A stretch of 64,000 bases of DNA, from contig OZ024747.1 in assembly GCA_964016885.1 (NCBI GenBank), positions 51,646,001 through 51,710,000 of the forward strand, written 5' to 3'. Positions within the stretch are counted from its first letter, which is position 1. The number at the start of each line of letters is the position of its first letter. This DNA comes from Eledone cirrhosa (lineage: Eukaryota). The notes under the pieces are model-generated. The model was not told the DNA's origin. It searched no databases and saw only the letters and a program-made list of their open reading frames with translations. The position numbers were made by a program, and so were the translations under genes. This document shows, piece by piece, positions 1 through 64,000 of this stretch.

Positions 1-39
1 ATGTTATTCACCTCCATCTCAAAATGGTGTAAATGTTGG

Positions 40-345
40 CATTGACTTCCCTATAATAGATGTTGTTGTTGTTGTTGACATTGAGTTTAAATATGTTGTT
101 GTTGGCATTGAGTTTAAATATGTTGTTGTTGTTGTTGTTGACATTGAGTTTAAATATGTTGTTGTTGTTGTTGTTGACATTGAGTTTAAATATGTTGTTG
201 TTGTTGTTGACATTGAGTTTAAATATGTTGTTGTTAATCATATTGCTATCATATGTTGTTGTTCTTGTTGTTGACATTGAGTTTAAATATGTTGTTGTTG
301 TTAATCATACTGCTATCATATGTTGTTGTTGTTGTTGTTGACCTT
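40..345. repeat. Minisatellite: (GTT)n + GACATTGAGTTTAAATAT unit (~30 bp, variable)
   Basis: About 6 tandem copies of gacattgagtttaaatat separated by variable (gtt)n. Confidence 0.9.
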
Positions 346-461
346 GATATTACTGCTATTCTGGTTATTTATACTGTTGTCATATTGTTTGTTATTGCTG
401 TTTGTTTATCTTGACATATTTTATTGTTCTTGACTTCATTGTTATAGATGCAGTTTCTTAT

Positions 462-1135
462 TATTTATATTGTCATAACATTTTTGTTGTTGTTGTTGTT
501 GTTGTTTTATATTGTCATAACATTGTTTGTTATTGTTGTTGTTGCTGTTTTATATTGTCATAACATTGTTTGTTGTTGTTGTTGTTGTTTTATATTGTCA
601 TAACATTGTTTGTTATTGTTGTAGTTGTTGTTTTATATTGTCATAACATTTTTGTTATTGTTGTTGTTGTTGTTGTTTTATATTGTCATAACATTGTTTG
701 TTATTGTTGTTGTTGTTGTTTTATATTGTCATAACATCGTTTGTTATTGTTGTTGTTGTTGTTGTTTTATATTGTCATAACATTGTTTGTTGCTGTTATT
801 GTTGTTTTATATTGTCATAACATTGTTTGTTGCTGTTGTTGCTGTTATTGTTTTATATTGTCATAACATTGTTTGTTGCTGTTGTTGCTGTTATTGTTTT
901 ATATTGTCATAACATTGTTTGTTGCTGTTGTTGCTGTTATTGTTTTATATTGTCATAACATTGTTTGTTGCTGTTGTTGCTGTTATTGTTTTATATTGTC
1001 ATAACATTGTTTGTTGTTGTTGTTGTTGTTTTATATTGTCATAACATTGTTTGTTGTTGTTGTTGTTGTTGTTTTATATTGTCATAACATTGTTTGTTGT
1101 TGTTGTTGTTGTTGTTGTTTTATATTGTCATAACA
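462..1135. repeat. Minisatellite: TTTTATATTGTCATAACATT + (GTT)n unit (~42-48 bp)
   Basis: About 16 tandem copies of ttttatattgtcataaca with variable gtt/gct tracts. Confidence 0.92.
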
Positions 1136-2696
1136 CATCGAGGCGATCGGCACTACACTAAGAGAATATGAGTCGGTGACAGGAGCAATGATCAACCAGG
1201 AAAAGTGGGTGGGCTTGCAGCTACGCACCTGGAGAGGCAGGTCCATGCCGTCCAACAGAGTCGTCGGGCGCTGAACTACGGACCGGTTAAATTCTTAGGG
1301 GTCTGGTTCGGTCCGGTCCTCCAGACGGACAAAAAATGGGACGAGGTGACGAGCAGGGTGGTTTCTCTCACCCAGAAATGGGCAGAGAGGAAGCTATCCC
1401 GGAAAGGTCGAGCGAAGGTGGCGAATGCGTACATCACGACCGTCATCTACTACCGCCTGACCATCGTGCCTTGTCGTAAGCCTCACTTGACTGCGCTGGA
1501 GCATTTGCTCTTTCGCTTTTTGTGGAAGGGACGTGCTCCGATGGTCAGGCGGTCCATCTGCTGTTAACACCCGCTACGTGGAGGGCTGGGCATGCCGTGG
1601 CTGATGATGCGCAGACACGCGCTCAGGCTACGACATCTCCACCTCTTCCTCGACGGTGATCAGGTGTTGTCGCCGTTTGCTAGACGCGTCTTTCCCCAGG
1701 TCGTTTCCTTGACGGAGCTGCAGTCCTGGGTCAAGCGAAGACCGAGAATGAGCGCTTGGAGACTGGAATGTCTTCAGGTGCACAAAACCCTCGACCACCT
1801 TGACGTTCTAGGGGAAACTCTAGGCGTCGACGAAAATCAACTAGCCAATCTCTTCGGAAGAACTTTCGGGCTGGGGCCTATGGACAACTTCCAGAAATCC
1901 CTGGCCGGGCAGTGCTACCGAGGAGCTTTGCCAGTTCGGGATAAACTCTACAGGCATGGAGGTGCCATCAGCCAGGCATATCCGAGATGCGCGCAGGGCG
2001 ACGAAACCGTCCTGCACGCACTCGTCCAGTGTCCAAGCATTGCTGACTTGTGTGTTTATGTCAAACACCTGCTGTCGCGTGTAGGACGGATCCAGCTATC
2101 AGCTGAGCCCATCGTGAGGATTGCCCCGATCTCTTCTTTTAGCCGGGAAGGGCAGGCAATTTTTATCTGTCTGGTGGCCATGGCGAAAGAGATAGTATGG
2201 TGGACGCGTTTGAAAGGGCTGAAGACGAGCACTTACCTCTTCGGTGATGCCCTGATTAACTTTTTCAAATTTCATTTAAAAAGGAAAATCAGTGTAGAGA
2301 GGGAAGTGCTCTCTTCCCAGCATTTTGTTGAAAGATGTGTGAGAGAGGCAAGAATGGCCCGTGTGAATGGGCCTACTCTGAGTATATATCTGTAAATTAA
2401 AGGTGGAAAACTGGGAGAGGGCACTTGCCCTGGTGGTCAGGGTCGCCGTGGCTTTTTTTAATGGGCTTTCTCCACGATGGCCCTCGGAAGTCTCCCTCCT
2501 ATTGGGGAATTTTTCATTGTTTCTTTTTTTGTTACATCCTCTGTTTTTGTATTTTTACACGCAGAAATGCCCATTTATACCGTCCTGTATTGTCATGTAT
2601 TGTCATGTATTGTCCTGTACTGTCCTTAATGTCTTACTTTGTGTAAACCCTTGTGGTCAATAAAGGAAGCATTATTATTATTATTATTATTATTAT
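1134..2696 (+). mobile_element. 5'-truncated, degenerate Tx1/L1-clade non-LTR retrotransposon (RT C-terminus + zinc-binding domain + 3' UTR)
   Basis: Translation gives YESVTGAMINQEK and VKFLGVWFG (late RT motifs), LSRKGRAKVAN, FRFLWKG, GGLGMP and CAQGDETVLHALVQCP (zf-RVT-like); stops and frameshifts present; ends AATAAA + (ATT)n. Confidence 0.85.
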
Positions 2697-3141
2697 TCAA
2701 GTTTCACTTGAATAGGAAAATCAGGGTGGAGAGGCAAGTGCTGCCTTCTAGCAAGTTTGTTGAAAGGTGGGCGAATGTAGCGAGAATGGCCCGAGTGAAC
2801 GGGACCGCTCTGAATATACGCCTGTAGTTTGAGAAATGGAAAAATTGAGAGAGGGCACTGGTGGTCAGAGTGGCCGTGGTCTTTTGTGTGGTTTTCGCCA
2901 CGAGTAACCCTCAGAGGTTTCCCCCCTATTGGGGAATTTTTCATTGTTTCAATTTTCATTTTTATTGTTTATATATATGTTTCTATGTCTTTTTTTTTTC
3001 TTTTCTTATATAAATAATAAAAATCTTTACACGCCGAAAAACCCACATCGTACCGTCCTGTACCGTCTTGTGCTGTCTGTAATGTTTTTCTTGATGTCAG
3101 CCCTTGTGGCCAATAAAGAAATCATTATTATTATTATTATT
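2697..3141 (+). mobile_element. Second, shorter 3' fragment of the same Tx1-like LINE family
   Basis: FKFHLNRKIRVERQVL...ARMARVNG matches the C-terminus of the first copy; same 3' UTR, AATAAA and (ATT)n tail. Confidence 0.85.
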
Positions 3142-3142
3142 G

Positions 3143-3432
3143 TTCTTTGAGTCTCAGTCATTGATGTTGGTTAACTGGAAAGTTTGTTGAAATGAATACC
3201 AAGCCATTACTTGCAGCCTCAGATATTCAGGACGTATCGGAGGGTTCTTGCTGTTCCCAGCAAGCATGCCTTTTGAAGTGTTCCAAAAAGCGGGGTGGGG
3301 CCAATTTTCTTTAACCATCCCTGGAAACTCTTTGAGATAGTACCTAGTGCGCCTATGACAATCGGGACCACTTTGACTTCATGGCAGTTCCAAATCCTTT
3401 TTACCTCCTACTTTAAGTCCTGGTATCGGTTA
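3143..3432 (-). mobile_element. R4/Dong-like (RLE endonuclease) non-LTR element 3' fragment
   Basis: Minus strand encodes KVVPIVIGALGTISK...LQKACLLGTARTLRYVLNI, typical of the R4-clade C-terminus; embedded in (TAA)n. Confidence 0.75.
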
Positions 3433-3464
3433 ATTTTATTATTATTATTATTATTATTGTTATT

Positions 3465-3667
3465 ACTCTTTGAGTCTCAGTCATTGATGTTAGTTAACTG
3501 GAAAGTTTGTTGAAATGAATATCAAGCCACTACCTGCAGCCTCAGATATTCAGGACGTATCGGAGGGTTCTTGCTGTTCCCAGCAAGCATGCCTTTTGAA
3601 GCGTTCCAAAAAGCGTGAAGGGGTCAATTTTCTTTAACCATCCCTGGAAACTTTTTGAGATAGTCCC

Positions 3668-3668
<1 letters not shown>
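3465..3668 (-). mobile_element. Second R4/Dong-like 3' fragment
   Basis: Near-identical to 3143-3340; GTISKSFQGWLKKI...LQKACLLGTARTLRYVLNI; flanked by (TAA)n. Confidence 0.75.
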
Positions 3669-3702
<34 letters not shown>

Positions 3703-3703
<1 letters not shown>

Positions 3704-3910
3704 GAGCGTGGTGAATTGGCGGTGAATTGGCAGTATCGGTAGAGGGTCAGACGCCCTGCTTTGACGCATAGAATTACGGCCCCTGCCATTCTGAGTTCAA
3801 ATCCCGCCGAGGTTAACTTTGCCTTTCATCCTTACGGGGTCGATAAAATAAAGTACCAGTAATGCACTAGGTAATTGCTGGCCTTGTGACAAAAAGTAGA
3901 AACAATTATT
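3703..3910 (+). mobile_element. tRNA-derived SINE (octopus OK-like)
   Basis: A-box-like tggcagtatcgg, B-box gagttcaaatcc, conserved ctttgcctttcatccttacggggtcgataaaataaagtaccagt core repeated about 10 times in the window. Confidence 0.85.
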
Positions 3911-4112
3911 ATGAGCGTGGTGGGTAGGCAGTAATCGGTAGATCATCGTTCAACATGATTTGCGGTATTCAGTAACGACTTTCTACTTTCTATGTTGAAA
4001 TCCCTCCAAGGTAAGCTTTGTAATCCATCTTTCCTAGGTTAATATAATAATGTACCAGTAACGCACTGGGGCCTATTTAATGAACCTTGCCCCCTCCCCA
4101 CTAATTGCTGCC
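3911..4112 (+). mobile_element. Diverged SINE copy
   Basis: Degenerate match to the SINE at 3703-3910. Confidence 0.6.
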
Positions 4113-4199
4113 ACTATAGTAGTCGTTGTTTGTTCTTTATATTGTTGTTACCGTTATTACCGTTATTACTGTTGTTTTTATTGTTGTTTTTATTGTAAC

Positions 4200-5610
4200 A
4201 AACTACTACTGTTGTTGTAACTATGGTTGCAACTATTTCTTATTGCTGTTGTAACGGTTTTTGTTGTTATTGTTGTTGTTGCTGTTGTTGTTGTTATTGC
4301 TGCTGTTGTTGTTGTAGTTACTATTGTTGTTGCTATTGCTGCTGCTGTTGTTGTTGTTACTGTTGTTGATAATGATAAAGGTTCAACATTGTTTGATGAC
4401 TTGCTAGTAATTAATATTAGTATGGGAAAGGTGGTGGTGGTGGTGGTAGTGGTGGTGGTGATGGTGGTGGTGGTGGTGTTTAGTGGTGGGGGGTATCATG
4501 GTGGTGGTGGTGATGGTGGTGGTGATGGTGGTGATGGTGGTGGTTAGTGGTGGTGGTGGTGATGGTGGTGATGATAGTGGTGGTGGTGGTGGTGATGGTG
4601 GTGGTGGTGGTGGTGGTGTTGATGGTGGTAGTGGTGATGGTGGTGATGATAGTGGTGGTGGTGGTGGTGGTGGTGATGATAGTGGTGGTGGTGTTGATGG
4701 TGGTAGTGGTGATGGTGGTGGTGGTGGTGATGGTGGCGGTGGTGGTGTTGATGGTGGTAGTGGTGATGGTGGTGCTGGTGATGGTGGTGGTGGTGGTGAT
4801 GTTGATGGTGGTAGTGGTGATGGTGGTGGTGGTGGTGGTGATGGTGGTGGTGGTGGTAGTGGTGGTGATGGTGATGGTAGTGGCGGTGGTGCTGGTAGTG
4901 GTGGTAGTGGTGGTAGTGTTGCTGATGTTGCTATTGGTGAGGTCTGTATTCCTAATGTTCATGATACTAGCATCACAGTCCTTGACGTTTTTGTTGTTGT
5001 TTCTGTTGCTGCTGTTGATGGTGGTGGCGGTGATGGTGGTGGCGGTGGTGTTGGTGGTGATGGTGGTGTTGATGGTGATAGTGGTATCGGTGGTATTGGT
5101 GGTGATGGTGGTTTGCTGATGTTGCTATTGATGGTGATGGTGTTGATGGTGATGATAGTGGTATTGGTGGTGATAATGGTGTTATTGGTGATGGTGATGG
5201 TGGTGGCGGTGATGGTGGTGGTGATGTTGGTAGTGGTTAGTGGTGGTGGTTAATCATGATGGTGGTGGTGGTGGTTAGTGGTGGTGGTGGTGGTGGTGGT
5301 GGTTAGTGGTGGTGGTGGTGGTGGTGGTGGTGGTGGTGGTGGTGGTGGTGGTAGTTGTGGCGGTGGTTAGTGGTGGTGGTTGTGGTTAGTGGTGGTGATG
5401 GTGGTGGTGGTGGTGGTGGAGGTGGTGGTGGAGGTGGTGGTGGTTAGTGGTGGTGGTGGTGGTTAGTGTTGGAGGTGGTGGTAGAGGTGGTGGTGATTAG
5501 TGGTGGTGGTGATGGTGGTTATTGGTGGTGATGGTGGTGGTGGTGGCGGTGGTTAGTGGTGCTGGTGATGGTGGTGATGGTTAGTGGTGATGGTTAGTGG
5601 TGGTGGTGAA
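4200..5610. repeat. (GTT)n then long (GGT)n/(GAT)n low-complexity tract
   Basis: Direct inspection. Confidence 0.95.
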
Positions 5611-5844
5611 GAGATTAATGAAAATCATCGAAACCAGTATCGGATTTTCAATTGAGATCAAGCAACATCAAGGTTAAGGGTGGCAGGGCGAGGAAGATGA
5701 AGATTAGGAAGAGGAGGATGAGGTGGAGTGGGAGGATGTTGGAGGGGGAGGAAGTGGGGGAAAGTAGGGGAAGTTGGGATTTGTGCTATTTATGGCAATG
5801 ATTCACATAATTACATTGTATTGTCTGTCTGTCTGTCTACGTCT

Positions 5845-6178
5845 AGCTGTATAGGTGTGTGTGTGTATAGGTGTGTGTGTATAGGTGTGTGCGTGTATAT
5901 AGAGGTGTGTGTGTATAGGTGTGTGTGTGTATAGGTGTGTGTGTGTATAGGTGTGTATGTGTATAGGTGTCTGTGTGTATAGGTGTGTGTGTGTGTATAG
6001 GTGTGTGTCTATAGTTGTGTATGTGTGTGTATTTTTTATATAGATATAAATAAACATATGCCAAAACATGTACTTATGAGTATATGTATATATATATATA
6101 TATATATAAAAGCGTGAGTGCAGTGGTGTGTGCACGTGCTTATACATATGTGTGTATATACGCGTATTCATTCATATG

Positions 6179-6263
<85 letters not shown>

Positions 6264-6443
6264 ATATATATATATATATATATATATATAAAGATATATA
6301 TATATATATATATATAAAGATATATATATATATAAAGATATATATATATATATATAAAGATATATATATACATATAAAGATATATATATATATATATATA
6401 AAGATATATATATATATATAAAGATATATATATATATATATAA

Positions 6444-6486
<43 letters not shown>

Positions 6487-6515
6487 TAAAGATATATATA
6501 TATATATATATAAAG

Positions 6516-6546
<31 letters not shown>

Positions 6547-6549
6547 TAA

Positions 6550-6590
<41 letters not shown>

Positions 6591-6593
6591 TAA

Positions 6594-6628
<35 letters not shown>

Positions 6629-6631
6629 TAA

Positions 6632-6680
<49 letters not shown>
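5845..6680. repeat. (GTGTGTATAG)-type repeat followed by (TA)n/AAAG compound microsatellite
   Basis: Direct inspection. Confidence 0.95.
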
Positions 6681-7035
6681 CAATAAAATGTGTGGAATCA
6701 TAAGATGCTCATATATGTCTATGTGAATCCCCAAAAAAAGTCACAGACATTTGAAAGATTTAATGCTTGTTTTATTAGCTTCATCTTTATATTTAAGACA
6801 TTGAAAAGAACTTAGTTTTTTCACCTTCATGTAATGTCATTACATAGATTGTATTGGCAGTTAATAAGCGACTTGACATAATATTTCTTTAATTCTTTTA
6901 TCATTTATTTTACATAAATGCAAAAAGCAAAGAGATTTGTTCAACGACATTTTTTTCCTAGTCGAAAATCCTGTCATTTGAATCATGCTTTGCTTTCTGT
7001 TCATCGTTATATTTATATATATATATAAAACCATA

Positions 7036-7104
7036 TTTATTTCATTATATATATTTCAAGGATACCAAGTTACCTTATGGTATGCCTTCATCAGACAAAA
7101 TACA
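7036..7104 (-). ncRNA. Minimal type I hammerhead ribozyme motif (PLE pLTR family B)
   Basis: Minus strand: tattttgt-CTGATGA-aggcatacca...tggtatcctt-GAAA-tatatATA-atgaaata; related copies at 25611 and 35966. Confidence 0.65.
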
Positions 7105-7955
7105 ATATATAACAGTTTTATAAATAGACATTGACGTACCCCATTAAAAATTGACCGTTGCTTTTGGAGGCCAAAAGCAACGGTCAATTGAACGGAATTG
7201 AACTAACAATCTCACAATTAAGAATACAATTCTCTAATCACTCAGCCACGGGCCTTCATATATACACACACATACCCTCCAAAGCTTGCCACTTCCCCAC
7301 TAAAACATACTTTCGTAAAGACCTTTCACAGATGGGCATGAAGTGTATGCCTATATTTGGACATAGTAGACCCGTGATGACGACAGCTATTTTTACCGCA
7401 AAAACACCGGCGATTCACTTTGGAACAAGCTGTGGAAATTGCAAGAGCTCAGCCGTCGGGGTCTAGACTCTTTCATATTACCACACTCTACTACCCCAAT
7501 TATCGAGTGCTCTGGTGAGGTTTTTACTGCATCCACACACATATATATATATGATGAAATATATACAGAATAGAAATGGCTGTGTAGTTGCTATTTAAGG
7601 TAACTTAAAATATCAGTGGGAATACGAAGAAAGCAAGAAGGGTGGGGGAGGGGGCGTTCCTCATCAATTGTATACTGGGGGTCTAGGATATTTCCACGCT
7701 TTAAAGACAAGATATCTACCGCCCATATATATATATATAATGACAAGGAATGGTATGCCATCCGGAACCTGTTTATAGAATTCTGTCTGCCTTTGTTACT
7801 CTAAAAACAAAAATTAAAAATAAACTATAGCTTTGTAGAATTAGCTTTTAATGAATTCCCTTTTCTATCAACCAATGACCTATACCCATCCCACTCCCCA
7901 CCCTCACCTACCACTTGTAGAGACCTATAAATACCATATTTATTTTTTGATACCC

Positions 7956-8006
7956 AGATTCCTGATGATTTCTAAAGAATGAAACAGTTCTAGTCCTGTG
8001 GAATCT
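7956..8006 (+). ncRNA. Hammerhead-like motif in PLE pLTR remnant (cleavage triplet GUG, probably inactive)
   Basis: agattc-CTGATGA-tttctaaagaat-GAAAC-ag...ct-GTG-gaatct; stem I agattc/gaatct; upstream TATAAATA. Confidence 0.55.
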
Positions 8007-8091
8007 CATCTATATTAAAACTTTTATACTCTGCAATGTATTGAGTACCTTACTTACTGTGGTTACCTCCGATTCAACCCGGAATAACGTA

Positions 8092-8203
<112 letters not shown>

Positions 8204-8329
8204 TGAAATCGAAACTGCAACTGGAGTCTTATTTTTAAAAAAATATATATATTTATTTGGTTCCTTTACCGGTTTCGCAGTTCTACTTTCAAAAGTAGAG
8301 TTGAGATGGAGGGTCTGTGGTTTTTCTCA

Positions 8330-10227
<1,898 letters not shown>

Positions 10228-10359
10228 TATATGTATGTACGTATACATGCATACTTACATTTAAGTAAGTGCCATACTAAGAGTGAGAAATGAAATTTCG
10301 TTTTCATTTTGTTTCAATTTATCGTTTTCGGTATGCCTGACCGATTTAACTCACTCAAT

Positions 10360-10408
10360 ATGCAAATTAGGCTGCTCAGCCGTTAATTTTCATAAGGAAA
10401 GTATATAC
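10360..10408 (+). promoter_or_regulatory. Putative snRNA/U6-type upstream promoter (octamer + TATA) in each array unit
   Basis: ATGCAAAT at 10360-10367 and TATATA at 10402-10407, about 40 nt upstream of the hammerhead; conserved in diverged copies; PSE not verifiable by eye. Confidence 0.5.
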
Positions 10409-10440
10409 TTTCGAACGTTCAACTATCTGGCAGATGGGTA

Positions 10441-10485
10441 AACGGTGCTGATGATAGCTAACAAGCTTGAAACTAGTACATCGTT
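10441..10485 (+). ncRNA. Type I hammerhead ribozyme (representative of 16 identical copies)
   Basis: aacggtg-CTGATGA-t-agct-aaca-agct-t-GAAAC-ta-GTA-catcgtt: intact core, stem I aacggtg/catcgtt extendable to 10417-10503, 4-bp stem II, minimal palindromic stem III (ACTAGT), predicted cleavage after 10478. Confidence 0.9.
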
Positions 10486-13400
10486 CCTGTGTCAGTGTTG
10501 AACAAAAAGGTGACGTGGTTGCCTTAACACCGTATGGCATAAATTCAGGCTGTTCAGTTTGTTTACAAACGAACAAAGCGACGTTATAATAAGCGCCGCT
10601 AAACTGATACGTGCATATATGTATGTGTACCTGTATGCATATGTATGTATATATGTATATATATATATATATGTGCATGCTACTGTACGTCTGTATACAT
10701 ATATGTATGTACGTATACATGCATACTTACATTTAAGTAAGTGCCATACTAAGAGTGAGAAATGAAATTTCGTTTTCATTTTGTTTCAATTTATCGTTTT
10801 CGGTATGCCTGACCGATTTAACTCACTCAATATGCAAATTAGGCTGCTCAGCCGTTAATTTTCATAAGGAAAGTATATACTTTCGAACGTTCAACTATCT
10901 GGCAGATGGGTAAACGGTGCTGATGATAGCTAACAAGCTTGAAACTAGTACATCGTTCCTGTGTCAGTGTTGAACAAAAAGGTGACGTGGTTGCCTTAAC
11001 ACCGTATGGCATAAATTCAGGCTGTTCAGTTTGTTTACAAACGAACAAAGCGACGTTATAATAAGCGCCGCTAAACTGATACGTGCATATATGTATGTGT
11101 ACCTGTATGCATATGTATGTATATATGTATATATATATATATATGTGCATGCTACTGTACGTCTGTATACATATATGTATGTACGTATACATGCATACTT
11201 ACATTTAAGTAAGTGCCATACTAAGAGTGAGAAATGAAATTTCGTTTTCATTTTGTTTCAATTTATCGTTTTCGGTATGCCTGACCGATTTAACTCACTC
11301 AATATGCAAATTAGGCTGCTCAGCCGTTAATTTTCATAAGGAAAGTATATACTTTCGAACGTTCAACTATCTGGCAGATGGGTAAACGGTGCTGATGATA
11401 GCTAACAAGCTTGAAACTAGTACATCGTTCCTGTGTCAGTGTTGAACAAAAAGGTGACGTGGTTGCCTTAACACCGTATGGCATAAATTCAGGCTGTTCA
11501 GTTTGTTTACAAACGAACAAAGCGACGTTATAATAAGCGCCGCTAAACTGATACGTGCATATATGTATGTGTACCTGTATGCATATGTATGTATATATGT
11601 ATATATATATATATATGTGCATGCTACTGTACGTCTGTATACATATATGTATGTACGTATACATGCATACTTACATTTAAGTAAGTGCCATACTAAGAGT
11701 GAGAAATGAAATTTCGTTTTCATTTTGTTTCAATTTATCGTTTTCGGTATGCCTGACCGATTTAACTCACTCAATATGCAAATTAGGCTGCTCAGCCGTT
11801 AATTTTCATAAGGAAAGTATATACTTTCGAACGTTCAACTATCTGGCAGATGGGTAAACGGTGCTGATGATAGCTAACAAGCTTGAAACTAGTACATCGT
11901 TCCTGTGTCAGTGTTGAACAAAAAGGTGACGTGGTTGCCTTAACACCGTATGGCATAAATTCAGGCTGTTCAGTTTGTTTACAAACGAACAAAGCGACGT
12001 TATAATAAGCGCCGCTAAACTGATACGTGCATATATGTATGTGTACCTGTATGCATATGTATGTATATATGTATATATATATATATATGTGCATGCTACT
12101 GTACGTCTGTATACATATATGTATGTACGTATACATGCATACTTACATTTAAGTAAGTGCCATACTAAGAGTGAGAAATGAAATTTCGTTTTCATTTTGT
12201 TTCAATTTATCGTTTTCGGTATGCCTGACCGATTTAACTCACTCAATATGCAAATTAGGCTGCTCAGCCGTTAATTTTCATAAGGAAAGTATATACTTTC
12301 GAACGTTCAACTATCTGGCAGATGGGTAAACGGTGCTGATGATAGCTAACAAGCTTGAAACTAGTACATCGTTCCTGTGTCAGTGTTGAACAAAAAGGTG
12401 ACGTGGTTGCCTTAACACCGTATGGCATAAATTCAGGCTGTTCAGTTTGTTTACAAACGAACAAAGCGACGTTATAATAAGCGCCGCTAAACTGATACGT
12501 GCATATATGTATGTGTACCTGTATGCATATGTATGTATATATGTATATATATATATATATGTGCATGCTACTGTACGTCTGTATACATATATGTATGTAC
12601 GTATACATGCATACTTACATTTAAGTAAGTGCCATACTAAGAGTGAGAAATGAAATTTCGTTTTCATTTTGTTTCAATTTATCGTTTTCGGTATGCCTGA
12701 CCGATTTAACTCACTCAATATGCAAATTAGGCTGCTCAGCCGTTAATTTTCATAAGGAAAGTATATACTTTCGAACGTTCAACTATCTGGCAGATGGGTA
12801 AACGGTGCTGATGATAGCTAACAAGCTTGAAACTAGTACATCGTTCCTGTGTCAGTGTTGAACAAAAAGGTGACGTGGTTGCCTTAACACCGTATGGCAT
12901 AAATTCAGGCTGTTCAGTTTGTTTACAAACGAACAAAGCGACGTTATAATAAGCGCCGCTAAACTGATACGTGCATATATGTATGTGTACCTGTATGCAT
13001 ATGTATGTATATATGTATATATATATATATATGTGCATGCTACTGTACGTCTGTATACATATATGTATGTACGTATACATGCATACTTACATTTAAGTAA
13101 GTGCCATACTAAGAGTGAGAAATGAAATTTCGTTTTCATTTTGTTTCAATTTATCGTTTTCGGTATGCCTGACCGATTTAACTCACTCAATATGCAAATT
13201 AGGCTGCTCAGCCGTTAATTTTCATAAGGAAAGTATATACTTTCGAACGTTCAACTATCTGGCAGATGGGTAAACGGTGCTGATGATAGCTAACAAGCTT
13301 GAAACTAGTACATCGTTCCTGTGTCAGTGTTGAACAAAAAGGTGACGTGGTTGCCTTAACACCGTATGGCATAAATTCAGGCTGTTCAGTTTGTTTACAA

Positions 13401-15936
13401 ACGAACAAAGCGACGTTATAATAAGCGCCGCTAAACTGATACGTGCATATATGTATGTGTACCTGTATGCATATGTATGTATATATGTATATATATATAT
13501 ATATGTGCATGCTACTGTACGTCTGTATACATATATGTATGTACGTATACATGCATACTTACATTTAAGTAAGTGCCATACTAAGAGTGAGAAATGAAAT
13601 TTCGTTTTCATTTTGTTTCAATTTATCGTTTTCGGTATGCCTGACCGATTTAACTCACTCAATATGCAAATTAGGCTGCTCAGCCGTTAATTTTCATAAG
13701 GAAAGTATATACTTTCGAACGTTCAACTATCTGGCAGATGGGTAAACGGTGCTGATGATAGCTAACAAGCTTGAAACTAGTACATCGTTCCTGTGTCAGT
13801 GTTGAACAAAAAGGTGACGTGGTTGCCTTAACACCGTATGGCATAAATTCAGGCTGTTCAGTTTGTTTACAAACGAACAAAGCGACGTTATAATAAGCGC
13901 CGCTAAACTGATACGTGCATATATGTATGTGTACCTGTATGCATATGTATGTATATATGTATATATATATATATATGTGCATGCTACTGTACGTCTGTAT
14001 ACATATATGTATGTACGTATACATGCATACTTACATTTAAGTAAGTGCCATACTAAGAGTGAGAAATGAAATTTCGTTTTCATTTTGTTTCAATTTATCG
14101 TTTTCGGTATGCCTGACCGATTTAACTCACTCAATATGCAAATTAGGCTGCTCAGCCGTTAATTTTCATAAGGAAAGTATATACTTTCGAACGTTCAACT
14201 ATCTGGCAGATGGGTAAACGGTGCTGATGATAGCTAACAAGCTTGAAACTAGTACATCGTTCCTGTGTCAGTGTTGAACAAAAAGGTGACGTGGTTGCCT
14301 TAACACCGTATGGCATAAATTCAGGCTGTTCAGTTTGTTTACAAACGAACAAAGCGACGTTATAATAAGCGCCGCTAAACTGATACGTGCATATATGTAT
14401 GTGTACCTGTATGCATATGTATGTATATATGTATATATATATATATATGTGCATGCTACTGTACGTCTGTATACATATATGTATGTACGTATACATGCAT
14501 ACTTACATTTAAGTAAGTGCCATACTAAGAGTGAGAAATGAAATTTCGTTTTCATTTTGTTTCAATTTATCGTTTTCGGTATGCCTGACCGATTTAACTC
14601 ACTCAATATGCAAATTAGGCTGCTCAGCCGTTAATTTTCATAAGGAAAGTATATACTTTCGAACGTTCAACTATCTGGCAGATGGGTAAACGGTGCTGAT
14701 GATAGCTAACAAGCTTGAAACTAGTACATCGTTCCTGTGTCAGTGTTGAACAAAAAGGTGACGTGGTTGCCTTAACACCGTATGGCATAAATTCAGGCTG
14801 TTCAGTTTGTTTACAAACGAACAAAGCGACGTTATAATAAGCGCCGCTAAACTGATACGTGCATATATGTATGTGTACCTGTATGCATATGTATGTATAT
14901 ATGTATATATATATATATATGTGCATGCTACTGTACGTCTGTATACATATATGTATGTACGTATACATGCATACTTACATTTAAGTAAGTGCCATACTAA
15001 GAGTGAGAAATGAAATTTCGTTTTCATTTTGTTTCAATTTATCGTTTTCGGTATGCCTGACCGATTTAACTCACTCAATATGCAAATTAGGCTGCTCAGC
15101 CGTTAATTTTCATAAGGAAAGTATATACTTTCGAACATCTGGCAGATGGGTAAACGGTGCTGATGATAGCTAACAAGCTTGAAACTAGTACATCGTTCCT
15201 GTGTCAGTGTTGAACAAAAAGGTGACGTGGTTGCCTTAACACCGTATGGCATAAATTCAGGCTGTTCAGTTTGTTTACAAACGAACAAAGCGACGTTATA
15301 ATAAGCGCCGCTAAACTGATACGTGCATATATGTATGTGTACCTGTATGCATATGTATGTATATATGTATATATATATATATATGTGCATGCTACTGTAC
15401 GTCTGTATACATATATGTATGTACGTATACATGCATACTTACATTTAAGTAAGTGCCATACTAAGAGTGAGAAATGAAATTTCGTTTTCATTTTGTTTCA
15501 ATTTATCGTTTTCGGTATGCCTGACCGATTTAACTCACTCAATATGCAAATTAGGCTGCTCAGCCGTTAATTTTCATAAGGAAAGTATATACTTTCGAAC
15601 GTTCAACTATCTGGCAGATGGGTAAACGGTGCTGATGATAGCTAACAAGCTTGAAACTAGTACATCGTTCCTGTGTCAGTGTTGAACAAAAAGGTGACGT
15701 GGTTGCCTTAACACCGTATGGCATAAATTCAGGCTGTTCAGTTTGTTTACAAACGAACAAAGCGACGTTATAATAAGCGCCGCTAAACTGATACGTGCAT
15801 ATATGTATGTGTACCTGTATGCATATGTATGTATATATGTATATATATATATATATGTGCATGCTACTGTACGTCTGTATACATATATGTATGTACGTAT
15901 ACATGCATACTTATATATATATATATAAATATATAC

Positions 15937-16133
15937 AGGAACAAATAAGACCCCGACGGCTGAGCTCAAGCCGTTTCGACGGCTAATTCAGTCCAGAATT
16001 AGCCGTCGAAACGGCTTGAGCTCAGCCGTCGGGGTCTTATTTGTTCCTATTACCCACTCTACTACCCTAAGTATTGAGTACTTTGGTGCGTTATGGTCCA
16101 CTTGGTTCCTTACCACATTTCCTTCGTTATAAA
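15937..16133 (+). mobile_element. Fold-back element: 53-bp perfect inverted repeat containing the 3' half of a hammerhead, plus ~85-bp one-sided tail
   Basis: Arms 15937-15989 and 15996-16048; GAAAC-ggct-tgagctc-agcc-GTC; flanked by (TA)n. Confidence 0.75.
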
Positions 16134-16386
16134 TATATATATAGTAGCGAGATCTAGGCAAATAGATGTCTATTGAAACGTACGTAAGAACCGAATAAAT
16201 CTCTTTTACTGCATCTTTCTGTTCTTTTTAATTCTCTATACACGTCCCGGAATATAGCTAAACTGGAATATACAGCTTTTTTCTGCATTTCGTTGAGCAC
16301 CACTCTGTTGTAAGCTGACATTCCACTACACGGTACATAACACTGTGTCCTGGAAAACATTAATGCACTCTTGCATAACCAATTAT

Positions 16387-16513
<127 letters not shown>

Positions 16514-17727
16514 GTCACCACAGTAACATATACAGGTATTTAAGTTTCTCATTCAGCCTGTTATAAATTCAAAGGTTTTTTTAACAGGCTGAATGAATTG
16601 GGGTGCTTAAATTAAAATCCGTGATTTAGTAGTCCGGCTAAAAGAGATCAGTATAATAGGTCTGAGACTTAAAAAATATTTAAATTATTAATACCGTTAT
16701 GGTCGTAAAAATATTTAAATTATTAATACCGTTATGGTCGTAAAAATATTTAAAGTATTAATACCGTTATGGTCGGCCAAATCTGTTTATGGTGATACCC
16801 CGTTATGGCGACTGTCTAATAACTGAAACCAGAGAAATATTTTGCCGTAACCCCGCTTACTCTCTCATTGTTATCACTAGTTTCAATATCTTTTACTACC
16901 TAGCTACATAACAACTAATTCAACCAATCTCTCGAGGCTTCATGTCCTTGTACAAGGCATTATATTTCACGCTGCTTCTGTCAGATCGCTGGAAAACAAA
17001 AATGAGTGCCAAGCTGTAACGGATTTCACCTTTCGAATCGATAGAGAAGAAAAGGGAGACAAGCATGCAAAATCGACTGTTGATGATCTTACATAAAATA
17101 TCTCCAGAGACAGACAGAGTGGTCAGGCATGATCGAAGGGAGACGTTTTTTAAAATATATTCTATTGATAAGTACGGTAAGGCATTGTTCTTTGTATCTA
17201 GAAGAAGAAGAAGAAGAAGAAGAAGAAATATAAGAGGAGAAACTAATGTGGATAGGTGGGGAGGGGCATGGCCGTGAGGTGGTGGAATCAACAAGAAGCG
17301 GGTAGTAGGGTAGTAGACAATGTAGGGGAGACAAAAGAATATATGTTATTAAGATAGCAGTGAGTACAGCATGTCTGGAAGATCTGAAAACTAATGAAAA
17401 CACATACACACTCATACATACAAGTACATACACACATAAGCGCATACACACTCTTATGTACGAGTACTTGCAGACATTCACACGCATAAGCAGCCGTATA
17501 AATACATATAAACATAACAACTCCCATAACGCCGCTAACACACAGAAGTTCGTAAATAACCCACCCCCCCTTCCCCCACATGCACATGGACGTATATATA
17601 CGTGTAAATATGTGTGTGTAACTATGTACGTTTGCGATTAAATATATACATACACACATACACACACTCACACACACATATATATATATATATATACATT
17701 CCTACATACATATATATATATACACAT

Positions 17728-17799
<72 letters not shown>

Positions 17800-17904
17800 A
17801 TATATATACATGTACATGCATACACACATATATACACATACACACACACACGTGTATATATATATATATACATGCTTACATATATATATATATATATATA
17901 TATA

Positions 17905-17967
<63 letters not shown>

Positions 17968-18429
17968 GAATATATATATATATATATATATACATATGAA
18001 TATATATATATATATATACACACACATGCTTACATATACATTTGTTAGATATGTACTAACATTCAACGAGGCAATGTTATGCGTGCAGTAGCAATGCAGA
18101 TCTGTTGAATGGCAGTGTATGTGTGCAGCAAGGATGACATGGGGGTAGGAAGTGCAACATTTAGGGGTAGATTAGTTGCAGTCTATGCAGGGTAGGAGTG
18201 GTGGCGTCTGTTAATAAATGCTGAGTAGATGTTGTAGACAGCAGTATATTAAAGTAAAAGTGCATTAGTGCAATACAATTGGCGCGTGCTGGGTGCAGCT
18301 GAACTACGTACACTCTATGTGGTACATACACATATATATATATATAATTTACATACTCACACACATACATACACACACACACAAACATACACACAAATAT
18401 TTATATGTATATATGTTTATAAATATATA

Positions 18430-18466
<37 letters not shown>

Positions 18467-18468
<2 letters not shown>

Positions 18469-18835
18469 AAAAAATGAAACGAAATTTCATTTCCCACTCT
18501 TAGTACGGCTGTTACTTAAAAATAAGTATGTATACATGCATACATATATGTATACAGACCTACAGTAGTATGTATATATATACATAGATTTAATCATCTA
18601 GCAGGAAGGTATATGGTGCTGACGATATTTAATAAGCTTGAAACTAGTACATCGTTCCTTTGTCAGTGTTGAACAAAGGGGCTACGATGGTTGCTAAACA
18701 CTGTACGGCTTAATTCGGGATGTTTGTTTACAAACAAACCGAGCATTATAATAAATGTTCGGTAAATCCATACATATATATATATATGTGCATGTATGTA
18801 TATATATACATACTACTTTACGTCTGTATACATAT
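18467..18835. mobile_element. Diverged, internally inverted copy of the 472-bp retrozyme family
   Basis: 18467-18585 in - orientation, 18592-18835 in + orientation with CTGACGA...GAAACTAGTA at 18612-18656. Confidence 0.85.
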
Positions 18836-18840
18836 ATATA

Positions 18841-18910
18841 TACGCGAGTCAGTATATATCAATAAATTGTAAATAGAAACACAGACACACACATATATAT
18901 ACATGTATGC

Positions 18911-18963
<53 letters not shown>

Positions 18964-19033
18964 TGTTTATATATATATATATATGTAATTATATATATAT
19001 ACATATATGTTTATATATATATATATATATATA

Positions 19034-19103
<70 letters not shown>

Positions 19104-19172
19104 CATACATGTATATATATGTGTGTGTCTGTGTTTCTATTTACAATTTATTGATATATACTGACTCGCGTA
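18841..19172. repeat. ~65-bp inverted repeat bracketing a (TA)n tract
   Basis: tacgcgagtcagtatatatcaataaattg... versus ...caatttattgatatatactgactcgcgta. Confidence 0.85.
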
Positions 19173-19214
19173 TTTACTCACACAAAACGCACACACGTAC
19201 ACATGTATATATAT

Positions 19215-19392
19215 AATTGTTTCTACTTTTGGCACAAGGCTAGCAACTAAACCAGTGTATTACTGGTACTTTATTTTATCGACCCCGTAAGGATGAAAGG
19301 CAAAGTTAACCTCGGCGGGATTTGAACCATAAAGGGCCGTAACTTTATGCTGCAATGGCATCAGACCCTCTGCCGATACTGCCAATCCACTT
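19215..19392 (-). mobile_element. tRNA-derived SINE
   Basis: Reverse complement of the SINE at 3703. Confidence 0.85.
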
Positions 19393-19737
19393 ATATATAA
19401 TGAGCGATTGCCGTTTCAACAGCTAGCAGTTGATACGGCAAGAGCTCAGCCGTCGGGTCCAGATTCTTTATAATGTAACCATTCTCTGCTACCCCAAATA
19501 TCGAGTACTCTGTTGAGTAATGATCTAACCAGTTTTAAACAGAATCCATCCTGATTTATATAATGATGCATATATATGTGTGTTAACAATGGTTGATTTG
19601 TGAAACATTAGTGGGATTTTAACATTTAAAAATTGTGCGTCCCAACGCTGTTTATTACAACAGTGGTAGTCTATCACTTTAGATAATAAGATTGGAAAAT
19701 GTGAATTAACGTGACTTTGTTACTGGCGTTGTGATGC

Positions 19738-19770
<33 letters not shown>

Positions 19771-19775
<5 letters not shown>

Positions 19776-20031
19776 GACAGGGGAGAAGAAAAAATGGCTT
19801 CCCTTGTGCTTTCAACAAATTTATTTTCTTCACAAAATCCAAAAAGAGTTTTTCTTAAAAAAAATTTAATTATTTTATAAATTAGCTTAATTTATAAAAT
19901 AATAAAAATTTTTTTAAGAAAAATTATTTTTGGATTTTGTGAAGAAAATAAATTTGTTGAAAGCACAAGGGAAGCCATTTTTTCTTCCCTCCTGTCTTAA
20001 TATACCTAACTGTACCAAGGATTACACATTT

Positions 20032-20036
<5 letters not shown>
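19771..20036. repeat. ~115-bp-arm AT-rich fold-back with ~35-bp one-sided tail in (TA)n
   Basis: Arms about 19771-19883 and 19888-20002. Confidence 0.8.
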
Positions 20037-20099
<63 letters not shown>

Positions 20100-20103
<4 letters not shown>

Positions 20104-20292
20104 AAGAGTCGGGATCCAACGGCTGAACTCATTCCGTTTCAACAGCTAGTTCCGGAACGAACTGTTTAAACGCCAAAAGCTCAGCCGTTAGGTCCCGACT
20201 CTTTTTATAATGTAACCATACTCTACTACTCCAAGTGTCGAGCATTCTGTTGAATAATCGTCTCATTGGCTTCAAACTGTCTCTACCCTGAT
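20100..20292 (+). mobile_element. Diverged member of the half-hammerhead fold-back family
   Basis: aaagagtcgggatccaacggctga...tcagccgttaggtcccgactcttt, with a tail similar to 16050-16130 and 19470-19530. Confidence 0.65.
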
Positions 20293-20550
20293 ATATATAT
20301 ATACTTTTTTCACATTAAACATGAAGAATTTCCAAAACTGATCAGATTAGAGCAAAAAAATTACTTTTGAAAAGCATAAGAATTGCGCAACGGGTAAAAA
20401 CTTAAAACTAAAACTGAATACTAACTAATACTTATTACTAATTTATACTTATTCCTAATTAAACTATTTTTCACTGGGAAAAATTTGTCAGCATTTTCTT
20501 TTCCTTTTTACTAATAAATCACAACTCGTGTGTCACGCCTCTATTGTTTT

Positions 20551-20765
20551 AAATAACGAAGGAATTGTGGTAAGGAACCAGATGGACCATAACGCACCAG
20601 AGTACTCAATACTTAGGGTAAGTAGAGTGGGTAATAGGAAAAAGTATGACTCCGACAGCAGAGCTCAAGCCGTTTCGACGGCTATTTCTGGACCAAGAAA
20701 TAGGTCCAGAAATAGCCGTCGAAACGGCTTGAGCTCTGCCGTCGAGTTCATACTTTTTCCTATTG
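20551..20765 (-). mobile_element. Half-hammerhead fold-back element (same family as 15937)
   Basis: Inverted repeat centred on ~20698 with GAAACggcttgagctctgccGTC; tail is the reverse complement of 16050-16130; ctattgttttaaata on both flanks (possible TSD). Confidence 0.75.
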
Positions 20766-20768
20766 TTT

Positions 20769-20831
<63 letters not shown>

Positions 20832-21009
20832 GTGTGTGTGTGTGTCACGGGCTGTGATTCGACCTGAAGAGGAATGTGCTCCACCAGGTTTAATATGCCA
20901 ACATTAACCATGTAACATGATGGCTCAAACAAAGATCTTTGTGGTATTTAGTTATAGTTCTAAGATCAAATCCCACCGAATTAAATTACACCCTTTATTA
21001 TTATTAAAA

Positions 21010-21230
21010 AAGGTGGATTGGTAGAGTCTGTATAGCGTCGGACAACATGTTTTCTAGTATGTAGTTACGTCCCTTTTGTTGCAAGTTCAATCCCATCTAT
21101 GTTAGCTTGGCATCTCATTTTTAAGGGGTCGATAAAATAAAGTAGCAGTAATGCAATGGGGTTGATTTAATCGACTTATCTCACTTCCAAATTTGTTGAC
21201 CTTGTACCTAAATCAGAAACCATTATTCTG
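21010..21230 (+). mobile_element. Diverged SINE
   Basis: ggggtcgataaaataaagtagcagtaatgc core. Confidence 0.65.
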
Positions 21231-21651
21231 AAATCAGTAAAATAAAACAACAGTACTTGGGTAGATTTGATAGAATCTCCCCCTGTCATAAAATTGCTGG
21301 ACTTGTGCCTAAATCAAGAAACATTATCATACGGTCTCATACACCTGATTTATGTCAATGTTGTCTGAGTAAGTGTTAAATTTCTGAGTTTGAAACGACA
21401 CAGATTTGAGGTTATCTATCGTTGAAGATATTGAGATAATTGTAAAGTGTTCTGTTATAGGGAGACCCGTTAACCATTTCCATGCCATTCATGACACGGC
21501 CATAAACCTCCGCTTAAATTAATATCTTCTTTCAAACGGGAAGAAGAAAAAGAAGCGTGCATCCTCCACTCATGATGATCACACACTCACACTGACATAC
21601 ACACATACACCCACATATACATGTACACACATGCACACATACACGCATACA

Positions 21652-21703
21652 CGTGGTGGTGGTGGTGGTGGTGGTGGTGGTGGTGGTGGTGGTGGTGGTG
21701 GTG

Positions 21704-21739
<36 letters not shown>

Positions 21740-21923
21740 ATGGTAGTAGTAGTAATAGTAGCAGTAGTAGTAGTAGTAATAGTAATAGTAGCAGTAGTAG
21801 TAGTAGTAGTGGTAGTAGTAGTAGTAGTAGTAGTAGTAGCAGTAGTTGTAGTAGTAGTAGTAATAGTAGTAGTAGTGGTAGTGGTAGTAGTAGTAGTGGT
21901 AGTGGTAGTAATAGTAGTAGTTT

Positions 21924-21961
<38 letters not shown>

Positions 21962-21985
21962 ATAGTAATAGTAGCAGTAGTAGCT

Positions 21986-22039
<54 letters not shown>

Positions 22040-22116
22040 ACAGTAGTAGTAGTAGCAGTTGTAGTAGTAGTAGTAGTAGTGGTAGTGACAGTAGTAATAG
22101 CAGTAGTAGTTGTAGT
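21652..22116. repeat. (GGT)n + (AGT)n microsatellite
   Basis: Direct inspection. Confidence 0.95.
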
Positions 22117-22149
22117 TGGCGTCGGCGGTGGCGTTGTCGGTGGGGGTGG

Positions 22150-23500
22150 GTGGGTAGTTGGTGTTGTTGTTTCCTTCGTTGTTTAGCTAACTCATCGAGC
22201 AACAAAGGATCCAAAGACTTTCCAGCCGTGACCATCTGGATGTTTTAAGGAATATGTTGGACGGTGTTTGTCTTTTTATTTACAATATTCTGTTTATATT
22301 GGTGGTGTCTGCATTTTCTCTTGTGGGTGTTTTGTGATGTGTGGAGGTTCTTTTTGTGTGTATTTTTTTTTTTTTTTTGTGGGGTTAGGGTTAGGGTTAG
22401 GGTTAGGGTTAGGGTTAGGGTTAGGGTTAGGGTTAGGGTTAGAGTTTGGCTGCTCGTCTTCGCTCCTGGAAGACGAGGTATCTGTGACAGTTATTTTGTC
22501 TGTGTTTTCGTGTGTGTGTTTGGGTTTGTGTTTGTGTTTGTGCCAATGTGTGTATTGTGGAGGAGGGAGGAATGGGAGAGCTTTACTTGTTTTGTTTTTT
22601 TCCTGGGTGGTCAAATTTAGTGGTGGTGGTGTTTCTTCTGGTAGTGTTACCGGTGCTGGTATTGGTGGTGGTCCCCTCCCCAGCATGGGCAGCAGTGAAA
22701 GTTTCCGAACTCTTGCATTTTTGAGGTGAGGGCGGAAGGCTCGAAGTGAGTTGTTTCGCCGCAGACGAAACAGTGCGGCCCTTTTCCATTGCACATTACT
22801 AGCAGAGCTGTCTCGGTTTGGGAACTTTTTCAGGTTCTCAGGACTGATCTAGGGAATATCTCCAGGTCAACCTCGAACCGATCCTCCCAGTCTTTTCTCG
22901 TTACCTCGATCGGGACGGCATCCATCCCCTCCATAATCACGCATCCCATGAGCCACCAAATATCTAGTCCTGGTGGAATCTTGAGAATGCGGACTTTAAC
23001 AGTACTTTTGTCCCGTGTGGGTGGGTACATGAGGAACTTGCTGGTTATGCAAGGGGTTAAGGTTAGGAGGGCTTCTGACTTAAACAGTACTGAGATGGTG
23101 CCGTATTGTCTGCCCATCACTCTGTATTCTGTGTCGTCTGAGATGCACCTCAATGCAGCTATGACTTCTGGCTAAGAATGTTGGTGGCTTTTTTAGTCTC
23201 CACCGAGATGCATCTAAAGGCAACAATTTTCCTCTCCACCGCTTTTATGGTTTCTGCCAAGATAGTTAAGTTGGCCAAGGTTTTCTCTTGTTTAATGAGC
23301 TTCCAGGCCTGGATCAACATTTCCTCTTTTTTTGTCAGGTCCATGATAAAGCATGGCCTTTTTATGGATGCTGCAGCTTCGAAAGGGTTCTTGTTGTTTG
23401 TACTTCTGGTCACATTGTTGTCACAAGAAGTTGTATTGAAGGCAAATTGACTGTTATTTCTTGCAAAATTAAACAGGGATGTTAAAGACACTTTCGAATT
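22150..23500 (-). pseudogene. Degenerate gag/ORF1-like coding remnant of a non-LTR retrotransposon
   Basis: Broken minus-strand ORFs (TVKVRILKIPPG; GKGPHCFVCGETTH zinc-knuckle-like; Pro/Lys-rich tail) with stops and frameshifts. Confidence 0.55.
22382..22442 (+). repeat. Interstitial telomeric repeat (TTAGGG)~10
   Basis: Perfect ttaggg run. Confidence 0.95.
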
Positions 23501-24196
23501 AAAATGCATGGTACACAAATTGGCTCTAAACTTATTTACGTCTTGAAACCTCTAGTAACGCGAAATATAAGTCAAACTATTGATATAAACATTCGCGCAC
23601 GCACACACACAGATATACACACCCACGTGCACACAAACGCGGATATACATCCCCATACACACAAACAAGCATATAGACTGACACACACATACGCAAATAG
23701 ACACACATACATACGCAAACATACATACACGCACTCCCCACACTTACGCACACACACACAAATACATGCACGATTATTTTACACGCAAAAACGGTAATTT
23801 TGTCTCGCACTTTACTTATCCGTATCCCAGGTTACACGTATACTGACACGGTCTCTAATCAACAACTAATTAATCTAGACTGAACTATATGATTCTCTGG
23901 CCCTGTCCGATGTGTTTAACGATTGGAGTCAGCCCACCCCATCACACCCCACCTTCACCTACCTCCCTACATATCACTGAACATGTACAACCGGAACCCA
24001 CCGCATACCTTTCCTCCCGCACAAAGCTTATCTTCTTTAAGTATCAAATTCCATGTAGGTGGCGCCTTTTACCCTTGTATTTACATCCTTTACAATTTTG
24101 TTATCATTTCTTTCACTAAACTAAAACCGCCATTACATCTACTTACACTTCACACACATAAACACACACATAAATATGTGCGTACATGTATGTATG

Positions 24197-24276
<80 letters not shown>

Positions 24277-24281
<5 letters not shown>

Positions 24282-25330
24282 GGTAAATAGAAATAACAAC
24301 ACCATCGGTACAGTATATGGAAGGGATATATTAGGTTAACGCTTGATATAGCGGGAAGATGGTCTTATCGTTTCGGACGCTAGTCTTTCATCAGAAGAGA
24401 GAATGAGAAATAAGATAGATTAAGGGTATTGGGATTTGGAGAAAATATCTTTAGATAAAAATAACAGGTCCATTTATGTTGACATATCTTGTAAAACTGT
24501 TGGTGCTGGTGTTTTGTGGATGATATAAATTTTAGAAAAGTGGATGATGTTGTGTGTCTACCTGAAATGGAAAAAAAACGTTTTGTGAACAGAGCTATAA
24601 TTGAGCACGTGCGTAAGCATGTCTGTGTGCGTGTTACTATACCTCCGTACGAAGCTGAGAAGAAATGTGTGTGTGTATATGTGAGTAAAAGAGTTGTGTG
24701 AATGTAAGTACGAAGCTATGAGCAAAAGTATGTTAATATAAGGGTGTGTATGTGTGTATACACAGCAGTGAAGGGAAAAGTGGAGTGAGCATATATAGTC
24801 GGCCTGTATTAGTTTTAAGAGAAGATGATAATTGTTTCTACTGTTGGCACAAGGCCAGCAATTACCCAGTGCATTACTGGTACTTTATTTTATCGACCCC
24901 GTAAGGATGAAAGGCAAAGTAAACCTCGGCGGGATTTGAACTCAGATCGTGATCAAGAGTAAGCGATAAGAATCTAGGCGTGTGATAATGGACATAATGG
25001 ACAGGGTATTAGAGAAACTGGGGAGGTGAGTTGAGTCCAAGAGGGGAATAGGACCCAAGGCGGTGAATTAGACTTTGTTCAGTCCTGGTGCGCGAGACCT
25101 ATGATCTATGATGTAAAAGGAAACCCCGGTCTGAAACATGTAGGGAAGAATGACCGGGAGAACAGACATGACGGACAACAGGAGTATCCAAACCGAGTCG
25201 TATGTCCCTCAAATGCTCGGCAAAATGGTCCGCCATACGGCGTCCCGTTTGCCCGATATATAAAGACCAGCAAATGGGAACACTGGAGGGCATAGACAAC
25301 GTGGGTGGATGTGCAAGTGAACGAGTGTAT
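24277..25330 (-). mobile_element. Penelope-like element 3' remnant (GIY-YIG endonuclease + 3' region with hammerhead motif), interrupted by a SINE
   Basis: FTCTSTHVVYALQC / YIGQTGRRMADHFAEHLRDIR / EQSLIHRLGSYSPLGLN; minus-strand CTGATGA-aagac...gtcc-GAAAC at 24370-24394. Confidence 0.8.
24828..24946 (-). mobile_element. SINE 3' fragment
   Basis: Same SINE core. Confidence 0.8.
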
Positions 25331-25610
25331 ATACATGTATATATACGTATACACATGTATATACATGTATATACATGTATATACATGTATGTACATGTTT
25401 ATACATGTATATACACTCGTGGAACTGTAGAAGCCATTTTTCTGTTGAACTTGATGTTTGCTCTCTACTCATGTATTGACTACCTTACTAACTGTGGTTA
25501 CCTTGGATTAAACAATTAATCACAGGACTCACTCACATATACACACATATATATTTGAACCGTTAAGGTATCATTCCTGGGCATGTCAATATTTATTAAA
25601 ACAAACTTTG

Positions 25611-25672
25611 TATTTTATCTGATGAGAGCGTACCAAAGTGTTGGTACCCTTGAAATATATATAATAGAATAA
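25611..25672 (+). ncRNA. Minimal hammerhead motif (family B)
   Basis: tattttat-CTGATGA-gagcgtacca...tggtaccctt-GAAA-tatatATA-atagaata. Confidence 0.65.
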
Positions 25673-25975
25673 ATATGGTTTTATAAATATAGTTTCCATT
25701 TATTAATATCATTGATATATATTTTTCATTCATATGTATTTTTATTTGTCTGATCCGAATTTTCTTGGTCGTATTTTTGGCTGTGCGAATGATTGTTTAA
25801 GCATCGTCTCAGTGTGTTGGTATTAAACGTTAGTTATAGCTCTGGTTTATCCAAACTATTGAGCACTTTGCCACACATTTCGAAGATTGTGTTTCGTTAT
25901 TTCGTGGGCCGAAGTTCCGATTCTCGATAATTTATTTATATTTATATAAATATATATATATGTGTGTGTGTGTGT

Positions 25976-26053
<78 letters not shown>

Positions 26054-26055
<2 letters not shown>

Positions 26056-26200
26056 GTAAATGGTAAACAGAAATAACAACACAATCGGTACAGTATGTGG
26101 AAGGAATATATTAACGCGTGAAATAGCAGGAAGAGGGTGTTAATGTTTCGGAGGCTTGTCCTTCATCAAAAGAAAGAATGAGAACGGGTGGGGCGAAATG
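26054..26200 (-). mobile_element. PLE pLTR-end remnant related to 24277-24410, with decayed hammerhead
   Basis: Shared agaaataacaacac..tcggtacagtat..ggaagg; minus strand TTGATGA-aggac...tcc-GAAAC. Confidence 0.6.
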
Positions 26201-26489
26201 GGAAAAAATGTTTTTTATCAGGATGGAATCAGCTTGAATTACTCGATACTGAAATGAGATATGGTTTAAACGTATAAGCGTGCAAAGTTGTCTCAAAGTG
26301 ATAACAAAATGTATATTTGAATTATGGCGGTCCCGGACAACGAGGTGTCTGCGAATGCAGACTTTACCGACAAGGGCGTTCGTAATTTATCTTTGATAGT
26401 GGCGACACAGTGCATGTATGTAAAATGTAAATATACATTCACACACAAAGACACACACACGCACAACTATATATATATATATAAACATA

Positions 26490-27168
26490 TAAGTATGTAT
26501 ACGTACATACATATATGTATACAGACGTACAGTAGTATGTATATACATACATACATGCACATATATATATATATATATACGTATGGGTTTACCAAACATT
26601 TATTATAATGCTCGGTTTGTTTGTAAATAAAAAAAGCCCGAATTATTAGGCGTACAGTGTTAGGCAACCATCGTTACCCTTTTGTTCAACACTGACAAAG
26701 TAACGATGAACTAGTTTCTAGCTTATTAGCTGTCATCAGTACCGTATACTTTCCTGTCAGTTGATTGAACGTTTGAAAGTATATACTTTACTTATGCGTA
26801 TTAACGGCTGGGCAGCCTAATTTGCATATCGAGTGAGTTAGTCGGCCGGGCGTACCGAAAACGATAAATGGAAAAAAATGAAATTTCATTTCTCACTCTT
26901 ACTACGGCTGATACTTAAATATAAGCATGTATACGTACATACAAATATGTATGCAGACGCACAGTAGTATATATATATACACATACATGCACACATATAT
27001 ATATGTACGTATGGGTTTACCGAACATTTATTATAATGCTCGGTTTGTTTGTAAACAAACAGGCCGAATTATTAGCCGTACAGTGTTCGGCAACCATCGT
27101 TGACCTTTGTTCAACACTGACAACGTATCAGCCGTACTAAGAGTGAGAAATGAAATATCATTTTTTCC
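26490..27168 (-). mobile_element. Diverged ~1.5-unit copy of the retrozyme family with short terminal inversion
   Basis: Hammerhead on - at 26702-26746 (CTGATGA...GAAACTAGTT); octamer atttgcat ~26820; inverted piece 27125-27168. Confidence 0.85.
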
Positions 27169-27198
27169 ATATATATATATATATATATACATATATAT

Positions 27199-28064
27199 AT
27201 CATCATCATCAGGTTGAGCTTGCTCGGCTTTCTACGACACGTTTCCTCCATCTATCTCTGTCTCTCATAGCTTTTGCCAGTTCTTCCGCAGTGTATCCAG
27301 TATCGTCCTCAAGTTGCTTGACGTATGTCTTCTTGGGACGACCAGCCTTTCTTGCTCCATGAGATGGACTCCATAACAAAACATCACCTGCTATTTCTTC
27401 CTTGCTGCGCCAACAGTGGCCAGCAAATCTGAGTCTCTGTCTACGTATTGACCTGCTGATAGGTGGTATATTGCCATAAAGATCCTTATGTGTTGGGTGT
27501 TCCCTCCAAGACACGTTTAAAGCAGCACGTAGCATACGTGTGTATCCCCGTCTAGCTTTTTCTCCAGTTTCGACGTTAACGTCCAAGTGATAGAGCCATA
27601 AACAAGCACAGATTCCACAGCAGCTCTGAAGAAATTCCTTTTCAGTTTGGCCGACAGGTTTGATTTCCATATTTTTTTCCATTGCATTCAATGCTCCCCA
27701 GGCTTTTCCCAGTCTGATGTTAACTATACAGTCGACTATGTATAGAGAAAAGCCCTGGACGAAAACTTAGAGCTTGGTTTCACTCTCACAAAGCGAAAGT
27801 GTAGACGCTATGCAGCTCAGAAAATCACCGATGCTGACTATGCGGATGATTTAGCGGTCCTCGCTGACTACCTTAAGGATGCAACATCACTACTTCACAG
27901 CATCGAATCAGTTGCAAAGGAAATCGGACTCTATGTCAACGCAGGCAAAACAGAATATATTTGCCTGAACCAAGACTGCTCAGTTGGTATGCGAAGTCTA
28001 AACGGCGATATAATCAAGCAAGTTGACGACTTCAAATACTTGGGTAGCTATATCGCCTCCGCAG

Positions 28065-28068
<4 letters not shown>
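27199..28068 (-). mobile_element. RTE-clade LINE 3' portion with 5' inversion
   Basis: 27199-27725 (-): VNIRLGKAWGALNAM...RRQRLRFAGHCWR...GRPKKTY...DRDRWR + (TGA)n tail; 27730-28068 (+): RT motifs YADDL and FKYLGS. Confidence 0.88.
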
Positions 28069-28700
<632 letters not shown>

Positions 28701-28710
28701 ATATATATAT

Positions 28711-28986
28711 ATCAAGTAAGAATATTTTCGAAACAGCGAGTGGGTTTGAAATTATTAGAAACGTAAGCTATCGCCGTATTTTGACTAAAGAAATTAAAGG
28801 AATTATTTAGCCTGATAGTGGAGTTAGTGTAAATGGTAGCACAGTGGCCCGGATAACCAAAGATATGGGTTCGACTCCCATGTACGTCGATACTCATCTT
28901 TTTCCATTTCTCCGAGGGTTCTTAACTCCACTATCAGACTAAATAATTTCTTTAATTTCTTTACTCAAAGTACGGCGATAACTTAC
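28711..28986 (+). mobile_element. Fold-back element with ~64-bp inverted repeats enclosing a tRNA-like Pol III unit
   Basis: IRs 28763-28826 and 28923-28986; inside: tagtgtaaatgg (A box), ggttcgactcc (B box), TTTTT at 28899. Confidence 0.7.
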
Positions 28987-29087
28987 TTATAAATATATAT
29001 ATATATACATATATATATATACATATATATACACACACACATATATATATATATATATGTATATATATATGTATATATATATATTTG

Positions 29088-29120
<33 letters not shown>

Positions 29121-29124
29121 ATAT

Positions 29125-30362
29125 ATTGTTATACTTTGGGAGGGTCATGTTGTCAATAAGAAACACACGCACCAGTTGCTTTCACTTCAATTTATTATAA
29201 TAAATTTATAAATTTAGGAATTTATAAATTTCCGGTTGGTTGGTTGGTTCCACAACCAGATGGTTGTTTATATATTGTCAAAGTTCTTTCGTCACACATT
29301 CTGTGACCTCTTCAGTGACTGGGGATTATTTTCTTTGTGTTTGTGCCTCTCCTTTGTTCTGTCCTACGCCATCTTGTTTCTGTGTGTGTGTTGTGTGCTC
29401 ACTCTGCGCATGCGCCACATCCGGGTGTCTGTGTGTATTTATATTCGTTTATTTATTTGTTTATTTACATGTTACTGGTTGGTTGTTTGTTCTATGTGCG
29501 TGTGTGTTTTCATTTTGTCCTTAATTGTAAGTTGTGATGTTTCTGTTTCACTCATGTTTTCTATTTAATTTTGGTTGTAATTCTTTTATGTTTATTGCCT
29601 CTATGATTTGTCTAAACATTGCGTCTTTTCTGTGTGTAGATTCTATTTTTATTTCTACGTTCTCTAATTTACCCTTATGTTCTATTTTAGCATGTTGGTA
29701 GAGTACAGATGATTCTTTACTATCTTGAAGGTCTCGCTAGTGTTCATTTATCCGTTCCCCTACACTACGAGCTGTCTCACCTATGTACACTATATTTTTA
29801 TCTCTACATTGTCCCTCGGTACATCTTATGCTATATACTACATTTCTAGTTTTACAGTTAATATAGGCGCTTAATTTACAGGTTATACATTTCTTATCTA
29901 TACAGGGGGGTCTTTGAAAAGGGTATGTCTTGCTAATAAGTGTTTTTATGGAGGTACCTGGTCTTTCTACTATCTTGATATTGAGTTTATGTTTATCTAG
30001 GGCCCTTCTATATTTGTAAGCTAATTCACCTCTAGGGGTTGTATCGATGAACATTACACTCTGGTATTTTTTGCTATCATACCATGAGTTTATTCTATTA
30101 GCCTTATTCCTAGTTCTTTCTATTCTATTCCAAAATTTGCTCCTATACAAGGGGCAGGTCCCATTTGTGTCATTATTTACCATTTTGTCCCATTTGGTTC
30201 TGGCTCCTCTATACACTATAATTTTATCTCTTTGATTGTAACCAGAGAACTGCATACGGTGGATGAAGTGTTGTATGTGTCTCTCTAGTTCTTCGGGGTT
30301 GCACATGCGGGACACGTTTCTCATCACCCGTACCAAATCCGCAATCAGTATGTTGATTTTGG
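29125..30362 (-). mobile_element. Penelope-like element 3' part (RT thumb + GIY-YIG endonuclease, 3' hammerhead)
   Basis: MQFSGY..., CIDKKCITC, CKTRNVVYSIRC, YIGETARSVGERINEH*; frame continues past one stop to ...KLNRKHE* at 29548; minus-strand gtca-CTGAAGA-ggtcaca...tgtgac-GAAA at 29277-29319. Confidence 0.88.
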
Positions 30363-30458
30363 ATATATATATATTACAGATTGACTTTGTTAGTTTCAGA
30401 AGATCCCGTTAAGGGTGAAAGCAGCGATTCTTTGCTTAAACTTTAATATGTTATTTTA

Positions 30459-30574
<116 letters not shown>

Positions 30575-30589
30575 GTTATATAGTAAGGT

Positions 30590-32528
30590 GTATTATTGGT
30601 TGTGTAAAACGGTTCAATAAATTTATGTTACCAATATTAAGTTCTCCACGCTTTTGTATATCTCCAATTCCATTCAAGGCAACAACTAGATGATGTAAAA
30701 CGGAGTATAAGTATCAAAATGAAAACCCAATGGCAAGGTAAAATTCCAATCATTTTAATCACGACACATGTTTCAATAAGAGATAGATCGATCGTAAAGA
30801 CATGATCAATTATCACTGAACTCATCAGGTGAAAATGAATTGTCTTCAAATTCTTGATAAGAGGGAGAAAAATAGCGATGTTCACTCACAGAGTTTATTC
30901 CCTCATATGAAGATCCAGTGGTCAGAAATACGGCGACTGCTATCAGCTTCAGTTAGGGTCATTAAAGTGTCAAATCTTCATAGCTGCAAAGGACGCTGGA
31001 CATTAGTCAGATCTCTAGAAATACAGTCGGTCACAGTTAAAGTGAGTGGGTACACACACACTCAACACCCATACACACCGGCTCGAGGTCAAAGAAAAAT
31101 ACATATATACACACACACATATATATATAAATATACACACATCAACATCAAACCTGTAGAACTATAGAAGGTCACAATTAGTGTGAGTGGGTACACACAC
31201 ACTCTCACACACACCGAAGCGATGTCATAGAAAAAACAACAAATATAAGAATAAGAATATACCAACACAGCATTCACGGAAAGTTCGTTTACAAAACAAC
31301 AAATGCTACATTGATCAAATCTCAATTTGACGATGTAAATTGGAAATATTGGGTTAACCACAGCCCCATACACATACACATACACATACACAGACAAGCA
31401 AGTAAGTTCAGTTCAGTGTTCTGTTATACATGTATAGATTGAATTGTAACATCCGTATCTTCAAGTGTATGTTATGGTATATACACATCCGTATCGTCCG
31501 AAAAAGTGTATGTCACATCCATGTGAAGAGCAAGCAATCAGCTCAAATCGAACTCAGTATGTACCGCTGTCCCATTGAGAGTCCCCCAAACCGTGCGTGC
31601 AAGCAACCGCAATGTAGGCTAGCAAGGGGCTCCGTGTAGGGTTGGGTATTTGGGTTAATGTGTCAGTAAGTGCGATCTAAGGTCAAATGGGCCCTTGGGC
31701 TTTTAAGATAGGTGCTTGAGTGGTGAAGGTGTGTTATCCAACACAAAAGGTAAAGTAAATAACAAAGTATAGCAAAACCCAGAGGATCTGTGTAGGCCCA
31801 TTAATGGTGTGTAAGTATTATTGTTCAATCCGTAACTGTGAGCACTCTATGGTTAGATGATCACGGAGCAAAACCTAGTGTAGTGTTCAATCGGTAGGAA
31901 CGTGACCAGTCGCAACTGTGGGAACTCAATGTCTAAAGAAAACGGGTACTGTGTGTAGAGTTATGTATAGAGAGAGTAATCGGTCCTAACTGAGTGTGCA
32001 ATACGACTAGCTATATCCCAACCTAGAGAACTCAATGGTTTAGATATCTTCAAGTAAAGGTAGATGTGCGTAATCGGTCTTGCCTGAGTGTGTAATCAAT
32101 TACTAACTAGGTATACTGAGCGTGTAATGAATTCTAACTATTTACTAGCTAGGTATTCTAAAAGTGCACTCAGCCGTGAGAACTCTGTGGAATCAAGTCA
32201 GGTACCGTTTGTAAGTGTGAAAACAATCTTAGCCGTCTAACTACCTGAGTGTGTGACTGTCTGTTTATTGAGAGAATGATATGGCTAAAGTAGAGAGGAA
32301 GGAGTTAGTGGTAGGTTACTTTCCAAAAATCTCGAGGAAGGTTTTCGATGTTCTATGTTGGCAATTGCTGAAAAAATCTGCTCTCCTATTAATTAATAGG
32401 GGGCCGCCTCTAATAATATTAAAGGTTTCAACTACACATAAATTGCAAACCGTGCTGCCGTTATAAGGTTGGGCTGAGCAAATTATGGACCAGGATAAGG
32501 AGTGCTCTATATTCTGATGTTTAAGCTT

Positions 32529-32530
<2 letters not shown>
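30590..32530 (-). mobile_element. Penelope-like element 3' remnant (GIY-YIG C-terminus, long 3' region, hammerhead)
   Basis: WKLK...WSII...[13 protein letters not shown]...[15 protein letters not shown]; hammerhead at 30759-30832. Confidence 0.75.
30759..30832 (-). ncRNA. Type I hammerhead ribozyme with long stem II
   Basis: tcac-CTGATGA-g...-GAAAC-atgt-GTC-gtga; stem I extends (catttt/aaaatg). Confidence 0.7.
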
Positions 32531-32568
<38 letters not shown>

Positions 32569-32569
32569 T

Positions 32570-32690
<121 letters not shown>

Positions 32691-33240
32691 TATATACATA
32701 TATATATATATAATGAACACGAACAAACCAAAATATATAAAGAGATATATTTCTTTATAAAGTGGTAGGTAGCTAGACAGAGGGCCATACATAGACACAG
32801 ACAGATATACTGATAGACAGACAGACGGTGAGATAAAATAGAGAAATAGTTAAACTGATAGATTGAGAGATTGCTTGATTGCTTGATAACTATAGATATA
32901 AGTAGAGATCACTCATAGAATATCTTGGGAGACATAATAACGACTATCATCGCTATGGTTTAATCTCACGCTCTACCTTATATATATTTTTTATATTCTA
33001 GCGTAAAACCAAATGTTCCACCATAATGGACGAAAATTCCCATAATTCTTTTTTTAATTTTCATCGTTACTTCTTACAATTAATCTTTTAGTTATTAAAT
33101 TTTGTTTGCTATTTCTTTTTAATTTTTTTATCAATATTTTAATCATCCTTAATGTATATTTATTTCATTACATTTTCTTATCAATAGCGTTTATGTTTAT
33201 ATATAATATACACGTACATACTTGACATACTTGTAAATAT

Positions 33241-33312
<72 letters not shown>

Positions 33313-34312
33313 TAACACATATATATATATATATATATATATATTAACACATATATACATATGTATATACATATATATATATAAATTGATATATACCTAT
33401 GTATATATATATAAATTAATATATATATATATATATATATATTTAATTTATATATATATATACATATATATACATATGCATATAACAATTTATTCATATA
33501 TATATATGCATATATATATTAATATATATATATGTGTGCGTGTGTGTGCGTATGTATGTATATATTTGGTGTACATATGTGTGTTTGTTTATATGTACAT
33601 TACATTTTTTAATTATCCTACAGTTTTTTTTTCCATGATTTTGTGATCATTAAGGTATACTCTACATCATAATTAATTAATTTTTTTATCATGAATTTCT
33701 ATCATTTTTTTCATCTATTTTCTATCATTTTTCATTTACTTCATACTTTATAGTTCAATATCCAAACAAACATTTCATTTTCCTTTTTTAATTTTAAAAT
33801 TTTAAAACTTTCATCTATAGCTTCAATTTTCAAACCCCACTTTGTTTCATAAAGTATAAAATTTATTCAAATAACTTTAAATACCATAATTGCAATGTAA
33901 CTGATGTATAGAAACGTACATACACACACGCTCACACATCACACGCACGCACACACAGAGAAATCTATGTGTTTGTGTGTGTGAGTGGTGTGTGTTCGCG
34001 TGATGCGTAAATGGTGTAAGTGTTTGTGTGTGTGCGCGTGTGTGTGTGTGTGCGTGTGTATGCGTGTGCGTGTGTGTGTGATACCTGTTTGCTAGTTTCT
34101 TATAAAATAAAGTGCTGTTTTCAAACAAAACTGCGTCAATTTTCCTCAGAAAACAGAAATATATACTGCGATATAACACTGCGGGGTTTCATCTTCCAAT
34201 TGATTTGCCGAGTTCTCCATATAAAGTGTTTTATACACAATTTATTGTTGTAAATAGTCTCTAGGCAAAGGTATATATAAATAAGTATATATATACGTTA
34301 TTTTTATAATTT

Positions 34313-34436
<124 letters not shown>

Positions 34437-34899
34437 CGTACCGTAGTATCGTAAAGATACAAAATATAATATTATATAACACCAGTATACCTAATTAGTT
34501 TTGAAATTAAAAATGTGGATCGCGATATAAAATGTTGAAAGTTGGGCTCTTCCAATTATTTTCCTATCTTCGCCATTGTTGTTTGTCTTGCACATTATTG
34601 TAAACACACTTCATGCATATGTTGCTCATATATATTTTTGTTTTGGCTTCTTTTCATTTGTTTTGATTTTGGAGTTTGTTTAATTTTTCTTATATATTCT
34701 AGAAGCTATGAATAATACCATATAAATTAACAATTAAGAGAACGTAATGAAGCTTGCTAACAAGGAACGCTTTCAAATTTAACTTATTGAACAGCTGCCT
34801 TTAGGTCCGTTCTACATTCTCAATGTAAACTGTTTCAACTCAACAACCGTTGAGAAATATACAGCCACACCACTCACAAACATAAGCACACGCAAACCC

Positions 34900-34947
<48 letters not shown>

Positions 34948-35000
34948 GAGCACACACACATATATATATATATGAGCACACACACACATACATACATACA

Positions 35001-35033
<33 letters not shown>

Positions 35034-35914
35034 GTTGTAAAATTCTGTAACGATGTGAATGTTTTGAAAACTGTTTGTTAGAAAAATAATTTTTTTCCTA
35101 ACAATGTATATTATTAATATTCTTTACTTTGGTTATGATTAGTGTTGTTGTTGCTATTTCCATAGTTGTTTCGCTTATTGGTGATGTTAAATTTACGTAT
35201 ATATTCTCACAAATTGCTGCACACCAGCTGAGTATAAAACTTATATATAAATACAAATGTCACTCACACAGCCAACCACATACATAAAAAAATAGTCGAA
35301 TAAATGTGATTCTCTGAACCACAACAAATTAAACACACGCATACACATATAATTGTATGCATTTATGAATACATATAATCATACACACATATATATATAT
35401 ATATATGAGTGTGGGTGAGAGAGAGAGAGAGAGAAACTGTGTGTGTCTATATATTATATATGCGCATATATATATATATATGAATATAAATGAATATATA
35501 TATAAACAAACACACATGTGTGTCTCTCTAACTCTCATTGTCTGTTTGTGTATGTACGTGAGCAATGGTACGTCTTGAAGCTAGACTGAGCGAAAATAAT
35601 GACTTATTATCAATTGTATATAACAAAATCAGAACAATGGAATAATAGAATTTGTTAAGGGGGATCATAAGAAATATAATGAACTCCCACTCCTTTGTGT
35701 TCTCTACAGCAATCTAACAACCTAGAACCTGCAAAGACTCTTTTAAGATTTTAACGTTTTCTCCGGCGCACTACTGAAGATATACATTATGTATGTGCAT
35801 ATGTATATATACATATACATAGATACACACATACATTTATACATACATATAAACATGATGATGGCTGCCCCCTCGTTATCGAGTATGGCCATTGCACGAG
35901 AAAAAAAAAAATAT

Positions 35915-36172
35915 ATATATATACAATATATTAACAAATGGAAACTATATTTATAAAACCATATTTATTTTATTATAAATATTTCAAGGGCCACCAAGGC
36001 AAATTATGGTGCGCTTTCATCAGATAAAATACAATACAAAATTAGTTTTATAAATAAATATTGACATACCCTGAAAAAAGACGATTTTGTCTTGGCGGCC
36101 CTTGAAATTTGTATAATAAATTAAATATGCTTCTATAAATATAGTTTCCATTTCTTAATATATTGTATATTT
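35915..36172 (-). mobile_element. PLE-type inverted pLTR remnant with hammerhead (family B)
   Basis: Hammerhead on - at 35966-36032; 36090-36170 is an inverted partial copy of 35920-35998. Confidence 0.7.
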
Positions 36173-36255
36173 ACTCGACTAAATTGTTGAGTGCTTTATA
36201 TCAGTTATAAAATCTGTTTAAGCTTGTTGAATCCCAACAAATTAAATATAACCTC

Positions 36256-36351
<96 letters not shown>

Positions 36352-36441
36352 TATCGCTAAAAAGCTTTCTGCGATATTGTATTTATATATATAAATATAT
36401 ATATATATATATAAATATATATATTTATATATATATATAAA

Positions 36442-36483
<42 letters not shown>

Positions 36484-36741
36484 ATAACAATAATAATAAC
36501 AATAACAACAATAATAATAACGACAACAACAACAATAATAATATACATATATATATATACACACACACGCACACACAGAAACATATCTATACACACACAC
36601 ACATACACGATATCAATTAACAGCGCTGCGATCGAATGTGGCTTTTTAACCCAGCCAATGATCTAAAGTGTCATATAAACATACATACATATATACAAAC
36701 AAACATATATACAAGCATACATACAAACATACATACATACA

Positions 36742-37135
36742 TTGAAAACGTGTTCTGTTGTGGAGATCAGGTGCCCACTTGATGTAAACGTTGTCAGAAA
36801 AATACAGGAGAAGGAGGACATCTACGGACCATTGATGAGGAGTTTACAAATCCAGTATCCAAGATACACCTTTAGCTTCATACCCATCATTATTGGAGTT
36901 ACGGGTTATATACCAACCCGCTTGGACCAAAGTATGACTGAACTTGGATTTGCAGACAAAGAGCGCAGCTCCCTAATTCATAGTCTACAAATGGCTGCGA
37001 TAGCTGGCACCTTCAACATTTGCAAAACATTCTTGCGATTCAAGGGATGACAATTTCTTTTCTTTTACAACCTTGCCACCAGGAAGGTGGTCGGTCAAAA
37101 ATGTACTCGAAATTGAGAAAAAGAGATCATAAAGA
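36742..37135 (+). mobile_element. RLE-type (R4-like) non-LTR retrotransposon 3' end inserted in (CATA)n
   Basis: CSVVEIRCPLD...EKEDIY..L...FIPIIIGVTG, a PD-(D/E)xK-type endonuclease C-terminus; CATA repeats on both sides. Confidence 0.75.
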
Positions 37136-38094
37136 CATAGATACATACATTTAAAAATAAATACTTACATACTATCATACATACATACAAACATGGTATA
37201 TGTATATATTTTACATCTAGAATTATTTATATATTTAATTACTATCACGTGGTTTTCCACTGAGTATCGGAATAACATTCCACTGCTGGAATGTTATGTA
37301 ATACAGTTGGCTAGGAGCAATAAGCAATATGGAGGGCTGTCGCTTTCGATGAAGAGTGTTCAGATGTTAGATCAACTGAACAGCTTGGTCGGAATCGTAA
37401 CCTGCAAATAGCTGAGTATTCCACGAGACAGTAACTTTAAGGTAAATCAATAGGAGACACAGCAGAACACACTGTACGGCCGTTTATTTGCGCCCTCAGC
37501 TGGGCTTTTTTAGTTTTACGTTCGTTAGAATTTTTAAATTTAATACGTGTATGTATAACTTTTCAATTCCAATTACTTGTGCCGAGCTAGGTTTATGTTA
37601 AATTGCGGGGTTTGCTCTGTATTCTATTTTTATTTTAGTATATGAGGGACCTCTCAAACTGGAAGTGTTCTGGGCCCTCAATATCTAAATCCAACTCTGT
37701 CCATTGGGCTTCCAAATACCTCCCGCCAACTGATTTTCACTCACAATCTGACTATGACAAATTTTAATTACCAAAAATGCCGCTTATTGAGATCGAACCT
37801 TATGATTAAGACCCGAGTTGTTAAACCATTCGGCCACATTAGGTTCACATATTCTTACACATTCACACATAGACACGCAAGGACATGCATGTATAAGCAC
37901 ATCCAAATGCAGATATATACACGCATGCACACAGATGCTATCATATGCACCGACAGTTCCTCTGAAACTTGATATTGAATTGCAATGTATATGTGTATAT
38001 ATATTACTCTTTTACTCTTCTACCTGTTCCAGCCATCCGGCTGACGCCACGCTGGGGCACCGCCCTTGATATATATATATATATATATATATAT

Positions 38095-38864
38095 TTTAAA
38101 GTTGAGACAGTGAACAGAAAAAAAAAAAACATGGAAGCGAAGAGGCAGTACATATTATTATTAGTTTCACGCTTGAGAGTTGGACGTGGAGGACGACGTT
38201 TCGGCCATAACCCTATCATCGGGAGAAAAGTGGGCAGGATGAGAGTTCCGAGGGTGTGTGGGGGAGTGGTGGAAGGAAATAAAAAAATTATTTTTAAAAA
38301 AGTGGGGGAGAGAAAAGGGAGGAAAAATATTTTTTTGGAGAGTAAAAAAATAAAAAATATAAGGAAAGAAATGGTGAAAGGGTGTGAGGCGTGTAGGGGC
38401 GGTTGGCGTGGAGGGGTGGAGAGGGGTCGGGGGTCCCAGCGCGAAGGGCTGAAGGGTGTGTGTTTGTATGTGTGTGGATGTGAATGTGAGAGTTGGGGGA
38501 AGAATAAGGTTCCATGTTCGGGTAATAGGGAAACCGGTGTGTACATGGGGTGGGATGTAAGTCGGTGTGTGTGTGTGTGTGTGTGTGGATGGAGAGGGTC
38601 AGGGTGGGTGGGGGAGAGGGGGCGTGCGGAATCCGGAGGCTGAGTGTGTTTATGTGAGGATACGCACGTGTGTGTGTGTTTATATGTTGTGTGGATGTAT
38701 GGTGCGAAAATAGTGTAAGTGTTTGTGTGTGTGTGTGTGTGAGTGTGTGTGTTGGCATGATGCGAGAATAGTATAAGTGTTCGTGTGTGTGTGTGTGTTG
38801 GCGTGCTGTGAAAATAGTTGAGTGATTGTGTGTGTGTGTTGGCGTGATGCGAGAATAGCCTAAG

Positions 38865-38932
<68 letters not shown>

Positions 38933-39089
38933 GGCGTGCTGTGAAAATAGTTAAGTGTTTGTGTGTGTGTGTGTGTGTTGGCGTGATGCGAAAATAGTCT
39001 AAGAGTGTGTGTGTGTGTGTTGGCATGATGAGAAAATAGTGTAAGTGTTTGTGTGTGTGTGTGTTGGTTTGATGAGAAAATAGTGTAAG

Positions 39090-39121
<32 letters not shown>

Positions 39122-39479
39122 GATGTGTTGGCGTGATGTGAAAATAGTGTAAGTGTTTGTGTGTGTGTGTGTGTGTGTGTTTTGCTTGATGCGAAAATAG
39201 TGTAAGTGTTTGTGTGTGTGTGTGTGTTGGTGTGATGCGAAAATAGTGTGTTTGTGTGTGTGTGTGCGTTGGTGTGATGCGAAAATAGTGTAAGTGTTTG
39301 TGTGTGTGTGTGTGTTTTGCTTGATGCGAAAATAGTGTAAGTGTTTGTGTGTGTGTGTGTTTTGCTTGATGCGAAAATAGTGTAAGTGTTTGTGTGTGTG
39401 TGTTGGCGTGATGCGAAAATAGTGTAAGTGTTTGTGTGTGTGTGTGTGTGTGTTTCGCTTGATGCGAAAATAGTGTAAG

Positions 39480-39521
<42 letters not shown>

Positions 39522-39599
39522 GGCGTGATGCGAAAATAGTGTAAGTGTTTGTGTGTGTGTGTGTGTGTGTGTGTTGGCGTGATGCGAGAATAGCCTAAG

Positions 39600-39653
<54 letters not shown>

Positions 39654-39895
39654 GGCGTGCTGTGAAAATAGTTAAGTGTTTGTGTGTGTGTGTGTGTGTT
39701 GGCGTGATGCGAAAATAGTGTAAGTGTTTGTGTGTGTGTGTGTGTGTGTGAAAATTGTGTAAGTGTTTGTGTGTGTGTGTGTGTTGGCGTGATGCGAAAA
39801 TAGTCTAAGAGTGTGTGTGTGTGTGTTGGCATGATGAGAAAATAGTGTAAGTGTTTGTGTGTGTGTGTGTTGGTTTGATGAGAAAATAGTGTAAG

Positions 39896-39927
<32 letters not shown>

Positions 39928-40291
39928 GATGTGTTGGCGTGATGTGAAAATAGTGTAAGTGTTTGTGTGTGTGTGTGTGTGTGTGTTTTGCTTGATGCGA
40001 AAATAGTGTAAGTGTTTGTGTGTGTGTGTGTGTTGGTGTGATGCGAAAATAGTGTAAGTGTTTGTGTGTGTGTGTGTGTTGGTGTGATGCGAAAATAGTG
40101 TAAGTGTTTGTGTGTGTGTGTGTGTTTTGCTTGATGCGAAAATAGTGTAAGTGTTTGTGTGTGTGTGTGTTTTGCTTGATGCGAAAATAGTGTAAGTGTT
40201 TGTGTGTGTGTGTTGGCGTGATGCGAAAATAGTGTAAGTGTTTGTGTGTGTGTGTGTGTGTGTGTTTCGCTTGATGCGAAAATAGTGTAAG

Positions 40292-40335
<44 letters not shown>

Positions 40336-40359
40336 GGCGTGATGCGAAAATAGTGTAAG

Positions 40360-40390
<31 letters not shown>

Positions 40391-40466
40391 TGGCGTGATG
40401 CGAAAATAGTGTAAGTGTTTTTGTGTGTGTGTGTGTGTGTTTCGCTTGATGCGAAAATAGTGTAAG

Positions 40467-40506
<40 letters not shown>

Positions 40507-40629
40507 GGCGTGATGCGAAAATAGTGTAAGTGTTTGTGTGTGTGTGTGTGTGTGTTTCGCTTGATGCGAAAATAGTGTAAGTGTTTGTGTGTGTGTGTGT
40601 GTGTTGGCGTGATGCGAAAATAGTGTAAG

Positions 40630-40660
<31 letters not shown>

Positions 40661-40776
40661 TTTGCTTGATGCGAAAATAGTGTAAGTGTTTGTGTGTGTG
40701 TGTGTTGGCGTGATGCGAAAATATTGTAAGTCTTTGTGTGTGTGGATGTGTTGGCGTGATGCGAAAATAGTGTAAG

Positions 40777-40820
<44 letters not shown>

Positions 40821-41912
40821 GCTGGGGTTTTTCCACATGCTATGAGATCAGATGTTGAAGATTGTGAGTGCGGCAGGATGAAAGGCTGGAGAGATAGACT
40901 AGGGATCTAAAATCCTGGTACGGTAGTGAGGAAGTGGAGAGCTGTGGGGTGCGCGCGCAACAGGAAGTGGTCAGAGGGTCAAGGCAGGGCGAAGGAAGTG
41001 GGCGGAATGAGATGGCAGTAGGAAGATGACAGCAGGGAATGGTGTGGAGGCTGACAGGTGTAGAGTGGTCTGTATGTGGTGGGGAATGTGTGTATGTGTG
41101 TGCGGTGGTCAGGGGAGGGGAAGGTTAGGTGTGAAATGCGGAGGGAGAGGGCGGAGTTGGGGTGGGGGGGTTGGTGTGTATATTAGTGGAGGTGTTAGTG
41201 GGGTTTCGGGGGGGAGAGAAAGAGAGAGAGGGGGAGAGAGAAGGTGTTGGGGGCGGTAGGAGGGAGTGTAGTGTACTGGTGTGTGTGTGTGTGCGTGTTT
41301 GGATATGAATGTGTGTCTGTGTGGTATAGTGGGTATTGGTATTACTGGTGGTGGAGCGAGGGGTTGAAAGCGGCTGTGTGAGTGTGGGGTGGGGGGTGTA
41401 TCGGTGTGTACGTGGGTGTGGGTGAGTGTATGGGTGAGGGGAGGGGGGTTGGGGGGGTGTGTGTTAGTAATATTAGTGGTGGGGTGGTCAGATATTGATG
41501 TGTGGGTGGGGGTTACTGGTGGTAGTAGGGTGTGTGAATAGTGTGATTGCGTGTATATATATGTACAGGTGGGTGTGTGCGTGTTGAGGGTGTGGGTTGC
41601 GCGGGTGCTAGGGGGAGGGGTGGGGATGTTAGTATTATTAGTTGTGGGATGGACCAGGGGGTTGGGGGTGTTAGTATTTTTAGTTGTGGGGTGGGCGAAG
41701 GAGGTGGGGTCAGTGGAGGGACGGTGAAACTGGGGAGTGTGTAGTGGTGTTAGTAGGGGGTGTGTGTGGGGTGGAGAGGGGGACGGTCGAATGCTAAAGG
41801 AAGAAGGATGGGGAGTTCAGGCCGGGGGGGGGGTCTATAGGGCGAAGATGGTGTGTTGCTCGACCGTGAGGCGGGTGGCGGGGGTCTTATGGCATTGGAT
41901 CAGGCCACATAT
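38095..41912 (-). mobile_element. Penelope-like 3' remnant with very long C-rich 3' region containing a minisatellite
   Basis: 41795-41910 (-) encodes CGLIQC...RLTVEQHTIFAL*TPPPGLN (GIY-YIG C-terminus); decayed hammerhead CCGATGA...cc-GAAAC-GTC at ~38186-38228. Confidence 0.55.
38690..40820. repeat. Minisatellite: TTGGCGTGATGCGAAAATAGTGTAAGTGTTT + variable (GT)n
   Basis: More than 40 copies with variants; ~800-bp higher-order duplication (38991 vs 39797). Confidence 0.92.
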
Positions 41913-41958
41913 AACGCATATATATACACGTATATGCCATATATATATATAATTTTTT

Positions 41959-42120
<162 letters not shown>

Positions 42121-42415
42121 CAAATAACGAAACGAAATTAAATTTCGTTTCGTTTGTAACTCACTTTTGTATGACTGACGCTTAAACAATTAAGTTCAAA
42201 ATGTACATCCACATATGTATACTGAAATACTAGTATGCATATGAATACACACACGTATACATATGTAGATGTACCGAGTTTTTCACTGGTTACTTTACTG
42301 TGAGTGTCCAGCTACTCTGCATGCAAACACACAGACAAACCGGTTTTTAGAGTCATACTGGTTTTTGAGGAAACACCTTTCCTCTATTCTCCAGAAAGCC
42401 AGACAAGGAATATTG

Positions 42416-42567
<152 letters not shown>

Positions 42568-43798
42568 GTATATACCATATATATATATATATATATATAT
42601 ATGAAAGATTCATGGTGATTCATGCCTGGGTAAACGAGGATTCTATGCCGAAACTGGTGCATGTTATTTTGAAAAGTTGTGCAGCAAAATGTACATTTAA
42701 CACGAAAAAAATGCATACCTCACACTGTCCATCGTGTTTTTTGTCGGTTGGTTTTTATGGTTTATTGGACAAGAGGTAAAATTTATATGTTCCTCTCATT
42801 TAAATCGTGCGAAACCATGATTTTAATTGTTGGTGTTGTATTTTTCTGCTGCTTTTAGAGCCAAGTAGCGAAAATGTTGGGAACCACTTCGGTGAATTTC
42901 TCGACTAGTAAAGTGCTGTGAGCGCCTCACAGTAATTGCCAGACACCCAATCATGGTCTTCTCTTGGCCAAGGATATCAGATCCATTAGCGACAGGTTGT
43001 GTAGAAAACAAAAACGTGCTTGATAAACAGTGACACCACACCCTCACCATCTTAAAGACTGATATGAAAATATATCTCAACACTTGTGTTTATTTACTTG
43101 ACTGTCGACACCGACATGATGTGAACTCAGATAGATATACTAATAATGTAAATAACATGAATGCAAATAACAACAAGATAAACTACAGCCTCGATATCGA
43201 TAAAAAAAAAACCCAGAAAAATAATAGAATTTTAACATTATTTTCTGTTGTGGTTGTTGATGAATATATGTTTTAAATATATATTCAATATTATTTCTAT
43301 ATAATATATAGATATATCTCTATATCAAATAGATATCTTATTAAAAAGGCTTATGAAACAAATAAAGCAATTAATATTCATAACTTTCTCTTCTAACAGT
43401 CTCCTGCTGTGCTAGAACTACATCTAAAATAGGCGCCATCTTTATTCATCAATTGAAATGATATTTACTTTTGGCAGACATTTTATTCTAGAAGAATTTA
43501 TCAATTGGTGGTGAAAATATTTATTTTCTTCCGTTGAACTTTGGAAACTTTATTACGTCATTCATTTAAAGTTGCATTGTTCGGTTAACATTTTTCTTTG
43601 TTTAAGTCTCATACCCGCGTTCTTGTCGATGTCTAATATATAGTTACATACATAAATCTCGTATGTAAAATACACTAAATAGATTATATATCCAGTGTGA
43701 GTACGTTTTCTGTTTCAATTTGAGGTGCGTGAGTTAGGATAATTTCGCAGCTGTAAGTAGAAGCTGATAATGATGTTTCGAGACTCATCGTAGTTTGG

Positions 43799-43873
<75 letters not shown>

Positions 43874-43911
43874 GCATACATACACACACACACACACACA
43901 CACACACGCAT

Positions 43912-44007
<96 letters not shown>

Positions 44008-44104
44008 TACCCCTCTGTCGCTCTCATACACACATTTCGCGAAAATAAATTATCAGTGTTATTTAAAGTATCACTGATGGACGCAACAAAGATTGCGTAT
44101 CCCG

Positions 44105-44300
44105 AGACCCCAAAGAGAGTCCGGAAGGGAGCAAACCTTGACAGTTGGAATCTGGAACATCACAACCAATACAGGTAAGGAGCAGGAACTATTGGAGGAG
44201 GCTAGATGTTACCGCCTAGATATTGTCGGTGTTTCCTCAACAATGTTTTGTAGCTCTGATATTGTAGATTTAGATTGTGGTGGGAAACTCAACTATTCAC
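44105..44300 (+). pseudogene. RTE-like LINE AP-endonuclease N-terminal fragment
   Basis: LTVGIWNITTNTGKEQELLEEARCYRLDIVGVSST. Confidence 0.7.
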
Positions 44301-44992
44301 AAAAATTCTCGGCAGAGATTTTCTGCTAGGGAAAGGGTCACAGGCGGCGGATTGCGGTACGGCTACCATATATGATAGATAGTTCCGATATAAGCGGACA
44401 ACTGTCGGACGAATAAGCAACACCGGACCAACATCGGTAAACTAATAGGGAAGATGAAGGAATGGGTGAAACTTGTAGCTCCCAACAAAGCTCTCACAAG
44501 CCAGTGACATAGCTACGATGAAGCGGGAAAATGCTGCGGGTTTGATAAAATAGCAGATTGGTGACTGGTGCGAATAAGACCACGGAAACTGAAATTGCAA
44601 TATGATGAGGAAAACTGATGATTTATTTTCGCCAAATATTCTAAATATAATAATTATTTATTTCGAAATCAATAATAACAATAATATTGATAATAACAAT
44701 AATAAGAATAGCTACAACAACAATATCAAAAGTGATGGTAATTATGGGTATGTCTATATAATGATATTTATAGCAGAATCACCGAGGGACGCCATCAATT
44801 TTTGTCATTAAGATATTGGTTTCCATCTTTGGTTCTATTACTGTAGTGAAATACATAATGGTGGACTATGGCAACAATTACAACTACAACAACAAAAACA
44901 ACTACTAGTACAACATCATTAATATCTACAACATCAAATACTACATATTTTACAATAACTTGTGAGAAAACTACATCTTTTATAACGAAAAT

Positions 44993-45064
<72 letters not shown>

Positions 45065-45280
45065 CACTACTACTATAACTACTACTACTACTACTGCTGC
45101 CGCTGCTATTATTATAACTCCCTCTACAACAATATACCAGCACTACAACAACAACATATGTTACAACAACAATAGCAAGAACCTCATGATCAGTGATAAC
45201 AACAAATACAAGAACTACAACTGAAACTGTCAGCAATAACAACTATAACAACTATAACAACAAAATCTACAAGAAACACA

Positions 45281-45353
<73 letters not shown>

Positions 45354-45922
45354 TTACTGCAGTAACTACAACAACTGCAACACCAGGCTGCAAATCTACA
45401 GGACTACAACAGCTACAATAACAACGACTGCAACAACGAAAACAACTCCAACAATGACCACAACAGTTACAACAACTGAAACAACTACAACAAAAGACAT
45501 TATCAGCAGCGGCAAAACCTAACATTTTCATCAACACCATTATATTTATCGTCATTATGATTATTTTTATCATCATTATTATCATCATCATCGTCGTCAT
45601 CATCATCATCATCATCATCATCGTCGTCGTCTTTAACACCATCATCATCATCATCATCATCATCATCATTATCACCCCCAACAACAAGGTCAACAACATA
45701 ACCTTCTCCTCTACCTGCTCCTCTGTTCCACCCTCATCATCAGTGTTAAAACATTAGTAATAACAATGAGAATAAGACTGAAAATGTAATTTAGAAGACG
45801 CCCCCGCCAAAGACAAATTGTTCACTCCAAGCACCATAAATACATCATATAGACACACATAGCAACACACACAGGCACATATATAAACATACTTACACAC
45901 GGACGTGCTTATAAATATATAC

Positions 45923-46003
<81 letters not shown>

Positions 46004-46066
46004 CATACGGTTGGAAAAATACTTGTATCCTTATATGTATATTTTTACACGTAGGAACACATACTT

Positions 46067-46132
<66 letters not shown>

Positions 46133-46164
46133 TTATTTATTTATATATACACATATATTAAAAA

Positions 46165-46229
<65 letters not shown>

Positions 46230-46910
46230 CATACATACATATACACATACATACATATATACATATATATTCATATATATGGGAATATTTCTCACATATA
46301 CATACTTGCCCATATATTGTCCATATATACACATTTATCGAGGTCCTACTGGGTTTCAAACAATGGTAAAACACACAAGCTTTGCTATAACTGTATAACA
46401 GGAAGTCGCCATCAACGCCACTTTCCGATCAAAACAGACAGAAATTAGTGTTTGTTTTTGGCTGCCATTTTGGTTCTTATTATTTTTACTGTCCCGAATA
46501 TTTCGTCTTCTCGGCTGCCATTTTCTCTTGTATTTTCTCAAACTACGCACCACACAAAGCCACTCTACTGACCGCTCTTTCTCAATTCTTCTTCTTCTTC
46601 TTCTTCTTCTTCTTCTTCTTCTTCTTCTTCTTCTTCTTCTTCTTCTTCTTCTTCTTCTTCTTCTTCTTCTTCTTCTTCTTCTTCTTCTTCTTCTTCTTCT
46701 TCTTCTTCTTCTTCTTCTTCTCTATCATTTCATAGTTCTACTCCACCGCCTTCTCTAACTCAATCACATTTCCTCTGTTCTTTATATTGACAAACGAAGA
46801 AGCAAACCAAACAGGTTGTTAGTTATACATATGTTTACATAAGCCAATATGTATATTGTTCTTACCATCATGTCGAGGAATACACATTTACACACACACC
46901 TCTTACACTT

Positions 46911-47005
<95 letters not shown>

Positions 47006-47326
47006 GTCTGTCTATCTATATATCAGTTTACCTATTTGTCTATATATATATATCTATATATATATATGTTTGTGTGTGTGTGTGTGTGTGTACGTGTGTC
47101 TGTGCATGTGTGTGTGTGTGTTAGGAATGACTTTTCTGATTATATCCCTCTTTAATGAGCAAATGTTTCTAGACTGTTTGCTAACATTTGATCATTAATG
47201 AGTAAAATTATATTCACCAGAAATGTCATTGTTATCAATTTCCAAATATATTTTACTACGGCATTAGCTCTACTTTTACTATGTACATACATATATATTC
47301 ATATATGTATCTCTGTGTGTCTGTAT

Positions 47327-47442
<116 letters not shown>

Positions 47443-47815
47443 GTAAGTATGTATACGTACATACATATATGTATACAGACGTACAGTAGTATGTATATAT
47501 ATATATATATACATATATGCACACACATATATATGTACGTATGGATTCACCGAACATTTATTATAATGCTCGGTGTGTTTGTAAACAAACATCCCGTATT
47601 AAGCCGTAGTGTCTAGCAACCATCGTACTCGTTTGTTCAACACTGAAAAAGGATCGCTGTACTAGTTTCAAGCTTATTAGCTATCATCATCAACGTATAC
47701 CTTCCTGCCAGATGATTGAACGTCTGAAAGTATATACTTTCCTTATGCATATTAACGACTGAGCAGCCTAATTTGCAAATCGAGTGGGTTAATCGGCCGG
47801 GTGCACCGAAAACAT
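47443..47815 (-). mobile_element. Diverged monomeric copy of the retrozyme family
   Basis: Hammerhead on - with ATGATGA (core C mutated)...GAAACTAGTA; aagtatatact and atttgca motifs retained. Confidence 0.85.
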
Positions 47816-47844
47816 TTATCTATATCTATCTATCTCTCTCTCTC

Positions 47845-47934
<90 letters not shown>

Positions 47935-48973
47935 AACATATATTCATTTTATTAAGGTTAAATTGTGAATCTTGTTACTCTGGTTTCTCTGGTGTTTTGC
48001 CTTCTCATAATTAGCCCATGGTAAGTAAGCGAAACTCCAGAGTGTCACGACTCACTATTTAGACTTAATAAAATGCATTTAATCTCTACATATCTATTGA
48101 GTACTCTTTTATCTCGATCGGCAACTACATACGGATATATATATATATAATCACGACAATTGTTTAATTCATAAAGTTGGCCGATGAAGTTCCGTTTATG
48201 CTTCATGTTTACAAAGTAAGATTGGACTAACTATATTTATATATCGCTTATAATTTCCAAAATGTAATTATATAAGAGTATCGAAACGTCCGTCGACAAA
48301 TGAATTGTATAATATAAATTATAACATCGAATACTTATCTTTAACTAGATATGAATATTTTCACATTGGTTAATGCAAGAGAAATAAATAAATCATGAGA
48401 GAAATAAATAAAATTTCACAAATACAATATAAAATATGACACTCGTCACCAACAACTTCAGATATTCACCTTATGCTTCAGAATTATGGATTACCTAAAA
48501 TGCATGTGAAACCAAATGTGAATTATTCTTCTAGATAGATGGAAGGTAGTGGGAAAGGAACACTGTGTGTAGTAGAGAGAACAAAACAAATTGCTACATT
48601 TATGATGGAAAAAGTGAGAAAAATATTCTGAATGGGAGTGAAACTCAGGACCAAATTCGTCCTCTTTATGAGAATGAAACTTCCTTTGTCTGTTCAACAG
48701 ATAACGGTCCTGGCTATATGGTAAAATAATTCTATTGTTCAACAAATGTTGATATCACCTTTAACTTCACCTGCTTTAATGTATATCTTGGTCATATATT
48801 ACATCTGTGCCACTGTCCCGAACTGAAGACTCAGCTGATGGCATTGGAGTCACAGCGGTAAAACCCCCAACGCCCATCAACAAGTCGAAGCAGAGGAATC
48901 AAACAAGAACAGGACAACTTAAAACGCACCAATGACATCTTGAAGGCAACGCTGCGTAGTAGTAGTAGTAGTT

Positions 48974-49044
<71 letters not shown>

Positions 49045-49054
49045 GGTGGTGGTG

Positions 49055-49125
<71 letters not shown>

Positions 49126-49574
49126 TCAACTCAAATTAACGGGAGTGGAAAACTAAATTGCACAAATAGACAAAACTACTACTACCACTATTACTACAGC
49201 TACCACCGTTTCCGCAACCAGCACCACCATGATTGCTATCACCCCCACCAACATCATAATTCCCAATATTGTCATTGTTGACGAGTATGACACTTAAAAA
49301 GCCCTTTTATAGTTAAAAGTTAAATTTTCTGTTTTCACCGTTTTCCTTATATTAACCCAAATTCTAGAAATAACAAGAGTGTTTTTGTTTAGGATTCTGG
49401 GACAGTAGAAATAAGGGAGTGACATGAAGAAGGGGATGTTAGGCCCTGTTCTCCTGAAGTAAAGAATAATAACATTTGACAGGGGTTTGAAAATTGTCAA
49501 AACAACAGATGGCGGGGTTTAATTAAACTTAACTATCTTTCAGTTCACTTGTTTCATCCCGTTCTAACTCACCC

Positions 49575-49663
<89 letters not shown>

Positions 49664-50333
49664 GCGCGCGCACACATGTATATACATATAAATTATACTT
49701 TTATGTATATGTGCACATGCGTGTGGTTATGATCAAATATATATATATGTGTGTGTGTGTAAGTGTGTATGTAAGTATATGTGCCCCAGCATGGCCTCAG
49801 TCGGATGGCTGGAACAGGTAAAAGAGTAAAAGGGTATATATGTGTGTACGTGTGTCTATGCACATATACATATGTATACTTCTAATAGTATATATAATAC
49901 TTAAATTTACTAGAGTCGCTCTAGTAGGTCTTTCATTATCAATATCGAATGCACATAGCAAGAGTCCCCCAGCCTAAGGTCTGCGGATCCCTGAGACGGG
50001 GGTTGGGTCCGAATGGAAATTCCTTTAATTAAATGTTGTCCTTGGCAGTGAAATATTTAGTTACCATGGGTTTAATATGTGGGTTTCCAATAGCAACAAA
50101 CTGGCAATGTCAAAAACATATTAATCACGAAGATGATTTCACGATAAGCAATCTCAGCATAACTGGAAAACTAAGAGGTTGATTAGAATTTGTTTTTTTG
50201 CTCTCACATAGCGGATACGTAAATGTATTCGGGAATTGTATATCGAATAATTTTATTTTAAATTTTCGGCAAAGCCAGTCATAAAATCGCTTGGAATGGA
50301 AATAAGGTTGATCAACCAATGTATACTTTAGAG

Positions 50334-50893
50334 CAGGGGTGGGCAAACTACGACCCGAGGGCCAAATGCAGCCCCCCCCCCTCCCAAGAGTTTTCTGCGG
50401 CCCGTGGAAACATTCAGCGAATTAATAATAAAAAAAATAAAAAAAAATGTCTGTATATAATACTTAAGCCGTGACTAGAGCTAGCTACATGTTTGTACCA
50501 GAGAGAGAATAGAGAGACAGGGCAGGAGTGAGCATTTTATTTCAAACTAGACCATCCATGACCCGTTCGGTCACGTTCACTGAAAAATATTTTTTTAAAA
50601 CTCATATTCACTTAAAAATAATTTGTAGATATTTAAAATATACACAAACATGTATGTATTGTGAAATGAAATTGGAAGGCCCATATATATATATATATAT
50701 GGGTGTCTGCGATCTATATACACCGGTCACAGATACACACACACATACATACACTCACACACACACAGAGATACCCCCCCCCCCCCACACACACACTTAG
50801 AAACCCTTTCTATTTAGCAGGATACAGTAATGTTGTATTCGTTTCTTTGAAGTCACCGGTTGTAATTTTATTCAATACCACCAGCTCTCTCTC

Positions 50894-50992
<99 letters not shown>

Positions 50993-52597
50993 TTATTCCA
51001 TATTCCTTCTCTGTTTCCTCCTCTCTATCCTTCCCTCTCTCTCTATTTATCCCGTAACTCGGGACCGCGTGCTCCGATTTACGCGAAACTTGTTTTATTC
51101 CATTTGTATTCCCATTTCATGTGCAACTTCTTTTCAAAGTATCTTCCCATTATGCGCCGTTTTGGCAATATTAAATTACAGACAAGCACACAGTTACATA
51201 ATTTTAGTAGTATATAGATAACGAACACAACATAATAACTGTGCATGCGTTGTTGACATTTGCATTTCATTTGCACAACAACGCTATGGCGGTAATTTCT
51301 TCTGGCGGTAATAATTACTTCTGCTAAAAAGCGCAAAAATTGACCAAGAATCTTGTGTAGTCCAAGAAGATTGGCTACACAAGTATTTCTTTACCAATGC
51401 CGAGAGGCCAAGATTTGTTTGAATGTGTGGTCAATTGTGTTGATAAAAATGCTTTATCATGGGATGATAAGTTGTCAAGTGTGACAACTTACGGTGCCTG
51501 GGCGGGCATGGTGAAACTCATTGATTATTAGATGAGAAAAGACCATCCTAATCATGCAATGTGGTCTTTCCACTGCATTTTGCACCAAGAGAGCCTGTGT
51601 AACGCTGCACTGAACTTGAAGCATGTGGTAGATCCGATGGTAGGTGTAGTAAACTCTATTAGGGAAAGGGCAATGAATCACTGACAGTTCAAATCTCTGC
51701 CGGAAGACGTGAAGGCTGAGCATTGAGATGTACTCTTCCACAACAACGTGCGGTGGTTGAGCCTGGACAAAGTGCTGAAGAGTGTATAGGAGTTGTGACA
51801 AGAATTGCTTCTCTTTCTGGACATGAAGGGGGTTTCTTGGGACTTTGGAACAAAAATATCCTGTTGAGACTGGAGATATGAACTAATGTTTGGAGTTGAC
51901 AATTTTGATAAACTGAATGACCTGAATGTGACATTACAGTGAAAGGATCTGTTTGCTCATGATATGTACAAGTATGTCAAGTCTTTTTCAGGCAGAACTT
52001 GCTTTGTTCTCCAGGCAAGCATGTAAAGGCAAGTTCTGCCATTTTTCTTTATTAGGGAAGGAGAAGGTGTCTGCAAACGTCTCCTCAGAGATCATGTATC
52101 AGCTGAAGAGTTTAAAGGAGTTTGAAAGAAGGTTTACAGATTTCAAAAAGATTGAGCCTAAATTCAATTTGTTAACTTTCCCTTTCACTGCTGATGTTGA
52201 TGCAGCATTTGAAGAAATGCAGCTTGAACTAATTGACATGCAAGCAGATCACTTGTTGAAAGAAATGTTTCATTCTGTGCCGTTAATAGAGTATTACTAG
52301 TATTACTAGTCTCTTTCAGATGAAACATTTCCATGTTTGAGAGGCTTTGCTGCCAGATTGTTTTCTATTTTGGGGTCAACTTACATCTGTAACTTACATC
52401 TCTTGTTTTAAGAGTTTTATATCATTTCATTTATTTATGTATTATAATGATGCAGTAAATATGTTATATTTTCTAAATTCTAACTGAAAAAAAGTAGGGT
52501 TACTTGCACACTATATCCAGTAATAAATGGTGCGGCCCTCTTGTGTTCATGATCCAATCAATGTGGCCCCCCGATCCAAAACGTTTGCCCACCCCTG
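50334..52597 (+). mobile_element. hAT (Charlie/SPIN-like) DNA transposon, internally deleted and decayed
   Basis: TIRs CAGGGGTGGGCAAAC / GTTTGCCCACCCCTG; 8-bp TSD CTTTAGAG on both sides; transposase remnants FHCILHQESLC, VRWLS, QLELID, FGSTYIC. Confidence 0.93.
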
Positions 52598-53221
52598 CTT
52601 TAGAGAATACTATATATTCTCAAAGGTTTTAGTGCGTGACAGAAATGAGATACAGAATCCTGACAAAGGTAATAACCCAGAAGCAACGTTTTCGATTGTT
52701 TCTCTGTGCCACTATTAGAACAAAAAGATGGCGATGGTTATCTAAACCACATAGTCTAATGAGGCAGTTTGCTTGCAAACGAATCGAATATTATTAATAT
52801 ATAGAAATGAGAGGTTACGTAATAACTGGTTTCATATGTCAGAGTCTACCTCTTATAAGGTACAAACCTTTCCCTCTCTCCTTTGTCTCCTCTTTCTCCT
52901 CTCTTTCTCTCCTCTATCTGTCCTCCCTTCATTCTTCCTTTTCCCTCTCTCCTCTCTCTCTCCCCCTCATCCTCTCATCTCTCTCTTCTTTTAAGCTCCA
53001 AAGGAAGTCATCTGAAACGCAGCCATATACCGCATAACATTGCTTCTGAAGTGTTGCTTCGTTAGTACGGACTGTCTGTCGTATATGGATAAAAGATGGA
53101 GGGTAAATTAATTTCAAATAGTACCAATTTTTTTTTCTTCTGTAAAACCAAGACTGTATAAACGACTTTATTAAAGCTAATGCGGTATTGTTAAACCTTC
53201 AACTGATACTTTTGTCAGACG

Positions 53222-53320
<99 letters not shown>

Positions 53321-53584
53321 TAAGATGCTCAAAAAGTTTTCTAAATTTTGGCCAGTAATGATTCAATTACGGGCGGTGATTAACAGAAACTGTGTTTTGA
53401 GCGTTGGATAACTGTTTAGCGGTACTGTTCCGGCTCTTAACATTCTCACTTCAAATACTTCCGAGGTCAAATTTGCCTTTCATTCCTCCGAGGTCAATAA
53501 AATAAAATACCAGTAAAATACTGCGGTCGATATAATCCATTTTTTCTGTCCTCCCAAATTGCTTCTCTTCAGTTTAAATTGAAA

Positions 53585-53772
53585 TAATTGTTTCTACTTT
53601 GGGCACAAGGCCAGCAATTACCCAGTACATTACTGGTACTTTATTTTATCGACCTCGTAAGGATGAAAGGCAAAGTTAACCTCGACGGGATTTGAACTCA
53701 GGCCGTAAAGGGACGTAACTCTATGCTTCAAAGCATGGCGTCCGACTCTCTACCGATACTGCCAATCCACCT
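53585..53772 (-). mobile_element. tRNA-derived SINE (adjacent diverged + copy at ~53400-53585)
   Basis: SINE core and B box. Confidence 0.85.
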
Positions 53773-53869
53773 GAAATAATGATCATAAAGTTATTAGATG
53801 ATAGCTCTCCTCACAAAAAAACAAAAGAAATTAGATATATGTATATGGCAGTTGGACACATTTCTGTCT

Positions 53870-54290
53870 CTCTCACCACTCTCTATCTCTCTTTCCCTCT
53901 CTCTCTCTCTCTCTCTCTCTCTTACCTCCCTCTCTCTCTCCTCTCCTCTCCCTCTCTCCTCTCCTCTCACCTTTCCCACTCTCTCTCGTCTCCTCTCCCC
54001 TTCTCTCTCCCCTCTCTTTCCTCTCTACCTCTTCTCTCCATCTTCTCTCTCCTCCCTCTCCTCTCCCTCTCTCCTCTCCATCTCTTCTCTCCTCTCACCT
54101 CTCCACACTCTTTCGTCTCCTCTCTCCTACTCTCTCTCCTCTCTTTCCCCCCTATCTCTCTCTTCTCTCCGTCTTCTCTCTCCTCCCTCTCTCTTCTCCT
54201 CTCACCTCTACCTCTCTCCTCTCCTCTCTCCTCTCCTTACCACCTCTCCTCTCTCTCATCTTTCTCTCCCACCACCCTCTCTCTCACTCA
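53870..54290. repeat. CT-rich low-complexity tract
   Basis: Direct inspection. Confidence 0.9.
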
Positions 54291-55652
54291 TATGGAGGGT
54301 TTGAATGGAACAAGCAACTGGCTAATCAAAATCAATATATTTGAACATCCTACGCAGAACAGCTCTAACGTGACATATTACTGTTGACGGACCTCCGTCG
54401 GTTACGACGTCAAGTGTTTCTATTGTTCAAACACCAGAACAGTCTGCTCGAGAAGTTAACATGCACATGGTTGAACATTCCAAAAACACGTGCACCCGGA
54501 ACGTAAATCATTGTGTGTTAAAGCTGTATCTTTGAATTTCAGGAGAAACTCACTTTTTCCAGGTAAGTGGCTTGCAGCAACGTGAAATACATTGTCTTGT
54601 TCAAAGTCATAATGTACTGCTAGGATTACAATCGGGAGTGGAACGAAGTAATTACTTAGACATACGACTTCACTAACTATAATAAACTTAAAATCTCACC
54701 TGATAATAGGATACTGTTGAGGTCTTGATAACATCTTAACAGCTTGCAATATACTGCACTTTGTGAAAAGCACCCAAAGGCCAGGTGACGGTATTAAACC
54801 AATTGACGTAAGAAACAAAACAATATTAAATTTACCACAACTACTAAATCAACCCCCGAAATTTTGACTACCATCCAAATTTATTCTACCGCCCAAATAA
54901 AATCTGCCAGTTAGTACTAACGCTAGTACACAATATTATGTCTACCACACTATTAAGTCTAACACTTCTAATATCAAATTTAGCCCACACAGTTAAATCT
55001 TCCACCCAGTAATAAGGCTATTACAATCCTACCACACTATTAAGTCTAACACTTCCAATATTAAATCTACACCTCACTATCAAATCTGCCACCCAGTAGT
55101 TTGGGTATTACCTGATATTATGTCTAACATCGAATATTTAATCTACCAAAGAAAAAGCGTGTCTCATCTTTCACGGTATCATTTCATTTGTTCATTTATC
55201 CTCTGCGTACATATTCATTCATTTATTTATTTATATGTATACCTTTTTGTGACGCCATTATATATATGAATGTATATATATATATATATATATATACACA
55301 CAAAAAAAATATATAAATATATATTTATGTGTATATACATATACATACATATACATACATATGCTGGTATTTCTATTCCTTTTCTAACTGCCCAAGCAGC
55401 CATTAAGAACCAGAAATATCAACCTATTTTCTATTCCTACAAAAGCTATATTATTATGTATTCTGTTACAGCGATTTTCCCTGAGGCTGAAGACTAAATC
55501 TTCAGGAAAAACATACCAATATGTATACATGGGCAGCAATGATGTAGAAATATAGAAAAGTATAAACATGATTTACACACACAGGCACACGCGCATCTGA
55601 ATACATAAATGTATGGAGGCTTGTTAAGCGAAAGCATAGATACGTGAGGTAA

Positions 55653-55719
<67 letters not shown>

Positions 55720-55819
55720 CATGCATTTATTTATATATGTATATATATAAATATATAAGCATGCATATATTTATATATGTATATATATAAATATATAAGC
55801 ATGCATATATTTATATATG

Positions 55820-55920
<101 letters not shown>

Positions 55921-57338
55921 CCATGCATATGTATATATATATATACATATTTACTTTACATACATAAATATTATAATCCAAGAATGGAAAGGGATCAGGT
56001 AAGGAATCTTAGTGGAATATGTAATAAGTTATGAAATACTAATAGATTGTAGGTGGAGTGTTTAGTTTGGTTTGGGGATAGGATATCGAAAAATATCTTT
56101 GAAAAAATAGCGTACATATCATATACTATGTGGAACATCCTTCCACCTTTACATCCCAAACACACTCGAATAAACAACCCCGAAATAAAACACAAACACA
56201 CATAAATGCTTTATAACATTTTCTACGATTATTTTTTTCTGGTGTGGGTGGCGGTTGTGTTGTTTGAACGAGAAGAAGAAAAAGAAGAATATGACGTATT
56301 TTCCTAGAGAAATGGTTTGTCATATACAATAGAAACATATTGCTCAAAATATACAGTAACAGTACTCATTAGTTTGGAAAATAAACGGACATCATGGCGA
56401 GTAGATATGTAAATATTTTCACAATGAAATAAGGTATACATGAACTGCTTTTTATTGCATTGGGCATGTTTAGTTTTTGTGTACTTCTATCTTTTATTGC
56501 TTTCATTCTTTTCTCTATCTTGCCTTTCCACGACCTTAGCACCGTTGGATTGCAAAGCCATTTTGATTTTTCCCCCTACAATTATTACAGTGCTAATCCA
56601 GCAACCATATTGGATTCGATCACTTACAATCATACAGACTTCTTTTAGGATTATATTTTCGTTATTTTTCCTTGTTTGTTTTTGTGTTCTTTTTCTATTT
56701 TCCTCTTTTTAATGTTATATATTACTTGTTGTTTTGGTATTTTATTATATTTCATATATTCATATTTCCGTTTTTCTATATTTTCTCTTTTCTGTATTAT
56801 TTCCTGCCTTAAGTTTTTCTTTCTTTCATTTTTCTTGTATTTTGCGGGGGTATAGTTGAAAGGTAGGCTCGATGTGTAATCTTTCTTCGCCTTTTTCTTT
56901 GTTCATATTTTTCTCTTCTTCATCGTCTTCCATTTCATTTTTACTCCTAAAACTTATTCTTTTTCTTTTCAATGTTTTCCTATCTTCATTCTTCTCAACA
57001 TATCCATATCATATAGTTTCACTCCTTCTTCATCTCTTCCTCGCAATGTCTTTATTTTTCATTCTTTTTTTCTCTGACTTCTTCGTCTCTCAGTCGACCT
57101 CCCTCCCATACTCTCTGATTCTTCTCTACCTGCTCCTTATCCTCATACTACCCCTCTTGCACTTCATCCCCTATATTCTCCTGCTCATCATCATTATCAT
57201 CATCATCATCATCATCATCATCATCGTCATAGAAATTTATTTCATTTCCCTCTCTCTATCAATATAAATTACTATTTATCTAATATTCTCCTCCTATTTA
57301 CAGTCGACTCTTTCAGTCCTTCTCCTCCTTCCCCTCTA

Positions 57339-57447
<109 letters not shown>

Positions 57448-57912
57448 TTCTATCATTTTGTTCTTTTTCCTCCTCTTCTTTGTCTTCACCATCTTTCCCT
57501 CCTCCGCCTTCCTCAATACTATTCCTCCTCCTACATCTCCACTTATACTCCTACTGTTAATTCTAACCCTTCAACCAATCGGGATTCCTATTTGCAGAGA
57601 AGATAAAAACTATGCCCGCCACAAGTAAATCGAAACGGTAAATATTATCGTTACATTAGTCTCCCGTTTGGTTTGCTATTTCCTCAGCTTTCATTTCTTT
57701 ATCCCTTATTCTTTACGGAACCAGATCTATGGTTATGCTGAAGCATGCCTATATTTATGTCTGTGCATTGATTGCTGCACACACACACACCCACACGCAC
57801 ACACACACACACATGCACGTACATGCACACACACACACATACATACGTTCACACGCACGCACATACACATATAACACACACGCATACACACACACACATA
57901 TATATACAGAGA

Positions 57913-57963
<51 letters not shown>

Positions 57964-57999
57964 ACATAGATATAGGTAAATAAATACATAGCTAGATAA

Positions 58000-58033
<34 letters not shown>

Positions 58034-58098
58034 GGATGGATGGATAGATAGATAGATAGATAAATAAATAGATAGATAGATAGATAGATAGATAGATG

Positions 58099-58197
<99 letters not shown>

Positions 58198-58665
58198 GAG
58201 TCGATATGCATATGTAATGGCATTTCTCAGAAGTTGATTAAGAAACGTGAGAAGACATGTGTTAGAAGTAAAAGCTTCCTTGATTCTAAGCCTGTTCTCA
58301 CAAAATCCTAGATTAGGGCAGGGGTCAGAGAACTATTTCCCAATTTCTGCAAGACTCTCAACATTTCCGGTGTCAATATTACACACGGTTATTCAGATAG
58401 AAGCTGCTAAAGACCTTAGTAAACTAACGTTAAATCACATACATATGTCACGTGACAGGATCTAGCGTCACAGATCTTCAGCTCAATTCTATTCTTCTCG
58501 CTGGTTAATATCTGTCTGACTATCTCTCGATTTCTCTCTATTTCACACTCTTTTCTCCCCCCCCCCCCCCCTCGTCTCTCTCCCTCTCTCTTTCTCTTCT
58601 CTCTCTCTCTCTTTCTTTCTCATATTCTCTCTTTTTCTCGCTTTCTCTCTCATTCTTTTTCTTGC

Positions 58666-58722
<57 letters not shown>

Positions 58723-60223
58723 ATCCACCTCCCCCTATCAAGCCCACTCTCTCTCTCTCTCACTCTATCTATCCACCTCCCCCAATCAAGCTCACTCTCT
58801 CTCTCTCTCTTTCTCTTTCTCTCTCTGTCTCTCTATCCACCTCCTCCCATCAAGCCCACACTCTCTCTCTCTCTCTCTCTCACTCTATCTATCCACCTCC
58901 CCCAATCAAGCTCACTCTCTCTCTCTCTCACTCTCTCTCTCTCTCACTCTCTCTATCCACCTCCCCCCAACCAAACCCACACACTCTCTCTCACTCTCTC
59001 ACCCTCTCTCTATCCACCTCCTCCCATCAACCCCACTCTCTCCCTATATATATATTACTATATCTAAACCCTCTCACAACATTGTACATTGTCTACTGTT
59101 GTTAGTATCCATCCATTACTAAACTCGGTTGTGTAATAAAGTGTTTATCGAAATCTCATTGTTTACTTCCTTCCCTCCTCCTTTCTTTCTCTCTTGCCTC
59201 TTCCCTCCATCCTTCTTTCTCTCCTCCCCTTCACTCATTGCATCTTACCTACCTACCATCTTAGCTACCTACTTATCTATCCACCTACCTACCAATCAGT
59301 CTGCCAATCACTCTGTCTATATATCTGTCTACATGAAGATATACGGTGGTTACCAACTCGTTTTCGAGTACGGCCACTACTTTATATCCATGTAGGAGAA
59401 CCCTACCGATGCGCTGAACGAGTGTGACGTTTTAGTCCAACCAGCGACTTCAAAACTCTGGTACAAACACTACACCTGTGACAATTATTGACACATAGTG
59501 CTGGGCCCATGGTACCATGTGACGACAAGTGCAGAGAGATCTCCAGATACAAAGCAATGCCTGTGCCGTGAAGCTTTTATAGTGAGCAAAGGCACTGCAC
59601 AAAGCCAGTCCCACTCTCTTAACCAAGATGATATTTACCAAAAAGAAGAACAAGTCAACATCATTGGATACCATCAGGGTTGCAGGTGTTATATCAGAGT
59701 TTTCCTTCTAGAATTATGCCTTGACAAAGGTTAAGGGGTCATCTCTCCCGGTGATTTTGGATGGCCATTGACTCTTAAGAGCTCCTTTACCCTTTGACAG
59801 GTTTTGTTTTTAGTCCTGCAGGATGTCCAAAGTCACCCTCCTCACCAAGAAACCTTGGTGGGGTTGCCAGTTTAGTCGCCAACGACCCGACCACGAGAAA
59901 GGTTGTACTGGAGTACATGTTACCAGTAGCACCAGCTGGTGACATGACATACAAACATACATACTTACACACATACATACATATACACACACACATACAT
60001 ACACACATACATACATACACACATACACACATACACACATACATACACACATACATACACAAATACATACATATATACATACACACATACATACACCCAT
60101 ACATACACACATACATACATGCATACATACACACATACACACATACACACATACATATATACATACATGATGGCTGCCCCATCGTTATCGAGTATCGCCA
60201 TTGCACGATATACCATTATTAAT

Positions 60224-60415
60224 AATGTGGATTGGCAGTATCAGTAGAGGGTCGGACGCCATGCTTTCCAGCATAGTTACGTCCCTTTACGATCTGAGTT
60301 CAAATCCCGCCGAGGTTGACTTTGCCTTTCATCCTTACGGGGTCGATAAAATAAAGTACCAGTAATGCACTGGGTAATTGCTGCCCTTGTGCCTAAAAGT
60401 AGAAACAATTATTAA
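60224..60415 (+). mobile_element. tRNA-derived SINE
   Basis: Full match to the 3703 SINE. Confidence 0.85.
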
Positions 60416-60859
60416 TAATTATTAATTAATTCTATCCTGTAATGCCTGTGCGTGAAGATATTATTTAAAGTGAGGAAAGACTGTGCACTGAGCCAATCCC
60501 ACTCTCTGAGGGACAGTAGCTATAACCCGAAAAGAAGAAAAGATCAACATCATGGGTAACTACTGAGCCGTAGGTTTTATGCCGGAGTTATCTCAGTTTC
60601 CTGAGTTGCCTTCTCCTAGAAGAATGCCCTGACAACGGCTAGGGGTCCTTCACTCCCAGTGGTATAACCATGCGATCGGGTGTCCAGCCCGACTATTTCT
60701 ATGTCTCCGCGCATATACATACATATGTACATGTGTATATACATATTTACACACTTTTGTATGGCCGTTGACTCTTATCAGTTCTTCCGCCCACATACAT
60801 ACACAAATACACACATGCATACATACATACATACATACATACATACATACATACATACA

Positions 60860-60890
<31 letters not shown>

Positions 60891-60898
60891 CTTATTGT

Positions 60899-61143
60899 AA
60901 TTATTATAAATGTAAGCTACCGCCGTATTTTGACTAAAGAAATTAAAGAAATTATTTAGCCTGATAGTGGGGTTAAGAACCCTCGGAGAAATGTACGTCA
61001 ATACTCATCTTTTTCCATTTCTCCGAGGGTTCTTAACCCCACTATCAGGCTAAATAATTTCTTTAATTTCTTTAGTCAAAATACGGCGGTAGCTTACATT
61101 TATAATAATTTCAAACTCGCTCGCTGGTTCGAAAATATTCTTA
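60899..61143. mobile_element. Fold-back element with ~95-bp perfect arms and ~33-bp tail (family of 28711)
   Basis: Arms 60899-60993 and 61016-61110. Confidence 0.8.
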
Positions 61144-61907
61144 ATATCTTAGTGTTATGGTTTCCTAGACCCCGGTTGTACTGGGATTTTAGTCAATCGT
61201 ATTAATCCTATTACACACTCACGCACACAAAAACACACACACATACACACACACACTAGTAGACACTAATTATATACATATATGGGCTGGGATTTATGTT
61301 CTTTAGCACAGTATTTCATTCGACATTATCCCTGTCAACTCCAATAAAAATGAGATCTATCAGCAACCACGTTTTAACCCTGTGATGGTCAGGGTTGTTC
61401 TGTACTCACAATAGTTTAACTCCAACAAAACCCCAACAATTTTCGGTCTGGTGTGTCTCCGGGCTTGCTCCAAACTTTCATGTAAATATTATTTTGGCAA
61501 GGAATGTATTAAAATAGATGTTTCCACACTCTTTTCCGTCACGACACTTTACTGGGTGGCTGGTAATTTGTTGGTTTGTCATAAAATCTAGTCAAATTAA
61601 ATACATTTTTTACTACTATTTGGCAGTGAAATACATTTAAGACCTGGTAACTCTGCGTAAAATTAGACACATCATAAGATTGGAGACAGATGATATAATA
61701 TTCAGTTCTTTATTCACTAATTTCCTATAATTTCATGTTGCTAACACAATCTAACTACTGTTGCATACGAACAATTTTATTTTGATAAACTGTTTTGTCA
61801 ATGAGAAATATTTGTAAAGTCTAGAATGGAGGATGGTGTGTATATACAAACGCAAAACCATATACAGACATGCACATACGCACACTGACACACACACACG
61901 CACACAC

Positions 61908-61964
<57 letters not shown>

Positions 61965-62117
61965 AACACATATATATATATATACATATATATATGTATG
62001 TATGTATGTATATATACATATATATATGAATATATGTGTATGTATATATATATATATATATATATGTAAATATATATATATATATACTCACACACACACA
62101 CATATATATATGTATAA

Positions 62118-62160
<43 letters not shown>

Positions 62161-62791
62161 TGTGATAGACCTATAATGCTAGTAACATATATTTAGAGCA
62201 AATTACAGGAGAAATAAATGCAAATAAATGGTAGAGTTGTTTGAATTATTGAAACATCGTTAAAGTAAATCAAATCCTAGATTCCCTTCACTAAGTTCGA
62301 TAATTATTTGATAGGTTATAGAATCAATCATCCCTTGCAAGTAAAAGGAAAAATTTACTGTGAAGATACGTGGCCTAATAACTGGTGTGTTCGATTTACG
62401 AGCATAAGTTAGTGAATTCGATTTTTTGACCTCACATTGCGTTGTTTTCTTGAGCAAAACGATTCCTTTCAATTTGCCCTCCATGATAGGACTGGGGAAC
62501 ATGTTGAAACTCAAGAAACCTTCCATGAGATCTAAATCCTTTCATGTTGCTCTTCATGATAGGACTGGGGATCGAACATGTTGACACTCAAGACACCTTG
62601 TATGAGATGCAACCTATTATGAGACCAGCTAAACTCATAAAACAGTGAGTTGTAAATTTTACTCATTTATTCAAAGTGACTCTATATAAAACTTTTTTTA
62701 TTTTAAATCGAGAGTAATGTTCACCTCGGGGGGTTAATGATAATAATAATTGTTTCTACTTAATAGCAAAAGATTCAGACCAGCCACAGTA

Positions 62792-62864
62792 TGCCGAAAC
62801 CCGGGATTGAATCAGGGATCTTTAGATCTTCAGTCTAACGCTCTCCCAACTGAGCTATTTCGGT
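62792..62864 (-). tRNA. tRNA-Phe(GAA), probable pseudogene
   Basis: Matches the canonical metazoan tRNA-Phe except for four G>A changes (positions ~1, 46, 53, 57), including the B box/T-arm. Confidence 0.85.
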
Positions 62865-62874
62865 TAATGATAAT

Positions 62875-63290
62875 AATAATGGTTTATGATTTAGGCACAA
62901 GGCCAGCAACTTTAGGGGGTGGGGGAGTCGATTAAGGTGACCCAAGTTCCTTACTGGTACTTTATTTTATCGACGCCGTAAGAATGAGATGCTAAACTAC
63001 TCTCGGTGGGATTTGAATTCAGAACGTAAAGGGCCGTGACTCTACGTCATGAAGCAGGATGTCCGATTGGTTGCTGGTTTAGGCACAAGGCTAGCAATTT
63101 TAGGGGAGGGAAAGTCTATTAAATCAACCCTTGTTCGTTGCTGGTACTTTCTTTTATCGACCTCGTAAGGATGAAAGGCAAAGTTAACCTCGGCAGGATT
63201 TGAACTTAGACCATAAAGGGCCGTAACTCTTTGCTGCAAAGCATGGCGTCCTACCCTCTACCGATACTGCCAATCCACCGCCCTTAATAA
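62875..63290 (-). mobile_element. Two tandem SINE copies (62875-63045, 63075-63290)
   Basis: SINE core and B box on the minus strand. Confidence 0.8.
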
Positions 63291-63843
63291 TAATAATGAT
63301 AATAACAATTGCTAATCCGTAAAGAGCCAAGAATTGGGGATGTCTGGTGATGTCTCATTTGATCCCCATGTGCATCTATTTATGAAGGTGAGAGAGCGAA
63401 GGGCTGAGAGATTTCGGGTTGAGCAAATGATGCATACATCATTTTCGTTTTACTTTCGGATTAACACATTCACTTGAAGTAGTAACAGCAGTAAAACAAA
63501 GACAGAAGCAAAAAACAATTGCGACAAAATGTATTTGAAACTAATCTATTAAGATCATTTCAGTTAAACTTTTTATTTATTCATTTATGTAACCTTAGGG
63601 GCCAACACATGACTAGTAATTATTTAGAAATCCCGTAACGAGGTACGCTTCATGTATATATGAATGTGCATGTATGTATATATGTATGTGTGTATGTTTA
63701 TATGTATGTATGTATGTATTTATGTATTTATGTCTATATGTAAGTACGTGTATATGTGTGTATGTATGTATGTATGCATGCATGTGTGTATGTATATCTG
63801 TACATATGTATGTGTGCATTTATGTATATCTATCAATCTTTCT

Positions 63844-63919
<76 letters not shown>

Positions 63920-64000
63920 TGCGTACGTACCACATATGCTCACATGTATATATGTAGATGTATGTATATTTATATATATATATGAATGTGTGTATATATA

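Follow-up and report, generated by a model that had tools for sequence, protein, structure and literature searches.

A box shared with host U6-type promoters, with a TATA-like box, precedes the hammerhead in retrozyme-like repeats of Eledone cirrhosa: a candidate internal promoter

The promoter of newt satellite 2 reportedly contains octamer/PSE elements, as Coats, Zhang and Epstein found in 1994, and that of the schistosome SM-alpha satellite is said, after work by Ferbeyre in 1998, to be internal and of the tRNA type (A/B box). PMC2220036 describes newt satellite 2 as a tandem hammerhead repeat whose internal snRNA promoter is read by Pol II, and SM-alpha as a hammerhead repeat with a Pol III promoter within its unit. 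Animal retrozymes are highly and constitutively expressed, yet seemingly promoter-less according to their describers' own review (PMC7761336). Non-LTR retrozymes have been linked to Penelope-like elements in the accessible part of a recent preprint (Li, Clavereau and Pollet, 2026, bioRxiv 10.64898/2026.07.22.740005). The word 'promoter' does not appear in the searchable text of that preprint, its supplements lying outside the search. Among other non-autonomous retroelements, the available portions of PMC10886601 and PMC4494074 describe regeneration of a Pol III promoter through the repeat in Cassandra, and report no internal snRNA promoter for SINEU. Our literature search, which had subscription journals and preprint supplements outside its reach, returned no report of a U6-type promoter in retrozymes.

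We analysed a window of 64,000 nucleotides that holds a tandem array with a 472-nt unit. The octamer, TATATA, T-rich tract and GGCAG named in the initial annotation, together with the hammerhead, were re-read in the sequence at the positions claimed, and the motifs recur every 472 nt through the array. On the unit, the T-rich tract lies at 10297-10315, ATGCAAAT at 10360, TATATA at 10402 and GGCAG at 10429, and the hammerhead core letters are CTGATGA at 10448 and GAAAC at 10469. The features of the repeat in the window are as follows.

8448-10227, minus strand: inverted, 5'-truncated arm of 3.8 units, with the 3' tail; ends in (TA)n
10228-15913, plus strand: forward arm of 12.1 units of 472 nt; stops short of the tail, in (TA)n
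10286-10322, plus strand: 3' tail hairpin, with the T-rich tract as its 3' arm; 10322 is the common 3' end of insertions
10359-10377, plus strand: box that contains the octamer and matches the proximal element of host type-3 genes; predicted to pair with 10384-10394 in an RNA hairpin, of which it is the 5' arm
10402-10407, plus strand: TATA-like box of 6 nt, 42 nt from the octamer start, inside a predicted hairpin at 10397-10412
10431-10432, plus strand: predicted start at a C/A boundary, A10432 being the TATA start +30 nt; placed from the host TATA at -30/-31
10441-10485, plus strand: putative hammerhead of type I whose palindromic helix III is very short, from sequence and folds
10613-10699, plus strand: internal TA/TG microsatellite block of the 472-nt unit, read from the sequence
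18461-18773, two-armed: older copy with its tail on the minus strand and a forward arm from about 18592 that lacks box and TATA
26579-27164, minus strand: older copy, 79% identical, whose box (25.0 bits) is intact and which keeps the TATA and a T7 tract; includes a partial second unit and a short inverted piece
42114-42420, minus strand: 5'-truncated copy of a distant lineage, promoter part absent
47537-47813, minus strand: older copy, TATA retained, octamer mutated

The inverted arm starts at the equivalent of 10431 and differs at one position in 1780 nt. In the forward arm the first 10 units are identical, and ten identical successive units are consistent with a single circular template. The diverged copies had been said to keep both octamer and TATA; this is true of the copy at 26785, where the spacing is also the same, and fails at 47730, where the octamer has mutated to TTGCAAAT (15.4 bits). 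No hammerhead accompanies the window's other octamers (43161, 62218, 51258). A different fold-back element adjoins the array at 15936-16200 and occurs again at 20553-20764, 7428-7517 and 19424-19525; its relatives turned up in 21 of 80 random stretches, in many cases next to (TA)n. The window also contains a tRNA-Phe-like gene on the minus strand (62792-62864, 57.5 bits) and an interstitial (GGGTTA)n of 10.8 copies (22382-22446).

The repeat is abundant, with 11,090 exact matches to one 34-mer of the unit in the 3.0-Gb genome and a relative in each of 12 of 80 random 10-kb genome stretches. Head-to-head pairs made up 41 of 78 complete loci, and the 3' tail was on a single arm in 35 of these pairs and on both arms in none (0/41). 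Arms ended exactly at the 10322 equivalent in 49 of 124 cases; 52 more reached the edge of the query, in or just after the microsatellite block. The ends of insertions adjoin (TA)n. The repeat shows 5' truncation, an inverted 5' copy, a one-sided tail and a microsatellite target, an anatomy of a kind described for Penelope-like elements (available text of PMC8557442). To judge from these features, it is a protein-less, non-autonomous non-LTR retrozyme with Penelope-type insertion anatomy. An autonomous RT/GIY-YIG family is present in the genome (at least 151 matches, an open frame of 863 codons), and it too has head-to-head pairs, with two kinds of 3' end. We found no sequence similarity between the 472-nt unit and that one family, 3' sequence included, and none of the 36 loci of that family inspected had the U6-type box. 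Long ORFs beside the arrays were considered as autonomous partners and rejected, being APE-RT LINEs inserted in microsatellite. Such LINEs, mostly with a PHD-finger match, lie in or beside the microsatellite blocks of the arrays (L113, L114, L119, L129, L220, L232). Contigs of another organism matched the 3' tail hairpin only (window 10282-10322), at less than 90% identity; across four contig sets the comparison revealed sequence variants and neither starts nor ends.

The hammerhead is predicted to cut after A10478. It had no match to the Rfam models at gathering score, and the motif was identified from its core letters and helices. A 71-nt fragment containing it folded no better than shuffles (z 0.39), and a regular expression for hammerheads missed the window's own family, which has a U-U pair at the base of helix II. 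In folds, helix I spans approximately 10415-10503, including about 15 nt upstream of the predicted start; A10432 is 16 nt ahead of the hammerhead core.

Alignment to host snRNA promoters, suggested as a check in the initial annotation, revealed a likeness to a proximal element that all seven host type-3 genes share. The host set comprised three distinct U6 genes, U6atac, two tRNA-Sec genes and RNase MRP; loci of U6 and U6atac that lack the box were pseudogene-like or insertion-bearing and did not enter the matrix. All seven promoters have the box TATG(C/G)(A/T)AAT(T/G)AG / TATGCAAAT(T/G)AG at -76 to -79 and a TATA box, 7-11 nt long, at -30/-31. None of nine U1/U2 and RNase P promoters (eight U1/U2 and RNase P) has this box, and they carry AATCAGT near -57 instead. 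With a matrix built from the seven promoters, scores were 19.9 bits for the window unit, 25.0 for the old copy and 22.5 for a lineage of 60% identity, the host promoters themselves scoring 12.8-27.7 bits in leave-one-out comparison. None of 1,581,196 family-masked background positions reached 17 bits. A host-derived pattern of box plus TATA, with a gap range chosen wide enough to take in the element's spacing, gave 39 genome rows and none in the control: 30 U6 or tRNA-Sec genes, 2 rows from a U6-like fragment, 6 point-mutant copies of the family and 1 unexplained.

The octamer-PSE-TATA layout of a type-3 promoter, as originally proposed, holds in that the box matches host promoters and a TATA is present; no separate PSE was found between octamer and TATA. 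The octamer box is the sole proximal element common to the host type-3 genes. Likeness to the host lies mostly in the 12-mer: beyond it, P was 0.005 for the old copy, 0.02 for the distant lineage and 0.08 for the window, and similarity after the 12-mer was not significant in 8 other representatives. In sequence the 12-mer is also close to a POU site of high affinity and might thus serve Oct factors rather than SNAPc. The host distal element (about -260 to -290) is absent from the unit, where the best score was 3.9 bits against 15-24 at host sites, a comparison resting on the three U6 promoters, in all of which the element was seen. A U1/U2-type proximal motif in the 472-nt unit was rejected (7.3 bits at best). 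The box-to-TATA spacing of 42 in the unit falls outside the 46-48 of all seven host type-3 genes; in insects this spacing is tightly conserved (available text of PMC1761439).

Several host loci differed from the general pattern. The RNase P RNA gene (L091, G000:C24:12936134) has a U1/U2-type proximal motif and a distal element without the U6-type box, and from these elements may be a Pol II gene in this animal. Host U1 and U2 genes (L061-L084) have TATA-like runs near -30, which to our knowledge are unusual among animal Pol II snRNA genes. A tandem U6 array with a period of about 1.8 kb (L003-L030, G000:C19:31.78-31.84 Mb) contains units in which a 190-nt insertion parts the promoter from the gene. 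At L148 (G000:C18:15152384, minus strand), box and TATA stand at host spacing with no Rfam gene behind them, and the spacer resembles hammerhead lineage E. As a by-product, the U6-type and U1/U2-type promoter elements of this animal are now defined, which is useful for small-RNA expression tools.

We investigated box and TATA in other hammerhead lineages with a box-plus-hammerhead pattern that excluded the letter usual in the window family and did not demand a TATA. It gave 886 genome rows and none in the control. Fifty loci among the first 100 listed of the 886, together with known representatives, provided 73 modules in 8 clusters. Box invariance in this set is a product of selection, and only the TATA and C/A positions were unforced; the lineages are related by ancestry and so not independent, which makes significance estimates on them too strong. 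The modal offset of the TATA-like box from the octamer start was 41-44 nt in six of the eight clusters, 47 in one and 33 in one, and a TATA at such an offset was found beside 4 of 50 non-family octamers used as a comparison set. Away from the box, likeness between lineages is 49-73% (shuffles, 50 ± 3%). The TATA reads CATATA in two lineages. The A of the C/A boundary is at TATA+30 in 7 of 11 lineage representatives, and in the distant lineage the boundary is at +31, in a non-homologous place. That lineage was found by random sampling with no promoter filter; in BLAST it matches the window array nowhere but in the box-TATA block, and no exact run between the two is longer than the 12-mer. The box is not a universal feature, being absent from the other families with a hammerhead and from the autonomous pLTR that we examined. 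A very AT-rich fold-back element in the window (about 36000-36250, minus strand), of a family present at several loci, has a hammerhead without the box, and a fragment at 52598-52799 is 71% alike to hammerhead lineage D.

An unrelated hammerhead array, of 11 units of 310 nt, lies on the minus strand of L185 (G000:C3:190000001-190010000), and relatives of it occurred in 3 of 80 random stretches. Its host-type distal element scored 20.0 bits (host 15.4-24.2), followed after 199 nt by CCAGT (host TCAGT, 200-213) and at 226 by TATAAG (host mostly 226-237). The proximal motif is weak and is not the matrix's best site. By this geometry a start of U1/U2 type would fall 15-20 nt before the core of the next hammerhead. 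Possibly, then, retrozymes here have captured both external snRNA promoter classes, with at least eight U6-type lineages and this unrelated U1/U2-type family, although we regard that as somewhat doubtful. If true, a start just ahead of the hammerhead would let the circle inherit promoter DNA from upstream, which is lost in linear SINEs, and retrozymes would have a general way of being expressed constitutively.

The T-tract had also been proposed as a terminator, and this proposal was not borne out. The tract is a hairpin arm, pairing with an A-rich stretch that precedes it, and shows a compensatory change: T-G-A-A-A/T-T-T-C-A becomes C-G-A-A-A/T-T-T-C-G in the distant lineage. In the window it has T4 runs at most; three distinct host U6 genes end in T7-T10. 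We examined 80 terminal rows, comprising 55 young or old ends adjoining (TA)n, 5 distant-lineage ends and 20 that were unrelated, mis-sorted or without (TA)n. By-eye counting showed that all 55 of the first class extend at least one base past the T-run. T7-T8 runs, which Pol III should not easily pass, stand within the tandem units of 7 of 23 young arrays. Insertion ends beyond the T-run and T7-T8 inside arrays together indicate that the inserted RNA had passed the tract.

These ends bear on the reading of each unit as a discrete Pol III gene, from GGCAG to a T-tract terminator, with arm junctions marking the start. In keeping with it, the common 3' end is 8-12 nt behind the T-tract, T6-T8 runs are present in 15 of 17 older copies, and distant-lineage ends stop in T5 (5 of 5 listed). 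Nevertheless, the passage of the T-run in 55 of 55 listed ends and the T4 of the window unit argue against it, and so do the 5' ends. The left-arm junction does coincide with the predicted start, the arm beginning at the C10431 equivalent, but this appears to be chance, with no family-wide excess of 5' ends there: 4 of 89 mappable ends fell within -3 to +12 of the predicted start (4.4 expected) and 2 of 89 within -5 to +5 (3.0 expected), after exclusion of 37 of 126 arms whose 5' end fell inside the microsatellite block or coincided with the edge of the query. Scattered 5' ends are expected on a circular template and are no argument against a promoter. We consider the discrete gene very improbable; a terminated, promoter-less RNA could exist but would differ from the inserted RNA. 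The claim that monomers carry their own promoter fared better. Each tandem unit of the inserted copies has its box, TATA and T-tract, which means that the promoter block was part of the RNA that was copied.

It is probable that the unit contains a working promoter of one type or another. On the contrary view, box and TATA persist because the circle needs them for RNA hairpins or protein binding, and expression is read-through from host transcription, which a review proposes for retrozymes. This view draws on the describers' impression that retrozymes harbour no promoters (PMC7761336) and on RNA structure. The hairpins were read from single-sequence folds compared by eye, RNAalifold having returned no consensus structure for eight fragments of uneven cut. 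Box, TATA and T-tract each lie inside a predicted hairpin; compensatory changes occur near the TATA as well as in the tail, and the helix I pairing described above extends upstream of the predicted start. The 3' arm of the box hairpin is nearly as conserved as the box between the window and the distant lineage (runs of 11 vs 12 nt). Among lineages, however, this arm shifts in sequence and register while the box side stays constant. Structure alone predicts neither a match to host promoters at less than 1 in 1.58 million nor a fixed box-TATA-CA spacing across barely alignable spacers, and we find this view rather improbable.

The same internal promoter could instead be read by Pol II, with an Oct/POU site at -72, the TATA at -30 and a C/A initiator. 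Octamer-TATA promoters serve the immunoglobulin and histone H2B genes, which are Pol II genes, and Pol II ignores T-tracts, so that multimers would come easily. In line with this, T6-T8 runs have been copied through, the spacing differs from that of host Pol III genes, the common part is mainly an extended octamer, and the C/A start context is like that of host U1 (C/A), all seven host type-3 genes starting at T/G. The second hammerhead family here has U1/U2 geometry, and newt satellite 2 is a Pol II repeat (available text of PMC2220036). On the other hand, among the U6-class, U1/U2 and RNase P genes examined, the box is found only at host Pol III genes, the old and distant lineages match the host beyond the octamer, and one lineage has the host spacing of 47. 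Pol II transcription strikes us as unlikely, if less so than a unit with no promoter at all.

The reading we favour, with slightly less than even confidence, is that the box-TATA block is a type-3 (Pol III) promoter ahead of the hammerhead, with read-through, in a Penelope-type retrozyme. Transcription would start near A10432, and the transcripts that spread would be those that pass the T-rich hairpin and continue into the following unit. A pair of hammerheads, probably as a dimer, would then excise a 472-nt monomer holding the next unit's promoter. Dimeric cleavage is proposed because helix III is short; a basis for it in short-helix-III hammerheads is given in the available text of PMC4209133. 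The excised monomer would be ligated into a circle, and a Penelope RT/GIY-YIG protein would copy the circle round and round into (TA)n, as in the model of a circle with rolling reverse transcription (PMC7229834, as far as available). Such copying would account for the identity of the tandem units, the random position of the 5' ends, the inverted arm and the presence of the tail on one side. If this is true, a retroposon can keep an external promoter, since cuts at one hammerhead and the next bring upstream DNA, by permutation, into the RNA that is copied. With a promoter in each unit that matches the host, the question of retrozyme expression becomes testable.

The closest described systems are the metazoan non-LTR retrozymes, which in the available text (PMC7229834; bioRxiv 10.64898/2026.07.22.740005) likewise consist of short non-coding tandem units, each with a single type I hammerhead, are low in GC, number thousands of copies and co-occur with autonomous Penelope-like elements. 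No promoter is described for them, whereas here a host-matched box and TATA occur across lineages, and circles and cleavage are predicted. Penelope-like elements share the 5' truncation, inverted 5' copy, one-sided tail and (TA)n targets, and a hammerhead with short palindromic helix III (PMC8557442 and PMC4209133, available text). Unlike them, the repeat here has no ORF, its tail is about 60 nt rather than the 30-40 nt given in those texts, and it has no sequence link to the one autonomous family compared.

Cassandra/TRIMp3 and SINEU, as far as described in the accessible parts of PMC10886601 and PMC4494074, are also non-autonomous retroelements using parts of small-RNA genes. Their promoter is gene-internal or absent, whereas the 472-nt unit has upstream promoter DNA without an snRNA body. 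Newt satellite 2 is similar in being a hammerhead tandem repeat with an internal snRNA-type promoter, in the text available, but that promoter is of the Pol II, U1/U2 type, whereas the box here matches host Pol III genes and is joined by a TATA. The schistosome SM-alpha satellite has, in what is available of its description, a Pol III promoter inside the hammerhead unit, as is predicted here; its promoter is reportedly internal and tRNA-type, and the one here would be external, of the upstream type. Newt satellite 2 and the schistosome repeat are known precedents, and what is likely to be new, as far as the literature was searched, is a host U6-type box with a TATA in retrozyme lineages.
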